A stretch of DNA of 64,000 bases from Clostridia bacterium (GTDB lineage Bacteria > Bacillota > Clostridia > Oscillospirales > CAG-272): positions 11,886-75,885 of the forward strand of contig JAFUNF010000018.1 of assembly GCA_017473085.1 (NCBI GenBank), read 5' to 3'. This document shows, in pieces, positions 1 to 64,000 of this stretch. Numbering within the stretch: the first letter of the stretch is position 1; every line of letters begins with the position of its first letter. The translations under genes were made by a program, and so were the position numbers. Below the pieces are notes generated by a model. It ran no database searches. It saw only the letters and a list, made by a program, of their open reading frames with translations, and was not told where the DNA came from.

Positions 1-330
1 TGTTTCATAATAGCCATTGTATTGGCGAGGGTTAGGGTCAGGAATTGTAATAGCTTCTGCCTTTACTATTTTGTATCTTGACAAAAAGCCGTTTCCATAT
101 TCGCCCTCATTTCCAATAGCGCAAGCCTTAGCAAAATAGTGATTTTCAAGTCCTGTCAGGCTTGAAAGCTTTTCTGTTTGCTTGCCAAACTCAGAGCCTT
201 GGTCAAACATTTCGTTAAGTCCAACAATATCAGCGCCTAAGTCCAAAATTGTCTTAGCCATAATATCGTAATCGACCCTTTTTTCAAGATAATTTAAGCA
301 GTGCTGTGTATTAAAGCTCATAATTTTCAT
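1..330 (-). CDS. endonuclease/exonuclease/phosphatase (EEP) family protein, N-terminal part only (gene runs off the left edge)
   Basis: Manual minus-strand translation from ATG at 330-328 gives MKIMSFNTQHCLNYLEKRVDYDIMAKTILDLGADIVGLNEMFDQGSEFGK, a typical EEP N-terminus. A purine-rich RBS lies upstream. Absent from the ORF track because it is truncated. Confidence 0.6.
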   Translation of the reverse strand, partial: MKIMSFNTQHCLNYLEKRVDYDIMAKTILDLGADIVGLNEMFDQGSEFGKQTEKLSSLTGLENHYFAKACAIGNEGEYGNGFLSRYKIVKAEAITIPDPNPRQYNGYYET

Positions 331-481
331 AAAAAAGCCCTCTCTTTCCTGTATTTCAGTGTACCATAATTTAAGTGAGCTTTCAATAATTATTTTTATG
401 CAAGCTATTGCTTTTAAATTTCATTTATGATAATATCGTAATTGTGGGGGCTAAGCCTACCAAAAATCGAAGGAGAATATT

Positions 482-1762
482 ATGGATATTGCAAGAATTG
501 AAAGAACAAAGCCTTTTATGGAGAAAAGGTTCGGTATGTTTATTCACTGGGGCGTTTATGCAGTTGAATCTGCAGGCGAGTGGATAAGAAATCACAGAAG
601 AATTACAGTTGAGGACTATCAGCCAAACCTTGACTCTTTTACAGCTGACCAATACGACCCTAAAAAGTGGGCTAAGCTTGCCAAAGAGGCAGGAATGAAA
701 TACGCAGTGCTTACAACAAAGCATCACGATGGCTTTTGTCTTTTCGATAGCCAATATACAGACTATAAGGCAACTAACACTCCAGCAGGCAGGGACTTAG
801 TTAAGGAATACGTTGAGGCATTTCGCGCCGAGGGATTAATGGTAGGCTTTTACTATTCTCTACTTGACTGGCATCACCCTGACTTCCCTGCTTATGCAGA
901 TATGCACCACCCAATGAGAGGAAACGAGGACTATAAGGATAAGGAAAAGGACAAGGACTTCTCTCGCTATACTGAGTATATGTATAATCAGGTTAAGGAG
1001 CTTCTTACTAACTATGGCAAAATCGACATTATGTGGTTTGACTTCCACTATGCAGAAATGACAGGCGAAAAGTGGGAGGCTACTAAGCTTGTTAAAATGA
1101 TAAGAGAAATCAACCCCGATATTATTATTGACGACCGTCTTGGTGGCGATATTAAGGTTGACGAGCCTGTTTATTATGCAGGTGACTATGGCTCTCCCGA
1201 GCAAATGATTCCAGCAGGTGGCGTTGTTGACTATAAGGGCAATCCAATTCCTTGGGAAACCTGTATGACACTTAACGACAACTGGGGCTACGTTGCAAGC
1301 GACACTAACTACAAAACGCCTAAGAATGTTATTAGAATGCTTGTTGAATGTGCAAGCAAGGGTGGTAATTTGATTCTTAACGTAGGACCTGATGCAAGAG
1401 GAAACATTCCTGAAAAGAGCATTGAAATTCTTACCGAGGTTGGCAAGTGGATGAGAGCAAACGGCGAATCTATTTACGGCTGTGGTATAAGCTCAATTCC
1501 TAAGCCTGAGTGGGGACGCATTACCGAAAACGACAAGTACATTTATTTGCACCTTATTGATGCAAATACAACCTGCTTTGCAATTGAGGGACTAAAGGAC
1601 AAGATTAAATTCGCAACTCGCCTCTCCGACGGCTCAAAAATCAATATGGCTGAGCCTTGGAACGTTACAAGCTTCCTCGAAAAGGACCCTATCTTTATCC
1701 ATCTACCAAACTACAACACAATGGACGATATTGATACTGTAATCAAGCTTTATAAGAAATAA
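482..1762 (+). CDS. alpha-L-fucosidase (GH29)
   Basis: 426-aa ORF with GH29 hallmarks (FGMFIHWGVYAV, TKHHDGFCLFDS). RBS GAAGGAG lies 7 nt upstream. Confidence 0.85.
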   Translation: MDIARIERTKPFMEKRFGMFIHWGVYAVESAGEWIRNHRRITVEDYQPNLDSFTADQYDPKKWAKLAKEAGMKYAVLTTKHHDGFCLFDSQYTDYKATNTPAGRDLVKEYVEAFRAEGLMVGFYYSLLDWHHPDFPAYADMHHPMRGNEDYKDKEKDKDFSRYTEYMYNQVKELLTNYGKIDIMWFDFHYAEMTGEKWEATKLVKMIREINPDIIIDDRLGGDIKVDEPVYYAGDYGSPEQMIPAGGVVDYKGNPIPWETCMTLNDNWGYVASDTNYKTPKNVIRMLVECASKGGNLILNVGPDARGNIPEKSIEILTEVGKWMRANGESIYGCGISSIPKPEWGRITENDKYIYLHLIDANTTCFAIEGLKDKIKFATRLSDGSKINMAEPWNVTSFLEKDPIFIHLPNYNTMDDIDTVIKLYKK

Positions 1763-1770
1763 ACCATTGA

Positions 1771-1803
1771 ACGCACACGGATTTTCCGTGTGCGTTTTTG
1801 TTT
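1771..1803 (+). terminator. rho-independent terminator after the fucosidase gene
   Basis: Hairpin acgcacacgg/ccgtgtgcgt followed by a T-run. Confidence 0.7.
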
Positions 1804-1835
1804 CAAAAATATTTACAAAATAGTTTACAAAATGG

Positions 1836-1864
1836 TTGACAAAAATAAAAAAACAGTTTACAAT
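1836..1864 (+). promoter_or_regulatory. sigma-A type promoter for the fic gene
   Basis: TTGACA (1836-1841), 17-nt spacer, TACAAT (1859-1864). Two direct TTTACAAAAT repeats lie just upstream at 1812-1834. Confidence 0.5.
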
Positions 1865-1900
1865 ATAGATATACGAATTTTAACCAAGGAGTGTAATAGT

Positions 1901-3139
1901 ATGAATATTGAAAGAGTAAAGGCTTTAATAATCGGAAGCAATTATTATTCTGTGAGTGATTTAAGATATAACAAAAAAATCGGAATAATGCTTTCAAAAA
2001 GCGAATTTGAAGAGTTTCTCAAGATTAAAGATAATTTAGCCCAAGAAAATTTTGAATTTATACAAAAACTACCCTTGAAAACATTTAACTCTAAATTTTG
2101 CTTTTTTGTACAAGGAAATTACTTGCTTTCTATCTTAAGCGAATATATGCGTATTCATTTGACAGACTTTGAACTTAATCACAGTTGGATTTTTGATAGA
2201 AATTTAGAGGATATGCTAAAGTCAAGGTTGTTTTCGGAAATAGAAGGTACTTTGAATGTTGAAAATGTACCAACAACCCATAAGCGCATAGCTGAGGTTA
2301 GCCAAATGGAACAACCCACTGAACAAAATGATATTATCATAAAAAATATGATTGACGGGGTTGACTTTATTGTTAATGAAAAACCAAAATTCAACAAAGA
2401 AAATTTATTAAAGCTGTATCATATTTTAAGTAAAAATTGTTTGCCTGAAGAGAAGAAATTAAAGGATGGCTTTTATTATCGTCATAGTGAAGTATTTGTT
2501 GGAAAATACGAAGGTGCTGACTATAATATCATTGATGAATGTATGAATAGTTTATTTGAGTTTGCAAACAATGAAAACAACATTAAAGAGTACGACAATT
2601 TGCTTCCATACATTTGCCACTACTATATTTTGTATATACATCCGTATTTCGATTATAACGGAAGAACAGCACGTATGGTTTCTTTTTGGCTTAACTATAT
2701 CAATGATATAAAGGTTGCTCCCTATTTTATGAGTGAGGCGATAAATGATAGCAAAGGCGATTATTATCGAGCAATTGCCGATACAAGAGAAACAAACAAC
2801 GATTTAACCTATTTTTTGGGGTATATACTTGAAACATCTATAAAGTATAGCTTTGTTTATAAAAATCTTGAAGAAATGAAAAATGAACTTATGAAATCGG
2901 GAGAAACATTAACATCTGCCGAATGGGTTTATATCAAAAAAATCATAATTCACAATCCTGAGGACTTTTTTAATTACAAAATGTTTCTTACCTATATAGG
3001 CTCTAATATGACAAAGCAAGGAGCGTTAAAAGTACTAAACAAGTTTACTGAATATGGTATTCTTGACAAATCAAAAAACAAAAGAAATGAAACAATATTT
3101 AAGCTAAATGATAATATGATTACTTACAAATATCAATAA
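1901..3139 (+). CDS. Fic family protein (non-canonical Fic motif)
   Basis: Motif HPYFDYNGRTARM aligns to HxFx(D/E)GNGRxxR. The start is moved to ATG 1901, which has RBS AAGGAG; the track's upstream extension has none. Confidence 0.8.
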   Translation: MNIERVKALIIGSNYYSVSDLRYNKKIGIMLSKSEFEEFLKIKDNLAQENFEFIQKLPLKTFNSKFCFFVQGNYLLSILSEYMRIHLTDFELNHSWIFDRNLEDMLKSRLFSEIEGTLNVENVPTTHKRIAEVSQMEQPTEQNDIIIKNMIDGVDFIVNEKPKFNKENLLKLYHILSKNCLPEEKKLKDGFYYRHSEVFVGKYEGADYNIIDECMNSLFEFANNENNIKEYDNLLPYICHYYILYIHPYFDYNGRTARMVSFWLNYINDIKVAPYFMSEAINDSKGDYYRAIADTRETNNDLTYFLGYILETSIKYSFVYKNLEEMKNELMKSGETLTSAEWVYIKKIIIHNPEDFFNYKMFLTYIGSNMTKQGALKVLNKFTEYGILDKSKNKRNETIFKLNDNMITYKYQ

Positions 3140-3175
3140 AGACAGAAAACGACAGCTCGTCTTCTAACTAACAAC

Positions 3176-3210
3176 AAAAAGCGTGAACAAATCGTTCACG
3201 CTTTTTGTTT
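3176..3210. terminator. bidirectional terminator between convergent fic and ribU
   Basis: Hairpin gcgtgaac/gttcacgc flanked by an A-run and a T-run. Confidence 0.7.
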
Positions 3211-3252
3211 TATAATACCAATTTTAAAATTTGCTTTGCTTGTTTCTTAAAA

Positions 3253-3798
3253 TTATTCAAGCACTGAAATTTTTCGCAAAGCCTTTACCATAGGCTTATA
3301 AATTAGCATAACAAGCACAGAGTTTGCCACGCTCTTGCCAAGATTAAAGGGTAGGAACACAGGAAGAAGCATTTCGGCTACTGCCTGTTGTGGTATGCCC
3401 ATATAGTGAGGGGTTATAAAATAATTCCAAAGTAGCATTGACCCTGTTGTTACAATACAGCCAAGGACAAGACCTAAAAGTGCTGAGGGAAAGGTCCTTT
3501 TTTTCTTATAGAAAAGTGCAGGAATAAGTGCAAAGGCAACGCTTGAAAGAATATTCATCAAGCAACCTATTATTCCTGTGGAGCTAATAAACGCCATTTC
3601 CAAAAAGGAAACCACAACACTAATTGCAATAGTTGCCAAGGGACCTAAGGCAAAGCCTGCTATTACGATAATAGCGTCCTTTGGGTCATAATTCAAAAAG
3701 CCTGCAACTCTAATAGGTACTAAATTACCCACAGCAGACAAAACAAAGGCAATAGCAGAAAACATACCTGTTATTGCAATTTTTCTTGTTAGCTTCAT
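3253..3798 (-). CDS. ribU: riboflavin transporter, ECF-type S component
   Basis: 181-aa polytopic membrane protein. RBS AAGGAG. Directly preceded by an FMN riboswitch. Confidence 0.8.
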   Translation of the reverse strand: MKLTRKIAITGMFSAIAFVLSAVGNLVPIRVAGFLNYDPKDAIIVIAGFALGPLATIAISVVVSFLEMAFISSTGIIGCLMNILSSVAFALIPALFYKKKRTFPSALLGLVLGCIVTTGSMLLWNYFITPHYMGIPQQAVAEMLLPVFLPFNLGKSVANSVLVMLIYKPMVKALRKISVLE

Positions 3799-3809
3799 AC
3801 AAAACTCCT

Positions 3810-3843
3810 TTTAAAAACAAAGTGCCTCGCAAAAACGAGGCAC
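3810..3843 (-). terminator. attenuator terminator of the FMN riboswitch expression platform
   Basis: The minus strand reads gtgcctcgtttttgcgaggcac followed by tttgttttt, between the aptamer and the ribU RBS. Confidence 0.7.
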
Positions 3844-3878
3844 AAAATGCTAAAATAACGGCAAAAGCCGATAAAAAA

Positions 3879-3992
3879 CACTTCTCTCATCCGGACTTTA
3901 ACCGTCGGTTTTGGAATTGCACCAAATCTGCCTAAGGGTTAGGCTCGCAGACTGTACTGCCGGTGGGGAGTTGCACCCCGCCCCGAAATATA
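3879..3992 (-). promoter_or_regulatory. FMN riboswitch (RFN element) aptamer
   Basis: The minus strand reads TTCGGGGCGGGGTGCAACTCCCCACCGGCAGTA...GCAGATTTGGTGCAATTCCAAAACCGACGGTTAAAGTCCGGATGAGAGAAG, matching the conserved RFN core segments. Confidence 0.85.
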
Positions 3993-4350
3993 TTAGGAAC
4001 AGTCAGATAGTGGCATAGAACGAAAAGCAGGATATATTCCCTCTTTTCTGCCTGTTCCCTTTATTTACTTGTCTATAATGTAGAGTTTTTCTATTTGTAG
4101 CATTTTAATACCACTTGCTTTTACCAAGAAAAACTCTTTTTATCTGCTTTTCTAATTGCGTTCTCTACTCTACCGTACAAAGTACGCCTACGCGTACGAG
4201 AACACAATTTCTCTACCCCTCCTGATGCCCCTAGATAGAGCTCCTTTAGGGCAATCATAACGTTTACAAAGTAAACTCATAACTCAACCCCGTTGAGCCA
4301 CACTCCCATTTTACCACTCCGTAGCTTATATGTCAATAAAAAAATGGTTG

Positions 4351-4379
4351 TTTACAAATAGATATTTGTATGCTACAAT
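4351..4379 (+). promoter_or_regulatory. sigma-A type promoter for ansA
   Basis: TTTACA, 17 nt, TACAAT, about 35 nt upstream of the ansA start. Confidence 0.5.
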
Positions 4380-4414
4380 AATTATGTATATTTCACTTAC
4401 TAAAAGGACTATCT

Positions 4415-5425
4415 ATGAAAAAAAGAATCTGCTTAATCCACACAGGTGGAACTATTGGAATGATAAGAAGTGACAAGGGCTACTTGCCAAAGGTGGGCTA
4501 TTTGGAAACTGCCCTTTTGGGCATTAGCGACCTTAAAAATGAGAAAATGCCCGACTTCGACCTTTTTGAAATGTCCCCACTTCTCGACTCATCTGATATG
4601 GCAGTTGGGGATTGGAACAGAATAGGCGAGGAAATCGCTTCAAGATACGATTTATATGATGGCTTTGTAGTATTGCACGGCACGGACACTATGGCATATA
4701 CTGCCTCTGCCCTTTCCTTTATGCTTGAGGGACTTGACAAGCCTGTAATCTTGACAGGGTCCCAAATTCCTCTTTGCGAGGTAAGAAGCGACGGACGAGA
4801 TAACCTTATAACCTCACTTCTTATAGCCTCCGAGGGCAAATATAACGAGGTTTGCCTCTACTTCGGAGGACGACTATTGCGTGGCAATCGTGCAACTAAA
4901 ATGTCGGCAGACGGACTTTTAGCCTTTGATTCTCCTAACTGTCCAAGATTAGCCGAGGCAGGAATTAGTATAAGATACCTACCTGTGCAAAAGCCACCTA
5001 AAACCAAGGAAAGCTTTTCTCTTTGTCACTTAGAGGATGTGCCAATTGGAGTTTTAAAGGTATTCCCTGGTATTCGCTTCCCTATTTTTGAAAAGCTAAT
5101 GACCGAAAGGCTAAAGGGCATAGTGCTTGAAACCTTTGGTGCAGGAAACATTCCAGGAGAGGGCGATTCCCTTTTGCCAATAATTGAGCGTGCATTCAAT
5201 GCAGGCTCTGTAATTACAGTATGCTCACAATGTCCGCAGGGCACAGTGTCCCTTGGCACCTATAAGACAAGCTCCCCACTTAAAAATGCAGGAGCTGTAA
5301 GTGGCTTTGACATGACAACCGAGGCTTGCGTTGCCAAGCTTTATTACCTATTTAGCAAGCACTACTCAAAGGAGGAAATAAAGTCGCTAATGGAGGAAAA
5401 TCTCCGTGGCGAGCTGACGAAATAA
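4415..5425 (+). CDS. ansA: L-asparaginase, type I
   Basis: Motifs HTGGTIGM and VLHGTDTMAYTASALSF. 336 aa. Confidence 0.85.
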   Translation: MKKRICLIHTGGTIGMIRSDKGYLPKVGYLETALLGISDLKNEKMPDFDLFEMSPLLDSSDMAVGDWNRIGEEIASRYDLYDGFVVLHGTDTMAYTASALSFMLEGLDKPVILTGSQIPLCEVRSDGRDNLITSLLIASEGKYNEVCLYFGGRLLRGNRATKMSADGLLAFDSPNCPRLAEAGISIRYLPVQKPPKTKESFSLCHLEDVPIGVLKVFPGIRFPIFEKLMTERLKGIVLETFGAGNIPGEGDSLLPIIERAFNAGSVITVCSQCPQGTVSLGTYKTSSPLKNAGAVSGFDMTTEACVAKLYYLFSKHYSKEEIKSLMEENLRGELTK

Positions 5426-5434
5426 AGAGGGCTT

Positions 5435-6256
5435 ATGGCATATATTAAATACAAAAACGGCTATTATCAAGGCGACGTAGAAAACGGCAAAAGATGTGGC
5501 AATGGCAAGTTTGTTTCCAAAAACGGCAACTATTATGAGGGTCAATGGAAAAACGATATGGCAAACGGCTATGGCAAAATGGTTTTTAGTAACGGCTACT
5601 ACGAGGGCTATTGGAAGAATTCCAAAAAGCACGGCAAGGGCAAATATGCTTGGGCAGATGGCTTTTATTACGATGGCGATTGGTACGAAAACATTATGCA
5701 GGGCTACGGCAAGCACACCTACGAATGGGGCTACTATGAGGGCTATTGGAAAAACGATATATGGTTTGGCAAGGGCGTTGAGGTAATAACCTGCAGTGGT
5801 GTCACCATTGAGGGCATTTGGAATGGCGACTCAACAGCCACAGACGTTATTCGCACGCAAGACGGAATAAAGGAATATGGCACCTATGAAAATTACAGAT
5901 TCAAGCCAAGCATACCCACAAAGCGATACCAAGACGGCTACTATCAAGGCGACCTTGTAAACGATTTACCAGAGGGTAAGGGCAAATTTACCTGGTTCGA
6001 CGGCGACACCTACGTAGGTTCTTGGTCAAAGGGCGCAAGACAGGGACAAGGCAGACAAACCTACCCTTGGGGTTATTACGAGGGTCTTTGGCAAAACAAC
6101 AAGTGGCACGGCAAGGGCGTAAAATACCTAAAGGACGGCTCCTCAATAGCTGCTGTATGGTCAACCACCGAAACAGCCACCACCGCCACCCTTTTAAAAA
6201 ATCACGTCTACACTATCGGCAAGGTAGTAAATGGCGAATTTAAACCTAATAACTAA
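5435..6256 (+). CDS. MORN repeat protein
   Basis: Reiterated YxGxWxxxxxHGxG units (e.g. YYEGYWKNSKKHGKGKY). The start lies 10 nt after the ansA stop, with RBS AGAGGG. Confidence 0.75.
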   Translation: MAYIKYKNGYYQGDVENGKRCGNGKFVSKNGNYYEGQWKNDMANGYGKMVFSNGYYEGYWKNSKKHGKGKYAWADGFYYDGDWYENIMQGYGKHTYEWGYYEGYWKNDIWFGKGVEVITCSGVTIEGIWNGDSTATDVIRTQDGIKEYGTYENYRFKPSIPTKRYQDGYYQGDLVNDLPEGKGKFTWFDGDTYVGSWSKGARQGQGRQTYPWGYYEGLWQNNKWHGKGVKYLKDGSSIAAVWSTTETATTATLLKNHVYTIGKVVNGEFKPNN

Positions 6257-6337
6257 AAAGAAAATGACATCTCCACACTATTTGGTAGAGTTATAGACAA
6301 GTTTGTAGAAAACAAAAAGCACGAAATAAAGAAAAAA

Positions 6338-6363
6338 ACAGACACTCCTGTGTCTGTTTTTTG
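6338..6363 (+). terminator. rho-independent terminator after the MORN gene
   Basis: acagacac-tcct-gtgtctgt followed by TTTTTT. Confidence 0.75.
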
Positions 6364-6371
6364 TATTATAT

Positions 6372-6476
6372 TGAAATGAAAATTGTTCACGTTTGCGAAG
6401 CAAATATTTCACCCCAAAGGGCTTTCATTTGTCCGAAAGTGAAAATTTCATTGCACTCCTGTTCTTGCAGGAGTGC
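6372..6476. repeat. hairpin-linker array, ATTTCAT flavour
   Basis: Hairpins tttgc-gaa-gcaaa, ccc-aaa-ggg and gcactcctg-ttcttg-caggagtgc, separated by tatttcac / ctttcatt / atttcatt. Confidence 0.6.
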
Positions 6477-6491
6477 TGTGTGTCTGTTTTT

Positions 6492-7424
6492 TTATTGAAG
6501 TCTTTTTAGTCTTTCTAAAAGCGCTGAAAACTCCTTGGGTAGCTGGCACTCAAAGGTCATTTCCTGTTTTGTTCTTGGGTGGATTAGGGTAAGCCTTTTT
6601 GCGTGAAGGACTTGACCACAAAGCAAGGACTTGTTTGCCTTTTCAAATTGAGTTTTACCACCACCATAAACCTCGTCGCCAATGATTGGGTGGCCTAAGT
6701 AAGCACAATGAACTCTTATTTGATGAGTTCTGCCTGTTTCAAGCTCCATTTTAGCGTAGGTGTAGCCTCTGTATTCCTCAATTACAGAATAGTGGGTTAT
6801 AGCCTCTCTTGCTCCCTGTCTGTCAGGGGAAACAACTGCCATTTTCTTTCTGTCAACAGGGTGTCTTGCCATAAAGGTCCTGACTGTGCCTGTATGCTCC
6901 CTTAGGTGACCTGTTAAAATTGCGTGATATTCTCTTTTTATGTTGTGGTCCTTAAGCAGACTTGAAAGAAACACGTGACTCTCGTCGTTTTTTGCCACAA
7001 CCAAAAGACCACTTGTGTCCTTGTCTATTCTGTGTACAATTCCAGGACGAATAACCCCGTTTATGCCTGAAAGTCCATTTTTACAATGGAAAAGAAGTGC
7101 ATTTACAAGAGTACCACTTTCGTTGCCTGGCGCTGGGTGCACCACCATACCCGAGGGCTTGTTAATTACTATAATGTCGGAGTCCTCGTAAACTATATCG
7201 AGAGGAATATCCTCAGGGGTGCATTCCTCAAGGTCCTTAATTTCTCTTTTTTCTATCTCAATATCGTCATTTTGCCGAAGACGATAGTTTTTCGACTCCT
7301 GCTTGCCATTTACTAACACATAGCCATCGTCAATCAAGCCTTGGGCACAGGAGCGAGTAACCTCTTGTACCTCGGAAACGTACACGTCAAGGCGTTTTTT
7401 TACGTCTGTGTCATTTATTTTCAT
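6492..7424 (-). CDS. rluD: 23S rRNA pseudouridine synthase, RluA/RluD family
   Basis: S4-like N-terminus followed by the catalytic HRIDKDTSGLLVVAK motif. Confidence 0.85.
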   Translation of the reverse strand: MKINDTDVKKRLDVYVSEVQEVTRSCAQGLIDDGYVLVNGKQESKNYRLRQNDDIEIEKREIKDLEECTPEDIPLDIVYEDSDIIVINKPSGMVVHPAPGNESGTLVNALLFHCKNGLSGINGVIRPGIVHRIDKDTSGLLVVAKNDESHVFLSSLLKDHNIKREYHAILTGHLREHTGTVRTFMARHPVDRKKMAVVSPDRQGAREAITHYSVIEEYRGYTYAKMELETGRTHQIRVHCAYLGHPIIGDEVYGGGKTQFEKANKSLLCGQVLHAKRLTLIHPRTKQEMTFECQLPKEFSALLERLKRLQ

Positions 7425-7923
7425 CTTTTCCCTGTTCCTTTTTACCCTTAAAAATATCTAAAAGTAAAGCGAGGACAACTATGCCTGCACCAACGCAAAC
7501 GAAGGCATCTGCACCATTGAAAACAAACTGCCAAATTCCACAAAAGTCAATCATATCAATAACAAAGTAGCGGAAAATTCTGTCAATCATATTGCCAATG
7601 CCACCACTGACAATAAGAGCAAGACCTACCTTTAAAAGCATACCCTCCTTGCAAAAGCCAAAGAGATAAATGCCAATGCCGATTATGGCAATTGTTGAAA
7701 CGCTCATAAAGATAACTCGTCCCACAGGACTGTCAAAAAGTCCAAATGCCATACCATCGTTTTCTACGTAGGTTAGGTGCAAAAAGCCCTTGATTAAGGG
7801 AATTGAGTCCCCAACAGTCATATTAGCCACCACAATTGCCTTGGTTATTTGGTCAATTATAATTCCACCTACGACTATGCTAATTAAAATAATTAGGTTT
7901 TTTATATTACCTATTTTTCTCAT
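7411..7923 (-). CDS. lspA: lipoprotein signal peptidase II
   Basis: 170-aa four-TM protein with NxGxAFG-like (NDGMAFG) and GGxxGNxxDR (GGIGNMIDR) motifs. Overlaps rluD by 14 nt. Confidence 0.85.
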   Translation of the reverse strand: MRKIGNIKNLIILISIVVGGIIIDQITKAIVVANMTVGDSIPLIKGFLHLTYVENDGMAFGLFDSPVGRVIFMSVSTIAIIGIGIYLFGFCKEGMLLKVGLALIVSGGIGNMIDRIFRYFVIDMIDFCGIWQFVFNGADAFVCVGAGIVVLALLLDIFKGKKEQGKDENK

Positions 7924-7932
7924 TGTTGCTCC

Positions 7933-8199
7933 TTATACTATTACCCAAATTAAATTAGAAAGCACATGCACGATAATTACAAGAACTAAAAAGGATAAAT
8001 CAAGGGGACATCTCCTTACAAATTCAAAGCGCTCAAGTAGCTTTCTTATGGGATTTAAAAAAGGGGAAAGGATTTTTTCAACAAGCTCGTAAAGCTTGGA
8101 TTCCCTCGCCTCAGGAATCCAAGACATAATAGCACTAATCAATAAAATCGCGTCTAAAACACTCAAAATGCAATAAATTATCCATGCAAGTGTTTCCAT
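7933..8199 (-). CDS. YggT family membrane protein
   Basis: 88 aa with two TM segments. Sits in the conserved yggS-sepF-yggT position. Confidence 0.7.
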   Translation of the reverse strand: METLAWIIYCILSVLDAILLISAIMSWIPEARESKLYELVEKILSPFLNPIRKLLERFEFVRRCPLDLSFLVLVIIVHVLSNLIWVIV

Positions 8200-8211
8200 G
8201 CTTACCTCTTT

Positions 8212-8595
8212 TTAAACTGTAAAAAATTCGTCGTCTCCATCATCAGAGCCGAATGCCTCGCCACTTACGTCAACGTCCTTAGGTGCTATAAAGAAGGAAT
8301 CGTTTGTCGCCTTCTTGATAGATACACCAAGGGCGTAAGCTGCGCCACTTATAAAATCAATCATTCTTTTGTAGGTTTCCTTTTCTACACCCTCAAGGTT
8401 TAAAAGGACAGTCCTGCCTGTTATAAGATAATCAACTGCTGGGAGTAATTGCTCCATAGTCTTTGGCTTGCAAATCTTTAATTCAAGAGCACCCTCAAGG
8501 GACACATTGGCTTCAACTACCTGACCCTCTTCCTCCTCGTAATCGTCCTCGTCGTCATCATATCTTTTCTTTTTGAAAAAATCGAAAATTCCCAT
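8212..8595 (-). CDS. sepF: cell division protein SepF
   Basis: Start MGIFDFFKKK, an acidic linker, then the conserved C-terminal domain. The start is trimmed to ATG 8595; the track's extension overlaps the yggS end. Confidence 0.85.
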   Translation of the reverse strand: MGIFDFFKKKRYDDDEDDYEEEEGQVVEANVSLEGALELKICKPKTMEQLLPAVDYLITGRTVLLNLEGVEKETYKRMIDFISGAAYALGVSIKKATNDSFFIAPKDVDVSGEAFGSDDGDDEFFTV

Positions 8596-8596
8596 T

Positions 8597-10198
8597 TTAA
8601 TACTTCCTTTCGCCAAATATTTTACTTCCAACTCTAACCAAGGTAGCGCCTGCCTCAATTGCGTATTCGTAGCTGTCGCTCATACCCATAGATAGAATTG
8701 CATTTTTATCAAAAAGCTTATCGAAAAGCTGTTTTACAATACCAAAATAGTAAAGGTATTCCTCTCTTGTCTGACATTTGGGCGCCATGGTCATAAGTCC
8801 ACGCACGCATACGTTTTTGTACTTTTTTGCATTTTCGCAAAAATCAGACACGTCCTCGGGCAAAATGCCACCCTTGGACTCCTCTCTTCCACTGTTTACC
8901 TCAATTAATACGTTTACCACCCTGCCGATTTTTTCAGCACGCTTGTTAATTTCCTCAAGCAAGGAAAGGGAGTCAACGGAGTGAATGAGGCTTACCTTGT
9001 CAATTATATATTTTACCTTGTTTTTTTGCAGAGTGCCAATAAAATGTAGCTCTGCACTTTTGTCGTATTGGCCGTACTTTTCAAGTAATTCATTTACACG
9101 ATTTTCGCCAATACAGCCACAGCCTAAGGAAATTAAGTAGTTAATGTCCTCTGCACTTTGCATTTTGGTAGCCGATAAAAGTGTAACTCGCCCCTCCTTG
9201 TCAAGGGCTTTAATTTTTGAAAGCACGCTTTCATAATTTTCTTTAATTTGCTGTTTTCTTGTATCCATTTTTCCTTGTAAAATTTCTTTTGCTACTTGTA
9301 TTGGGTCCTCTTCATCAACGTAAATTACGTTGTAGTAGTCGTGCCTTGAAAACCAAGTAAGCTGTCTTTTTGCGTAGTGCCTTGTTGATAGCTTTAGCTC
9401 CTCTACACAGGAGTCAAGGCTTGCGTATCCTTCAAAATAAGGAATAAATTCCTTGTAGCCAATAGCTCCTGAGGCAGTGTATTGCTTGTCAAGATAGCCC
9501 TTTTCAAAAAGCTCCCTTGCCTCATCTAAAAGACCGTCATTTAGCATTATGTCAACTCTTTTTTCAATGCGAGAGTAAAGCTTTTCCCTGTCCTTACAGG
9601 TTAAGAAAAAGACCGTTGCCTCATAAGGAGATTCGACCTCTTTGGAGCGTCTGTCCCACTCGCTTTTTGTAACGCCTGTGCAATGATAAATTTCAAGGGC
9701 GCGAATAACTCTTTTCAAATTGTTTTCGTGAATAGCCTGGGCACTTTCAGAGTCCACCTCTTTCAAAAGGCTGTGCACGTAACCGTTGCCCTTTTCAAGA
9801 GCTTCTTTTTCTAAAAATTGCCTGTATTCCTCGTCCTTTGCCGAGGTGGAAAAGGATGGAATTTCAATAACACTGTCAAGATAAAGCCCTGTGCCACCAC
9901 AAAAAATAGGTGTCTTGCCTCGCTTGATAACCTCGTCAATCTTTTCCTTTGCTACCTTGGCATAATCTGCACAGGAAAACTCCTCGTTGGGATTTTTTAT
10001 GTCAATCAAATGATGAGGCACTAAGGCTTGCCCCTGTTTCGTTGGCTTAGCTGTGCCAATGTCCATTGTGCGATATATCTGCATAGAATCACAGGAGATA
10101 ATCTCCCCATTCAGTAGCCTTGCTAACTCAATAGCCATAGCACTCTTACCTACTGCCGTAGGTCCAACAATCGCTATAACTCTTTGCTTTTTGTTCAT
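8597..10198 (-). CDS. miaA: in-frame fusion of tRNA dimethylallyltransferase (MiaA) and a YggS-family PLP-binding protein
   Basis: Residues from ATG 10198 (RBS AAGGAG) include the P-loop IVGPTAVGKS and CDSMQIYRTMDIGTAKP. From codon 9268 the sequence is YggS-like (ATK lysine, HFIGTLQKNKVKY). No stop codon separates the two parts. Confidence 0.8.
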   Translation of the reverse strand: MNKKQRVIAIVGPTAVGKSAMAIELARLLNGEIISCDSMQIYRTMDIGTAKPTKQGQALVPHHLIDIKNPNEEFSCADYAKVAKEKIDEVIKRGKTPIFCGGTGLYLDSVIEIPSFSTSAKDEEYRQFLEKEALEKGNGYVHSLLKEVDSESAQAIHENNLKRVIRALEIYHCTGVTKSEWDRRSKEVESPYEATVFFLTCKDREKLYSRIEKRVDIMLNDGLLDEARELFEKGYLDKQYTASGAIGYKEFIPYFEGYASLDSCVEELKLSTRHYAKRQLTWFSRHDYYNVIYVDEEDPIQVAKEILQGKMDTRKQQIKENYESVLSKIKALDKEGRVTLLSATKMQSAEDINYLISLGCGCIGENRVNELLEKYGQYDKSAELHFIGTLQKNKVKYIIDKVSLIHSVDSLSLLEEINKRAEKIGRVVNVLIEVNSGREESKGGILPEDVSDFCENAKKYKNVCVRGLMTMAPKCQTREEYLYYFGIVKQLFDKLFDKNAILSMGMSDSYEYAIEAGATLVRVGSKIFGERKY

Positions 10199-10220
10199 AG
10201 AGATTTTTCTCCTTTCTTTA

Positions 10221-10321
10221 AGCCTTCCACTTGAGGGGAAGGGGGACCGCAACCACAATGCAAACAGTATGATTAACACAACCATCAGCGGTGGATGAGG
10301 TGTAGCCTCGTCAAGAGGCGT
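10221..10321. repeat. GGGGAAGG / ACCTCATCC mosaic repeat, copy R1
   Basis: agccttccacttgaggggaagggggaccgc ... cagcggtggatgaggtgtagcctcgtcaagaggcgt. It is the inverted counterpart of 11363-11447. Confidence 0.7.
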
Positions 10322-10340
10322 ACCCGTCCTTCCTATATTT

Positions 10341-11282
10341 TTAAAATTCAACGCAGAATATTAGCTTGCTATGATTTTCTTTTTTAACGTTCTTTTCCAC
10401 GCTAACGCCTCCGCCTGCCTTTAGCTTGCTGAGAATTGCGTCAATGCTTATCGCCGTCTTTTGAGACATCGTTGCCGAGGTTGCTCCCTCAAGCTCTAAG
10501 GTTTCCGATTTTATTGCGTTCTTTTTAGAGCAACGCATTTCTATAAGATTTTTAATGTTGTCATCGTGCTTAAACCATTTAAGTGTTGGTTTTTTCGGTG
10601 TGTTGCTTCCCTCAAATTCTGCAACGATACAGCCTCGTCTATATTGAGAGGACTCGTCCTTACGATTAACCTGCACCTTTGCGCCGACTATCTTTGCTAC
10701 ACCTAAATTTCCACCAACGCTTTTCTGTTGAGAAAATTCATCTCCCTCAACGATTTCGATTGAGCATTTTTTAGCACCTAACGAGTAAGCAATATGCTTA
10801 AGCTCTGCCAATCTTTCGTCATGAGCAAGCTTAAAAAGGCAATCAATCTTTATATATCTACTTCTGTCACAGGAGTCTGCGTAATAGATTGCATTGCACT
10901 CTGCATTAGGAATAAATTTAATTCCACTAAACTCGATTGCCTCGTCATACAAATGTAATATCTGCATTTTGTCTTCTTTACCAAGCCAACCGATTGCTCC
11001 CTTGCAAACCTCTACATCCTTTCTAACCACGTCATCGACAATCTGCACCACGTATGGCAATGCAAATTCTTTGCTTTTGTAGTCCTCGGGAAATATGGGG
11101 TTGTACCTTTTGAGCTGATTCGCCCTTTGATTTTCCTTGCTTTTTTCTGAAAAGCTCTTGGCATTTTCTTGAATAGTGCTTGTTGCTTTTTTGCCAATCT
11201 CATTAGCCCTGTTAAAAAAGCCTGCTATCTTTTCGGAAAGTGCTTTCGGATTGTTGTCTTTGTTTTTTTCTTTATCGTTCAT
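10341..11282 (-). CDS. hypothetical protein (313 aa, no family recognised)
   Basis: Long ORF with a hydrophilic K/E/N-rich N-terminus and a Cys-containing globular remainder. No TM segment or signal peptide seen. Confidence 0.6.
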   Translation of the reverse strand: MNDKEKNKDNNPKALSEKIAGFFNRANEIGKKATSTIQENAKSFSEKSKENQRANQLKRYNPIFPEDYKSKEFALPYVVQIVDDVVRKDVEVCKGAIGWLGKEDKMQILHLYDEAIEFSGIKFIPNAECNAIYYADSCDRSRYIKIDCLFKLAHDERLAELKHIAYSLGAKKCSIEIVEGDEFSQQKSVGGNLGVAKIVGAKVQVNRKDESSQYRRGCIVAEFEGSNTPKKPTLKWFKHDDNIKNLIEMRCSKKNAIKSETLELEGATSATMSQKTAISIDAILSKLKAGGGVSVEKNVKKENHSKLIFCVEF

Positions 11283-11362
11283 TTTAAAATTCTCCCTTCC
11301 ATTTTCAAGATAGTCTTTGTTTTTTTCGCGAAGACGTCACGAATTATATTAGTTTTGGTGTC

Positions 11363-11447
11363 CTACACCTCATCCACCGCTTTTCGACGTTTTTACAAAG
11401 TCGCTTATTTAATTAAAGCGGTCCCCCTTCCCCTCAAGGGGAAGGCT
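11363..11447. repeat. GGGGAAGG / ACCTCATCC mosaic repeat, copy R2 (inverted relative to R1)
   Basis: ctacacctcatccaccgc ... gcggtcccccttcccctcaaggggaaggct. Overlaps the queA stop codon by 2 nt. Confidence 0.7.
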
Positions 11448-12528
11448 ATTCAATGAACATTGCATCGCCGAAGGAAAAGAAGCGATACTTAGCGCTCACC
11501 GCTTCGGCGTATGCACGCATTATGTAGTCCTTGCCACAGAGGGCAGATACTAACATAAGGAGTGTGCTTTCTGGTAGGTGGAAGTTTGTTATTAGGGCAT
11601 CTACTGCTTTGAATTTATAGCCTGGGTAGATGAAAATGCCTGTGTTTGTAGCTTGGGGGATTATTTCTCCTTCTTCTGTTGCTACGCTTTCAAGGGTACG
11701 GCAGGAGGTTGTACCTACTGCTATAATTCTGCCACCCTTCTTTTTTCTTTCGTTTATTATGTCGGCACTTTCCTTAGTTACTGTAATAAATTCGCTGTGC
11801 ATTATGTGGTCGGTAATCTTGTCTGCCTTTACAGGACGGAAGGTGCCTAAGCCCACGTGGAGCATTACAGGCACTACTGCTATACCCTTTTGCTTGATTT
11901 TTTCAAGCAATTCAGTAGTAAAATGAAGTCCTGCTGTTGGGGCTGCACTACTGCCATTTTCTCTTGCGTAAACTGTTTGATACCTTTCTTGGTCGGTAAG
12001 CTTTTCGGTAATGTATGGGGGAAGTGGCATTGTGCCAATTTGATTTAGCACCTCATAAATGCTTGAATATTTCTTTTCGTCATAGGAAAACTCAACTATT
12101 CTGTTTCCGTCCTCTACTACCTGTAAAACTGTTGCTTCAAGAATATCGTTATAGCGAATTTTACCACCAATTTTTATCTTCTTTGCAGGCTTTAAAAGGA
12201 CCTCCCATCTGTTTTGGGAGTGTTGCTTTAAAAGTAAGGTTTCAATTTTTGAGGGACCTGATGCAAATTGACCCTCATCCCTTACCTTTTCGCCATAGAT
12301 ACGGGCAGGAATAACTCTTGAATCGTTGATAACAAGAGTATCCCCCTCCTTTAGATAGTCGATTATATCGTAAAAGTGCTTATGCTCAATTACTCCGTCC
12401 CTTTTTAAAACCATAAGCCTTGAATGGTCACGAGGCTCAATAGGTGTTTGAGCAATAAGCTCAGGGGGGAGGTCGTAATAGAAGTCCTTAGTCTTAAGAT
12501 CTGTTTCAATTAGTGTATTTTTAATCAT
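11446..12528 (-). CDS. queA: S-adenosylmethionine:tRNA ribosyltransferase-isomerase
   Basis: The N-terminal [24 protein letters not shown] and overall 360-aa layout are typical of QueA. Confidence 0.9.
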
Positions 12529-12631
12529 TTTTACCCTTTATATCATATTATATTGATAGTACATAATATCATTGTACAATATTAAACTCTTTTTTTCAAC
12601 AAATTTTTATAATTTAGGAGGATTTTAATCT

Positions 12632-13516
12632 ATGGGCAAAAAGCAACAGGTGTTTTTTGGTAGTGGTTGCGCCTTGGTAACACCCTTTAGAAATGGGGAA
12701 ATTGACTATGAGGTCCTTGAGGAATTAATTGACTTTCAAATAAGGAATGGCACAGATGCAATAATTCTTTTAGGCACAACAGGAGAGGCATCCACAATAA
12801 ACGAAAGCGAGCGAGAAAAAATAATCCCCTTTGCTAAGGAGAAAATCAAGGGTAGAGTCCCCCTTGTTGTAGGCACAGGCACAAACTCCACCGAGGTAAG
12901 CGTAAGATACACTAAAATGGCACAGGATTTAGGGGCTAATGCTTGCCTTGCAGTAACCCCATATTACAACAAGGCAACGGAGGGTGGTCTTATAGAGCAC
13001 TATAAAAAGGTGGCAGGGAGTGTGGATATTCCCATAATTTTATATAACGTACCCTCTCGCACAGGAGTAAGCCTTTCAAGTAGAGTTTATAAGGAGCTTG
13101 CCCCCATAGAAAACATAGTAGCAGTTAAGGAAGCAAGTGGAAGCGTTGCTTATATGCAAAGATTAATTTGCGATTTTGGTGCAGATTTTGATGTTTATTC
13201 AGGCAACGACGAGCTAACCTTAACCAACCTTGCCTTAGGAGGCAAGGGCGTAATTTCCGTCTGCGCTAACCTGACCCCAAGCCTGATGCACCAGCTCTGC
13301 TATGAGTTTGCAAACGATAACCCAAACAAGGCACGAGAGCTTGAATACAAGCTCCTGCCCCTAATTGACGAGCTTTTCAAGGAGGTCAACCCAATTCCAG
13401 TAAAAACTGCCCTCTACCTTATGGGAATGGTTAAAAATGAATTTCGTTTACCACTTTGTAAATCCACACGTTTAAACGAATTGGAAAACGTGCTTTCGCA
13501 ACTGAATTTGGTCTAA
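12632..13516 (+). CDS. dapA: 4-hydroxy-tetrahydrodipicolinate synthase
   Basis: ALVTPF, LLGTTGEASTI and YNVPSRTG motifs. RBS AGGAGG. Confidence 0.9.
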   Translation: MGKKQQVFFGSGCALVTPFRNGEIDYEVLEELIDFQIRNGTDAIILLGTTGEASTINESEREKIIPFAKEKIKGRVPLVVGTGTNSTEVSVRYTKMAQDLGANACLAVTPYYNKATEGGLIEHYKKVAGSVDIPIILYNVPSRTGVSLSSRVYKELAPIENIVAVKEASGSVAYMQRLICDFGADFDVYSGNDELTLTNLALGGKGVISVCANLTPSLMHQLCYEFANDNPNKARELEYKLLPLIDELFKEVNPIPVKTALYLMGMVKNEFRLPLCKSTRLNELENVLSQLNLV

Positions 13517-13548
13517 CAAAAAAGGCCCACCTCTTTTGAGGTGGGTCA
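13517..13548. terminator. bidirectional terminator between convergent genes
   Basis: cccacctc-tttt-gaggtggg with an A-run on the left. On the minus strand this reads as hairpin plus TTTTTT. Confidence 0.65.
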
Positions 13549-13568
13549 ATTTCCTTAGCTTTGCAATA

Positions 13569-14030
13569 TTATATGGCTGTACTCTTTTTGTTTTTTCCTT
13601 TGTACATTTTCTCTAGTTCCTCAGCAAGCTTTTCAAATTCATTATAATGCTTGTCAAACGTATTTATCTCGCGTTTTTTCATTATCATTGGTTTAAGCTT
13701 CCCATACAGACTTACCAAATATCTTCCCGCTAAAAGCTTTACAGTCTTTTTATCGTATATACGAGAGTTGACGCCTACACAAAAATGTTCAATTCTTGCA
13801 AGAATGGTCGATATTTTTTTGTATTCCTGAGATTTAACGTCACCCGATATATCTTTGATATCCTTAGGTTGATAACGATTTATTGTATCGAGTGCCTGCT
13901 CCTGCAATATGTTGTACGCATCAAGCGTTGCTTTCTTTTTCTCGTGTAGCACTGAAAGTACATAAGTTAAAATCGAAAAGCCTATTGACACAATTGCTAA
14001 AATTAGTGATATTATATTTATTGCTTCCAT
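13569..14030 (-). CDS. hypothetical membrane-anchored protein (one N-terminal TM, helical cytoplasmic part)
   Basis: 153-aa ORF starting 19 nt after the LRR lipoprotein stop, on the same strand. The N-terminal hydrophobic helix is INIISLILAIVSIGFSILTYVL. Confidence 0.55.
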   Translation of the reverse strand: MEAINIISLILAIVSIGFSILTYVLSVLHEKKKATLDAYNILQEQALDTINRYQPKDIKDISGDVKSQEYKKISTILARIEHFCVGVNSRIYDKKTVKLLAGRYLVSLYGKLKPMIMKKREINTFDKHYNEFEKLAEELEKMYKGKNKKSTAI

Positions 14031-14048
14031 ATTTAATACTATCCTAAA

Positions 14049-16169
14049 CTATTTATTTTTGTAGTCCCATACAACGGGGCATTTTGAATTGTTCCACCAA
14101 CTGTTCCAGCCACTTGGCTCGCTTTCTGCCTCACAGTAGATTGTAAGGCTGCCGCAATCCTCAAACGCATACCTGCCTATTGTTGTTACACTGCTTGGAA
14201 TTTCTATGCTTGCAAGACTTGTACAACCAGAAAACGCCTCCTCGCCTAACGTAGTTACACCGTTTGGTATTTCTATACTTTCAAGGTTACGGCAATTATA
14301 AAATGCTCCCTCGCCTATTGTTGTTACACTGTTTGGAATCTCTATACTTGCAAGTCTCGTACAGCCAGAAAACACATAGTTACCTATTGTAGTTACACTG
14401 CTCGGAATCTCTATGTTTGCAAGGTTCGTACAACCAGAAAACACAGCATTACCTATTGTAGTTACAGGCAAATTATTAATTTTCTCTGGGATTGTAACAC
14501 TTGTTGTATTACCTAAATAATCGTATATTGTAATCTTGTTATCGTTAGTGCTCGCCCACTTTATTCCATCATTGGTTGTGCCATATTCCTTTACGTTCCA
14601 CACAACAAGGCAATTTGAATAGTTCCAACCGCTATTCCAACCACTTGGCTTGCTTTCCGCCTCACAGTAAATTGTTAAGTTGTCACAATCATAAAATGCC
14701 CTTTTGAATATTGTAGTTACACTGCTTGGAATTGTAATACTTTCAAGGTTTGTGCGTTTATAAAACGCCAATTCGCCTATTGTTGTTACAGGCAAATTAT
14801 TAATTTTCTCAGGGATTTTAATGTTTGTTGTCCCACTTGTAATCCCACACACTACTGCCTCGTTTGGCTTATCGTTTGTTGTTGCCCACTTTATTCCATC
14901 TTCTGTTGTGCCATATTCCTTTACGTTCCACACAACAGTACAATATGAACAGTTCCAATCGATGTCCCAACCACTTGGCTTGCTTTTTGCCTCACAATAA
15001 ATTGTTAGATTCAAGCATTTATAAAACGCATACTCGCCTATTGTAGTTACACTGCTTGGTATTTCTATGCTTGCAAGATTTGTACAATTAGAAAATGCAT
15101 TGGCGCCTATTTTTCCGTCTATTATTGTTACCTTTTTCAAGCTTGTTGGAACATAGACATCATTATAAGAATAGGAGCTGGCTCCAAAAATATAACCAAA
15201 GTGTGTCTTGTCACTTCCGTTGCCTACAAATGGTATAGTTATTTCTTCAAGACTTGTGCAGCCAGAAAACACCTCCTCGCCTAACGTAGTTACACTGTTT
15301 GGTATTTCTACGCTTGCAAGACTTGTACAACCAGAAAACGCATAGCTGCCTATTTTTTCTATTCCATTTTGAATAGTTACACTTTCGAGCTTTTTGCAAC
15401 TATAAAATGCAGACTGGTTTATTTTAGTAATTCCACTTGAAATGATAACGCTTTCAAGGTTCGTGCAATTCTCAAACGCAGAGTAGCCTATTGCTTCGAC
15501 AGGTTTATCATTGTAGGTATTGGGTATTACAACTTTTTTTGCACTATCGAGGCAATCTACAACCGTATAGCCCCCTCCACTTTCCTCAAAGGTCAAGGGT
15601 TGGTATTCAGTTTTTGCATAAATTATTAGGTTACCTGTTGTGCCTTTTTCTATTTTTGTAATTGGCTTAGTGTATTCTTGGTCCTCATACCAACCTAAAA
15701 ACGTATAGCCTTCGCCATAGGCGTCCGTTAGGTCAACTTCTGTTTCAATTGTATAGCTTGTTCGGTTATAGTGACTTGCATCGCAAACATACTCAATTTC
15801 ATAGCTAATTGGTGTCCAGCTTGCCTTAAGGGTCATATCCTTAGTTACACCTCTGTAAAAAGGCCATTTATTTCCGTCAATATACCAGTGCTTTAACTCG
15901 TAGCCAAGCCTTTCAGGGTCACTTGGCTTTGGAATTTTACCACCCTTTTCCACCTGTATGCTTTCAATAGCACTTCCACCCTGTGTGTCAAAGGTAATGG
16001 TTACGTATTCGGTATTTGGGTCGGTGTTTCCATTGTCCTCCGTGCCACCTGTTTGAGTGCCATTATTTTCTGTGCCTCCAACGTTATCGTTTCCACCACA
16101 GGACACAAGTCCTATGCACAAAAGTAGGCATAAAACAGCTACACTAAAAAGTAAAATTATTTTTTTCAT
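14049..16169 (-). CDS. BspA-type leucine-rich-repeat surface lipoprotein
   Basis: Signal peptide with lipobox LVSCGG. Listeria-Bacteroides type repeats (YTFLGWY). Many about 23-aa LRR_5 units (IPxSVTTIGxxAFxxCxxL). RBS GGAGGAG. Confidence 0.8.
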   Translation of the reverse strand: MKKIILLFSVAVLCLLLCIGLVSCGGNDNVGGTENNGTQTGGTEDNGNTDPNTEYVTITFDTQGGSAIESIQVEKGGKIPKPSDPERLGYELKHWYIDGNKWPFYRGVTKDMTLKASWTPISYEIEYVCDASHYNRTSYTIETEVDLTDAYGEGYTFLGWYEDQEYTKPITKIEKGTTGNLIIYAKTEYQPLTFEESGGGYTVVDCLDSAKKVVIPNTYNDKPVEAIGYSAFENCTNLESVIISSGITKINQSAFYSCKKLESVTIQNGIEKIGSYAFSGCTSLASVEIPNSVTTLGEEVFSGCTSLEEITIPFVGNGSDKTHFGYIFGASSYSYNDVYVPTSLKKVTIIDGKIGANAFSNCTNLASIEIPSSVTTIGEYAFYKCLNLTIYCEAKSKPSGWDIDWNCSYCTVVWNVKEYGTTEDGIKWATTNDKPNEAVVCGITSGTTNIKIPEKINNLPVTTIGELAFYKRTNLESITIPSSVTTIFKRAFYDCDNLTIYCEAESKPSGWNSGWNYSNCLVVWNVKEYGTTNDGIKWASTNDNKITIYDYLGNTTSVTIPEKINNLPVTTIGNAVFSGCTNLANIEIPSSVTTIGNYVFSGCTRLASIEIPNSVTTIGEGAFYNCRNLESIEIPNGVTTLGEEAFSGCTSLASIEIPSSVTTIGRYAFEDCGSLTIYCEAESEPSGWNSWWNNSKCPVVWDYKNK

Positions 16170-16249
16170 TTTCTTCTCTCCTCCAAAGTTATTTAACTTG
16201 TTATACCTTTTCTAATTTTTACAAGGTAAACTCATAATCGAAAGTATCA

Positions 16250-16316
16250 ACGCCTCTTGCGAGGCTACACCTCCTCCGTCTGCTTCGCAGACACCTCCAC
16301 CCTCAAGGGGAAGGCT
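16250..16316. repeat. GGGGAAGG / ACCTCC mosaic repeat, copy R3
   Basis: gcctc-ttgc-gaggc, tacacctcctcc, gtctgc-ttc-gcagac, acctccac, cctcaaggggaaggct. Lies in the 5' leader of the LRR lipoprotein gene. Confidence 0.65.
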
Positions 16317-16370
16317 TTTACTTTTCATTTTTTTCTCTCCTTTTCAAATATACCAAATTGGGATAAAATT

Positions 16371-16399
16371 ATTATACCATAATGGTATAATATTGTCAA
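16371..16399 (-). promoter_or_regulatory. consensus sigma-A promoter driving the LRR lipoprotein gene, with an embedded palindromic operator
   Basis: The minus strand reads TTGACA, 17 nt, TATAAT. The spacer contains the inverted repeat TTATACCA-taa-TGGTATAA (16372-16390). On the plus strand TGgTATAAT (16383-16391) is an extended -10 for the XRE gene. Confidence 0.6.
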
Positions 16400-16424
16400 G
16401 AGATTCTATTGAATTGGAGTGTTT

Positions 16425-16637
16425 ATGAAATTTAGGCTGAAAGAACTTAGAAAGCAACGAAAAGTTTCTCAAGTAAAATTAGCTATGGATTTAAGCATGA
16501 GTCAAAACAGCATTAGCCGATATGAAAACTTGGAAAGACAAGCGGATTATTTGACTCTTATTCGATTTGCAGATTATTTTGGAGTTTCTCTCGACTATCT
16601 ATTAGGCAGAACAGATAAAAAGGACATAAACAGATAA
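16425..16637 (+). CDS. XRE-family helix-turn-helix transcriptional regulator
   Basis: The 70-aa sequence MKFRLKELRKQRKVSQVKLAMDLSMSQNSISRYEN is a classic Cro/C1 HTH. ATG 16425 with RBS GGAG is preferred over the track's GTG 16419. Confidence 0.8.
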   Translation: MKFRLKELRKQRKVSQVKLAMDLSMSQNSISRYENLERQADYLTLIRFADYFGVSLDYLLGRTDKKDINR

Positions 16638-16669
16638 AAAAGAAGCTTGCGTTTGCAAGCTTCTTTTTA
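16635..16669. terminator. bidirectional terminator between the XRE gene and jag
   Basis: agaagcttgc-gttt-gcaagcttct flanked by A- and T-runs. Confidence 0.75.
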
Positions 16670-17632
16670 TTATTTCTTATTTCTCTTTTTGTCGGGGCAG
16701 ATGACGATTTTTCTGTTTTCGTCGTAGCCGACGGAGTGAGTTGAAACGCCCTCGATGCCTTGGATTTCAGAGTGAATAATCATTCTTTCGTAAGGATTCA
16801 TTGGCTCAAGTGGTACGTTTCTTTGATACTTAATAGCCTTGTCTGCCATTTTTCTTGCAAGGGCACGAAGTGTTTGCTCTCTCTTTTCACGATAGCCAGC
16901 AATGTCAACGATAACCTTAACGTATTCCTTGTGGTCGCCCTCGCTCTTACGTGCTAAGCAAAGGTTTGCAAGGTATTGAAGTGCGTCAAGCATATCGCCT
17001 CTGTGACCGATAAGGGAAGGAGCCTCCTCGCCCTCAATTGTGATTGTTCTTGAAACAAAGCCCTTGTCGTTTACGGTAAGGTCGCCCTTAACCTCGCAGG
17101 AAAGACCGATGTCACGAATAAAGTCACGTAGGAAGTTCATAGCAAGGGTCTTTTCCTCAACTGTTACGTTGATGTTTTCTTCCTTTTGCTCCTTAGTAAG
17201 AATTACCTTTTCTTCCTTATTTTCTACTTTATTTTCTACTTTGTTTTCTGCCTTCTTTTCTGCCTTAACCTCAGGCTTTACCTCTGGCTTTGGCTCAATC
17301 TTCTTTTCTTGCTTTTTCTCAGCCTTAGGCTCTTGCTTTTTTGCCTCTTCCTTCTTAGGCTGTGGCTTTTGCTCCTTCTTTTGCTCCTGCTTTTGTGGTT
17401 GTGGCTTCTTAGCCTCTGGCTTTGGCTCTTGTTTCTTTTCAGGCTTTTTCTCTTGAATACCGTCGTCGATTATAACCTTAATCTCTGCAGGCTTGCTTCC
17501 AATACCTAAAAAGCCCTTTTTACCTGAGCTAATAACCTCAATTTCTAAATCGCCAAGCTGTCCATAAATGTCGTTTGCCTTTGCATAAGCCTCTTCTACG
17601 GTCTTAGCTGTTATTTTAAATTCCTGTTTCAT
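16670..17632 (-). CDS. jag: RNA-binding protein Jag/KhpB (Jag_N, KH and R3H domains) with an expanded K/E/P-rich linker
   Basis: Conserved position downstream of yidC. The C-terminal KH/R3H region (ERMIIHSEIQGIEGVSTHSVG) is present. About 110 aa of lysine/glutamate/proline low complexity sits in the middle. Confidence 0.85.
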   Translation of the reverse strand: MKQEFKITAKTVEEAYAKANDIYGQLGDLEIEVISSGKKGFLGIGSKPAEIKVIIDDGIQEKKPEKKQEPKPEAKKPQPQKQEQKKEQKPQPKKEEAKKQEPKAEKKQEKKIEPKPEVKPEVKAEKKAENKVENKVENKEEKVILTKEQKEENINVTVEEKTLAMNFLRDFIRDIGLSCEVKGDLTVNDKGFVSRTITIEGEEAPSLIGHRGDMLDALQYLANLCLARKSEGDHKEYVKVIVDIAGYREKREQTLRALARKMADKAIKYQRNVPLEPMNPYERMIIHSEIQGIEGVSTHSVGYDENRKIVICPDKKRNKK

Positions 17633-18678
17633 TGTTCTGTGTCTCCGTTTTCGTCGTCTGTGTCTGTATCAGCCTTTGGCTTCTTTTTCTTGTTATTGAC
17701 CTTCAATTCCTTTTCTATCCTCTTAATATCCTCGTCGGTGTACTTAGGATATGGCATAGTCTTTGCCAAAATAAACTGCTGAAGGGTGTTTAAAATAGTT
17801 CTGAAAATCCAGTAAACACCGATTGCTGCAGGGAAAGTAAAGGTAAAGAACATAGACATAAGAGGCATTGTGTAAAGCATGATATTCATTGAGCCCATAG
17901 CGCCCTGTTGGCTTGCCTCTTGCTGTGCACTTTGATACGAAATTTTCTTTGAAATAAATTGTGAAAGATAGGTAAGTCCAAGGTTCACCAGTGGAATGAA
18001 AATAAGCCACCAGTAGCTTTGACCAAATGCGTTCCAAGGGGTAATTCCAAGCTCTGTGCCAAACATAGTTGCATCAGGCAAGAACTTTGGATTAATGCTT
18101 TCAAGCTGTGCAACAACTGATGTAGCCTGCTCAGGTGAAACAATCCATTGTCCCGCAGTTTCAGATGGCACCGCAACAATCTTTTCTGCCCAGCTACCAC
18201 TAAAGCTTCTGATTTTATCTGCTAAGCTTATTTGGTACGCATTTACACCTGTATCTACGCCCAATGCTCTTGCAATAATTCCACAAGCCTCGCTACTTAA
18301 ACCAGTAATAAACTCAAGTGGACGTCTTACAACCTCGTAAAGAGGGAAAATTACAATAAGCTGAATAATCATTGGTAGGCAACCACCAAGAGGGCTATAA
18401 CCCTCCTTTTGATAAAGTGCACTTAGCTCATCCTGATACTTTTTCATAGTAACCTGATCGTTTCTACCTGCGTACTTCTTACGAAGAATTACCTCATAAG
18501 GACGAAGTGAGGCTTGCTTTATCATATTTTTTTGTTGTCTGATACCAAATACCAAGCACATAATAATTTGTAGCACTAATGCGTACAAAAGAAGTGCCAA
18601 AACGTAGTTTTGTGTCAGCCAATAACAGCCCTTCATCAAATAGGCAAAGGGCAGTGTCAGGGTATCCCAAAATCCCAT
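17629..18678 (-). CDS. yidC: membrane protein insertase YidC/Oxa1 family
   Basis: Polytopic protein with GCLPMIIQLIVIFPLY. Overlaps jag by 4 nt. Confidence 0.9.
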   Translation of the reverse strand: MGFWDTLTLPFAYLMKGCYWLTQNYVLALLLYALVLQIIMCLVFGIRQQKNMIKQASLRPYEVILRKKYAGRNDQVTMKKYQDELSALYQKEGYSPLGGCLPMIIQLIVIFPLYEVVRRPLEFITGLSSEACGIIARALGVDTGVNAYQISLADKIRSFSGSWAEKIVAVPSETAGQWIVSPEQATSVVAQLESINPKFLPDATMFGTELGITPWNAFGQSYWWLIFIPLVNLGLTYLSQFISKKISYQSAQQEASQQGAMGSMNIMLYTMPLMSMFFTFTFPAAIGVYWIFRTILNTLQQFILAKTMPYPKYTDEDIKRIEKELKVNNKKKKPKADTDTDDENGDTEQ

Positions 18679-18935
18679 TATTTATCTTCTCCTGTTTTGT
18701 TCTCCTGCCTTTTAAAGGTAAACCTTTCTGGGACAGGGTCGTAGCCCCCCTTTGAATAGGGGTTACATCTTAGTAATCTCCAAGAGGCAAGCAAGCCCCC
18801 ACGGATTACTCCAAATTTTTCAATTGCCTCAATTGCATACTCTGAGCAGGTAGGCGTAAACCTACAAGCAGGTGGCAAAAGAGGGGAAATAAATTTTTTA
18901 TATACCCTAAAGGGAAATGTAAAAATTTTCTTCAT
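18678..18935 (-). CDS. yidD: membrane protein insertion efficiency factor YidD
   Basis: [19 protein letters not shown] motif. 85 aa. Confidence 0.85.
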
Positions 18936-18966
18936 CTTAAATAAATAATAAATTGTATCAAATAGA

Positions 18967-19362
18967 TTACTCGGCTTGTCCGTTTCCTGTCTTTATAAGA
19001 CCGATTGACAAAAGTGCTTTTTCAAGCTCCTTTTTAATTTCTGTGCTCTTTTTTCTTTCACAGCCTGCTCGAGCAACTAAGACTAACAAATAGCCCTTTT
19101 CTATTTGATTTTCCTTTTCTATCTGTCTTAAAGCCTCTCTTAATACTCTTTTAATCTTATTACGAACAACGGCACCACCAAGCTTCTTTGAAACAGTGAG
19201 CCCCACACGATTGACATATTCCTTTTGAGGATTGGCTTTCATAAGCCTTTTTGCGTGGTAGTCCTTAAGTGCATAAGCAACAACGCTTTTGCAAACGTGC
19301 TTTTTGCCCTTTGTATAGACCTTTGAGTATAAATGGTTTTCAGTAATTGCAATATGCTTCAT
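18967..19362 (-). CDS. rnpA: ribonuclease P protein component
   Basis: Basic protein with the RNR-type motif ([13 protein letters not shown]), downstream of rpmH. The start is set to ATG 19362 with RBS AAGGAAG. Confidence 0.85.
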
Positions 19363-19458
19363 AATAACCGCTTCCTTTAATTTTGCAGGCAAGCTCCTGC
19401 ACTTTATTCATTCACGATTTCTATTTGGGACATTAAGGCTGTGTCCCGAGCCTGAAAC

Positions 19459-19490
19459 GAAAAAACGGGACTGCAATGCAAAGCAGTCCC
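19459..19490 (-). terminator. terminator/attenuator hairpin after rpmH
   Basis: The minus strand reads gggactgc-tttgcatt-gcagtccc followed by GTTTTTT. Confidence 0.6.
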
Positions 19491-19514
19491 GACCTTTAAG
19501 CATGCAAAAAACAA

Positions 19515-19649
19515 TTAGTAAGTAAGTCTTGCTCTGCCCTTAGCGCGTCTTCTCTTCAAAACTTTTCTACCGTCAGCGGTTCTCATTCTCTTTCTGAAGC
19601 CGTGCTCTTTTTTTCTTTGACGCTTCTTTGGTTGGTAAGTTCTTAACAT
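19515..19649 (-). CDS. rpmH: 50S ribosomal protein L34
   Basis: [44 protein letters not shown] (44 aa). RBS GGAGGTG. The track's N-terminal extension is rejected. Confidence 0.9.
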
Positions 19650-19737
19650 AGTAGCACCTCCTTGATTCAAATTGGAAGCCGTATTTACATACGCAATCTG
19701 ATAAACAATTTCTTTATTGTGTTTTAAGACAACTAAT

Positions 19738-19766
19738 ATTATACACATAAGGGGGGACTTTGTCAA
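19738..19766 (-). promoter_or_regulatory. consensus sigma-A promoter of the rpmH operon
   Basis: The minus strand reads TTGACA, aagtccccccttatgtg (17 nt), TATAAT. Confidence 0.7.
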
Positions 19767-19829
19767 GCCTTTTTTTCTACAAAAGCCGAATTTTACTGCT
19801 CAAGTCCCCTATCTCTTACCCCTGAATGA

Positions 19830-21821
19830 TTACTTTTTCTTGGGGGAGTGTCTGTTTTTGTCTGCTTTCGACCTTGTCAAGGACACCCTTTTTTGTGGTA
19901 TTTTTTCCGTCTTAGCCCTTTGATTTTTTGTATTTTTGCCTTGATTTTTTGTATTTTTGGCTTTCTTGCTATTATCCTTATTTTTTTGATTTTGAGCCTT
20001 GAAATACTCGGAGCCGACCCTTAAATCAGGCTTTACTAAGCATTTACCATCAAAGCCGATTAGGTCCTCTTTGCCTGCTTTTGTAACTGCCTCTCTTACA
20101 AGATTTCTGTTTTCGGGCTTCTTGTATTGTAAAAGGGCTCTTTGCATTAGCTTCTCACGATAATCGTCTGCTACATATACCTTTTTGTTGTCAAGTGGAT
20201 TTATGCCTGTATAGTACATAACCGTTGAGGCTGTGCCAGGTGTTGGATAAAAATCCTGCACCTGCTCTGGATTCAAGCCCTGCTCCTTTAGATAAAGGGC
20301 AAGGTCAATTGCATCCTCAATTGTACTGCCTGGGTGGGAGGACATAAGATATGGCACTAAATATTGCTCAAGTCCACATTGGGAGGAAAGCTTAAAATAC
20401 TTTTCCTTAAACTTATTGTAAACCGAAATATCAGGCTTGCCCATATGCTTTAGCACCACCGAGGAGCAATGCTCAGGGGCTACCTTTAATTGACCACTTA
20501 CGTGGTCCTTAACTAACTTTTTAAAGAAAGCATCACTCTTATCGCACATCATATAGTCAAAGCGAATACCCGAGCGAATAAACACCTTTTTTACCTTAGG
20601 TAACGTCTCAACTCGCTTTAAAAGCTCTATGTATTCCGAATGGTCTGCCTTTAAATTCGGACACGGGGTAGGCACTAAGCATTTTCTGTTAGTGCATACG
20701 CCACTTTTTAGTTGCTTATCACAGGCAGGGTATCTGAAGTTGGCAGTAGGACCTCCTATATCGTGAATATAGCCCTTAAAATCACTCATTTCTGTAATAA
20801 GCTTAGCCTCATTAACAACCGACTCTATGCTTCTTGACCTTACCTGTCTTCCTTGATGGAAGGCAAGGGCGCAAAAGTTACAAGCACCAAAGCAACCACG
20901 ATTGTGGGTAATTGAGAATTTAACCTCGCTGATTGCAGGCACTCCACCCTCTTTTTCATACACAGGGTGGTAGTTTCTCATATATGGAAGTGCATAAACC
21001 TTGTCAAGCTCCTCTCTTTCAAGGGGGTAGGCAGGTGGGTTTTGCACTAACTTTTTATTGTCGTAATATTCAACTATCGCCTTACCACTTATGGCATCTT
21101 GATTTTTATATTGAATACCAAAGGCACGAGCATACTCCTGTTTGCTTTCCTTTATTAAATTAAAGTCAAGCTCTGCCCCTACCTCAAAGGGTATTTCGTC
21201 CTCTCTCTTACAGAGATAAACACAGCCACGCTCCCCGCGAATTTTCTTAACAGGCACGCCCTTGTCAAGTAGCTTAGCTATCTTTAAAATAATGCTCTCG
21301 CCCATTCCGTAGGTCAGAATATCGGCACGACTATCAACAAGTATGCTTCTTCGTATTTTGTTGTCCCAATAATCGTAGTGGGCAAAGCGACGAAGAGACG
21401 CCTCAAGTCCACCTAAAATAATCGGCACATCTCCGTAAGCCTCTCTTATTCTGTTTGAATAAACTATAACGGCACGATCAGGTCGCTTACCCATTTTGCC
21501 ACCTGCCGAATAGTAATCATAGCTTCTCTTCTTTTTAGATACAGTATAGTGAGCAACCATTGAGTCAATATTTCCTGCACTTACAAGAAAGCCTAAGCGA
21601 GGCTTACCAAATCTTTTAAAATCCTCTGCACTTTTGTAGTCAGGCTGTGCCAAAACTGCAACCTTAAAGCCTGCATTTTCTAAAACCCTTGTAATTATAG
21701 CAGTGCCAAAGGACGGATGGTCCACGTAAGCGTCTCCACTTACGTAAACAAAATCAGGCACACCCCAGCCAAGTGCGTCGCACTCCTCTTTTGTTATTGG
21801 CAAAAAGCCCTTTTTTGACAT
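19830..21821 (-). CDS. ygiQ: YgiQ family radical SAM protein (UPF0313)
   Basis: CxxxCxxC cluster (CFGACNFCAL) and the YgiQ-type N- and C-terminal domains. Has a lysine/asparagine-rich C-terminal tail. Confidence 0.8.
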   Translation of the reverse strand: MSKKGFLPITKEECDALGWGVPDFVYVSGDAYVDHPSFGTAIITRVLENAGFKVAVLAQPDYKSAEDFKRFGKPRLGFLVSAGNIDSMVAHYTVSKKKRSYDYYSAGGKMGKRPDRAVIVYSNRIREAYGDVPIILGGLEASLRRFAHYDYWDNKIRRSILVDSRADILTYGMGESIILKIAKLLDKGVPVKKIRGERGCVYLCKREDEIPFEVGAELDFNLIKESKQEYARAFGIQYKNQDAISGKAIVEYYDNKKLVQNPPAYPLEREELDKVYALPYMRNYHPVYEKEGGVPAISEVKFSITHNRGCFGACNFCALAFHQGRQVRSRSIESVVNEAKLITEMSDFKGYIHDIGGPTANFRYPACDKQLKSGVCTNRKCLVPTPCPNLKADHSEYIELLKRVETLPKVKKVFIRSGIRFDYMMCDKSDAFFKKLVKDHVSGQLKVAPEHCSSVVLKHMGKPDISVYNKFKEKYFKLSSQCGLEQYLVPYLMSSHPGSTIEDAIDLALYLKEQGLNPEQVQDFYPTPGTASTVMYYTGINPLDNKKVYVADDYREKLMQRALLQYKKPENRNLVREAVTKAGKEDLIGFDGKCLVKPDLRVGSEYFKAQNQKNKDNSKKAKNTKNQGKNTKNQRAKTEKIPQKRVSLTRSKADKNRHSPKKK

Positions 21822-21883
21822 ATTCTTTCCCCTTTAATGAAAGAACAGATACAAACGCATCTGTTCTTCTCTCTTTTTAAAAT

Positions 21884-22013
21884 CAACCGACAGGTTGTAT
21901 ATCATCACGCAAGGCGTGTATATCATCAACCCTTGGTTGTATATCATCACTACCACAGGTAGTGTATATCATCAACCTCTAGGTTGTATATCATCACAAC
22001 GAAGTTGTGTATC
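21884..22013. repeat. hairpin-linker array, TATATCAT flavour (6 hairpins, 5 linkers)
   Basis: caacc-gaca-ggttg, TATATCAT, cacgc-aag-gcgtg, TATATCAT, caacc-ctt-ggttg, TATATCAT, cactacc-aca-ggtagtg, TATATCAT, caacctctaggttg, TATATCAT, cacaac-gaa-gttgtg. Confidence 0.8.
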
Positions 22014-22307
22014 CTACTCCTCGTCGTCCTCTTCTGCCAAAAGGTCGATGATGTCATTTGCGATTTTTTCGTCCTCAACGTAGTTAAGGCAATCCTTTTC
22101 CTCGTCAACCTGGAAGATAAGCACCTCGTCCTCGCCTACTCCCTCAAGCTTTGTTATAGGAGCAAGAACTGCGTAGTAGCTACCCTCGTAATCTACAAGT
22201 GCAACTTGGTCGAACTCAACCTCCTTGCCACTATTGTCCTTTATAGTAATTGGCTCAAAGTTATTATCATCAAAGAGCCTGTCAACGAATCTCTCATTAT
22301 TAGCCAT
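22014..22307 (-). CDS. DUF1292 family protein
   Basis: 97-aa acidic protein (MANNERFVDRLFDDNNFEPITIKDNSGKEVEF...YYAVL). RBS GGAGG. The start overlaps the dnaB end by 8 nt. Confidence 0.75.
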   Translation of the reverse strand: MANNERFVDRLFDDNNFEPITIKDNSGKEVEFDQVALVDYEGSYYAVLAPITKLEGVGEDEVLIFQVDEEKDCLNYVEDEKIANDIIDLLAEEDDEE

Positions 22308-23658
22308 AATATCCTCCACTTCCATCGCCCATATTCTTTTCAAGGCTTGAAAACTTAGTAAATTCACCAGTCCAGCCCATTTGAACTGTACCTGTGTTAC
22401 CCTGACGGTTTTTAGCAACGATAACGTCAACTAAATGAGCCTTTTCAGGGTCCTCTCCGTAGTAGTCACGAGAGAGGAATATAACCTTGTCCGCATCCTG
22501 CTCGATTGAGCCTGACTCACGAAGGTCAGAAAGCATAGGCTTTCTCTTTTCCTTTTCCTTTTCAGATGCACGACCTAACTGTGAGCAGGTAATAACAGGC
22601 ACGTTTAATTCAAGTGCCAATAGCTTAAGACCTCTTGTAAGGTCAGAAACCTCGTTTACACGAGAGCCGTCCTTACGAAGCTTATCAGATTGCATAAGCT
22701 GAAGGTAGTCAACTATTACAAGCCCAAGATTTTTAATTCTGCGAAGCTTGGACTTCATTGCGTTTATAGTAATGTTAGATGTATCATCAATAAAAATGTT
22801 TGTTTCGGAAAGGGTTGCCGAGGCATAAGCCAAGCTATCCCAATCCTTTTCCTCCAATTGACCTGTACGAAGCTTAGTTGCATCAATCAGTGCCTCGGAG
22901 GACAAGATTCTTGAAACTAACGCCTCATTAGGCATTTCAAGGGAGAAAATACAAACGGCTTGCTTAGATTTTTTAGCCACGTTTGCACCTATGTTAAGAC
23001 AAAAGGCAGTTTTACCTACACCAGGACGAGCGCCAACAATAATAAGTTCACCCTTGCCAAGACCTACAATCATACTGTCAAGGTCCTTAAAGCCACAGGG
23101 TAAGCCCTTACCCTCGCTTGGGTTTTCCTTTAGCTCCTTCAGATTTTCGCAAACCTGCACTAAAACGTCTCTTATATGAACAAAGTCACGCTTTTCATTT
23201 CTTTCAGCAATTTCAAAAATTCTTTGCTCAGCTACGTCAACAAGGTTTTCAACGGTATCGTTTTCCTCGTATGCGTCCTTTTCAATTTGTTGAGACGCCT
23301 CAATAAGTCTTCTTAAAACGCTCTTATCGTAAACTATCTTTACATAGTCCCTGATATTAGCAGTTGTAGGCACAATATCAACCAAAAGCTGAATGTAGGA
23401 GTGAGCAGCACTCTCGTCGCTATAAATACCAGAGGTAACTATTGCATTAATTACAGCAATATTGTCAACTGCCTTGTTTTCACTCTTTAAATCAACTATT
23501 GTTTCGTAAATTTTTTGGTGGTCCTCAACATAGAAGTCTCTTGGCTTAAGGCTTTGACTTGCTATCTCGTAGCACACCTCAGGGTCTGCAATAATACAAC
23601 CCAAAACTGCCTGCTCTGCATCAACAGAATAGGGCATTTTTCTTTGTAGTGAGTCCAT
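22300..23658 (-). CDS. dnaB: replicative DNA helicase
   Basis: Walker A GARPGVGKTAF, LVIVDYLQLM and SQLGRASEKE motifs. 452 aa. Confidence 0.9.
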   Translation of the reverse strand: MDSLQRKMPYSVDAEQAVLGCIIADPEVCYEIASQSLKPRDFYVEDHQKIYETIVDLKSENKAVDNIAVINAIVTSGIYSDESAAHSYIQLLVDIVPTTANIRDYVKIVYDKSVLRRLIEASQQIEKDAYEENDTVENLVDVAEQRIFEIAERNEKRDFVHIRDVLVQVCENLKELKENPSEGKGLPCGFKDLDSMIVGLGKGELIIVGARPGVGKTAFCLNIGANVAKKSKQAVCIFSLEMPNEALVSRILSSEALIDATKLRTGQLEEKDWDSLAYASATLSETNIFIDDTSNITINAMKSKLRRIKNLGLVIVDYLQLMQSDKLRKDGSRVNEVSDLTRGLKLLALELNVPVITCSQLGRASEKEKEKRKPMLSDLRESGSIEQDADKVIFLSRDYYGEDPEKAHLVDVIVAKNRQGNTGTVQMGWTGEFTKFSSLEKNMGDGSGGYYG

Positions 23659-23659
23659 T

Positions 23660-24106
23660 TTACTTCTCCACTACCACAACAGAAAGCTTTCCTGTAACCT
23701 CTGGGTAAACCTTTACCTCAAGCAAGTAGGTGCCAAAGGCTTTAATTGGGGAGTCAAGTTGAATTTTTCTCTTGTCGATTTCAATACCACATTGACCCTT
23801 AAGTGCCTCTGCAATATCCTTAGCAGTAATTGCACCGTAGAATCTACCCTCATTGCCTGCCTCTGCCCTGATTTCAACCTTGCAAGAGGAAACCTTCTCT
23901 GCAAGTGCCTTAGCCTCTGCCTTTTCTACATCCTTACGATGCTTGTCAGAGCTTTCCTTATTTTTAACATCATTGATTGCCTTAGCATCTGCTACAATTG
24001 CAAGCTTTCTTGGGAAAAGAAAGTTTCTTGCATAGCCCTCGCTTACGTCAATGATTTGATTTTTCTTACCTTGGGACTTAACGTCCTGTAAAAGTACAAC
24101 CTTCAT
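23660..24106 (-). CDS. rplI: 50S ribosomal protein L9
   Basis: [36 protein letters not shown]. Conserved gdpP-rplI-dnaB order. Confidence 0.9.
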
Positions 24107-24116
24107 TTTTTACTCC

Positions 24117-26132
24117 TTAATCATCTATACTAATTTTGTTGTCAATTGCCTGCTTAAGTCTTGCAAGCACCTGTTGAATAGTTGGCTCCTTTTCGCTTAA
24201 GGTAACCTGTGCGCCTGCTGCATCATAGCGACCGCCACCATTCATTTCCTCAAGTATGAGCTGAACGTTTACAGCTCCATTGGACCTTGCCGAAATTACA
24301 ACCTTGTTACCAATTTTAACAAGAGCAAAGCTTGCCGCAACTCCATCAAGGGTTAGCATATTGTCAGCTATCTTAGCTGCCAAAATTCTATCCTGAGAAT
24401 CCTTACCAGATTCATTTATTGCAATAGCAAAGCAATTGCGATAAATATCGAGCTTTTCAGCAAATTTTATTTCCTTCTTGTAATCAGCTATGCTTGTCTT
24501 GAAAAGATTTTGAATTCTTTCGTATTGAGCACCTCTGTCTCTAAGATACATAGCCGCAGAATAGGTCTTTGTGCCTGCACCCTTTGTAAAGTTCTTAGTA
24601 TCAAGCACAATACCCGAATAAAGCATATCTGCATCAGTAGGTGTCAAGAAATCAACAGGCACAGCCTGTTCAAGAAGCTCAGCCACAATTTCACTTGCGC
24701 TTGAGGCACTTGGCTCGATATAGTCAAGCACAGGCTTCTTTTCAAACTCAGCAGTTTTACGATGGTGGTCAATGATAATTATATCGTCAACCATTCTTGC
24801 AAGGTCACGAGATTCAAACATTGCCACATTATTTACGTCGACAATTACCAAAAGTGTATCAGTTCTCACAAGGTTAAGACCCTTGGAGGAGTCAACGAAT
24901 ACGCCCTTAAGATTGTCATAATGCTCAAGGTGCTTAAAGCATCTTTTTACATTTGAGTCCTTAAAGTCGGTTACAATATTTACTCTCTTTTTATACATCA
25001 TTGCAAGCCTTGCAATACCAACTGAGGCACCAATTGCATCAAAGTCAGGAGACTTATGTGCCATAACAAGCACATTGCCTGCCATATTAATGCGATTTAC
25101 AAGCTCGGTAGCAATAACACGAGACCTAACCTTAATTCTGTTTTGGAGAGTGTTTACAAGTCCACCATAGAAGGAAACCTTTTCGCCGATTTTAACAGCT
25201 GCTTGGTCGCCACCACGCTGAAGAGCCATATCAAGTGCCTGCTGTGCAACCTTTTCCTTTTCTCCCATAGTGCCGTCAACCAAGGCAACACCCATAGAAA
25301 GAGTAACAGGAATATTGCTCTTTCCAACCTTGATTTCTCTAACCTTATCCAGCACGTTAAATTTAGTCTCAATAAAAGCATCAAGATTTTCGCTATCGAA
25401 AATAAAGATATACTTATCCTTTTCGTACTCTCTTAAAAATCCGTTTACAGAATCGCACCAGTTACGAAGAATACTCTCGATTTTAGCAGAAATTTCACGA
25501 TACCTATCCTGCTCGAATCTTAAAAGCTCGTCAATGTTGTCGATAATAACATAAGAAACAACCTTTTCCTTGTTCTTAATGAAGGTTCTGAGCTCGATTA
25601 ATTCCGTTACATTTCTAAAGGTGAGCAATATGTTTATTTCATTTCTGTAATTTATAGTGGTTTCCTCAACAAGATATTTCTCGTTTGCAAAATCAACTAT
25701 GTCTGAATATTTTTCCTTAGGGTCCCTGTTTGCAATAAGAGTGTACTTAAAAATCTTTTGTGCGTTAAGCCCAACGACCTTGCTCTGATTCATAGTCTTA
25801 GGTACAAATTGGTTAGTCCAAAGAACACGACCATCCTGAGTGCAAATCAAGGCAGGCTCATCGTTTACGTAAATTTTATCGTAAATTATGTCCTCAATTT
25901 TTATTTGTGAGGTAGCTCCTGCCCTTTTTCCAAGAATAATACTAAGGGCTACAAGCCCTGCGAAAAGCAAGGCAAAAAGCACAATACCTAAAATCCCAAA
26001 TAAAAGGGTACTTTGTGGGAATTTGTTTATTAAAATTACCTCTGCAAGCATAATTGAAAATGCAAGAATGGGTATCAATATACGAAAGGCTATTTTTTTG
26101 AAGTCAATTTTTCTTTTGTATGGATTTTTCAT
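24117..26132 (-). CDS. gdpP: DHH/DHHA1 phosphoesterase, GdpP-type (putative c-di-AMP phosphodiesterase)
   Basis: Two N-terminal TM helices, a PAS-like and degenerate GGDEF-like middle region, then DHH (HKSPDFDAIG) and DHHA1 (GGGRYDAAGAQ) domains. 671 aa. Confidence 0.8.
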   Translation of the reverse strand: MKNPYKRKIDFKKIAFRILIPILAFSIMLAEVILINKFPQSTLLFGILGIVLFALLFAGLVALSIILGKRAGATSQIKIEDIIYDKIYVNDEPALICTQDGRVLWTNQFVPKTMNQSKVVGLNAQKIFKYTLIANRDPKEKYSDIVDFANEKYLVEETTINYRNEINILLTFRNVTELIELRTFIKNKEKVVSYVIIDNIDELLRFEQDRYREISAKIESILRNWCDSVNGFLREYEKDKYIFIFDSENLDAFIETKFNVLDKVREIKVGKSNIPVTLSMGVALVDGTMGEKEKVAQQALDMALQRGGDQAAVKIGEKVSFYGGLVNTLQNRIKVRSRVIATELVNRINMAGNVLVMAHKSPDFDAIGASVGIARLAMMYKKRVNIVTDFKDSNVKRCFKHLEHYDNLKGVFVDSSKGLNLVRTDTLLVIVDVNNVAMFESRDLARMVDDIIIIDHHRKTAEFEKKPVLDYIEPSASSASEIVAELLEQAVPVDFLTPTDADMLYSGIVLDTKNFTKGAGTKTYSAAMYLRDRGAQYERIQNLFKTSIADYKKEIKFAEKLDIYRNCFAIAINESGKDSQDRILAAKIADNMLTLDGVAASFALVKIGNKVVISARSNGAVNVQLILEEMNGGGRYDAAGAQVTLSEKEPTIQQVLARLKQAIDNKISIDD

Positions 26133-26213
26133 TTTTCCGCGACCTCCTTTTTATTTATAACTTTCATAATAGATGATGATAAATAAACAGATTTTTAAGG
26201 ACAGAACCGCGGT

Positions 26214-26320
26214 AACACCTCATCCACCGCGAGTGGTCCCCCTTTTTTTTCCGAAACAGGAACCCTTTTGTCGCTTTGCGACATTTCCCCTAACAGGGGA
26301 ATCGCCTCAAGGGTAATGCC
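26214..26320. repeat. ACCTCATCC mosaic repeat, copy R4 (with extra hairpins)
   Basis: aacacctcatccaccgcgagtggtccccctt, then gtcgc-ttt-gcgac, tcccct-aac-agggga, and cctcaagggtaatgcc. Confidence 0.5.
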
Positions 26321-26388
26321 TACTTTCATCGTAAGTATTAGTTTAACATATTTTTATAATTTTGTAAAGTAGTTTTAAATATTTGTAC

Positions 26389-26417
26389 TTGCATAAATAA
26401 ATCTTTTGTGATATACT
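26389..26417 (+). promoter_or_regulatory. sigma-A type promoter for the glmU-like gene
   Basis: TTGCAT, 17 nt, TATACT. Confidence 0.4.
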
Positions 26418-26473
26418 CATAATGGTTAATTATGCGAACTAACAAGTTAAATACTAAAAAGGAGGCTTTTTCT

Positions 26474-27652
26474 ATGAGCAACCAAAAGAAATTATACATG
26501 GTAATTTGTGACCTTGACCCTGTTGCCTACTTGCCCGAGGGTAAGAAAACTCTTGTTTTCGGCTCCCCTATTTATGAGCATACTTACAGAAAAATAAAGG
26601 ACGCATCAAACAAGCTTGGCTTGGACGTAGAGTTTGTACGCGCCTCTGCCTGCGATATACCAAATACAAAAACACGCATAAGTCCTGCCTTTGATGACAT
26701 TGTAGTTTTTGCCTCTCCCCTTGGCTTCCTTGCAAGCAACAAGGATATTGAGGGTGCTATTGACTACGTAGTAAAATCCGATGTGGGCTACGCAACGGTT
26801 GGTAGCTTAAGAAGTCTTTACCTATCGGTAGGTCAAGGAAAAATGCTTACCGATGGCGAAATTACCTCTTGTGCAGGTCTTGTTGCCTCAATCAACGCAA
26901 GTGGGTCCAAAACCTTCCCATCTCACTTTGCAGACAGCGAAAAGTCTGTACCTGCATCAAAGCTTGATTTTTATAAGAAAATAGACACGTATCGCCACGA
27001 AATGTTAGATTATTTAGTTATGAGTGGTGTTGAAATTGAGTCAAGAGAAGGTGTTTTTGTTTCCCCTGTAACCGAAATTCATCGTGGTGTTAAGCTACTT
27101 ACAGGCTCAATTATTAAGGACGGCTCCAAAATTGGCGAGGGTGCTGTAATCGGACCAAGCTCTTATATTGAATGCTCCGAAATCGGAGAAGGTGCACATG
27201 TTGTTCAATCCAGAATAATAAATTCAAGCATTGAGCATAATGCAAAGGTTGGACCATACTCGTCACTAAATGATAAATGCCATATTCTTACGGAAGCAAT
27301 TGTTGGCTCCTTCTGTGAATTAAGAGGCACAACTGTCAGCACAGGCTCAATCGTTTCCTCTCACTGCGTTCTTTCCTATACAGATATAGACCAAAAATGC
27401 TTAATAGGTAGTGGTGTTGTAACCGTTGACTTTGAAAGCAAGAGCAAGAGCAATCGTGTAAAGATAGGCATGGGTACAGTAATTGGTAGCAACTCTACCC
27501 TTATTTCTCCTATCAACATTGGTATGAACGCATTCATCGGTGCAGGCTCAACTATTACCGACGACGTGCCACACGGAGCTCTCGGTATTGCAAGAGAGTA
27601 TCAGTCCAACCACGATGGCTGGGCAAAGCGCAATAGTAATTCGAAGTACTAA
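26474..27652 (+). CDS. GlmU-like protein: intact left-handed beta-helix acetyltransferase domain, degenerate N-terminal nucleotidyltransferase-like domain
   Basis: The C-terminal hexapeptide repeats ending IGAGSTITDDVPHGALGIAREYQSNHDGWAKR resemble GlmU. The N-terminus lacks the LAAGxGTRM signature. Sits in the glmU position upstream of pth-mfd. ATG 26474 with RBS AAGGAGG is preferred. Confidence 0.6.
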   Translation: MSNQKKLYMVICDLDPVAYLPEGKKTLVFGSPIYEHTYRKIKDASNKLGLDVEFVRASACDIPNTKTRISPAFDDIVVFASPLGFLASNKDIEGAIDYVVKSDVGYATVGSLRSLYLSVGQGKMLTDGEITSCAGLVASINASGSKTFPSHFADSEKSVPASKLDFYKKIDTYRHEMLDYLVMSGVEIESREGVFVSPVTEIHRGVKLLTGSIIKDGSKIGEGAVIGPSSYIECSEIGEGAHVVQSRIINSSIEHNAKVGPYSSLNDKCHILTEAIVGSFCELRGTTVSTGSIVSSHCVLSYTDIDQKCLIGSGVVTVDFESKSKSNRVKIGMGTVIGSNSTLISPINIGMNAFIGAGSTITDDVPHGALGIAREYQSNHDGWAKRNSNSKY

Positions 27653-27661
27653 GGTGGTAAA

Positions 27662-28288
27662 ATGGCAAATATATTCGACTTGTTCAAGCAAATAGAAGCA
27701 AAGCCACAAGCAAGCATTACCCACTTGGTTGTAGGGCTTGGCAACCCTGAGAGCAAATACACCTACACAAGACATAATGCAGGCTTTTTGGCAATAGACT
27801 ATCTATGTAGCAAAATTGGTGCTAAGTGCGACAGGCTTAAGTTTAAGGCACTTATCGGCGAGGCAACAATTGGAGGTGTAAGAGTCCTTTTAATGAAGCC
27901 TCAAACCTATATGAACCTCTCTGGTGAGGCAGTAATTGAAGCCTCAAGCTTCTATAAAATCCCACCTGAAAACATAATAGTTTTGTCCGACGACACCTCC
28001 CTTGATGTAGGCAGAATGCGTATAAGAAAGAGTGGCTCAGCAGGTGGTCACAACGGCTTAAAAAACATTATTGAGCATTTAAAAACAGACACGTTCCCAA
28101 GGATAAAGTTAGGAGTTGGTCAAAAGCCACCCCACTACGATATGGTGGATTGGGTCCTTGGCAGACTGACCGAGGATGATGAAAAAAAGCAAATTGAAAT
28201 AATCAAGCTTGTGCCAGATGCACTTGAGCTTATGCTTAAGGGCGAGGTTGAAAAGGCTATGTGCGATTATAACGGAGTAATAAAATAA
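27662..28288 (+). CDS. pth: peptidyl-tRNA hydrolase
   Basis: LVVGLGNPESKYTYTRHNAGF and GHNGLKNI motifs. Confidence 0.9.
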   Translation: MANIFDLFKQIEAKPQASITHLVVGLGNPESKYTYTRHNAGFLAIDYLCSKIGAKCDRLKFKALIGEATIGGVRVLLMKPQTYMNLSGEAVIEASSFYKIPPENIIVLSDDTSLDVGRMRIRKSGSAGGHNGLKNIIEHLKTDTFPRIKLGVGQKPPHYDMVDWVLGRLTEDDEKKQIEIIKLVPDALELMLKGEVEKAMCDYNGVIK

Positions 28289-28431
28289 ACAAATGCCACT
28301 TCCTAAAAAGTGGCACTCTGTGTTTGTTTTTCCATATTAATTAGAAAAAATACCATCAGGTTAACACTCGCCCATGTTGCGTTTGTTAGCCTTTTCGGTC
28401 CCTTAAAATAAATTTAAGAAAGGAAAAGGAT

Positions 28432-31400
28432 ATGAAGGATTTTTTAACAAGAATTATTAAGCTTTCTCCCAAGTACAAGGAGCTTGTCCAAAGACTTGAC
28501 GAGCTAAAGAAATCAGGCTTACAATTGCCTCTTTTAGTTGATGGTGTCAGTGAGGGGGCACTCTACGCTCTTTCCGCCTCGCTTGTTGAGGATATACGCA
28601 AAAAATACAACCAAACTATTTTGTTTTTGGTAAGCGACGAAAGACAGGCAAACAAGCTAAATGATTTTTTTAACAAAATAGGCTTAAAAAGTGAGTTTTA
28701 CCAAACAAGAGACTTTAATTTTTACGATATAACTGCCTCTCACGAGCTTGAGCACGAAAGACTAAAAATTTTAGCAGGTATTCTTAATTCCTCCCTTGAC
28801 GTAGTTTTAACCACGCCTGATGCGTCAATTCAATTGACTATGCCACCTAAGACTCTTGAAGCAAAGTCCTTGATAATCGACCAAGGCTCAGAGATTAATA
28901 TGAAATCTCTTGCCTCACAGCTTTATAGCTTAGGCTACACTCAATGTGATGTGGTCGAAAGTGCAGGTCAATACTCTATGCGTGGAGATATTATTGATTT
29001 ATTCCCTACAAGCTGTGAATATGTAATTAATGGAAGGACCTACACTGAGCAAAATCCAATTAGAATTGAGCTTTTTGGTGACGAAATTGACCGTATGGCA
29101 ATTTTTGATATTCAAAGCCAAAGAATGACAAGCCAAATTGAATGCTTCTCCATTACCCCCTCAAGAGAAATTATAGCAACCCCTGACCAGCTTGACCAAA
29201 TTAAGCTTGAATTAGAAAAGCTACTTGTGGGCAATACCTCTGAAAGCTCAATTGCTGAGCTTAAAAGAGAGCTTGCCTCTCTTACCTCAAAGGATTCCTC
29301 TTATCCTTTCTTTGACAAGCTTATTTCCCTTATTTACCCTCAAGGTGCTTGTCTGCTTGACTATTTTCCCAAGGGCTGTGTGTCTATTTTGTGCGATGCT
29401 AACCTTATTTCCAAGCGTGCCAAGGAGGCACAGGACGTTGAAAACGAGCTTGCTAAGACTCTTATTGATAATAGCTTAATTCCATCGAAATATGCAATTT
29501 TCTCTGCCCCTGTGTCTAAAATCGACCTATTTATTAAGGATTCCTATCCTATTCATATCGACCAATTTATAATGTCAAGGTTAGATGCAGTTGGTGGTAT
29601 TTATAGCTTTAACACAAAGGGCTCTCATTCGGCAAATCACTCCTTGTCCTCAGTTATGGAGGAGCTTACCTATTTTTATGAAAATAAGTATTCAATTGCC
29701 CTTGTTTGTCAAACTGATGCCGAGGCAAAAAATGCAGTTTCCGTTCTTAACAACGAGGGCATTTCTGCCCACTTTATGAAGGATGGTGCCTTAATCAAGG
29801 GCTCCGTTGCAGTTACCTGTGACACCTTCCCTGAGGGCTTTGAGCTTCCTACCTGTCATCTTGCTTTAGTTGTCCTTTCCTCAAAGCGAGCTCTTGATAA
29901 GAAGAAATCAAAAAAGACCAGTGGCAAAAAGGTAGATGCAAGCCAAAAGATCCTCTCCTATCAAGACCTTAACGTAGGCGACTACGTTGTGCACGAAAAG
30001 TATGGTATAGGTAAATATTTAGGCATACAAAACCTATGCACAATGGGTGCCCATCGAGATTATATCACTATTCAGTATTCAGGCTCCGATAAGCTTTATC
30101 TTCCAGTTGACCAGCTTGATATGGTATCAAGATATATCGGTGCCTCGTCCTCAACTGGCGAGGTGCGTCTATCCAAAATGGGTGGTGCCGATTGGAAAAG
30201 AGCTAAATCTAAGGCTAAAGCCTCTGCTAAGGATATGGCAAAGGAGCTGATTGAGCTTTATGCACGCAGAACAAGAATGAACGGCTTTGCCTTCTTGCCT
30301 GACGATATTATGGAAATCGACTTTGATTCATCCTTCGAATACGATGAAACGGAAAGCCAATTGTTAGCTATCAGCGAAATTAAGAGTGATATGGAAAAGC
30401 CCTATCCTATGGACAGAGTTCTTTGTGGCGACGTAGGCTATGGTAAAACCGAGGTTGCCTTTCGTGCCGCTATGAAGGCAGTAGCCAACAACAAGCAGGT
30501 TGCCATTATGGTGCCAACCACTATTTTGGCTATGCAACATTATCAAACTGCTCTTTCTCGCTTTGCAGGTACAGGTGTAAACATTGATATGCTCACTCGC
30601 TTCCGTACAGCAAAGGAGCAAAAATCTATACTCAATATGCTAAGGCGTGGAGACCTTGATATTATAATAGGAACACACAAGCTTCTTAGCAAGTCAATTC
30701 AATTTAAGGACTTAGGACTTTTAATCATTGACGAGGAGCAACGCTTTGGTGTTGCTCAAAAGGAAAAGCTGAAGCAAGCCTTCCCTTACGTTGACGTGCT
30801 TACTCTTTCTGCGACCCCTATTCCAAGAACTCTTTCAATGGCTATGGGTGGTATTCGTGACCTTTCTATTCTTGATGAATCCCCCGAGGGACGTGTAGGC
30901 ACTCAAACCTACGTTATGGAGCACGACGACAATATAATTAACGATGCAATCAAGCGTGAGCTACATCGCGGAGGACAGGTTTTCTATCTTGTAAACAACA
31001 TTGATACAGTCTACTACACTGCCGACAAGCTACAAAAGGTATTTCCCAATGCAAGCATAGCGGTAGGTCACGGTCAGATGGACAAGGACAGCCTTGAGCA
31101 AATCTGGCACAATTTAGTTGTAGGCGAAATTGATATTTTAGTTTGCACAACAATTATAGAAACAGGAATTGATATTCCAAATGCAAACACTCTGATTATA
31201 GAAAACGCAGACACAATGGGACTTTCTCAGCTCCATCAAATTCGTGGTCGCGTTGGAAGAAGCCACCGACGTGCCTACGCCTTCTTTACCTATCGTGCAT
31301 ACAAGGGGCTATCCGACATTTCAAGAAAAAGACTTAGCGCCATTCGTGATTTTGCAGAGTTTGGTGCAGGCTTTAAAATTGCTATGCGTGACCTTGAAAT

Positions 31401-31974
31401 CCGAGGTGCTGGTAACCTTTTAGGCTCTGCTCAGCACGGACATCTTGATGCAGTTGGCTACGACCTTTATATCAGACTTCTTAACGAGGCAGTACTTGAG
31501 GAAAAGGGTCAATTGCCAGTACCTAAGAAGGAAACAGTCTTTACAGTTTCCTCTGATGCCTTTTTGCCCGAAAGATATGTTAAAGCGTCCTCTCAAAGAA
31601 TGGAGCTTTACAAAAGAATTGCCCACATTGAAAACGAAATCGAACGAAAAGAGCTTGACGATGAAATCACAGACCGCTTTGGCAAAATGCCACCAGAGGC
31701 GAAAATGCTTACCTCGGTTGCCCTTGTCAAGGCTTACGCCTCACAGGCAGATATACGCAAGGTTGAACAGCTTCGTGGAGAAATTCGCATTTATCCGAAT
31801 AGCACTAAGCTTAAGGCTTTACAGGCAGTTTCTGTTTTCGACAAGGAAAACGTACGCATAAAGGGCATTAACGAATCTCCCTATATTGCTGTTGCCTACG
31901 ACCCAGCTACCGATTTTTCCGACAGATGTGTGGCAGTTTTAAAGCATTATATCAATGCTCTTAATCAGGAATAG
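28432..31974 (+). CDS. mfd: transcription-repair coupling factor
   Basis: 1180 aa. UvrB-homology N-terminus, CarD-like domain (GDYVVHEKYGIGKY), and superfamily-2 helicase motifs (GDVGYGKTEVA, DEEQRFG). Confidence 0.9.
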   Translation: MKDFLTRIIKLSPKYKELVQRLDELKKSGLQLPLLVDGVSEGALYALSASLVEDIRKKYNQTILFLVSDERQANKLNDFFNKIGLKSEFYQTRDFNFYDITASHELEHERLKILAGILNSSLDVVLTTPDASIQLTMPPKTLEAKSLIIDQGSEINMKSLASQLYSLGYTQCDVVESAGQYSMRGDIIDLFPTSCEYVINGRTYTEQNPIRIELFGDEIDRMAIFDIQSQRMTSQIECFSITPSREIIATPDQLDQIKLELEKLLVGNTSESSIAELKRELASLTSKDSSYPFFDKLISLIYPQGACLLDYFPKGCVSILCDANLISKRAKEAQDVENELAKTLIDNSLIPSKYAIFSAPVSKIDLFIKDSYPIHIDQFIMSRLDAVGGIYSFNTKGSHSANHSLSSVMEELTYFYENKYSIALVCQTDAEAKNAVSVLNNEGISAHFMKDGALIKGSVAVTCDTFPEGFELPTCHLALVVLSSKRALDKKKSKKTSGKKVDASQKILSYQDLNVGDYVVHEKYGIGKYLGIQNLCTMGAHRDYITIQYSGSDKLYLPVDQLDMVSRYIGASSSTGEVRLSKMGGADWKRAKSKAKASAKDMAKELIELYARRTRMNGFAFLPDDIMEIDFDSSFEYDETESQLLAISEIKSDMEKPYPMDRVLCGDVGYGKTEVAFRAAMKAVANNKQVAIMVPTTILAMQHYQTALSRFAGTGVNIDMLTRFRTAKEQKSILNMLRRGDLDIIIGTHKLLSKSIQFKDLGLLIIDEEQRFGVAQKEKLKQAFPYVDVLTLSATPIPRTLSMAMGGIRDLSILDESPEGRVGTQTYVMEHDDNIINDAIKRELHRGGQVFYLVNNIDTVYYTADKLQKVFPNASIAVGHGQMDKDSLEQIWHNLVVGEIDILVCTTIIETGIDIPNANTLIIENADTMGLSQLHQIRGRVGRSHRRAYAFFTYRAYKGLSDISRKRLSAIRDFAEFGAGFKIAMRDLEIRGAGNLLGSAQHGHLDAVGYDLYIRLLNEAVLEEKGQLPVPKKETVFTVSSDAFLPERYVKASSQRMELYKRIAHIENEIERKELDDEITDRFGKMPPEAKMLTSVALVKAYASQADIRKVEQLRGEIRIYPNSTKLKALQAVSVFDKENVRIKGINESPYIAVAYDPATDFSDRCVAVLKHYINALNQE

Positions 31975-32061
31975 CCTACACAAAAAAAGTAACAATTATT
32001 TAATAGACTTTTTTAATCGTGTATGCTACAATGGTTTTAATATAAAAACTCAGGAGACAAA

Positions 32062-33303
32062 ATGAAACGAATACTAACTAAATTTCTCATTCTTGCCCTT
32101 TGCCTTTCTATGATCCTTCCTTGCCTTTATTCCTGTGGCAATAATCAGGACGTTTATAGGTTAGGTGCCTATTCAATTAAGGAGGACGAATATCATTATC
32201 TTTTAGGTATGCAAAAAATGCAGGCGCTAAAGTCCCTCGGATATAGTGAAGAGGATATTGACCTTGAAATACAACAGGGCTATACCTTAGGAGATTATAT
32301 CGACGCAGCTTATTCCAGCCAGTTCGAGCAATCTGTTTTGACTCTTCTTTTCTCTGTTGCACTTTTTGACGAGTACCAGCTTACAATCAGCGATGAGAAA
32401 AGAAACACCTCAAACGAAATCATAGACACTCTTTTGACCTACTATGGTGGCTATTCAGAGAAATTTCTTGATAAAAGGCTTGACTCCTTAGGCTACAAGT
32501 TTACAACTGATACTCTAAGACGTGTTTACGAAATGCAAATGAAGCAGGGTGCAGTTATTGAGCACCTTTATGGTAGCAATTACGAAAAGCTAACAGATAG
32601 CGAAAAGGAAAGCTTTTGCAACGATTACTATATGCACTTTCAGGTTATTGTAGTAAATACTCTTTATAAAAGCCACACCGACTCAAATGGTAAAACCACC
32701 TATGTAAATCTTACACAGGACGAGATAAACGTGCAAAAGCGTATAGTTACTGAGCTTACAGAGCTTTTAGTAAACGACAACAAGGACTTTAACTATATAA
32801 TCATCGACCCCACCCTTTCCTACGAGGAGCTTTGGGAAAAATACTCTGACGATACTCTATATAAGCAGGGCTACTTTATGAAAAAGCCTGTGTCCTCTCA
32901 GCTTGCAAGCTCTCAAACACTTGCAACTGCCCTTGCATTGAAAACAGGGGACTGTGGAGTTGTCCCAGCCAAAAGATATTTTGATGGTAATGGCTCCATA
33001 ACCACCGAAAATGGTGAGGAGCAAATAAATGCAGGGGACTATTTCGAATATGGCTCTGCCTTCATCAAAAAGTTAGATATGGAAAAGGACGCATACACAA
33101 AGGAGGAAAACAAGGACTTTTTCTTCCCTGAGGGCTCAAACACCTTCAACCAACAGGCTTGTCAAAGTGCCTTTTATCAAAGACTAAAGGCTTACGAAAA
33201 GGAAAGCTCCATAGTGGTTGAGGTTTCTAACAAAAAGGACCAGTACACCATTAGTAGCTCAAAGGCAAACGAGCTTGATTATTACTATTTCTTTGGCGAC
33301 TAA
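32062..33303 (+). CDS. putative lipoprotein, function unknown
   Basis: Signal peptide with a lipobox-like LYSCGN. 413 aa. No catalytic motif recognised. Confidence 0.55.
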   Translation: MKRILTKFLILALCLSMILPCLYSCGNNQDVYRLGAYSIKEDEYHYLLGMQKMQALKSLGYSEEDIDLEIQQGYTLGDYIDAAYSSQFEQSVLTLLFSVALFDEYQLTISDEKRNTSNEIIDTLLTYYGGYSEKFLDKRLDSLGYKFTTDTLRRVYEMQMKQGAVIEHLYGSNYEKLTDSEKESFCNDYYMHFQVIVVNTLYKSHTDSNGKTTYVNLTQDEINVQKRIVTELTELLVNDNKDFNYIIIDPTLSYEELWEKYSDDTLYKQGYFMKKPVSSQLASSQTLATALALKTGDCGVVPAKRYFDGNGSITTENGEEQINAGDYFEYGSAFIKKLDMEKDAYTKEENKDFFFPEGSNTFNQQACQSAFYQRLKAYEKESSIVVEVSNKKDQYTISSSKANELDYYYFFGD

Positions 33304-33540
33304 GCCTTCCCCCAAGGGAAATGAAATCCACCTGTGGTGGATGAAATCGCTATGCGATGAAATCGTTACACGATGAAATCCTTGCTCTACAAGGATGAAA
33401 AAGCCGACACAGTGTCGGCTTTTTTAGTTTCATTCGACGTTAGGCGAATTTCAAGCACGACGAAGTCGTGTATTTCAAGCTAACTTCAGTTAGCATTTCA
33501 AGTGCGTTTCAACGCACATTTCATTCACCGAAGGTGTAGT
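33301..33540. repeat. mirror-symmetric hairpin-linker array (ATGAAAT half, terminator, ATTTCAW half)
   Basis: Left half: ccacc-tgt-ggtgg, cgc-tat-gcg, cgt-tac-acg and cctt-gctctac-aagg, joined by ATGAAAT. Centre: agccgacac-a-gtgtcggct with A/T runs. Right half: cacgac-gaa-gtcgtg, ctaac-ttca-gttag, tgcg-tttcaa-cgca and cacc-gaa-ggtg, joined by ATTTCAAG or ATTTCAT. Confidence 0.8.
33397..33425. terminator. bidirectional terminator at the centre of the array
   Basis: aaaaagccgacacagtgtcggcttttt. Confidence 0.8.
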
Positions 33541-33543
33541 CTT

Positions 33544-34260
33544 TTACTTCTTATCTTTAGCTACTCCACTTGACAGGAATCTAATTGCTCGTTCAACTGA
33601 GTCCTTGGAGTCGTACCAAGGCTCGTTGTCGTAGCGATAGTCAAACTTCTTGCAAAACCAAGAAACGTCATTTTTAAGCTTTTCAAGGTATGCGTTTTGA
33701 ATTTCCTGCACGTCCTTTGAAAGCTCTGCTTGCTTTTTCTTGTCAAGCTTCGCTGTTGCAAGAATCATAAATCTTTCATAGTGAGGCAGGCAGAAGCATT
33801 TTTGTCCCTTTAGCTTTTGCTTAAAGTCCACGTCGTAGGCGTATAGCAAAACTGCAGTTTCAAGCATTCTTGAGAAGTTATACTCAATTCGCTCGCAAAT
33901 ATAACAGCTTTTGCCAAGCCCTGTGGCTGTTTTTATAGATTTTTTAGTCTGGGTGCCTATTAGCTTTGAAAGGAAATTGCCCTTCATTTTGCCCTTGATC
34001 GTGTCAATATGGCTTTCCAGAATTAAGGCTAAGGACAAGCGATTATTTTTTTCTATCATTTGCTCAAAGTGGTCCTTGCAAAAGCCCTTTTCGTTTGTTT
34101 GTATTCTTGTGTTAGGCTCCATCATTGAGGGTCCAAGTGCTAATTCCACCTCTTTTTTCTCCAGCTTGTCAAAAAGCTTGCAGAAGGGACACTCATAGCC
34201 CTTTGTATCTCTTGCCTCCTCAAAGGCTTCATTTACAGGTATTGTATAAATTTGCTCCAT
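33544..34260 (-). CDS. Cys-rich hypothetical protein (two CxxC pairs; possibly the DUF6062 type)
   Basis: 238-aa ORF with CPFC...C...H and CYIC...CLPH arrangements. The family name is from memory only. Confidence 0.55.
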   Translation of the reverse strand: MEQIYTIPVNEAFEEARDTKGYECPFCKLFDKLEKKEVELALGPSMMEPNTRIQTNEKGFCKDHFEQMIEKNNRLSLALILESHIDTIKGKMKGNFLSKLIGTQTKKSIKTATGLGKSCYICERIEYNFSRMLETAVLLYAYDVDFKQKLKGQKCFCLPHYERFMILATAKLDKKKQAELSKDVQEIQNAYLEKLKNDVSWFCKKFDYRYDNEPWYDSKDSVERAIRFLSSGVAKDKK

Positions 34261-34355
34261 ATTTTTTCCTTTCGGTTATTTTTGGTACTTGATTTAATTT
34301 AATTATAACTGTATAATTAAGATAATGCAATACTTTTTTAAGGAGTGGTAAAATT

Positions 34356-35231
34356 TTGACTATTAAGGAATATAAGGAAAAAGGTCTTGACGTGGTTTAT
34401 CTTTGCCACATTCCTACCCTTAGTCTTGAAAAAAGCTTCGATTGTGGGCAATGCTTTAGGTTTGATGCCGTGTCCCTTTTTAATCACAAATCACAGGTGG
34501 GTGGAGTTGCCCTTGGCAAATACGTTGTCTTTGCGCAGGACAACGAAAACGAGCTTTACATATATGGGGCTACTAAGGAGGACTACTACAATATTTGGGA
34601 AAAATACTTATCCCTTGACGTTGATTATGAAAAAAAGCACACATGCCTTTTATCCCTTAAAAATGCTCATTTGGAAAAGGCAATCTCAATGGGAAATGGT
34701 ATCAGGATATTAAGACAGGACTCTTGGGAGGCACTTTGTAGCTTTATTATCTCTCAAAACAATAATATACCCAGAATTAAGAAAATTATTTCCTCACTTT
34801 GCCAAAAATATGGTGAAAAAATAGAATTTTTGGGTAGCGAGCATTATACCTTCCCTACCTACAAAGCACTTTATGAGGCAGGAGTTGAGGGACTTTTTGA
34901 TCTAAAAACAGGCTTTCGTGCAAAATATATTTTTGATGCCTGTAAAACCCTTTTAGAAAATGAAGGCTTTCTTGAAAGCGTAAAAAATGCAGACTTTACA
35001 CGTGCTCAGGAATTGCTATGCAAAATCAACGGAGTCGGTCCAAAGGTGGCAGGATGTGTCTTGCTTTTCGGCTTTGACAGGGGCGAGGGCTTCCCTGTTG
35101 ACGTACATATTAAAAGAACTCTTGAAAAGTATTTCCCTAAGGGGCTTGACGTTTCCCTTTTAGGAGATAGTGCAGGCTTATGTCAGCAATATTTATTCTA
35201 TTATGAAAGATATTTAAGCGAAGATGCTTGA
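34356..35231 (+). CDS. ogg: 8-oxoguanine DNA glycosylase / HhH-GPD family N-glycosylase (Ogg type)
   Basis: HhH-GPD region INGVGPKVAGCVLLFGF...FPVDVHIKR. TTG start with RBS AAGGAG. Confidence 0.75.
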   Translation: MTIKEYKEKGLDVVYLCHIPTLSLEKSFDCGQCFRFDAVSLFNHKSQVGGVALGKYVVFAQDNENELYIYGATKEDYYNIWEKYLSLDVDYEKKHTCLLSLKNAHLEKAISMGNGIRILRQDSWEALCSFIISQNNNIPRIKKIISSLCQKYGEKIEFLGSEHYTFPTYKALYEAGVEGLFDLKTGFRAKYIFDACKTLLENEGFLESVKNADFTRAQELLCKINGVGPKVAGCVLLFGFDRGEGFPVDVHIKRTLEKYFPKGLDVSLLGDSAGLCQQYLFYYERYLSEDA

Positions 35232-35321
35232 ATTTATCAATCTGCTCTTGACTAAATATAAAAATTAGGCTATAATTTGAATAGTCCTTAAGGACTAAAT
35301 ATTTCTATTTGAGGTAAAATT

Positions 35322-36347
35322 ATGAAAACAGTATGCTTCGGCGAAATTATGCTAAGACTTAATCCTTGTGGCTACACAAGATTTGTTCAAACAGATACAT
35401 TTGGTGCTACCTATGGTGGTGGCGAGGCTAACGTGGCAGTATCCCTTGCTAACTATGGCATTGATGCTTCCTACGTTACAAAGCTTCCTAAGCACGAAAT
35501 CGGTCAAAGCGCAGTTAATTCCTTGAGAAAGTTCGGCGTTGACACAAGCGAAATCGTAAGAGGTGGCGAGCGAGTTGGTATTTACTACCTTGAAACAGGT
35601 GCATCACAACGTCCATCAAAGGTAATTTACGACAGAGCCTACTCTGCTATTGCACTTGCTAAGAGAAGTGATTTTGATTGGGAGAAAATTTTAGAGGGTG
35701 CAAATTGGTTCCACTTTACAGGCATTACTCCAGCCTTGGGTGGCGAGCTTCCTGAAATTTGTATGGACGCACTTACAGTATGTCGTAAGAAGGGTATTAC
35801 AACAAGCTGTGACCTTAACTACCGTAAAAACCTTTGGACAACCGAGGAGGCAGGCAAGGTAATGGGTCAGCTTATGAAGCTTGTTGACGTTTGTATCGCT
35901 AACGAGGAGGATGCTGAAAAGGTATTCGGTATCAAGGCAGAAAACACCGACGTTGATAAGGGTGTTGTAAACCACGACGGCTACAAGAGTGTTGCAAAGC
36001 AATTGTCCGACACCTTCGGCTTTAATAGAGTTGCAATTACACTTCGCACAAGCATCTCTGCAAACGACAATATTTGGGCTGCTATGCTCTTTGACAAGAA
36101 TGAGAACGAGTACTACTTCTCTCGCTCCTACAACATACATATTGTTGACCGTGTTGGTGGTGGCGACTCCTTCGGTGGTGGACTTATCTATGCTTCACTT
36201 ATGAACAAGTCCTCACAGGACGTAATCGAGTTTGCCGTTGCTGCATCCTGTCTGAAGCACACAATTATAGGCGACTACAACCTTGTATCCGTTGCTGAGG
36301 TTGAAGGTCTTATCAAGGGTGGCGGAAGCGGAAGAGTACAAAGATAA
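35322..36347 (+). CDS. kdgK: PfkB-family sugar kinase, 2-dehydro-3-deoxygluconokinase-like
   Basis: GEIMLRL N-terminus, GGGEANVA, and C-terminal DRVGGGDSFGGG motifs. Confidence 0.75.
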   Translation: MKTVCFGEIMLRLNPCGYTRFVQTDTFGATYGGGEANVAVSLANYGIDASYVTKLPKHEIGQSAVNSLRKFGVDTSEIVRGGERVGIYYLETGASQRPSKVIYDRAYSAIALAKRSDFDWEKILEGANWFHFTGITPALGGELPEICMDALTVCRKKGITTSCDLNYRKNLWTTEEAGKVMGQLMKLVDVCIANEEDAEKVFGIKAENTDVDKGVVNHDGYKSVAKQLSDTFGFNRVAITLRTSISANDNIWAAMLFDKNENEYYFSRSYNIHIVDRVGGGDSFGGGLIYASLMNKSSQDVIEFAVAASCLKHTIIGDYNLVSVAEVEGLIKGGGSGRVQR

Positions 36348-36356
36348 GAAAACTAA

Positions 36357-36385
36357 AGACCCAAGGCACTTGGGTCTTTTGTTTT
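36357..36385 (+). terminator. rho-independent terminator after kdgK
   Basis: agacccaag-gcac-ttgggtct followed by tttgtttt. Confidence 0.75.
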
Positions 36386-36435
36386 CAATGAAATCCTTTT
36401 TTACAAAAGGAATAAATCAACTGCGTTGATGAATG

Positions 36436-36582
36436 AAGCCTTCCCCTTTGTTTGGAGGGCACCCTTTAGGGCGTGCCCTTTGCGAAAAAGAGTGACACCC
36501 AAATACGAGGTTGCTAACACACCCCAACCTCTTGCCCTCCCTTGTCAGGGAGGGGGGACCATCAAAGATGGTGGAAGGGTAG
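36436..36582. repeat. GGGGAAGG-type mosaic repeat, copy R5
   Basis: gaagccttcccctt..., gggcac-cctttaggg-cgtgccc, ccctccct-tgtc-agggaggg, and gggaccatcaaagatggtggaagggtag. Same orientation as R1. Confidence 0.55.
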
Positions 36583-36599
36583 TAAGAAGGAGTTTATAC

Positions 36600-37403
36600 G
36601 TGAAAAGTTTTAATTTTAATAATAAGGTTGCAATAATTACTGGTGGGTCGAGTGGAATTGGCAAAGCACTTGCAACCGAGCTAATTAAGAAATACAATTG
36701 CAGAGTTTTTGCCATAGCTCGAAACGAGGAAAGGCTACGCCTTGTAAAAGAGGAGCTTGGGGAAAAATACGTGCCCACTCCCTTTGACGTGTGCCTTGAG
36801 GAAAATTGGCAAGCTTTTGCTCAAAAGCTCAAAAACGATGGGGTACGTGTAGATATTTTAATAAATTGTGCAGGAATTTTGCCTAAATTTATTCCCTTTG
36901 AAAAAAGCAATCCACAATCTCTTAAAAGTGTTTTTGATATAAATTTCTTTTCCTGTGTGTATTCCTGTCATCACACAAGGGAGCTAATGGAAAATGGTGG
37001 TATGATAGTAAATATATCAAGTGCCTCTGCCCTTTGTCCTTTTTCGGGAGTCAGCGCATACTCCTCGTCAAAAAGTGCTCTTGACCGCTTTTCAACAGCT
37101 CTTGCCTATGAGTATAAGGAAATTTCCGTTACCACAGCTTTGCCAGGCTTTGTAAAAACAGACATTATGAAAAACCAAAACGCAAGCAACAAGGACAAGT
37201 CCTTAATTGACAAATTTAGTGCTAACCCAAATAAAATCGCTAAGAAAATTCTCAAGAAAGCAGGCAAAAGAAAAAAGCGAGTTATCCTCGGCTTTGACGG
37301 CAAGCTACTTGACTTTATGTATAAGCACTTCCCCAGCCTTGCCCCCTCGCTTATAGGCAAATTCCTCAAAAAATCAGGGCTTGAGTTATTCTCAGAGCTT
37401 TGA
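36600..37403 (+). CDS. SDR family oxidoreductase
   Basis: TGGSSGIG cofactor motif and YSSSK catalytic motif. GTG 36600 with RBS AAGGAG is preferred; the track's 58-aa N-terminal extension is a read-through of repeat R5. Confidence 0.75.
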   Translation: MKSFNFNNKVAIITGGSSGIGKALATELIKKYNCRVFAIARNEERLRLVKEELGEKYVPTPFDVCLEENWQAFAQKLKNDGVRVDILINCAGILPKFIPFEKSNPQSLKSVFDINFFSCVYSCHHTRELMENGGMIVNISSASALCPFSGVSAYSSSKSALDRFSTALAYEYKEISVTTALPGFVKTDIMKNQNASNKDKSLIDKFSANPNKIAKKILKKAGKRKKRVILGFDGKLLDFMYKHFPSLAPSLIGKFLKKSGLELFSEL

Positions 37404-37508
37404 TTTTTGTTAAAATTGACAGTTTTTTACTTTTCCCTTGAATAGCAGATTTTTTAATGCTATAATCATCGTAGGGAGAAATATTTATATTATAAAGGAG
37501 AATAATTT

Positions 37509-39335
37509 ATGAAAAGAAGACTACTTCTTTTAGCTGTTATGGTGCTCGCTATTGCTTCAATGCTTGCTGTTTCTGTAAGTGCTGAGCTATATGGCGAAAG
37601 CAACATATACTATTTTGATGCTACTGTTGAGGAGCTAAGTAGCAAAACAACTGAGGACGCGTTGTTCTACGCTCGCAGAGATTCAAATGACATTATCACT
37701 GAATACGAGGGAGCATTCCCAAAAACCAATAGTTCAGGCAATGCAATTTCTTGGTATAAGTTAGGTCAAGCAACTGTTGGCAGTGACATTTTCGTAGCTG
37801 TAAAGAGCTTCGTTACAACCGACCCTACTTACAGCACAATTAATACAAGCAATGGTATGTATAAATTTATTACCTCTGCCGGACCAACTAAATCAAATAT
37901 CGTTTCAATCAACTTCCCTGACGATTCAAGCATTAAGAGCTTCTCTGACGGAAGCTCCTATGGATTAAATGCAAGGTCTGGTGATTATTACCCTACCAAC
38001 TCTGAACTTTTGTTTGCATATTTTCCAAACACCTGGTGTGATTCCAACCGTATTGTTCAAGCTACACCCGTATTAGAGGTGTATATCCACCCTGACGCTC
38101 CATTTAACACAATCAGCGGTAATGTTTATGAAGTACCTACTCTTAACAACACAGCCTTTCATGGTTGTAAATCCGTAAGGAAAATCGTTTTCCCTAAAAC
38201 CTTAGAGGTTATCGCAAATGGTGCAATAGCAGGTAACGCTTATGGTGCAATGTACTATTGTACCAGCTTAACCGAAGTCATTTTCCCAGAGGGTTCTGCC
38301 TTGACCACAATAGGCGCACGTGCTTTTTCATATTGCACGAGCCTTCCTAAGCTTTCTCTTCCAAACACTGTTACAACAATCGGTCTAAGAGCATTCGAGC
38401 AATGTCACTCTCTTCAGGAGCTTCGCTTAAGTGATAATCTTACCACAATTACAGACGGTCAAAGTCTTCTTTGGGAATCAAAAAGCCTTACAAAGCTTTA
38501 CTTACCTGCTTCGATCGTTTCAAGCATGACATCACTTACAGGCTCGCACGTATTTCACGGTACAGGCACAAAGGGTGTAATCTTCTTCACAGGCTCACTT
38601 GAAGAATTAAACACACTTAAGTCTATTCTTGAAAAGCCTACTGACAACCAACAAAGAATCAATCACGACAACGTGTTGGATTGGGATTCAACAATTTCCG
38701 ATGACGAATACGTACAAATGGCAATTGACGAGAACAAATATTACGTTGTATATAATTATAGCCAATGCGACGCCTTCTATGAAGGCACCCACATTGGCGA
38801 GGAAAAGCTTGTATTTGCTGATACAGTAAACACACTTCTATCAAGTGCAGACGTTTGCACAGTATGTACCCGTTGCGAAAGCACACAGGTAACTGATACA
38901 AAGGATGCTTTGTTTACAAATAAGGGCTACTCACAAAATGGCGAAGGCGCTATTATGCAGGGCTTTGTGATTAATAAGGAGGTTATCTCCTTCTACACCG
39001 AGTGGCTTGGCGAAATAAACTATGGTCTTGTTGCAGGTGTTTACTCCTACGTTGACAACGAGGAAACAAAGTACATTCACGAAACAGGCGAGCTACTTAC
39101 TCTTGCAGATGGTGAGATTGTAGCTAAGGAAAAGGTTGCTTCCGTTTCCTTTGATGAAAGAAACCAATATGATGCCTTTGAAATGAAGGTTTCAGGTCTT
39201 ACAGATAGCCTTGCATCAACCAAGGTATTCTGTTGTGCTTACGTAGTATATGGCAATACAATTTACTACATTAGCAATAAAACAGTTACCGAGGGTAACG
39301 CAGGCACAGCCGTTTCAATTGGCGAAATTCAATAA
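37509..39335 (+). CDS. secreted BspA-type leucine-rich-repeat protein
   Basis: Signal peptide (LLLLAVMVLAIASMLAVSVSA). The central LRR_5 units include AFxxCxSLxxLxLPNTVTTIG. 608 aa. Confidence 0.7.
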   Translation: MKRRLLLLAVMVLAIASMLAVSVSAELYGESNIYYFDATVEELSSKTTEDALFYARRDSNDIITEYEGAFPKTNSSGNAISWYKLGQATVGSDIFVAVKSFVTTDPTYSTINTSNGMYKFITSAGPTKSNIVSINFPDDSSIKSFSDGSSYGLNARSGDYYPTNSELLFAYFPNTWCDSNRIVQATPVLEVYIHPDAPFNTISGNVYEVPTLNNTAFHGCKSVRKIVFPKTLEVIANGAIAGNAYGAMYYCTSLTEVIFPEGSALTTIGARAFSYCTSLPKLSLPNTVTTIGLRAFEQCHSLQELRLSDNLTTITDGQSLLWESKSLTKLYLPASIVSSMTSLTGSHVFHGTGTKGVIFFTGSLEELNTLKSILEKPTDNQQRINHDNVLDWDSTISDDEYVQMAIDENKYYVVYNYSQCDAFYEGTHIGEEKLVFADTVNTLLSSADVCTVCTRCESTQVTDTKDALFTNKGYSQNGEGAIMQGFVINKEVISFYTEWLGEINYGLVAGVYSYVDNEETKYIHETGELLTLADGEIVAKEKVASVSFDERNQYDAFEMKVSGLTDSLASTKVFCCAYVVYGNTIYYISNKTVTEGNAGTAVSIGEIQ

Positions 39336-39340
39336 TAAGA

Positions 39341-39376
39341 CAAAAAGACTTACTCAACCGAGTAAGTCTTTTTTTA
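39341..39376 (+). terminator. rho-independent terminator after the LRR gene
   Basis: aaaaagacttactc-aacc-gagtaagtcttttttt. Confidence 0.8.
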
Positions 39377-39377
39377 A

Positions 39378-39483
39378 TGAAATGTGCTACGCACTTGAAA
39401 TGCTAACTAAAGTTAGCTTGAAATACACGACAAGGTCGTGCTTGAAATGAAGCTAAAGCTTCATAAAAACCATTGCTACGCAA
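39378..39483. repeat. hairpin-linker array, (A/T)TGAAAT flavour; inverted homologue of 33428-33536
   Basis: gtgc-tac-gcac, gctaac-taaa-gttagc, cacgac-aag-gtcgtg, gaagc-taaa-gcttc and ttgc-tac-gcaa, joined by ATGAAAT or TTGAAAT. Confidence 0.75.
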
Positions 39484-39489
39484 GAGGTT

Positions 39490-40230
39490 TTACATAAACA
39501 AGCAAAGTAGAATTGGCAGGAAGATTGCAGGCAACATATTGGCGATTTTTACCTTTGTTGCGCCAATCATATTAAGACCAAGGGCACAGACAATAACGGA
39601 GCCAACGGCAGAGATTTCTGTAATTGAGCCTTGCAAAAAGACGCTAAGTCCACTTGCACCAAGCTCGATAATTCCTTGATAAAGCAATACAACGATTGAG
39701 GCAAAGGCAGCACCTAAGCCGTAGGCAGAGGAAAATACTATTGCAGTTATAAAGTCAAGGACACATTTTGTATACAAAAGTCCCTGCTCGGCACCCCCTG
39801 AAAGTCCACTTTCAAGAGCACCTGTTATAGATAAAGCTCCAACGCAACAGGTAAGTGCAGTTGACACAAAGGCTTTAGAAAAGCTCTTTTGCACTCTGCC
39901 CTCATTTAGCATTGGGTGAGTGGTGTTTTCCTTAGTCTTAACAAATTTTCTTTCCATAAATTTGCCAAGCCTTTCAAAGAGTCCGTCAATATCAATAAGC
40001 GAGCCGACAAGCGTGCCTACAACCATTGAAATAAGCAAAACAATAGGCTTTTCCGACTCTAATGCTCCACTAATACCGATAACAATAACCACCACAGAAA
40101 CAGCCTTCATAAGCTGTGAGGGTAATTCTCTTAGCCTTGGTCTTTTATCAAATAGCTTCGACAAAAAATGTCCTGCTATTGAGCCGACAATTACCACCAA
40201 GGCATTTAAAATAGTTGCTTGTAAAATCAT
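39490..40230 (-). CDS. DUF554 family membrane protein
   Basis: 246-aa polytopic protein starting MILQATILNALVVIVGSIAG. Overlaps the rsmA stop by 4 nt. Confidence 0.7.
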   Translation of the reverse strand: MILQATILNALVVIVGSIAGHFLSKLFDKRPRLRELPSQLMKAVSVVVIVIGISGALESEKPIVLLISMVVGTLVGSLIDIDGLFERLGKFMERKFVKTKENTTHPMLNEGRVQKSFSKAFVSTALTCCVGALSITGALESGLSGGAEQGLLYTKCVLDFITAIVFSSAYGLGAAFASIVVLLYQGIIELGASGLSVFLQGSITEISAVGSVIVCALGLNMIGATKVKIANMLPAIFLPILLCLFM

Positions 40231-41108
40231 TTAATCTCTCCCAGCTTATCAGCCAATCTACAAAAATCCTCAATATCAAGCTTCTCTCCCCTTATGCTTT
40301 CGCTAAAGCCAAGGGACACAATAACATCTAAAAGCTTGTCCTTTGATATATTACCAAAATAGGAGGACAAGGAATTTAAAAGCGTCTTTCTTCTTTGAGA
40401 AAAGGCACCCTGTATCGCTTTAAATAGCATTTCCTCACTCTTAACACTATATTTAGGCTTATCATAAAGCTCAATTCTAACCACCGAGGAGGTTACCTTA
40501 GGAGCTGGCAAAAAGTTGTCAGGGGACACGTCAAAAAGCCTTTTTGCCTCGCCATAGTAAGCAATTGAGGCAGTAATAGCACCATAATCTCCCTTTTTAG
40601 TGGTAGCACAAAGTCGGTCTGCCACCTCTTTTTGCACCATTACAGTAATCGAGGTAAGATAGCCCCTTGCCTTTTCCAAAAGTGCCATAATAATAGGAGT
40701 TGTAATATAATAAGGAAGATTTGCACAAACGGAAATATTGTATTCCTCTGCATATCTGCCAAAAAACTCCTCTAAATCCATTTTCAAAAAGTCGTTATTT
40801 ATAACCTCAACATTGTCAAATTCAGAAAGGGTTTCATCTAAAATTGGCAACAGCGCTTTGTCAATTTCAATAGCAATAACCTTGTCGTAAACCCCTGCTA
40901 ACTCATAGGTAAGACAGCCAATACCAGGGCCTATTTCCACAGCAAGGCTCTTTTTTGTAGCCCTTGTCAAGTGATAGGAATAGCTTGCCTCAGCAATAGC
41001 TTCAGGTATTTCCTTATTTATAAGAAAATTCTGCCCAAAGGACTTTTTAGTGCCCGTTTGGTATCTTGCCATAAGCCTTTTAACAAAGCTAATATCGCAT
41101 AAATTCAT
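40227..41108 (-). CDS. rsmA: 16S rRNA (adenine1518/1519-N6)-dimethyltransferase
   Basis: KKSFGQNFL N-terminal motif and the SAM-binding EIGPGIGCLT. Confidence 0.9.
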   Translation of the reverse strand: MNLCDISFVKRLMARYQTGTKKSFGQNFLINKEIPEAIAEASYSYHLTRATKKSLAVEIGPGIGCLTYELAGVYDKVIAIEIDKALLPILDETLSEFDNVEVINNDFLKMDLEEFFGRYAEEYNISVCANLPYYITTPIIMALLEKARGYLTSITVMVQKEVADRLCATTKKGDYGAITASIAYYGEAKRLFDVSPDNFLPAPKVTSSVVRIELYDKPKYSVKSEEMLFKAIQGAFSQRRKTLLNSLSSYFGNISKDKLLDVIVSLGFSESIRGEKLDIEDFCRLADKLGEIK

Positions 41109-41162
41109 AATCTTTCCCCCTTGACAAAGTTAATAATATATAGTAAAATATCTTTTAGTTAA

Positions 41163-41237
41163 GCTGGAGTAGCACAGTGGTAGTGCAGCTGATTCGTAAT
41201 CAGCAGGTCGTGAGTTCAAATCTCATCTTCAGCTCCA
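41163..41237 (+). tRNA. tRNA-Thr (anticodon CGT)
   Basis: Cloverleaf: acceptor GCTGGAG/CTTCAGC, anticodon stem GCTGA/TCAGC with loop TTCGTAA, T-arm GTGAG-TTCAAAT-CTCAT, encoded CCA. Confidence 0.85.
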
Positions 41238-41240
41238 AAA

Positions 41241-41280
41241 AATACTGCAGAAAAGGATACTTTTTCTGCAGTATTTTTTT
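41241..41280 (+). terminator. rho-independent terminator after the tRNA
   Basis: aatactgcagaaaa-ggatac-tttttctgcagtatt followed by TTTTTTT. Confidence 0.8.
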
Positions 41281-41282
41281 AT

Positions 41283-41466
41283 CCAAACTGCAGGTTTGGT
41301 ATATCATCACGCCTCGGCGTGTATATCATCAGCCCTTTGTGGCTGCATATCATCGCGACTTAGTCGTGCATACCCCACCCTGCTGTTTGATGATATACAA
41401 TGCTTTTCTCGCATTGGTGATATGCAATTCCTTGCAGAATTGATGATATGCAAGGCTGATGCCTTG
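41283..41466. repeat. bipartite hairpin-linker array, TATATCAT flavour (direct half plus inverted half)
   Basis: Left half: ccaaac-tgcag-gtttgg, cacgcc-tc-ggcgtg, cagcc-ctttgt-ggctg and cgcgac-tta-gtcgtg, joined by (T/C)ATATCAT. Right half: caatgc-ttttctc-gcattg, caattc-cttgca-gaattg and caaggc-tgat-gccttg, joined by (G/A)TGATAT(A/G). Confidence 0.8.
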
Positions 41467-41512
41467 ATTTTAATGTTAGAATGTGGTACAATACACCCAA
41501 AGAGGTGATATT

Positions 41513-41860
41513 GTGTCAAAAAACTATTTATTGATATATTCGGAACAACTCGCAACTGAAATAGAATTGATGTGCCAAAATATAAAAGCTCCATCAAATA
41601 CTTTGTTCCAAATACGTAAAAGCTCAAGCAGTGTTTATGCCAATATCCGTGAGGCAAATTATGGTCAAAGTAAAGCAGATATGCTTTCCAAATTTGAAAT
41701 TGCTCTTAAAGAATGCAGCGAAACTGAAGGCTGGTTACAGCTATTGTTCAACACAAATGGTATAGACGAAGAAACATACAAAAGCCACCGAAATCTTTGC
41801 GGACGCATTAGACGAATGTTGATTTCAAGTTGCAAAACGTTAAAGAATATTGGAAAGTAA
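41513..41860 (+). CDS. four-helix-bundle protein (23S rRNA intervening-sequence protein / Avd-like family)
   Basis: About 115 aa with the family-typical helices (IRKSSSSVYANIREANYGQSKADMLSKFEIALKECSETEGWL). GTG 41513 with RBS AGAGGTGA is preferred. Confidence 0.65.
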   Translation: MSKNYLLIYSEQLATEIELMCQNIKAPSNTLFQIRKSSSSVYANIREANYGQSKADMLSKFEIALKECSETEGWLQLLFNTNGIDEETYKSHRNLCGRIRRMLISSCKTLKNIGK

Positions 41861-41920
41861 AAAAACTATTAGCAATTATACTTCTGTCTTGTACGCTCTG
41901 CTTTGAGGTTTTTCAATTAA

Positions 41921-42147
41921 ATCCGTCCGAAACGGGATAAATCCACAAATGTGGATGAAATCACTACGAGAACCCCCTAAAATTCTCCGAATTTTTGGGG
42001 AACCCCTACATGATGAAATCAAGCTTCGCTTGGAGATAAGTAAGACGGATTTGATTTCATTTTTCCAACGGAAAGATTTCATTCGACCCTAGTCGGATTT
42101 CATTACACAAGGTATACTTCGTAATGTGCGTAAGCACAATTTCATTT
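41921..42147. repeat. bipartite hairpin-linker array, ATGAAAT then ATTTCAT flavour
   Basis: Left half: ccac-aaat-gtgg and caagc-ttc-gcttg, with ATGAAAT linkers. Right half: tttcc-aac-ggaaa, tcgac-ccta-gtcgg and tgtgc-gtaa-gcaca, with ATTTCAT(T) linkers. Confidence 0.7.
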
Positions 42148-42149
42148 TG

Positions 42150-42178
42150 TTGACTTTATAGAATTGTTATGATACAAT
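42150..42178 (+). promoter_or_regulatory. sigma-A type promoter for the HD-LRR gene cluster
   Basis: TTGACT, 17 nt, TACAAT. Confidence 0.5.
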
Positions 42179-42267
42179 TATTATAAGATGTTGACATTTT
42201 CAATCCACCACTTGACAGTATAACATATCTTTTGGGCAAAATCAATTAAATTTTGAGGAGTTAAATA

Positions 42268-43791
42268 ATGATTTACACAGAAAAAACAAAAAAGGCGCTT
42301 GCCTTGTGCTTTGAGGCACACAAGAATCAGGTTGACAAAGCAGGTATGCCTTATGTTTTTCACCCCTTTCATTTGGCTGAGCAAATGAAAACAGAGGAAG
42401 AAACCATAGTTGCTCTTTTGCACGACGTGGTTGAGGACACGGACTACACGCTTGCAGATTTAGAAAAAATGGGCTTTGGAGTGTCTGTAATTGAAGCATT
42501 AAAGCTCCTTACTCACGACACCTCGGTTGATTATTTTGACTACGTTAAAGCGATTTCCCAAAACGAAATAGCAAGGGCCGTTAAAATTGCCGACCTTACC
42601 CACAACTCTACCCTTGAAAGATTTGACTACAAGGACATTACCCCTTGGGACATAGAAAGACAGAAAAAATATTTCAAGGCGCTTGAAATATTAGGCGAGG
42701 TACCATACAAAAACAAGTATATGCTTTGTATCTGTTGTGGTGCTACCACCTTTAACAAGGACTACGTAGGTGCATTTGACACTTGCCCTATCTGTGGCTT
42801 TAATGACGAGGATTTGGTTACTAAGGACATAACCCTTGAGGGTGCACGACAACATTTTATAGAAAGCAAAAAAATAATAAAATATGTATTGCCACTGGGC
42901 TTAAGACGAGAAAAAATGACAAATTTAAAATACGAAAGAAAGCCTTCTAAAAATGAAATTACAATAACAGGGCTTTCTGACAAAAATGTAACCGAGGTTG
43001 TTATACCTGATGAAATTGACGGAAGCAAGGTTACAGAAATAGGCGACTCTGCCTTTTGGGATTGTGAGGAGCTTACAAGCGTTATAATTCCAAAGGGTGT
43101 AACCACAATAGGTGTCTCCGCCTTTTCAGGTTGCAATGAGCTTAGAAGCATTATAATTCCAGATAGTGTAACCACAATTGGCGCCTTTGCTTTTTTCAAC
43201 TGCACAAGGCTTAAAAATATTGAATTTCCAAATAGTATAGCTACCATAGGACGTTCCGCCTTTATGTATTGTAAAGGACTCACAAGTGTTACAATTCCAA
43301 ACAGTGTATCGAAAATAGAGACAAACATCTTTTCTGGTTGTACAGGACTTACAAGTGTTGTAATTCCAAACAGTGTAACTGCAATAGGCTCCTCCGCTTT
43401 TCATGGTTGCACAGGTCTTAAAATCATTGTGATTCCAAAAGGTGTAACTGCAATAGGTTCCTCTGCCTTTTGGGGTTGCACGTCACTTACAAATATTACA
43501 ATTCCAAACAGCGTTACGAAAATAGGTTTGAGTGCCTTTTTCAATTGCACGTCACTTACAAATATTACAATTCCAAACAGCGTTACGAAAATAGGTTTGA
43601 GTGCCTTTTTCAATTGCACGTCACTTACAAATATTACAATTCCAAACAGCGTTACAAAGATGGACAGCCATGTTTTCTTGAAATGTGATAATCTTACAAT
43701 TTACGCACAAGCAAATTCCAAGCCACGTGGTTGGGATTCCAATTGGAATCCAGACAACCGACCTGTTGTATGGGGTCACAATGGTCAATAA
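42268..43791 (+). CDS. fusion protein: HD-domain (RelA/SpoT-type small alarmone hydrolase-like), CPCC zinc ribbon and BspA-type LRR
   Basis: N-terminal HKNQVDKAGMPYVFHPFHLAE...LLHDVVEDT (HD_4 type). Middle CICCGATTF...CPICGFNDED. C-terminal 23-aa LRR_5 units. No signal peptide. RBS GAGGAG. Confidence 0.75.
   Translation: MIYTEKTKKALALCFEAHKNQVDKAGMPYVFHPFHLAEQMKTEEETIVALLHDVVEDTDYTLADLEKMGFGVSVIEALKLLTHDTSVDYFDYVKAISQNEIARAVKIADLTHNSTLERFDYKDITPWDIERQKKYFKALEILGEVPYKNKYMLCICCGATTFNKDYVGAFDTCPICGFNDEDLVTKDITLEGARQHFIESKKIIKYVLPLGLRREKMTNLKYERKPSKNEITITGLSDKNVTEVVIPDEIDGSKVTEIGDSAFWDCEELTSVIIPKGVTTIGVSAFSGCNELRSIIIPDSVTTIGAFAFFNCTRLKNIEFPNSIATIGRSAFMYCKGLTSVTIPNSVSKIETNIFSGCTGLTSVVIPNSVTAIGSSAFHGCTGLKIIVIPKGVTAIGSSAFWGCTSLTNITIPNSVTKIGLSAFFNCTSLTNITIPNSVTKIGLSAFFNCTSLTNITIPNSVTKMDSHVFLKCDNLTIYAQANSKPRGWDSNWNPDNRPVVWGHNGQ
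43477..43655 (+). repeat. perfect 69-bp tandem repeat (2.6 copies) inside the LRR coding region
   Basis: The unit tgcacgtcacttacaaatattacaattccaaacagcgttacgaaaataggtttgagtgcctttttcaat starts at 43477, 43546 and 43615. It equals one 23-aa LRR unit. Confidence 0.9.
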
Positions 43792-43865
43792 GAAGCACAA
43801 GGTAAAAAAATGCTCTTTACAAAAGCCTATGAATACAATACATAACTAAATCTAAAGGAGAAAAA

Positions 43866-44735
43866 ATGACAGATTTAATATACGAAATCGATACTTCAAA
43901 ATACGAAATTAAAATAACGGGAGTTTCCGATAAAAGTAAAAAGGAACTCGTTATTCCTGATGAAATAGACGGAATGGCTGTTACGGAAATAAGCAAAAGT
44001 GCATTTGAGAATTACGAGGAGCTTACAAGCGTGACAATTCCAAGCAGTGTAACCAGCATCGATTCCTATACCTTTGTCACTTGCAAAAAGCTTTCGGCTA
44101 TTATTGTTAAAGAAAACAATAGGACGTATAAATCTATTGACGGAAACTTGTATTCAAAGGATGGAAAAACTCTTATTCGATATGCCATAGGCAAAAAGGA
44201 CACCTCGTTTAAAATTCCAAACGACGTAACTGCATTAGCCCATTTCGCCTTTGCCAATTGCGCAAACCTTAAAAGTATTACAATGCCAAACAGTATAACC
44301 TCAATAGGTGCGTATGCCTTTTCACGTTGCACAGGGATTTCACGCATTGTTGTGCCAAGAGGTGTAACCACAATAGGCAAGCTTGCCTTTGACCACTTCA
44401 TAGGACTTGAAAGTGTTAAAATTCCAAGTAGTGTAACCTGCATCGATCACTTTGCCTTTGCCAATTGCCCAAGCCTTAAAAGTGTTAATATTCCAAGGAG
44501 CATAACCAATATCGGACACTTTGCCTTTATCCATTGCTTAAGCCTTAAAAACGTTACAATTCCAAAGAGTGTAACCAGCATCGGCAAAGAGACCTTTAAG
44601 GGCTGCACAAGTCTTACAATCCACGCACAAGTAAAATCTAAGCCTGACGGTTGGATTCCCAATTGGAATCCAGCCAATAGACCTGTCGTGTGGGGTTACA
44701 AAAAATGGTTCGGTCAAGGAAAGAATACAAAGTAA
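43866..44735 (+). CDS. BspA-type LRR protein, no signal peptide
   Basis: 289 aa of LRR_5 units. The N-terminus MTDLIYEIDTSKYEIKITG is paralogous to the internal M215 region of the preceding gene. RBS AAAGGAG. Confidence 0.75.
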   Translation: MTDLIYEIDTSKYEIKITGVSDKSKKELVIPDEIDGMAVTEISKSAFENYEELTSVTIPSSVTSIDSYTFVTCKKLSAIIVKENNRTYKSIDGNLYSKDGKTLIRYAIGKKDTSFKIPNDVTALAHFAFANCANLKSITMPNSITSIGAYAFSRCTGISRIVVPRGVTTIGKLAFDHFIGLESVKIPSSVTCIDHFAFANCPSLKSVNIPRSITNIGHFAFIHCLSLKNVTIPKSVTSIGKETFKGCTSLTIHAQVKSKPDGWIPNWNPANRPVVWGYKKWFGQGKNTK

Positions 44736-44736
44736 A

Positions 44737-45603
44737 ATGATAAATTTAAAATATGAAAAAAATCCTTCTAAAAATGAAATTACAATAACAGGACTTTCCT
44801 ACAAAAATGTAACCGAGGTTGTTATTCCTGCCGAAATTGACGGAATGGCAGTTACAGAAATAGGCGACTGTGCATTTTTGGATTGTGAGAAGCTTACGAG
44901 TGTTATAATTCCTAAGGGTGTAACCCACATTGGCAAGGATGCATTTTCGGGCTGTTCCTCCCTTACAAGCATCACACTTCCAGAGGGTGTAACAGCAATT
45001 GGCGAGTGTGCCTTTTGGCATTGTACAAGGCTTAAAAGCATTACTATTCCAAGCACAGTAACCTCAATTGGCGACTATGCCTTTCCCGATTGCGAGGAGC
45101 TTACAAGTATTATAATTCCTAATGGTGTAACAGCAATTGGCGAGTGTTGCTTTTCTGGTTGTATAAGCCTAAAAAGTGTAACAATTCCAAGCACTGTAAC
45201 CACAATTGGCGACTGTGCATTTGCAGGCTGTGAGGAGCTTACAAGCGTTACAATTCCCAAGAGTGTAACCACCATTGGTGCAAGTGCCTTTAGGAATTGT
45301 CAAGGGCTTAGAAGCATTGCATTTCCAGAGAGTGTAACCCACATTGGCAAGGAAGCCTTTTACGATTGCATATCGCTTACAAGTATAGTAATTCCAAAGG
45401 GTGTTGATACCTTAAATAATGGTGTCTTTTCTTGGTGCACACGTCTTACAAGCGTCACTATTCCAGAGGGCGTTACCACCATTGACAAGTGTGCCTTTTA
45501 TGGTTGTACCTCTCTTAAATGCGTCACAATACCAAGGAGTGTAACAACAATTGGCGAGCGTGCATTTTCCGATTGCACAATTATTGCATACAACAAAAAA
45601 TAG
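44737..45603 (+). CDS. BspA-type LRR protein, no signal peptide
   Basis: 288 aa of LRR_5 units. The N-terminus MINLKYEKNPSKNEITITG is nearly identical to the internal MTNLKYERKPSKNEITITG of the 42268 gene. Confidence 0.75.
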   Translation: MINLKYEKNPSKNEITITGLSYKNVTEVVIPAEIDGMAVTEIGDCAFLDCEKLTSVIIPKGVTHIGKDAFSGCSSLTSITLPEGVTAIGECAFWHCTRLKSITIPSTVTSIGDYAFPDCEELTSIIIPNGVTAIGECCFSGCISLKSVTIPSTVTTIGDCAFAGCEELTSVTIPKSVTTIGASAFRNCQGLRSIAFPESVTHIGKEAFYDCISLTSIVIPKGVDTLNNGVFSWCTRLTSVTIPEGVTTIDKCAFYGCTSLKCVTIPRSVTTIGERAFSDCTIIAYNKK

Positions 45604-45632
45604 GCTTTGGCGAGCTTGCCAAAGCCTATTTT
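45596..45632. terminator. bidirectional terminator between the LRR gene and the GH94-like gene
   Basis: aaaaaataggctttggc-gagct-tgccaaagcctattttt. Confidence 0.8.
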
Positions 45633-45642
45633 TCGTTAGTCT

Positions 45643-47979
45643 TTATTTTATTACTACGCTTACAGTATGGGTGCCACTCTTAAAGTCGGGAACGATATTG
45701 CCTGTAATCGCCTTACCATCAACAACAATTTCAAGGGTGTAATCCTTGTGCTTGTTTTGGGAGTTATCAATTGAAATTTCGTAGGTTGCGCCACGGAATT
45801 CTCTCTTCATTGTTGCCTTATCAAATGGAAGGTGTGGCTCGATAACAAGTCCCTCGTAGGTTGGTCTTGCGCCGATTAGGTAGTTTTCCATTGTGTTGGT
45901 GTACCAAGCAACAGAGCCTGTAATCCAGCTATATTCCATTTGGAATGCACTATTCTTATGCTCAGGTCCAAAGTAGCAGTTGGAGAACATATATGGTAGG
46001 CACTTATTCTTAATATCAGCATTGTCACCTACAATGTAGCCTGGAGCAATCTTCTTAAATAGCTCGTAAGCCTTGTCAACCTTGCCATACTTCAAAAGAC
46101 CTAAAATCATCCAAATATTTGTATGTGAATAGATTGTACCATTCTCGCAAATGCCTGGCTCCATAGCAGAGATACGACCAATTGTAGAGTCAAACTCCTT
46201 AAATGAAGGTGTTAGTAGCATATATCCAACAGGAGTTGCCATATGCTCATCCATAGCCTTAATTACTGTGTTAGCTCTTTCCTCGCTGGCAACACCAGAA
46301 ACCAAGGACCAGCATTGAGATTCCATAAACATCTTTGCGTACTTGTTTTCCTTTGAGCCAAGAGGCTTGCCTGCGTCTGTGTAGCAACGTCTGTACCAGT
46401 CGCCATCCCAAGCATTATCGTTAATAGCCTTAACTATTGCTTCTCTTCTTGCAAGATAGTTTGCTTCCTTTTCCTTATTGCCAAGGAATTTTGCAAGCTC
46501 TGCCATTTCCAAAAGTGCTTGTGCGTAAGCAATTGATAGCCAAACGCTCTCGCCCTTACCCTCTTTACCAACACCTGTTAAAGAGTCATTCCAGTCGCCA
46601 AACTTAATAAGAAGCAAATCGTGTACGCCCTTGTTGGACTCAAGGAAGTCAAGAGCTCTGTCCATATGTCCAAGAACAGTTGCCTCGCCCTCATCTCTGA
46701 ATGGAACAACCTCGTTTAAGAAGTCAACATCACAGGTTTCACGAAGGTAAGCTGTAAGAGTAAACTCAAGCCAAAGTGCAGAGTCGGAGTAAGCCTTTGT
46801 ATCAACAGGGTTCCAGCCACGAACTGCCATACCACTTGAATATTGATTCTTGATAGCCTCACGCAAGATTTCCTTTGTTCTTTCGTTCTTGAAGGAAACT
46901 ACACCAAAGCCATGTTGAACAATGTCACGGTAGCCATTATATCCCCAACGACACCAGGTAGCACCAAAGTTAGTTGCGTGCTTGCCCCAGAAGTTGATTA
47001 GACGGTCAAAGTGCTCGTCGCTTGTTGTTAAGTGATTCTTTGAATATAAATCCTTATAGTATTTCTTTGTTTCCTCGAAGTATTTATCCTGATTTTTCAG
47101 ATACTTGTCGGCATATTTTTCACTTTCGCACTCACACTCGCCAGCACCAAGAAGAAGGCTGATTTCCTTTTCCTCGTCCTTGTCAAGAGTAATATCAAAG
47201 CGAAGTGAACAGATAGTTGCGTTTGCAGAGCCGATGGAGTTTCTTGAAACGCCCTCTCTTACAACCTCAGGAGATGCAATTGTACCATATTCGCCAACGA
47301 ATACGTTTTGACAGCCCTCACTACCTGTAATCTTCTCGTCTGCAACCATAAATGCAGTTAGGTAGTTGTGTGGCACTATAAATGGATGCTTTGACATATA
47401 GAAGGTGTTTTTCTTTTCGTCAAAGCGAGTGCAACGATACATAGTATCGCCATAGCTATCAAATCCCCACTTAAATCTGAACTGAATTTGGCTATATGTA
47501 AATATGGAATAGGAGCGCTTGCCCTTACCTTCATTCTTAAAGGAAAGCTTCCAAATTTCAACAGGGTCCTTTCCAACGGGCACGAAAAGACGCATTTTTG
47601 CAAGTGTGTCGCAGGTCTTATTCTCAATTAGAGTGTAGCCTAAGCCTTGAGTACACTTGTAGCTTTGATAAGGATGGCAAACAGGCTCCCAGTTAAGAGT
47701 CCAGAACTCCCCTGTTTCATTATCTCTTATAAAAACAAGTCTGTTGTAAAGGTGGTCCTTACCGAAAACGTCATAGTCACAGATACGACCAACACCTGTA
47801 TAAAGCTGAATACCCTCTGTACCATTGATTTGGTAGTCGAAGCAGCCTATACCTGTTTGATGCACGTTTGCATAGCAGGAATCGTTAAACAAAAAGTTGT
47901 CAAAGGGACGTGGTGTGTTTGGAGCAGTAATTACAAACTCGTCGCCCTCTTGGTTAAAATAACCGTACTTGTATTCCAT
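45643..47979 (-). CDS. GH94-like glycoside phosphorylase (cellobiose/chitobiose phosphorylase superfamily), divergent
   Basis: 778 aa. The N-terminus YGYFNQEGDEFVITAPNTPRPFDNFLFN parallels the GH94 N-terminal signature. The size and (alpha/alpha)6-type C-terminal half are compatible. The assignment comes from remembered family features. Confidence 0.55.
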   Translation of the reverse strand: MEYKYGYFNQEGDEFVITAPNTPRPFDNFLFNDSCYANVHQTGIGCFDYQINGTEGIQLYTGVGRICDYDVFGKDHLYNRLVFIRDNETGEFWTLNWEPVCHPYQSYKCTQGLGYTLIENKTCDTLAKMRLFVPVGKDPVEIWKLSFKNEGKGKRSYSIFTYSQIQFRFKWGFDSYGDTMYRCTRFDEKKNTFYMSKHPFIVPHNYLTAFMVADEKITGSEGCQNVFVGEYGTIASPEVVREGVSRNSIGSANATICSLRFDITLDKDEEKEISLLLGAGECECESEKYADKYLKNQDKYFEETKKYYKDLYSKNHLTTSDEHFDRLINFWGKHATNFGATWCRWGYNGYRDIVQHGFGVVSFKNERTKEILREAIKNQYSSGMAVRGWNPVDTKAYSDSALWLEFTLTAYLRETCDVDFLNEVVPFRDEGEATVLGHMDRALDFLESNKGVHDLLLIKFGDWNDSLTGVGKEGKGESVWLSIAYAQALLEMAELAKFLGNKEKEANYLARREAIVKAINDNAWDGDWYRRCYTDAGKPLGSKENKYAKMFMESQCWSLVSGVASEERANTVIKAMDEHMATPVGYMLLTPSFKEFDSTIGRISAMEPGICENGTIYSHTNIWMILGLLKYGKVDKAYELFKKIAPGYIVGDNADIKNKCLPYMFSNCYFGPEHKNSAFQMEYSWITGSVAWYTNTMENYLIGARPTYEGLVIEPHLPFDKATMKREFRGATYEISIDNSQNKHKDYTLEIVVDGKAITGNIVPDFKSGTHTVSVVIK

Positions 47980-48055
47980 ATTATTCTCCTTAGAATGTTT
48001 ATTTTTTTGCTACCTAAGATTGTATCACATATATTTTATGTTTTCAAGCACTTTA

Positions 48056-49807
48056 TTAATATATGATATTGTCAGGACGAATTTTTCCGCCCTCCATGAT
48101 GATTTTGTAGTTGTCGGTAATCTTTTCAATATGTCCCATTGTGGTATCGAAAATTACACTTGCCTCGCCCCACACCTCTGTACCATTTTCGACCTTGCCC
48201 TCGCAATACTCGGCTAAGGCATAGCTTGCATTGATTTTGTAGTAGGTGTAGCGAAGTAATTTACCATCATTTCTTTGAGCAATCAGCTCATAAACCATAT
48301 TTTTCTCCACCATAATGGCTTGCTTTTCTGCCTCGGTCATTGTGTTAATGCGTCTTGGCATTGGATAGAAAATCAAGAGAGTATAAAGGTTTGAAAATTG
48401 GTTTCTGTCATAGGGGTCTTCACTTTCAACGTCGATAAAGCTTAAGCCACTGGTCTTAGTCGTAACTGAAAGCTTGCTCTTTAAGACATCGTAGCTTGTG
48501 TAGAAGGTTTCTTGGTAGTCCTTTGTGTTTATAGTGATTTCCTTCATACCAGGCTCCCCTGCCTCCTCATCCTTGTGAAGGTATTCGTAAAAGCCTGTTA
48601 AAACTGTATTTGTTGCTGCATAGTTTTCCAAAAGGTATTCGTCATTCTCATTTATAAAGAATAGGCTATCCTTAGGGATTTTTACAATAAGACCTGTGTC
48701 GTAATCGTAGAATCTTGCAATGGTGTAATGATAACCGTTAATCTCACTACCTATATCAAAGCTGACTGTACGATTGTTGCCATCCTCGTCCTTTTCCTCG
48801 AATACAGCGCTTATAAAGTAATGCTTCTGCCCTACCTCAAGTCCGTATTTCGAAAGGTCGGTTTCCTCGGTGTAGATTTCAACAACACTATCTCCCTGAA
48901 ATTCAATCAGGATTGTTTCGAAAATCTTAGTTAAGTATTCGTTATTAGCAAGAGCTATCTTGCTACCCTCTGTGGTACCTCTTTCAAGAATAATCTCGAA
49001 GGTAGAGGAGTCATTGGCTTCATCTCTGCTCTTTAGTGCTACACGCACAAGGCTTTCAAGCTCGGTGTTGCCATCGCCGTTTGCATCCTCAAGAGTAGTT
49101 TTGTAAATGTTAAAGGAATTCGTGCCCATTAAGGCGTAGGTGCTATTTGAAAAGCCCTTGAAAATTGTTGGTGCTATAAAGTCAAGCTTGCTTGACAAAA
49201 GCGCCTCGTCAAAGCTTGACATACCCGTAGCACCTGATTGTAGCATATAAATGTTATTTCTGCCCTCAACGTAGGCGTAGTAAATAGGGCTTGAGGTGTT
49301 TGCCTTGTCGCCTATTCTTACATTTACCTGTCTTTTAGTTCCGTCTTCGTCCTCGTAAACAAGGGTATAGCCAAGCTTACAGGAGCTATCAAGTCCGTAT
49401 GTCCTTAGTTGCTCCTCGGTAACGTCCCTCATAGGCTCGTGAGTAATTGAGGTGCCAATATAGGAGGTCAAAATTGTTATCAGGCTTTCATCACAGGGAA
49501 TATTCTCAAAGCCCTTTAATCTGAGCTTGTAATTGTTGTCCTCCTTGGACCATTTTTGCACAAAGGTAAACTCCCCTGTTTCGTTTTTGAGAGTTAGGGA
49601 GGTTATGTCCTTTGAGGAAACCCTTGGGTACATTAAAAGAGCATTATAATAAAGGCTCTCTCCCTCTGAGGGAATTGGAATTTCTTCCTCTGTTCCCCCC
49701 TCTTGTCCCGTGCCTAACCATTTTGGCAAGCCTACTGCAAGGACTATACCAACCACTAAAAGCACAAGGGCAATTATCAAAATTATCGTTTGCTTTTTAA
49801 CTCTCAT
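48056..49807 (-). CDS. DUF4340 domain protein (N-terminal membrane anchor)
   Basis: 583 aa with one N-terminal TM. Last gene of the ABC-2/GldG-type operon, its usual context. Confidence 0.65.
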   Translation of the reverse strand: MRVKKQTIILIIALVLLVVGIVLAVGLPKWLGTGQEGGTEEEIPIPSEGESLYYNALLMYPRVSSKDITSLTLKNETGEFTFVQKWSKEDNNYKLRLKGFENIPCDESLITILTSYIGTSITHEPMRDVTEEQLRTYGLDSSCKLGYTLVYEDEDGTKRQVNVRIGDKANTSSPIYYAYVEGRNNIYMLQSGATGMSSFDEALLSSKLDFIAPTIFKGFSNSTYALMGTNSFNIYKTTLEDANGDGNTELESLVRVALKSRDEANDSSTFEIILERGTTEGSKIALANNEYLTKIFETILIEFQGDSVVEIYTEETDLSKYGLEVGQKHYFISAVFEEKDEDGNNRTVSFDIGSEINGYHYTIARFYDYDTGLIVKIPKDSLFFINENDEYLLENYAATNTVLTGFYEYLHKDEEAGEPGMKEITINTKDYQETFYTSYDVLKSKLSVTTKTSGLSFIDVESEDPYDRNQFSNLYTLLIFYPMPRRINTMTEAEKQAIMVEKNMVYELIAQRNDGKLLRYTYYKINASYALAEYCEGKVENGTEVWGEASVIFDTTMGHIEKITDNYKIIMEGGKIRPDNIIY

Positions 49808-51492
49808 CTACGCTTTCTCCTTATAAGGACTACTGCCATAGCGCCGAGAGCTAATGCTGTTGGCACTAATGCCAAGGTAATAAGAGTTGCCTGTGCCCCT
49901 GATTCTGAAATATCAAGGTCGTAATTTGCAAAGGGCTTTGTATCAATGTAGGCAGGCACCTGTGCAGAGGTCGTTTGACGAATCAAGGAATAAATAATTT
50001 CGTCATTTGGGTAGCTATCTGACCCTATGTAGCTATCGCTGATAAAATCAGGACAAGCACAAGTAATCAAATACGAGGTGTAAGCGTCATTTGTTGAGTT
50101 TGTTTGGTCACTGTTGTTGTTTTTGTAGGTTTCAGAATAGGTTACTGTAACTATGTTATAAACGCCTCTTTGACCCTTAACTGTTGCTGTGCTTCCTGTT
50201 ACTAATAGTGGAAGCGTTCCTCTTTCGCCATCGCCTGTGTTATAGCCACCATCAGTGGTTGGAATATAGCGATTGTCAATTGTGAGGTGTGAGGAATTGT
50301 TAAATTGAGGTCTTATATCTGAGCCATAGGCAAGCTGTGGCAAATATGCCTGTGTAACTGCATTTGAGGTAACAACGCCCTTAAAGGAATTAGGCATGCC
50401 AATCGAATAGCTTCCTTGGTCGGTTACAGTTGCATTTTGCATCTTAACTCCACCCCACTCCTCAAGGAAGCCATAAAGGTTAGGTAGATCTGCACCACTT
50501 TTTAGTGTGGCAGGATTGGAAAAGCACATAATCGTGCCCTGTCCGTCAAGATACTTTCTTAAAAGGGAAATCTCTCCGTCCTCATAGTCCATAGTTGGCT
50601 CGTTAATAATTACTGCACGAGCATCCTCGGGAATATTTGGGCGAGCAACTAAATTGTCAAGCACCACGTCCTTTGTGTATGCCGTTTTACATACAGTACA
50701 GGTGTAGCTTGCCCAATTCTGCTCTGCATCTGTTGAGGGGTCAAATTGTGTGTCACAGCCATTTTCACAAAGGAACACATTGTTTGAAAGAATAATAGGC
50801 ACAAGGTTAAAGCCACTATCAACGAATAAGGTATAAAACTCCGTTGTATCAGTTGCCTCACCATGTCCTTGACATACGTAAATGTATGGTTGCGTGTCTT
50901 GGCATAGGCTAATTAGGTCGGTTGCAAAAACGTACTCTGCATCATAGCCATAAATCTGGTCGTTTTCATCCTTTGAAAAGAAGTAATCAACGGAGTGAAT
51001 ACGATAATTTGTGCCATAGCCACCATCTACGTTTTGTCTTGCGATAATTACATTTGTCTTAGTTGCACTACCAGCCCAGCCATTTTCCTTGAAAAAGCCA
51101 TGGTCCTTTTGTGGGTCCATATAAAGCACCCTTATGTTAGACATTCTCTTTTCTAACTGCTTTGCAGTTGAATGAACGTAGGTAAGCATACCACCTGTTG
51201 GGTCCTCGTCTATGCTTTGCGCCTCGTAGCTGGAGCAACAAAAGATAACATCAATTTTTGCATCCTTTGAGGTTTCAATAGCAAGCTGTGCCAGCTGTTC
51301 TGAAACTGTGTAAGCCTGCTCCTTGGTCATATCAACGTACCACTCAAGGCTTTCTGCCAAAACAGAAATAACTGAGTTTAAAACTATAACAAGGGCAATA
51401 ACAATTGCGCAAAAGGCAATTGTTACAGTGCCATACTTTATCTTTCTTTTGTCAGAAAATGCTTTTAAAAATCCTAACTTCATATCAAGCAC
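49804..51492 (-). CDS. GldG-like ABC-transporter auxiliary component
   Basis: 562 aa with N- and C-terminal TM anchors. 4-nt overlaps with its neighbours. Position after the ABC-2 permease. Confidence 0.65.
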   Translation of the reverse strand: MLDMKLGFLKAFSDKRKIKYGTVTIAFCAIVIALVIVLNSVISVLAESLEWYVDMTKEQAYTVSEQLAQLAIETSKDAKIDVIFCCSSYEAQSIDEDPTGGMLTYVHSTAKQLEKRMSNIRVLYMDPQKDHGFFKENGWAGSATKTNVIIARQNVDGGYGTNYRIHSVDYFFSKDENDQIYGYDAEYVFATDLISLCQDTQPYIYVCQGHGEATDTTEFYTLFVDSGFNLVPIILSNNVFLCENGCDTQFDPSTDAEQNWASYTCTVCKTAYTKDVVLDNLVARPNIPEDARAVIINEPTMDYEDGEISLLRKYLDGQGTIMCFSNPATLKSGADLPNLYGFLEEWGGVKMQNATVTDQGSYSIGMPNSFKGVVTSNAVTQAYLPQLAYGSDIRPQFNNSSHLTIDNRYIPTTDGGYNTGDGERGTLPLLVTGSTATVKGQRGVYNIVTVTYSETYKNNNSDQTNSTNDAYTSYLITCACPDFISDSYIGSDSYPNDEIIYSLIRQTTSAQVPAYIDTKPFANYDLDISESGAQATLITLALVPTALALGAMAVVLIRRKRR

Positions 51493-51496
51493 CCCC

Positions 51497-52222
51497 TTAA
51501 CCTAAGCGTCTTACCTGAAATACTCTTTCGCTTAAAAACAGGAAAAGACCTGTCAAGGAAAGATAGTAAATCAAGGACGCAATATCGAAAACGCCATAGG
51601 TAAAGCTTGAAAATCTACCATAAATGGAAAGCCACTCAAAAATTGTTTCTAAAACAGGCACATCAATTAGCAAATTGATAAAGTAAATGAACAAAAGTCC
51701 AATCAAAATACCAATTGTAATAACCATAGCAACTGCTGAGTTTTCAGTAAGAGTTGAGGCAAAAATACCAATTGCAATAAAGCAAGCTCCTACCAAAATA
51801 AGTGCCATAAGATTGCCAACTATTAAAGCAAGGTTAGGTTGACTTGCGTTTTGTGCCACGTTTGCGTAAAGTGGAATAAGATTTATAAGTGAGAATGCCA
51901 CATAAATTAAAAACATAGAAAGGGCAGATAAAAACTTACCAATTACAAGTGAGGCAATTGAGATGGGCGAGGTAAACAAAAGCTGGTCTGTTTTTGTTCT
52001 TCTCTCCTCGCTAAAGGACCTCATTGTAAGGATTGGAAGAAAGATTGCCATTAAGAAAATCATAATGGTAAAATATGAGGTTGTATTAGAGGTTGGGTCG
52101 CTTGAATAATATGTAGTCAATGCAAAGGCAAAGGCAGACACAAAAAGCGAAACAGCTAAAAATACGTAGCCTAATGGTGTTGTGAAATAGGTACGCATTT
52201 CTTTTTTGTAAATAGCTATCAC
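51497..52222 (-). CDS. ABC-2 type transporter permease (GldF-like)
   Basis: 241-aa six-TM protein starting MIAIYKKEMRTYFTTPLGYVFLAV. Confidence 0.8.
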   Translation of the reverse strand: MIAIYKKEMRTYFTTPLGYVFLAVSLFVSAFAFALTTYYSSDPTSNTTSYFTIMIFLMAIFLPILTMRSFSEERRTKTDQLLFTSPISIASLVIGKFLSALSMFLIYVAFSLINLIPLYANVAQNASQPNLALIVGNLMALILVGACFIAIGIFASTLTENSAVAMVITIGILIGLLFIYFINLLIDVPVLETIFEWLSIYGRFSSFTYGVFDIASLIYYLSLTGLFLFLSERVFQVRRLG

Positions 52223-53202
52223 TTATTATCTCCTCCTTGCTTTTTATTAGCTTTAAATTCAGGGCTTTCCTCTGCCTTTTTAATAAGCTGAACGAAAACG
52301 TCCTCAAGAGTAACGCTAACGTCCTCCATAGCTAAAATAGGCCAGCCCTTTTTTGCAAGCTCGTTAAATAGCATTTTTCTGATTTCAACAGAGCCTGAAT
52401 ATTCAATTATGTAGGTGTAAGCATCTACATCACGTTGTCCATCACAGCTAACACTTCTTACACTATGTATGGAGCGAAGCAGGTTTTGAACCTCCTTTTG
52501 AGGTCCTGCAATTTTAACCTGAAAGCGATTATTTTGTCCTATGGTCTGCTTAAAGCTTGCAGTTGGCTGGTCGGCAATAATTTTTCCTTGATTCATAACC
52601 AGAATTCTGCCACAAATAGCCTGTACCTCTCCAAGAATATGAGTAGATAAAATCACTGTGTGCTTCTTGCCTAAGCTTCTTACAAGGCTTCTGAATTCAA
52701 TTACCTGCTCTGGGCTAAGGCCAACGGTTGGCTCGTCAAGAATAATAATTTTGGGATTGCCAATTAATGTGCCTGCAATACCAACTCTTTGCTTAAAGCC
52801 CTTTGAAAGATTTTTAATAAGCTTGTCCTTTACCTCGGTAATTTTAACAAGACCCATAATTTCGGCCAAGTGCTCTTTTTTGTTGAACTCACAATTTTTA
52901 AGGTCATGAACAAAGGAAAGATATTCCCAAACTGTCATATCCATATAAAGAGGTGGTTGCTCAGGTAAAAAGCCAATTTGCTTTTTGGTAGCTTGTGGCT
53001 CCTCGAATACATCTACTCCGTCAACAAGCACCTTACCACTTGTGGGAGAAAGGTAGCCTGTAATCATATTCATAGTAGTAGATTTACCTGCACCATTAGG
53101 ACCTAAAAGCCCAACAATTTCCCCTTCTTTTATTGTAAAGGAAACGTCGTCAACTGCGTAGTTGTTGCCAAATCTTCTCGTAAGATTGCATACTTCAATC
53201 AT
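52219..53202 (-). CDS. ABC transporter ATP-binding protein (GldA-like)
   Basis: Walker A GPNGAGKST, signature LSKGFKQR, Walker B IIILDEPT. ATG 53202 with RBS AGGAG is preferred over the track's TTG 53217. Confidence 0.9.
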   Translation of the reverse strand: MIEVCNLTRRFGNNYAVDDVSFTIKEGEIVGLLGPNGAGKSTTMNMITGYLSPTSGKVLVDGVDVFEEPQATKKQIGFLPEQPPLYMDMTVWEYLSFVHDLKNCEFNKKEHLAEIMGLVKITEVKDKLIKNLSKGFKQRVGIAGTLIGNPKIIILDEPTVGLSPEQVIEFRSLVRSLGKKHTVILSTHILGEVQAICGRILVMNQGKIIADQPTASFKQTIGQNNRFQVKIAGPQKEVQNLLRSIHSVRSVSCDGQRDVDAYTYIIEYSGSVEIRKMLFNELAKKGWPILAMEDVSVTLEDVFVQLIKKAEESPEFKANKKQGGDNK

Positions 53203-53366
53203 ATTTTCTCCTGTCAAAGGTATATTACCTTATAATTATAAATATAACTTTACTTTAAAAGTATAGCATATAATAAAAAGGATTGCAATAACAATATTTT
53301 CTTTTCACATAAAATTCAGCTTCTATTTCATTTTGTTTTCACATTGAGAGAGCCTGCACATCTCTC

Positions 53367-53395
53367 TTGACTTTTCAACTTAACAGTGCTATAAT
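53367..53395 (+). promoter_or_regulatory. sigma-A type promoter for the small lipoprotein gene
   Basis: TTGACT, 17 nt, TATAAT. Confidence 0.55.
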
Positions 53396-53418
53396 CACTA
53401 AAAAAGGAGAGTGATAAT

Positions 53419-53928
53419 ATGAAAAAAATTAAAATTTTCTCTTTAGCCCTTGCACTTGTGCTATCGCTTGTGCTTTTGCTTTCAGGCTGTAATTTATTAA
53501 AGCCTGCTTATGAGGGAAAGAGCAAAACCTTTACAAACGACGAATTGGAAATAACCTTAACCGATAGCTTTTTTGAGTCTGAAAACGAGGACAGAGAGTT
53601 TTTCTATCTCTCAACCTCCTGTGGTGCAACAGGCTTTAAGGAGCATAAGTCCGATTTATTTACTACAAGTGGCACAGTAAGGGATTATGCAAATCTGATG
53701 AAGCAAGCAAATTCCTCAATGAATCCATCAGAGGTAAAAACAGAAAACGGTCTTGTTTACATTGAATGCACAAAGCTTGACGACGATGGTGAGGAATGGA
53801 CCTACTTCTTAACCTTCCTACAAGATGGGGACTATTTCTGGACTATTCAATTCCATTGCTTAAGCGAGGAATACGAGGCCTTTAAGCCCCACTTCTTTAC
53901 TTGGGCTAACTCAATAAGCTTTAAATAA
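53419..53928 (+). CDS. putative lipoprotein, function unknown
   Basis: Signal peptide with lipobox LLSGCN. 169 aa. RBS AAGGAGAG. Confidence 0.6.
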   Translation: MKKIKIFSLALALVLSLVLLLSGCNLLKPAYEGKSKTFTNDELEITLTDSFFESENEDREFFYLSTSCGATGFKEHKSDLFTTSGTVRDYANLMKQANSSMNPSEVKTENGLVYIECTKLDDDGEEWTYFLTFLQDGDYFWTIQFHCLSEEYEAFKPHFFTWANSISFK

Positions 53929-53932
53929 AGCA

Positions 53933-53964
53933 AAATCCGTAGTCGGCTGACTACGGATTTTTAT
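53933..53964. terminator. bidirectional terminator between convergent lipoprotein genes
   Basis: aaaatccgtagtc-ggct-gactacggattttt. Confidence 0.8.
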
Positions 53965-55088
53965 TATTCTTCTGTTACTTCAACGCACAAAACAATACCC
54001 TTTTTGTCGTTTCTGTAATTTATATCTGCCGTGCCCATATAGAAGGTGCTATCGCTTTTGACAAGACTTACACAGCAGTATTCACTCTCAAAATATACAA
54101 GTCTTTCAAAATCCACACTATCCTTAGCTAAGTCAAGTGCCCAAATTGAAGTTCCATATTGCCCACTTTTCAATGGATAATGGCAAAGTGCGTATAGTGT
54201 ATTATCGTCCAAGCAATAATCAAGCACATATTCTCCACCGAAATCTATGCTTTTAAAGTCAATCATATTGTCGGTGTAGTAGCCTTGTGGCGTTGCTATA
54301 AATATCCTATCGTTTACAACCACCTTAGAGCCTATGATTTTGAAGTTAATGTATGAAGCTACTCGTGCTTGACTACCAAGGTCTGACACATATTCAAAGG
54401 TGCTATTTTCCTCGTTATACTGATACACCTCTAAGGCTAAGGTGCTACTTGCATCTCGTGACATTATGGCATAAAGCTTACCCTTTAGCATAACCAAATC
54501 AAACACTCTTGCCGACTCAATGCCCTTTGTTACTCTTTTTCCGTCCTTATAAAAATAGTGTCTTATCAAATCCTTGTCACTCTCATCGGTAGAAAAGCAG
54601 GGAGAGTATGAAATATCAGCATCAACCCCATAGAAAAGGCGACCCTCATAGCTTACCACGTCAAAGCAATGCTCTGTGTTAGTCAAAATTCTATGCTGAA
54701 TCCACTCGCCATTTTCGTAGGTGTTGTAGTTAGATATATTATTGTTTTCTGTTGAGTCAATTCCAGGTGCTACTAAGGTGTTGTCAATAACGAAGAAGCT
54801 ATTGATAACCTCCTCCTTCAAAACACCACTTTCAAAAAACTCCTTAGTGTCAAGGTCGTATGCGTAAACAGTAATAGGACCTGTGTTTGCATTTCCGTCC
54901 CCTGTGCCAAAGAAAATTTTATTCTCCCACAGGTACATATCCCACACGTTATCATTAATTGGACTATCAACTACTGTAAATTCAGCAAGTGTACCGCCCT
55001 TTTCTTCCTCACAAGAGGAAAGACCAAAGCACAGACCAACACAAAGCACAAGTGCAAGAAGTAAGGCAATTGCTTTTTTCATTGGCAT
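53964..55088 (-). CDS. putative lipoprotein, function unknown (repetitive beta-rich sequence)
   Basis: Signal peptide with lipobox GLSSCEE. 374 aa. Confidence 0.55.
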   Translation of the reverse strand: MPMKKAIALLLALVLCVGLCFGLSSCEEEKGGTLAEFTVVDSPINDNVWDMYLWENKIFFGTGDGNANTGPITVYAYDLDTKEFFESGVLKEEVINSFFVIDNTLVAPGIDSTENNNISNYNTYENGEWIQHRILTNTEHCFDVVSYEGRLFYGVDADISYSPCFSTDESDKDLIRHYFYKDGKRVTKGIESARVFDLVMLKGKLYAIMSRDASSTLALEVYQYNEENSTFEYVSDLGSQARVASYINFKIIGSKVVVNDRIFIATPQGYYTDNMIDFKSIDFGGEYVLDYCLDDNTLYALCHYPLKSGQYGTSIWALDLAKDSVDFERLVYFESEYCCVSLVKSDSTFYMGTADINYRNDKKGIVLCVEVTEE

Positions 55089-55116
55089 ACTCCTTTCTTA
55101 AGGCTTACAATATAAC

Positions 55117-55217
55117 CCTGCGAAGCAGGATTTCATCGTGAAAGCGATTTCATTCACCAAAGGTGGATTTCATCCGTCAAAGACGGATTTCATTGCGTTG
55201 TGACTTTGTCACAACGC
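55117..55217. repeat. hairpin-linker array, ATTTCAT flavour (5 hairpins)
   Basis: cctgc-gaa-gcagg, ATTTCAT, cgt-gaaa-gcg, ATTTCAT, tcacc-aaa-ggtgg, ATTTCAT, ccgtc-aaa-gacgg, ATTTCATT, gcgttgtgac-ttt-gtcacaacgc. Confidence 0.8.
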
Positions 55218-55220
55218 CGA

Positions 55221-56345
55221 CTACCAGTTTGTATTCCACTTTCTTTTATAGGTATCGTTAAGGGGCTTTTCGGTGTCTTTTTTAGACACAGGGTGCTCTT
55301 TTTTTTGCATTTCTTCAAGAAAGCTTAAAAATTCATTCTCGTCAATTGGCAAGGCTACTACCTCGCCCTTGTAGGAGGAAAGGTAAGCACAGTTTGAAAT
55401 TTCAAGGCTTTTTAGTCCCTCTGTGGCAGGAGCAATTAGCTCCTTACCCTTAACTATTGCATTTACAAAATCCTTAATAATCTCCTTGTGACCGTTATAT
55501 TCCTTATCCCTAAAGGTCCTTAGCTTTTGTCCGTCCCTTTGAAGAATTAGCTTGCCCTTTTCAAGAAGAATTGAGCCACACTCTCCACTAATTTCAAGCC
55601 TGTTTGTACCATATTTGTCGCCTGTTGTGGTAATAAAGGTGCCAGTTGCTCCGTTTTCGTATTCGGCTATGATAGTTGCTTCATCCTCAACGGAAATATT
55701 GTGATACTTACCATTTTTGCAAACTGCATAAATTGTTTTTGGCATACCACAAAGCCACTGCCAAAGATCAAGATTGTGGGGGGCTTGATTAAGAAGCACT
55801 CCACCACCCTCACCCGTGTAGCTACCTCGCCAGCTATCAGACTCGTAGTACTGTTGTGTGCGATACCAGTTAGTAATTATCCACACGTTCCTTTGTATTT
55901 TTCCAATTTCGCCCTTGTCAATAAGCTTTTTTGCAAGAGTGTAAAGCTTGTTTACTCTTTGGTTTAGCATAATTCCAAAGACTACTCCCTTGTCCTCAGC
56001 CTTTTGACAAAGCTGTTTTCCACCCTTAGTAAATACACCAAAGGGCTTTTCCGTTAGCACGTGCACACCCCTTTCAATAGCATACTCGGCTATTGTTGGG
56101 TGCAGATAGTGGGGAGTTGCAATAATTACTGCATCTATGCCACTATTTATTAAATCCTCGTATTTTTCAAATACAGGAATTTGTGGGTGCTTTTCCTTAA
56201 GTGCGCTTAGCTTTTCCTTATCAATATCACAAAGGCCACCCAAGGTGCCACCCTCTATTTGATTTGTAATAATGGTATTCAGGTGTACGCTACCTATGTT
56301 GCCTACACCCACAATACCTATTTTTATAGTCTTTTTCATCGTCAA
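55221..56345 (-). CDS. Gfo/Idh/MocA family oxidoreductase
   Basis: N-terminal Rossmann motif IGIVGVGNIG. 374 aa. Confidence 0.8.
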   Translation of the reverse strand: MTMKKTIKIGIVGVGNIGSVHLNTIITNQIEGGTLGGLCDIDKEKLSALKEKHPQIPVFEKYEDLINSGIDAVIIATPHYLHPTIAEYAIERGVHVLTEKPFGVFTKGGKQLCQKAEDKGVVFGIMLNQRVNKLYTLAKKLIDKGEIGKIQRNVWIITNWYRTQQYYESDSWRGSYTGEGGGVLLNQAPHNLDLWQWLCGMPKTIYAVCKNGKYHNISVEDEATIIAEYENGATGTFITTTGDKYGTNRLEISGECGSILLEKGKLILQRDGQKLRTFRDKEYNGHKEIIKDFVNAIVKGKELIAPATEGLKSLEISNCAYLSSYKGEVVALPIDENEFLSFLEEMQKKEHPVSKKDTEKPLNDTYKRKWNTNW

Positions 56346-57509
56346 TTAATGAAAGGAATCTCCCATATTTACCTTTGCGGTCTTAGTTTCCTTTTTCTTT
56401 CCACCTGATGCATTAATTCTCTTTTGCAATTCCTCGTAGAATAAATCGTGGTCAAGTGAGTCAAGCTCGATTGGCTTACCAAGCCAGCTTGACAGGTGCA
56501 TTGCGTTTGAGATAGTCAAGCCGAAAATACCCTCAACGCCATCTGCTACCATTGGCTCATCTCTTAAAATTGCACCTGCAAATGCGTTTAAAACTCCTGC
56601 GTGCTGTGGATTTTGTCCGTCTGTTTCAACTACTGTTTTTTCAAATGGTGGTGCTGCAAAGGCATTGTCCGTTGTTCTTGACCATTCTGGCTCGGACATT
56701 TCTGTTTTCCACATAGTAAGCTCGTTATTTTCGCAAATTAGCTTACCTCTTTCAAGAGTAATTTCAAAGCGATTTGTACCTGGAGTGTCGCCTGTTGTAG
56801 TAATAAACGTGCCTGTTGCTCCGTTTTCATACTCAACGTAAGCAGTTACGTCGTCCTCAACCTCAATATCGTGCCACTTACCATAGTGAAGCTTAGCCTC
56901 AACAACCTTAGGCATACCACAAATCCATTGCCAAAGGTCAAGATTGTGTGGGCATTGGTTGAGCAAAACTCCACCACCCTCGCCCTGCCAGGTTGCACGC
57001 CAGTCGCCTGATTGATAGTAAATTGCAGGTCTATACCAGTCGGTAATAATCCAGCTTGTACGCTTAATTGCGCCCATTTCTCCACTCTTTACGATTTCAC
57101 GCATCTTGCGATAGATACAGTTTGTACGTTGGTTCATCATAATACCAACCTTAACCTTAGCATTTTTTGCGTGCTCGTTCATTTCCAAAACCTGCTTAGT
57201 GTAAACACCTGCTGGCTTTTCAATCATTACGTGAAGATTTTTTTCAATTGCCATTATTGCAAATTTTGGGTGGTCGTAGTGTGGCACTGCTACCAAAATA
57301 GCATCAACTAAGCCACTATCCATCATTTTTTCTGCATCATCAAATACTGCTACGTCTGGCTTTTTTTCAAGGGCTTCCTTTCTTCTTTCTTCCTTTAGGT
57401 CGCAAACTGCACAAAGGTCGATTTCAGGGCACTTACCCCCTATAATGTTGTCTGTATGTACCTTACCTATATTACCAAAGCCAATTATACCAAGTCTTAC
57501 CTTTTTCAT
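56346..57509 (-). CDS. Gfo/Idh/MocA family oxidoreductase
   Basis: LGIIGFGNIG. Paralogous to the downstream gene (shared GGGVLLNQxPHNLDLWQWxCGMPK). Confidence 0.8.
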   Translation of the reverse strand: MKKVRLGIIGFGNIGKVHTDNIIGGKCPEIDLCAVCDLKEERRKEALEKKPDVAVFDDAEKMMDSGLVDAILVAVPHYDHPKFAIMAIEKNLHVMIEKPAGVYTKQVLEMNEHAKNAKVKVGIMMNQRTNCIYRKMREIVKSGEMGAIKRTSWIITDWYRPAIYYQSGDWRATWQGEGGGVLLNQCPHNLDLWQWICGMPKVVEAKLHYGKWHDIEVEDDVTAYVEYENGATGTFITTTGDTPGTNRFEITLERGKLICENNELTMWKTEMSEPEWSRTTDNAFAAPPFEKTVVETDGQNPQHAGVLNAFAGAILRDEPMVADGVEGIFGLTISNAMHLSSWLGKPIELDSLDHDLFYEELQKRINASGGKKKETKTAKVNMGDSFH

Positions 57510-57510
57510 A

Positions 57511-58266
57511 TTATAAACCTCTTGATTTCAAATATTTGTAGCTATCAGTTAAGCAATCAAATGGGCAAGCACCATTACAGTTGTCCTGCTCTACCAAAAG
57601 ATACTTAGCACCACTTCTTGCACAAGCATCAATAATCTTTTCCATATTAAGATTACCATAGCCAACTCTTTCCATAATGGGATTGCCTAAGGAAACTGCG
57701 TAATCCTTAAGATGCACGCACTCAACTCTGCCAGCAAGAGACTTAATAAGCTCCTCAGGATTCATTCCACCATACTGTGCCCAGTAGGTGTCAACAGTTA
57801 TGCCAAGCTCCTCAGGTGGAAATGCCTCAAGAATTTTATCCATAAAGGTATCTTTGTCCTCAAGACGCTCAAACTCGTGTCCGTGATGGTGGTAAAATAG
57901 CTTTGCACCATTTTCTCTGAAAATTCTTGCAGGCTCCTTGAAGTTTTTGATAAACAATTCAAGGTTTTCCTTAGTTGGTCCACCTGGCATAATTCCAATA
58001 CCGATGTTGGTACAACCAAAGATTTTGTGCTCCTCTACTACCTTAAGTGGCTCCTTTATAATTCTATCAGGGCTTGTGTGTGTCAAAACACATTTTAGTC
58101 CGTTTTTGTCAAGCTGTTCCTTAAGCCAGTATGGGTCATAGGCACAGGTGCCTGAAATTTGAACTGTTTTGTAGCCGATTTTAGCCACTCTCTCAAGTGT
58201 TTTTGCAAAATCCTCAAGACTTGTGCAATTATCTCTTAATGTATAAAACTGTGCTCCGATTTCCAT
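57511..58266 (-). CDS. sugar phosphate isomerase/epimerase (xylose-isomerase-like TIM barrel)
   Basis: 251 aa. Typical AP_endonuc_2 / TIM-barrel layout (HHHGHEF, VHLKDY). Confidence 0.7.
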   Translation of the reverse strand: MEIGAQFYTLRDNCTSLEDFAKTLERVAKIGYKTVQISGTCAYDPYWLKEQLDKNGLKCVLTHTSPDRIIKEPLKVVEEHKIFGCTNIGIGIMPGGPTKENLELFIKNFKEPARIFRENGAKLFYHHHGHEFERLEDKDTFMDKILEAFPPEELGITVDTYWAQYGGMNPEELIKSLAGRVECVHLKDYAVSLGNPIMERVGYGNLNMEKIIDACARSGAKYLLVEQDNCNGACPFDCLTDSYKYLKSRGL

Positions 58267-58268
58267 TT

Positions 58269-59099
58269 TTAGTACTCCAATCCTAATTTATCAAGTAAAT
58301 TTTTCAAAGCTTTAACGCCTGTGTCAAATGCCTCGTTTTCGTCGTTAAACTTGCTTTCTCCCTTTAGGCTCTCGCCATTTTCAAGTCTGGAAAGACCGTA
58401 AAACTCCATTAGGTGTGGCTCAAGGGTTAGCACCTCGCCACCCATTTTTTCGTATTCTGAAACTACGTATTCAAGATTTCCAATACCGTAGCCTGCTGGC
58501 ACAACCTGACCATTTTCAAGTGCGTCCTTAATATGTAGATAGTCAACGTAGGGGTTAAGCATTTCCCAAGCGCCCTTAGTTTCAACCTTGCATTGAACGA
58601 AGTTGGCAGGGTCAAAAACTGCCTTTATTCCCTTAACCTCTTGACAGATTTTCAAGCAATTTTCCCACTTATCGCCATAAATACCCTTTTCGTTTTCGTG
58701 ACAAAGAATAAGGTCATCTCCTGCAAGCTCACACAAATGGTTAAGTCTTGCAATAATCTCCTTTTCCTCTCCGTCAAAGAAGCTGAACATTCTAATTCTC
58801 TTACAACCAAAAAGCCTTGCAATTTCGCATAATCTTAAAAAGGTTGATTCTTGCTTTTCCACGTCCTCGTTGATTTTAGCCTTACCAACAGGAGAGCCAA
58901 TTGACCAAACGCTAATTCCGTTTTTGTCAAGAAGAGATTTTACCTCTCTTGCCTTTTCCATTGTAATCTCGGAAATGTTTTGTCCGTCAACACCTCTTAT
59001 TTCCAAAAGGGAAATATTATTTCTTTTAAGTGCCTCAATTTGCCCACTTAAATCCTTAGATGCCTCGTCAGCAAATGCACACAATTTCATTTTTTTCAT
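58269..59099 (-). CDS. sugar phosphate isomerase/epimerase (xylose-isomerase-like TIM barrel)
   Basis: 276 aa with HENE and HIKD motifs. First gene of the four-gene operon. Confidence 0.7.
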   Translation of the reverse strand: MKKMKLCAFADEASKDLSGQIEALKRNNISLLEIRGVDGQNISEITMEKAREVKSLLDKNGISVWSIGSPVGKAKINEDVEKQESTFLRLCEIARLFGCKRIRMFSFFDGEEKEIIARLNHLCELAGDDLILCHENEKGIYGDKWENCLKICQEVKGIKAVFDPANFVQCKVETKGAWEMLNPYVDYLHIKDALENGQVVPAGYGIGNLEYVVSEYEKMGGEVLTLEPHLMEFYGLSRLENGESLKGESKFNDENEAFDTGVKALKNLLDKLGLEY

Positions 59100-59234
59100 T
59101 TTCTTCTCCTTTGTAGTCTTACTACTTTTCTTATTGTACTACACTTTTTTCCTTAATACAATCTATTTTTTATTTTTATTTAAAAATAAACACAAAAATA
59201 AAGGGGTAACGAAACGTAGCTTGCCCATTTTACA

Positions 59235-59265
59235 AAAACAAAAACGCACCCTTGGTGCGTTTTCA
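59235..59265 (-). terminator. rho-independent terminator after pepF
   Basis: The minus strand reads gcacc-aag-ggtgc followed by gtttttgttttt. Confidence 0.65.
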
Positions 59266-59270
59266 TTCTA

Positions 59271-60959
59271 TTATTGCAATTTTGAAAGAAGAGCCTCAAT
59301 TTTTTCGGCAATTCCCTTAAGCGAGCCCTGCTCAAAGGGGGACTTAATTCCTGCAAGTGATAAAAGGTCAACAAAGCTATAATTTCCTGTGCGTCTTGCG
59401 TGGTCGATATAGGTCTTAAGTGCGCCCTCGTAGTCCTCTAAGCTTAAGCACAAAAATTCAAAGGCAACAACCTGTGCAAGACAGTAATCAACATAGTAAA
59501 ATGGGCTTTGGAAAATGTGGTTTTGATATTGCCATCTTGTGCCCTTTTCCAAATATTCAATGCCCTCACTGTTCATCCAAGGACGGAATTCCTTTTCAAG
59601 TTTATTCCAAAGGTCGTTTCTCTCACGTGGTGTCATATCAGGGTTTTCGTAAACTATCTGTTGGAAGTAGTCAACTATAATTCCGTAAGGAATAAAGGAA
59701 AGGGCAGAGAAAAGGTGCTTATACTTGTAAGCCTGTGCTCTTTCGCCAAAGAACTTATCCATAAATTTCCAAGCAAAGAACTCCATGCTCATTGAGTGGG
59801 TTTCTGCTGTTTCCATTCCACCTAAGGAAAGCTCAGGTGTCATATCCTTTGCGCCTACAAAGTAAGCAAAGGCGTGACCTGCCTCGTGGGTAATTACGTC
59901 AATATCCGCAGTTGTGCCATTGAAGTTAGCAAAAATAAAGGGTTGCTTATAAATTGGGAAGAAGGTCATATAGCCACCTGTCCACTTACCCTCTCTTGGC
60001 ATTACGTCAAAGGCATCTGTTTCAAACATTACGTCAATAAATTCCTTAGTTTCAGGACACATTTCGTGATACATTTCCTTGCCTGCCTCCAAAATTCCCT
60101 GTGCATCAAGGATTGGAGTTGGGTCGTTTTCGGAATAAGTTGAATCGTCATAAAGCTTCATTTCCTCAATGCCAAGACGAGTGGCAAGCTCGCCCTTTAG
60201 CCTTGTAATAACAGGCACAAGGTCACGCTTTACGTTTTCACGGAATACTGCAATCTTGTCCTTATCATAGCAGGTTCTTTGCATTAGATTGTAGCCAAGC
60301 CCAACGTAATTTTCATAGCCTAACTTAGTTGCCATTTGATGACGGATTTTAACCATTTCGTCATAAATATTGTCCAAAAACTCACTATTTGCACTTAAGG
60401 ATTTACCAAGGGAGGCATAAGCCTCCTTTCTTGTTTCTCTGTCACTGCTTTGCATATGCTTCCTCAGTGTGCCAAGGGTAAGCTTTTCGCCTCTGAAATC
60501 ATAGGTAAGCTCGGAAACAAACTTAGAATATTTTGTAGTAAGCTCGTTTTCCTTTTGCATTTCCTCAAGTATTCTTTCGTCAGCACACTTTAAGGAAAGC
60601 TCCATCATAGTAATTACAAGTGGGTTTAGTTCCTTTTTAGCCTCTTGTAAATATGGGGAGTCCAAAAATGCCTTTGTAAACTTAAGGTCGTACATTTGTA
60701 ATTCAGGCAAGGTCTTGTTAAAATAATCCATTTCCTTTTCATAAAACTCGTCTCTGCTATTAAGATTAAGTCTTGTAGAGGCAAGCCTTGCCATAGTGCC
60801 TACGTACTCACTATCACGATTGTAGTCCTCTCTTGCCTTTAATATATCACTGGCACATTTTGCATTTTCTACTGCCTTTATTTGCGCCTCCATTTTTTCA
60901 ATAACCTGATTTTTGTCAGGTCTTTGATATTCCATATCCTTAATTTTTACGTAGCTCAT
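59271..60959 (-). CDS. pepF: M3 family oligoendopeptidase (PepF-like)
   Basis: Zinc motif HEAGHAF. 562 aa. Confidence 0.85.
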   Translation of the reverse strand: MSYVKIKDMEYQRPDKNQVIEKMEAQIKAVENAKCASDILKAREDYNRDSEYVGTMARLASTRLNLNSRDEFYEKEMDYFNKTLPELQMYDLKFTKAFLDSPYLQEAKKELNPLVITMMELSLKCADERILEEMQKENELTTKYSKFVSELTYDFRGEKLTLGTLRKHMQSSDRETRKEAYASLGKSLSANSEFLDNIYDEMVKIRHQMATKLGYENYVGLGYNLMQRTCYDKDKIAVFRENVKRDLVPVITRLKGELATRLGIEEMKLYDDSTYSENDPTPILDAQGILEAGKEMYHEMCPETKEFIDVMFETDAFDVMPREGKWTGGYMTFFPIYKQPFIFANFNGTTADIDVITHEAGHAFAYFVGAKDMTPELSLGGMETAETHSMSMEFFAWKFMDKFFGERAQAYKYKHLFSALSFIPYGIIVDYFQQIVYENPDMTPRERNDLWNKLEKEFRPWMNSEGIEYLEKGTRWQYQNHIFQSPFYYVDYCLAQVVAFEFLCLSLEDYEGALKTYIDHARRTGNYSFVDLLSLAGIKSPFEQGSLKGIAEKIEALLSKLQ

Positions 60960-61567
60960 TATTCCCCCAAAATGCTATCTAAATATTTTTTTAACTTAGC
61001 AGAATCTCCGTCAAAGGCGTAGGTGTTTATGCCTACTGCCATAGCACCCTTAATATTCTTTTCATTGTCGTCAATGAAAATACATTCCTCTGCTCTTACG
61101 TTATATTTATTCAAGAGATGCTCAAAAATTTCACGACTTGGCTTTACAATTCCAATTTCTCCTGAAAAAACACAGCCGTCAAGCAGGCTAAGAATTGGAA
61201 TTTCCTCTCTGTGTGAGGAAAAGTAGGTTGAAATATTTGAAAGCAAGTAAATATTTACATTATATTTTTCCTTTAAGTAAAGTACTAAGTCCCTCATACC
61301 ATCAATTTCAGGTATGTTGTAAATCCAATTGTAGTAAATGGTGTCAGCTACATCCCATAGCCTTTTTGGTATTCTTTCCTTAACAAGAGAAAGAGTTTCC
61401 TCGTTGGAAATTGTACCTTGGTCAAGTCTGTCCCAATAAAGACGGTCAAAAAGCACCTCTTCAAGTAATTTTTTGTCGTCCTCGTTGGTTACGTATCTGC
61501 CAACCATATATTCAGGCTCAAAGTGAACAAGCACCTGCCCAAAGTCAAAAATAACAGTTTTAATCAT
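60959..61567 (-). CDS. HAD family hydrolase
   Basis: Motif I VIFDFGQVL and motif IV FIDDNEKN. 202 aa. Confidence 0.75.
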   Translation of the reverse strand: MIKTVIFDFGQVLVHFEPEYMVGRYVTNEDDKKLLEEVLFDRLYWDRLDQGTISNEETLSLVKERIPKRLWDVADTIYYNWIYNIPEIDGMRDLVLYLKEKYNVNIYLLSNISTYFSSHREEIPILSLLDGCVFSGEIGIVKPSREIFEHLLNKYNVRAEECIFIDDNEKNIKGAMAVGINTYAFDGDSAKLKKYLDSILGE

Positions 61568-61575
61568 AAATCCTC

Positions 61576-62367
61576 CTAAAATACAAGCACCTTATAAAGC
61601 TCTGCAAGACCAACTGCAAAGCCGATTGCCATTAATATAATGCCCGTTACACGATTTAAGGTAATAGGCTTTAGCTTGTTTGCCATCTTTGAGGCAATTC
61701 TTGCCCACAAAAGTGTAAATACAACACAAGAAAACAAGCAAAGTATATTGGGCGAGCCACCTATTGAGAAGTGACTGATTGCACCCGTGAGTGCCGTAAA
61801 GGTCATAATAAATACGCTGGTGCCAACTGCCTTTTTAAGCTCATAGCCAAGAACAGAGGTAAGCATAAATAGCATAACCATGCCACCACCCGCGCCTACA
61901 AAGCCACAAACAAAGCCAACGCAAGCGCCTGCAATTAAGGAGTAAGCAATTTTCTTACCACCCTTTAGGCTCTTTTCGGATTTTTTGTGCTCCTTAATAG
62001 GCTTAACAATAAAGCGAATACCCATAATTATGGTAACAACAAAGGCACAGCCCTCCATCATCATAGCAGGCACAAGGCTACCAACGTAGCTACCTACTGT
62101 GGTCAAGGCAAGAACTGCAACCATCATCAAAATACCATTTTTAATATCAACGTTTTTGCTTTTGTAGTAGGTAAAGGCAGAAATACCACTTGCAAGCACG
62201 TCACTTGCTAATGCGATACCAACAGCCTCGTAAATGGGAACGTCTAAAAACACCACAAGCATAGGAGTAATAGCAACTGCTGCACTCATACCTGCAAAGC
62301 CTGTACCAAGTCCTGCTGCCATTGACCCGATAAAGCAAAATATAATTTTAATTAATATATCTATCAA
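61576..62367 (-). CDS. TauE/SafE family sulfite-exporter-like membrane protein
   Basis: 263 aa with about 8 TM helices and glycine-rich repeats (GxGxGFAGM, GAGGGMVM). Confidence 0.75.
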   Translation of the reverse strand: MIDILIKIIFCFIGSMAAGLGTGFAGMSAAVAITPMLVVFLDVPIYEAVGIALASDVLASGISAFTYYKSKNVDIKNGILMMVAVLALTTVGSYVGSLVPAMMMEGCAFVVTIIMGIRFIVKPIKEHKKSEKSLKGGKKIAYSLIAGACVGFVCGFVGAGGGMVMLFMLTSVLGYELKKAVGTSVFIMTFTALTGAISHFSIGGSPNILCLFSCVVFTLLWARIASKMANKLKPITLNRVTGIILMAIGFAVGLAELYKVLVF

Positions 62368-62743
62368 AATAAAATTCTCCTAAATAGTCAAGCCATAAAA
62401 GCCTAAGTATCAACGCCATACAGATATATTGTATCACATAATATTAAATTTTGCAAGTGCGTAATATTGGGGGCATACAAGTGCTATTGAAAGCATCTGA
62501 GCATGCTGTGACAAATCACATATAATACTATATAATCAGTTTCAAAAATTTTTAAGCTTCGACAGAGAGTTTTATTGAAAGAATGGAATATTTACAAGGG
62601 ACACCTGACATAAAAATAATCATTAGTATCAGAGCTGTGGCAAAGCCAAGCTTATGGAAGCGTATACAGATTACTTGAAAATAAAGATGCAAGACTACGC
62701 TGAAGCGACCTCATTCAGCTCTCGCAGGCTTGCATCCTTCTGA

Positions 62744-64000
62744 TTACTTTTCGATATACACAATTGTATTTCTCTCAAGGCGAAGAGTTACCTTGCCACC
62801 CTCAAATTTGTCAGTCTTGTTTTCAAACATAGTTTTATCTTCGTCAATTATATAAATTCTTGCGTTTTGCATATCCTCGTTACCTACATCAATGGTTACG
62901 AAGTTGCTACCCTTATTGTCATCCTCAGCGTAGTAGGTTAGCAAAATGCCACACTCCTCGCCACTTTTTGCACCAATTACGTAAATATCTTCGTGGTCGG
63001 TTGTTGCTTCAACCTGATTTTGTAGCTCATACATATTTGCAAAAAGATAGAAAGGATAATAGCCCTTTAGTGGCTCCTGTGTATAGAAATCAAAGAGTCC
63101 ATTAAAGCCACAGGGACGAGCATCGTAGTACATAAGCATATCAATGGTTGGATTGTTTTGACACTCAAGCATACAAGCAGTGGTAAAGGCAGCGCCCTTC
63201 ATACCGATAATTTGCTTTATGCTATATACAAACTCGTCAACCCAGCCACGAACGTAGTTCCACTCGTTACAAATGCTTTCACACTCTCCATAGCCATACT
63301 CCTCAAGTATGCCTCTTATTTTTGTAGCCTTAGCTGATAAATCCTTAGGCTGTGTCCAATACCAGTGCCAGGAGAAGAAGTCAAAGGTAACGCCCTGACC
63401 CTTAATTCTTTCAAAAAATCTTCTCATCCAGCTCTCGTCCCCTGCAAGTGCAGGACCACCTATCTTTAAGTGTGGGAATCTCTTCTTCAGGTGCTTAGAG
63501 GCAATAACGTAAAATTTGGCAAATTCCTCCTCTGTACCCTGCCAACACTTTTTGTTAGGTCCATCATCAGGGTCAAGGTCAGGCTCATTCCAAATTTCCC
63601 AATACTCAATATCATAATTAAAGCCGTTTGCCCAGCCCTGTGTATAGTGTGCGATTATATGCTCGCAAATCTCTGCCCACTTCTGAAAGTCAGGTGGGAC
63701 TACTGTACCATACTTTTTAACTCCGTGCTCAATCTTTGAGCCAAGACGGTAAAAGGGCTTTGCACCATACTTAAACAATTGCTTCATATAGTTATCAGTG
63801 CAAGGGAAATCATAGCTTGCAGGGTCGTTTACGTCTGCATTAAAGTCTGGGAAAATTGCGTGAACGTCAACTGTATGCTCTCCACCATAAGGGGAATAGA
63901 AGGATGCATCGTGAACTCTTGCGTAAGGTATTCTTGCAGCTTGATAGTAGTCTTGATTGCCACTTCTTTGGTCGTTGCCTGCAACCTTAGGTCCATTATT
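62744..64000 (-). CDS. clan GH-A glycoside hydrolase, GH39-like (5' end beyond the right edge)
   Basis: YWEIWNEPD acid/base motif. The frame stays open upstream of the track's Met, through NNGPKV...ARVHDASFYSPYGGEHTVDVHAIFPDF, to position 64000. Confidence 0.55.
   Translation of the reverse strand, partial: NNGPKVAGNDQRSGNQDYYQAARIPYARVHDASFYSPYGGEHTVDVHAIFPDFNADVNDPASYDFPCTDNYMKQLFKYGAKPFYRLGSKIEHGVKKYGTVVPPDFQKWAEICEHIIAHYTQGWANGFNYDIEYWEIWNEPDLDPDDGPNKKCWQGTEEEFAKFYVIASKHLKKRFPHLKIGGPALAGDESWMRRFFERIKGQGVTFDFFSWHWYWTQPKDLSAKATKIRGILEEYGYGECESICNEWNYVRGWVDEFVYSIKQIIGMKGAAFTTACMLECQNNPTIDMLMYYDARPCGFNGLFDFYTQEPLKGYYPFYLFANMYELQNQVEATTDHEDIYVIGAKSGEECGILLTYYAEDDNKGSNFVTIDVGNEDMQNARIYIIDEDKTMFENKTDKFEGGKVTLRLERNTIVYIEK

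Follow-up and report, generated by a model that had tools for sequence, protein, structure and literature searches.

A hairpin comb with a fixed linker behind a tRNA-Thr gene and its dispersed relatives in gut Clostridia

Among the closest described counterparts of the locus presented here are the REP/BIME elements of enterobacteria and pseudomonads, linked with RAYT, which are dispersed, extragenic and hairpin-forming, cluster with opposed units behind genes or between operons, are believed to work in folded single-stranded form, read by a protein, and can affect termination and mRNA stability. Another example is the integron attC site, in which structure is conserved, sequence is variable and asymmetry encodes the choice of strand. 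A third example is presented by the mini-hairpin DNA sites, such as the priming sites of phage G4 and RSF1010 (ssiA) and the promoters of the phage N4 virion RNA polymerase, with short GC stems, C-G closing pairs and GNA or GNNA loops, acting on one DNA strand after extrusion or single-strand exposure. The mini-hairpin motifs GCGNAGC and GCGNNAGC, found at single-strand DNA priming sites and at phage N4 hairpin promoters, have a far higher stability in DNA than in RNA and are poorly bound by SSB (PMC13037366). Clusters of hairpins have also been proposed as transcription terminators (PMC8355165).

The array described here lies at 41283-41466 of the window, the whole stretch of 64,000 nt that was analysed, and segment 41238-41902 is one copy of a dispersed, laterally inserted cassette of gut Clostridia that sits directly behind the CCA end of tRNA or tmRNA genes. 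Its central part, the comb, consists of two opposed rows of GC-rich mini-hairpins of 5-7 bp, joined by a fixed 8-nt linker, TATATCAT. Searches of the literature on the motif, on hairpin arrays near tRNA genes, on PF05635 function and on tRNA-linked repeats produced no description of such a family, which is apparently undescribed.

The array and its family

The features of the locus are listed below in window positions, read directly from the letters unless a method is given.

41163-41237, + strand: tRNA-Thr(CGT) gene (ARAGORN, Rfam); context and probable target, outside the insert
41238-41280: bidirectional intrinsic terminator, with an A-run, a 12-13 bp stem and a T-run (sequence and fold)
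41243-41902, + strand: inserted block, comprising terminator, array, promoter, 4HB gene and a 42-nt tail (blastn against L206 and L207)
41283-41299, + strand: hairpin H1 (CCAAAC tgcag GTTTGG), whose 5' arm and loop (41284-41294) are complementary to 41379-41389
41300-41373, + strand: whole left comb, with linkers, H2-H4 and the truncated linker CATAC
41300-07 and 41322-29, + strand: left-comb linkers TATATCAT
41346-53, + strand: third left-comb linker CATATCAT
41308-21, 41330-45 and 41354-68, + strand: hairpins H2, H3 and H4
41369-89: centre, 21 nt, between the left and right combs
41379-41389, + strand: anti-H1 segment CCTGCTGTTTG, abutting the first reverse linker; its partner is CAAACTGCAGG of H1
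41390-41466, - strand: whole right comb, with reverse linkers and H5-H7
41390-97, 41417-24 and 41443-50, - half: reverse linkers ATGATATA, GTGATATG and ATGATATG
41398-416, 41425-42 and 41451-66, - half: hairpins H5, H6 and H7
41464-41492, + strand: predicted sigma-70-type promoter, -35 TTGATT from the 3' end of H7, 17-nt spacer, -10 TACAAT (promoter scan)
41513-41860, + strand: gene for a four-helix-bundle (4HB) protein, 115 aa, GTG start (PF05635, E 6.6e-19; TIGR02436, E 3.4e-21)
21884-22013, + strand: sister array (array 1), six hairpins and five linkers in one direction, flanked by the stop codon of DUF1292 and the start of ygiQ

A preliminary description of this DNA had reported four hairpins with YATATCAT linkers followed by three with the reverse-complement linker, straight after the tRNA-Thr terminator, and both the arrangement, which is far above chance, and its placement are borne out. 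The linker TATATCAT occurs 10 times in the window versus 1.9 expected (shuffle maximum 5), and YATATCAYC occurs 11 times versus 0.9 expected, with all 11 inside the two arrays, 5 in that at 21898-21995 and 6 in that at 41283-41466. As the closing pairs of the hairpins are conserved too, the true conserved unit is one of 12 nt, TG-TATATCAT-CA, not of 8. The same description held that the stems have nothing in common with those at 21884-22013 and that the linker is what the loci share; the former is evident from both sequences, and the latter extends to at least 119 loci with 276 distinct hairpins. It was also right in treating the three overlapping open reading frames (41177-41443, 41296-41508 and 41307-41657) as artefacts, as these have no Pfam match and their DNA is missing from close relatives. 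The helix between H1 and anti-H1, the promoter at H7, the linked 4HB gene and the insertion status of the block were not part of it.

A genome-wide pattern search, proposed there as a check, uncovers a family and not a local curiosity, with the exact two-linker pattern in at least 119 genome loci of uncultured Clostridia, mainly Acutalibacteraceae and Oscillospiraceae, versus about one locus expected by chance on our own estimate. Only 1 viral contig among 2.9 million has the pattern, and a phage origin was rejected on this count. The layout of two inverted halves, originally noted for this locus, is also the dominant form of the family, as three forward and then three reverse linkers, exactly +++--- in 53 clusters; convergent halves occur in 94 clusters, while the order -+ is found in none of 137, and the loci inspected are all intergenic. 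A complete element reads, in order, tRNA or tmRNA 3' end, bidirectional terminator, H1, three forward linkers, the 11-nt anti-H1, three reverse linkers and a last hairpin carrying the -35 box, sometimes followed by the 4HB gene. Of 94 elements, 51 stand 51-61 nt from a tRNA 3' end, with 25 anticodons represented. Arrays hold 2 to 16 units, and hairpins are 11-30 nt long, placing the linkers out of helical phase on duplex DNA. Two-unit blocks have been duplicated whole inside arrays (L022, L036, L049 and L114), and between the window and one other copy (L121) the hairpins diverge far more than the flanking terminator and promoter.

One-way arrays are present as well. Some of these are operon-internal, immediately before a ribosome-binding site (L022, L099 and array 1 of the window), and thus must be transcribed. 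With crude ORF calls, 12 one-way arrays follow a co-oriented gene versus 6 that do not, a weak bias, and arrays are also found between convergent genes. A second linker family occupies 33310-33530 and 55129-55195 of the window, in 3' UTRs, and its arrays differ in length between close relatives; linker types other than TATATCAT include GATGAAATC and GTGATGT. As to known motifs, the linker was compared with sporulation-sigma, Fur-box, DnaA-trio, dif, K-turn/box C and pC194-type nick sites, none of which fits the full 12-mer, and Rfam returned only the FMN riboswitch and tRNA at the gathering threshold, with chance-level matches up to E = 10.

Insertion behind tRNA genes and the linked gene

Comparison of the region downstream of the orthologous tRNA-Thr genes, also suggested in the preliminary description, reveals the array to be absent from two close relatives, found by protein search and contig look-up, whose KsgA is 93% (L206) and 85% (L207) identical to that of the window. 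Synteny is kept in both, and both lack the array and the 4HB gene. Homology (blastn) covers the tRNA, breaks off after 41242 and is picked up again at 41903, the interval measuring 660 nt in the window versus 17 nt in L206. Since the relatives share the synteny and lack these parts, 41243-41902 is, on this comparison, a 660-nt insertion right behind the tRNA. Similar presence or absence of array plus 4HB gene is seen at a second pair of orthologous loci (L015 versus L040). The module starts right behind the CCA end of tRNA-Thr(CGT) in the window, and a nearly identical terminator hairpin with its module stands behind the tmRNA gene in L121 and behind tRNA-Glu in L082. A metagenome scan with KsgA yielded distant relatives only (at most 47% identity); used as a negative control, their 376 kb contained 3 small clusters.

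No target-site duplication is present at the junctions 41242/41243 and 41902/41903, the old terminator having lost 17 nt, and no second tRNA-Thr 3' end, with up to 3 mismatches allowed, was found in the 64 kb. Eight other loci do possess a tRNA 3' fragment, from the T-loop on, but to the left of the module. No recombinase, transposase, HUH enzyme or integrase recurs within 1.5 kb of the arrays at about 120 loci. Insertion of the integrase type was therefore rejected, there being neither a displaced tRNA-Thr fragment in the window nor a recurrent integrase or transposase.

The cassette also carries signals of its own. An A-run, hairpin and T-run followed by ATCC are present in 68 of 76 oriented elements, and the promoter layout recurs in 28 of 73, with the 17-nt spacer in 27 of these 28 and TATAAT in 17. 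The open reading frame 41483-41860 is a real gene, starting at the GTG at 41513. Its product belongs to PF05635 (68.5 bits, cut-off 33.8) and TIGR02436 (75.5 bits, cut-off 24), the best solved structure being PDB 2RLD (E 2e-17). The 4HB gene is the sole recurrent neighbour of the arrays (15 loci); of 77 oriented elements, 12 have it behind the array (about 15% of copies), and, seen from the protein side, an array precedes it at seven of seven independent loci. Genes located 3' of it are mutually unrelated, and no conserved partner was found among them. In metatranscriptomes of related organisms, assembled as unstranded contigs, the 4HB gene is expressed and traces of arrays are detected, and the contigs of homologous 4HB genes start near the predicted promoter.

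Folding of the comb and competing explanations

In the comb, selection acts on the pairing of the stems and leaves their sequence free: the 276 distinct hairpins (of 481) contain 1709 Watson-Crick pairs versus 53 others (97% Watson-Crick), closing pairs covary (CA..TG to CC..GG or CG..CG, for example), and RNAalifold detects compensatory changes at 20 of 44 pairs. A long-range helix is also apparent. The 5' arm and loop of H1 (CAAACTGCAGG) pair with CCTGCTGTTTG at 10 of 11 positions in the window; an anti-H1 with at least 8 nt of exact complementarity stands at the same place in 58 of 77 elements, in at least 7 covarying sequence types, and two paralogues on one contig (L026) have compensated differences in H1 and anti-H1. 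Over 38 distinct pairs this 11-bp helix totals 409 Watson-Crick, 3 GT and 4 AC pairs and 11 mismatches, with no strand bias (3 GT versus 4 AC). The linker, by comparison, is near-invariant across family-level divergence, and its variants are never compensated.

This last observation bears on the model of the preliminary description, in which the halves pair through forward and reverse linkers into one composite palindrome or cruciform of 184 nt, with the side hairpins as decoration. The linkers are mutual reverse complements, and single-sequence and alignment folds both draw pairs between them, the fold of the window array that had been called for giving an MFE of -87.6 kcal/mol (z = -7.1, terminator included); however, folding programs draw these pairs only because the linkers are fixed reverse complements. 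Among the 49 six-linker elements, position 6 of linker L3 is C in 25, with T as the would-be partner in 24 of those 25, and a C at position 3 of linker L1 faces A every time, so that mismatches are tolerated at would-be pairs and linker changes are never compensated. RNAalifold places no both-sides-changed pair in the linker-linker helices, and covariation, sought for all pairings of the six linkers, was not found, all partner assignments scoring equally. Moreover, one-way arrays of 3-9 units are common, and a purely structural helix does not predict a sequence fixed across species. We consider the composite palindrome very improbable.

A different fold is suggested by the loops. Loops of the C-GNA-G type number 68 on the TATATCAT strand versus 11 on the opposite strand, those of the C-GNNA-G type 47 versus 14, and triloops make up 130 of 216 loops. 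The polarity reverses between the halves, with G..A loops on the + strand on the left and on the - strand on the right. Loops and wobble polarity favour the TATATCAT strand as the one that folds, presumably + in the left half and - in the right. Wherever the direction of transcription is clear (array 1, and the second linker family in 3' UTRs), the G..A loops belong to the template strand and not to that of the mRNA. Scarcity of G-U pairs was dropped as an argument for DNA, and it is uninformative on DNA versus RNA, because the adjacent RNA terminators are equally poor in them (about 2%, on both strands). G..A loops (GNRA) are also good loops in RNA.

Our leading reading, still tentative at a probability of roughly 0.4, is that the comb is a docking site of folded single-stranded or supercoil-extruded DNA for a protein that spreads or maintains the family, and so would be neither a duplex operator nor a giant palindrome. 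In each half, the strand reading TATATCAT would fold into very stable G..A-loop mini-hairpins, keeping the AT-rich linkers open and adjacent regardless of the sequence or length of the stems, and the exposed linkers would be docking, perhaps cleavage, sites for a hypothetical sequence-specific protein acting in trans. As the halves are inverted, one of them would present the active strand no matter which of the two strands is exposed in single-stranded form. The H1/anti-H1 helix may close the left comb into a loop, or alternate with H1. The logic would be akin to that of REP/RAYT or integron attC, where structure is read and sequence is free. Several observations count against the DNA-docking reading: the arrays come without a linked recombinase, transposase or HUH enzyme, the insertion in the window has neither a target-site duplication nor a displaced tRNA fragment, the operon-internal one-way arrays must be transcribed, and pieces of arrays appear in metatranscriptome contigs. 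In addition, the G..A-loop strand of array 1 is on the leading-strand template (judged by GC skew), a misfit with a simple model of the lagging-strand template.

The comb may alternatively act in RNA, like REP/BIME in mRNA, as hairpins of 3' trailers or intercistronic regions that are fail-safe terminators, barriers to 3' exonucleases or processing sites, with the AU-rich linker bound or cut by an RNA-binding protein or RNase and the opposed halves forming a boundary for transcripts from either side. Arrays do stand behind stop codons, before ribosome-binding sites or beside terminators (array 1, L022, L099; 33310-33530 and 55129-55195); in the TATATCAT orientation the unit consists of a GC hairpin with UAUAU behind it, and both composite halves face incoming transcription with this polarity; H7 with ATTTTAAT passes a simple terminator scan; termination by hairpin clusters has been proposed (PMC8355165); and the covarying 11-bp helix, with partners about 90 nt apart, requires one single strand across the left half, while array pieces do occur in RNA contigs. 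However, the composite has a strong bidirectional terminator on one side and an outward promoter on the other, and poor transcription is expected in this gap, and RNA contigs of 4HB homologues begin at the promoter and not within the array; the stabilising loops fall on the template strand wherever gene direction is known, the dominant triloops are better suited to DNA than to RNA (PMC13037366), and Rfam has no match even at E = 10. We regard the RNA-level explanation as somewhat unlikely. Less probable still is an operator array on duplex DNA, in which a transcription factor or nucleoid protein, possibly the 4HB protein, occupies 12-bp TGATGATATACA sites and controls the promoter or blocks RNA polymerase. 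The 3+3 inverted sites immediately before a promoter with a -35 box that overlaps the last unit, the array always preceding the 4HB gene as in autoregulated genes, and the conservation of the linker across bacterial families all suit such an array, but palindromic spacers, covarying stems and strand-biased loops are left unexplained, site spacing varies by more than one helical turn, the 4HB gene is lacking from about 80% of arrays and a recognisable promoter from 45 of 73, and arrays occur between convergent genes and within operons too.

It may also be asked whether the comb does anything, given that selfish or neutral tandem duplications could spread by slippage and gene conversion via identical linkers, with no function beyond the terminator and promoter carried along. 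The range of 2-16 units, the duplicated two-unit blocks, the greater divergence of hairpins relative to terminator and promoter, and the varying lengths of second-linker-family arrays among close relatives are as such a passive by-product would have them. Stems that are 97% Watson-Crick over 276 sequences are not expected of neutral repeats, nor are the covarying long-range helix, the fixed 3+3 layout, the strand-biased loops or the near-invariance of the linker despite family-level divergence, and we hold this explanation to be quite improbable, slightly more so than the operator. A bolder reading, distinctly unlikely in our judgement, is that comb and PF05635 4HB gene together form a new mobile element homing to tRNA/tmRNA 3' ends, with a folded single-strand site replacing terminal repeats, that comb-only copies are its non-autonomous relics, and that the PF05635 genes in 23S rRNA intervening sequences, long without an explanation, would be another face of the same mobility system, which is associated with stable RNAs.

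Implications and comparison with known systems

The comb reverses the usual logic of palindromic repeats, as the linker is fixed and the stems are free, and thus offers a clean natural system for the cellular reading of DNA or RNA shape plus short sequence. As the cassette brings a terminator and a promoter, it would rewire transcription at tRNA/tmRNA loci in many abundant uncultured gut Clostridia; as a by-product for the host, the tRNA transcription unit would be ended both ways and transcription of the next gene restarted. The 4HB family known from 23S rRNA intervening sequences and Avd gains a second, testable genomic partner. For annotation, the comb yields false open reading frames and N-terminally extended gene calls, and it probably breaks metagenome assemblies too, as most close 4HB homologues are on contigs of less than 2 kb. 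Should the comb prove to be a recombination site, it would represent a new route for gene insertion at tRNA loci.

CRISPR repeats are about 23-47 nt long, with unique, non-palindromic spacers of similar length, while here the repeat measures 8-12 nt and the spacers are palindromes of 11-30 nt. Of the marks of MITE or IS elements, the junctions have no duplication and the copies differ throughout the stems; of those of tRNA-integrating islands, neither a tRNA-Thr 3' repeat (64 kb) nor a recurrent integrase was found; and no Rfam covariance model matches the comb. In comparison with clusters of intrinsic terminators, the first hairpin of the module is a textbook bidirectional terminator, and the hairpins of the comb are trailed only by UAUAUCAU. 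Correia, BOX, RUP and ERIC elements are likewise of about 150-200 nt, intergenic and folded, alter transcription of neighbours and vary in presence between relatives, but their copies are nearly the same in sequence, end in terminal inverted repeats and come with target duplications, whereas the conserved parts of the comb are only the linkers, H1/anti-H1 and the ends, and the window junctions show no target duplication.

The 23S rRNA intervening sequences and the Avd of DGRs share with the cassette the protein family (PF05635/TIGR02436) and the tie of its gene to a structured insertion at a stable-RNA gene, but the comb is inserted behind a tRNA or tmRNA gene and leaves the gene itself uninterrupted. 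A DGR (diversity-generating retroelement) has a reverse transcriptase and a template/variable repeat pair beside its Avd-like gene; no reverse transcriptase is among the recurrent ORFs within 1.5 kb of the arrays, and we know of no counterpart of the hairpin comb described in intervening sequences or retroelements. The mini-hairpin DNA sites are matched down to identical sequences, CCGAAGG, GCGAAGC and GCGAAAGC all occurring in combs (PMC13037366). Theirs, however, are single and belong to phage or plasmid origins and promoters, whereas in the comb 3-12 hairpins stand in a row on the chromosome, joined by a fixed linker. To our knowledge, no link exists between the comb and a primase or phage polymerase.

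Integron attC sites resemble the comb in conserving structure over sequence and in encoding strand choice, and integron cassettes in the tie to a small mobile gene unit, as array and 4HB gene are present or absent together in orthologous loci. The differences are that the comb has no integrase recurrent near the arrays and no attI, that the 4HB gene has its own promoter, unlike the promoterless ORFs bounded by attC core sites (R''/L''-L'/R'), that a tRNA gene's end is targeted, and that the comb is a row of many mini-hairpins, with no attC core boxes on reading, while attC is one long bulged hairpin. REP/BIME, finally, have extragenic, multi-copy, opposed clusters that are paralleled here at least 119 times (94 convergent clusters). 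A cognate RAYT (TnpA-REP) gene, often with the repeats on either side, goes with REP; no transposase-like ORF recurs within 1.5 kb of the arrays (about 120 loci, array neighbourhoods only), and the placement behind tRNA/tmRNA genes, the built-in terminator and promoter and the 4HB gene have no REP counterpart. The hairpins of the comb are also much shorter, and no stem is conserved among copies, the two window arrays having none in common and 276 of 481 hairpins being distinct. REP elements maintain a palindrome and let the linkers vary, whereas the comb maintains a linker of 8-12 nt and leaves the stems free.

A family of opposed hairpin arrays

The preliminary description had placed the array immediately after the tRNA-Thr terminator and read it as four plus three hairpins with opposed linkers. 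It indeed begins two bases past the T-run of the terminator of tRNA-Thr(CGT) (window 41163-41237), and seven hairpins (H1-H7) and six linkers (L1-L6) can be read within 41283-41466, as follows.

Reading of the array, window 41283-41466
H1, CCAAAC-tgcag-GTTTGG, then linker TATATCAT
H2, CACGC-ctcg-GCGTG, then linker TATATCAT
H3, CAGCC-ctttgt-GGCTG, then linker CATATCAT
H4, CGCGAC-tta-GTCGTG, then a 21-nt centre
reverse linker ATGATATA, then H5
reverse linker GTGATATG, then H6
reverse linker ATGATATG, then H7

The window holds 10 copies of TATATCAT (1.9 expected) and 11 of the slightly longer YATATCAYC (0.9 expected), all 11 of the latter inside this array or array 1, a one-way sister array at 21884-22013. 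Conservation extends into the hairpin closing pairs CA..TG, which makes TG-TATATCAT-CA, a 12-mer, the conserved module. An exact-pattern scan for two adjacent forward linkers in the GTDB collection, one genome per species, returned at least 119 loci, compared to about one match expected by chance (22 fixed bases in 596 Gb, by our own estimate), making this a family and not a local curiosity. Every carrier among the matches listed is an uncultured member of the Clostridia from an animal or human gut; the usual labels are Acutalibacteraceae, Oscillospiraceae, 'Eubacteriales' and 'Clostridia bacterium', and a few MAGs are labelled Christensenella. Copy numbers and taxonomic range are lower bounds, since the pattern was exact and the locus count is itself a minimum. 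One of 2.9 million viral contigs carries the pattern.

When the loci were re-scanned with two mismatches allowed per 12-mer, 137 linker clusters were recovered, 53 of them with exactly three forward and then three reverse linkers and 94 convergent with at least four linkers, while the reverse-then-forward order occurred in none of the 137. As the search pattern demanded no second half, the convergent layout belongs to the family itself. One-way arrays of 3-9 units occur too, array 1 being one example, and the locus L045 combines 12 forward linkers with 4 reverse ones. A control set of 80 loci, totalling 376 kb and centred on distant homologues of KsgA, yielded only three small clusters.

Hairpins between like-oriented linkers number 481, and 276 of these are distinct; paired from the outside in, they give 1709 Watson-Crick pairs, 35 G-T or A-C pairs and 18 mismatches. 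In each of the six linkers, by contrast, positions 2, 4, 5 and 7-11 of the 12-mer hardly vary or do not vary at all, and thus it is the linker, not the stem, that is conserved between loci, as proposed. The companion proposal, that the two halves pair through their linkers, fails the comparative test, as linker changes are uncompensated: L3 position 6 is C in 25 of 49 elements, with T (24) or G (1) at the would-be partner in L4, and L1 position 3 is C in 10 elements, with A opposite every time. None of the possible partner assignments among the six linkers outscores another. For 47 aligned elements RNAalifold predicts H1, H3, H5, H6 and H7, with double compensatory changes at 20 of 44 pairs, and its linker helices contain no pair changed on both sides. 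Folding programs draw linker pairing because two fixed sequences stand in opposite orientation.

A second hairpin/linker family, with linker GATGAAATC (reverse GATTTCAT), related to TATATCAT, is present at window 33310-33530 (opposed halves around a bidirectional terminator, between convergent genes), 41927-42194 and 55129-55195 (an intercistronic array), and possibly at 6380-6460 and 36387. Of two close relatives by KsgA, L206 has no counterpart of this family's copy at 41927-42194 and L207 has a much shorter one; in the source metagenome the part at about 42050-42103 is present in very many copies (depth 890 vs about 57). A third family, GTGATGT / ACATCAC, lies at about 5800-6050 of locus L112, between a tRNA-Tyr terminator and a TATATCAT element, again as short hairpins in two opposed halves; as this layout is repeated, several linker 'dialects' of the same architecture appear to exist.

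An oriented cassette at the ends of stable-RNA genes

With all copies turned to the window's orientation, the element is asymmetric, and its parts follow in a set order.

Order of parts in oriented copies
1. tRNA 3' end with the final CCA
2. A-run, hairpin and T-run, a bidirectional terminator
3. ATCCA, then H1
4. three TATATCAT linkers with H2-H4, the third being TATCTCAT in half of the copies
5. truncated linker TGYAT and a short A/T spacer
6. an 11-nt 'anti-H1' segment
7. three ATGATATA linkers with H5-H7, then TTGATTT

The A-run/T-run terminator stands on the left side in 68 of 76 elements. In 58 of 77, the 5' arm and loop of H1 are a perfect complement, for 8 nt or more, of the segment abutting the first reverse linker (mostly 3-5 nt in mismatched control pairings), with at least seven covarying sequence types, such as AGCCGACAG/CTGTCGGCT, TTGCGAAAGC/GCTTTCGCAA, TTACGGAGT/ACTCCGTAA and AGTCGCAGA/TCTGCGACT. 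Written as an 11-bp helix, 38 distinct pairs give 409 Watson-Crick, 3 G-T and 4 A-C pairs and 11 mismatches; in the window, CAAACTGCAGG (41284-94) and CCTGCTGTTTG (41379-89) pair at 10 of 11 positions. This helix either encloses the left comb (the row of mini-hairpins joined by forward linkers) or alternates with H1. On the other side, TTGATT is supplied by the 3' end of H7, and a -10 hexamer follows in 28 of 73 elements, at a distance of 17 nt in 27 of these and as TATAAT in 17; in the window the predicted promoter is TTGATT at 41464-69 with TACAAT at 41487-92.

A tRNA gene ends 51-61 nt (in a few cases up to 110 nt) before the first linker in 51 of the 94 convergent elements, always on the H1 side and always aimed at the element, and 25 different anticodons are represented. 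At two loci reached from the protein side (L121 and L211) the module lies directly 3' of tmRNA. The terminator hairpins fall into few sequence families, and the window's terminator is found nearly unchanged behind tmRNA (L121) and tRNA-Glu (L082); as terminators recur behind different tRNAs and tmRNA, the repeated unit starts at the CCA end, terminator included.

The comparison of orthologous loci suggested in the preliminary description covered five relatives, all metagenome-assembled genomes, whose KsgA is 93%, 85%, 74%, 72% and 70% identical to that of the window. All five keep the KsgA/DUF554 neighbourhood and the tRNA-Thr(CGT) beside KsgA, and the first four also keep a GH94 gene; both the array downstream of this tRNA and the four-helix-bundle gene that follows it in the window are absent from all five. 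By blastn, window 40202-41242 matches L206 at 88% and the next match is 24 identical nt at 41903-41926, with 660 nt between the two in the window vs 17 nt in L206. The 17 nt correspond to the resident terminator's 5' arm with its loop; the 3' arm, TTGAGGTTTTT, is left as an orphan at window 41903. No target duplication is present at the insertion junctions, and the tRNA 3' end is not repeated anywhere in the 64-kb window. Judged from these alignments, the window cassette (terminator, comb, promoter and four-helix-bundle gene) is an insertion. The relative with 72% identical KsgA (L209) has, without any hairpins, a single linker-like 12-mer, AGTATATCATAA, directly after the T-run of the tRNA-Thr terminator, at the site orthologous to window ~41281, the exact junction of the array; it may be a seed or a scar. 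Another example is a pair of orthologous loci, L015 and L040, sharing tRNA-Arg(CCG), the same downstream gene and a comb, of which only L015 has the promoter and four-helix-bundle gene, the divergence starting at TTGATTT.

Eight loci (L006, L008, L018, L026, L027, L077, L087 and L119) do carry a second tRNA 3' copy, from the T-loop, in the order complete tRNA, terminator, 130-200 nt of other sequence, tRNA 3' copy, terminator, comb, which looks like an att-site duplication from a very small or decayed insertion in the tRNA gene. Beyond the window cassette, the BspA-type LRR part of an HD-domain gene and two following LRR genes (42302-45590) have no counterpart in L206; L207 matches more of the HD-domain gene, the two LRR genes again being unmatched. 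By sequence comparison, this is a second variable block adjoining the cassette. An FMN riboswitch (window 3875-3994, - strand, 110 bits) is unrelated to the cassette.

As to turnover, a hand count finds 41 of 43 terminator positions and about 64 of 68 positions in promoter and leader identical between the window and L121, yet H2-H7 of the two differ in loops, at compensated stem positions, or entirely. Two-unit blocks are duplicated within arrays at L022, L036, L049 and L114. Slippage and gene conversion would readily act on identical 12-mers spaced 20-30 nt apart, and they probably shuffle units between loci.

The four-helix-bundle gene

The gene 3' of the array in the window (GTG 41513 to 41860) encodes a 115-aa four-helix-bundle protein (PF05635/TIGR02436), whose closest solved structure, 2RLD, is a five-chain entry for an uncharacterised protein. 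This is the most recurrent ORF family near arrays (15 loci), and no transposase, integrase or reverse transcriptase is recurrent among the ORFs within 1.5 kb of arrays. Of 77 oriented elements, 12 have it 3' of the comb, and four of these copies are truncated or carry in-frame stops. Among loci reached through the protein, each independent one examined (L121, L211 with two tandem copies, L212, L215, L216 and L217/218) has terminator, comb and promoter directly upstream, and the linkage of comb and gene is strong from both directions. Homology between loci stops at the stop codon of this gene, and beyond it the loci carry mutually unrelated genes.

The protein family is very large and highly uniform, comprising 3414 clusters at E ≤1e-5, of which the best 120 are 83-96% identical and mostly lie on contigs of less than 2 kb. 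Many are called at 150-160 aa because gene callers run through the comb; records of 141-177 aa vs about 115 aa (P0003, P0004, P0007, P0010 and other protein clusters) fit start codons called within the comb, a systematic mis-annotation caused by the repeat. Homologous genes are expressed on unstranded metatranscriptome contigs that begin near the predicted promoter and show the arrays as traces only.

At L211, two full modules (terminator, comb, promoter, four-helix-bundle gene, small ORF) stand in tandem after tmRNA (1250-2920), the second preceded by a repeated motif, ACTACTTTTAGTCGCTCT, which at locus L076 stands in the place of the terminator. The second most frequent neighbour of arrays is a protein of about 306 aa (7 loci, e.g., L031 1420-2337, - strand), whose N terminus looks like an XRE-type helix-turn-helix and whose frequency probably reflects shared synteny.

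The folding strand and known systems

The loops of the hairpins are strongly polar. C-GNA-G loops number 68 on the TATATCAT-reading strand vs 11 on the other, C-GNNA-G loops 47 vs 14, and triloops make up 130 of 216 short loops. The bias goes with the unit and is therefore opposite in the two halves, with G..A loops, and an excess of G-T over A-C, on the + strand in the left half and on the - strand in the right. GCGNAGC and GCGNNAGC are 'mini-hairpin DNA' motifs, far stabler as DNA than as RNA and poorly bound by SSB, known from the phage G4 priming site, RSF1010 ssiA (CCGAAGG) and the phage N4 promoters, which function as extruded hairpins whose stem is 5 bp and whose loop is 3 nt long (PMC13037366, a 2026 review). 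The CCGAAGG hairpin is also present in comb arrays. In the cases with a clear direction of transcription, the strand with G..A loops is the template and not the mRNA strand, as for array 1, between DUF1292 and ygiQ (- strand), and the second linker family in 3' UTRs, gene calls around one-way arrays being crude. The near-absence of G-U pairs was dropped as a sign of DNA, since adjacent terminators, certainly RNA-acting, also have about 2% G-U on either strand.

Overall, a modular cassette has been gained at the ends of stable-RNA genes, with many local hairpins and one long-range helix under selection, the fixed linker unpaired, and polarity a property of each unit. We tentatively propose, at a probability of about 0.4, that the comb acts as folded single-stranded or extruded DNA that presents its linkers, on either strand, to a sequence-specific protein. 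The stable G..A mini-hairpins would keep the AT-rich linkers open, side by side, the open linkers would be offered to that protein acting in trans, and the inverted halves would let the comb function whichever strand is exposed. The main rival, a REP-like role in RNA, as a fail-safe terminator, exonuclease barrier or processing site, would suit the arrays that lie inside operons and beside terminators, but it is at odds with the loop polarity and with the placing of the composite, a terminator on one side and a promoter on the other, and we consider it doubtful. An array of operators read as duplex explains less and is improbable, a merely passive repeat, which likewise accounts for less, slightly more so, and the giant palindrome of the preliminary description, explaining less as well, is the least probable of all.

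As to known systems, the cassette matches no Rfam family, membership tests for a CRISPR array, a MITE and an integrase island failed, and no description of the element was found, by motif or by concept, among 8.3 million papers and preprints. The likest systems are REP/BIME elements and integron attC sites, in all of which the shape is read and the sequence is free. REP/BIME elements are defined by conserved stems and a RAYT, while the stems of the cassette are variable and a RAYT was not found within 1.5 kb of arrays; attC sites are defined by an integrase and attI, and the cassette is without either, and thus it falls outside both definitions. We rate the element among structured intergenic repeats/cassettes, in which company it is unusual for its inverted conservation logic, its targeting of tRNA and tmRNA ends, its own terminator and promoter, and the strict linkage to it of one four-helix-bundle gene subfamily.
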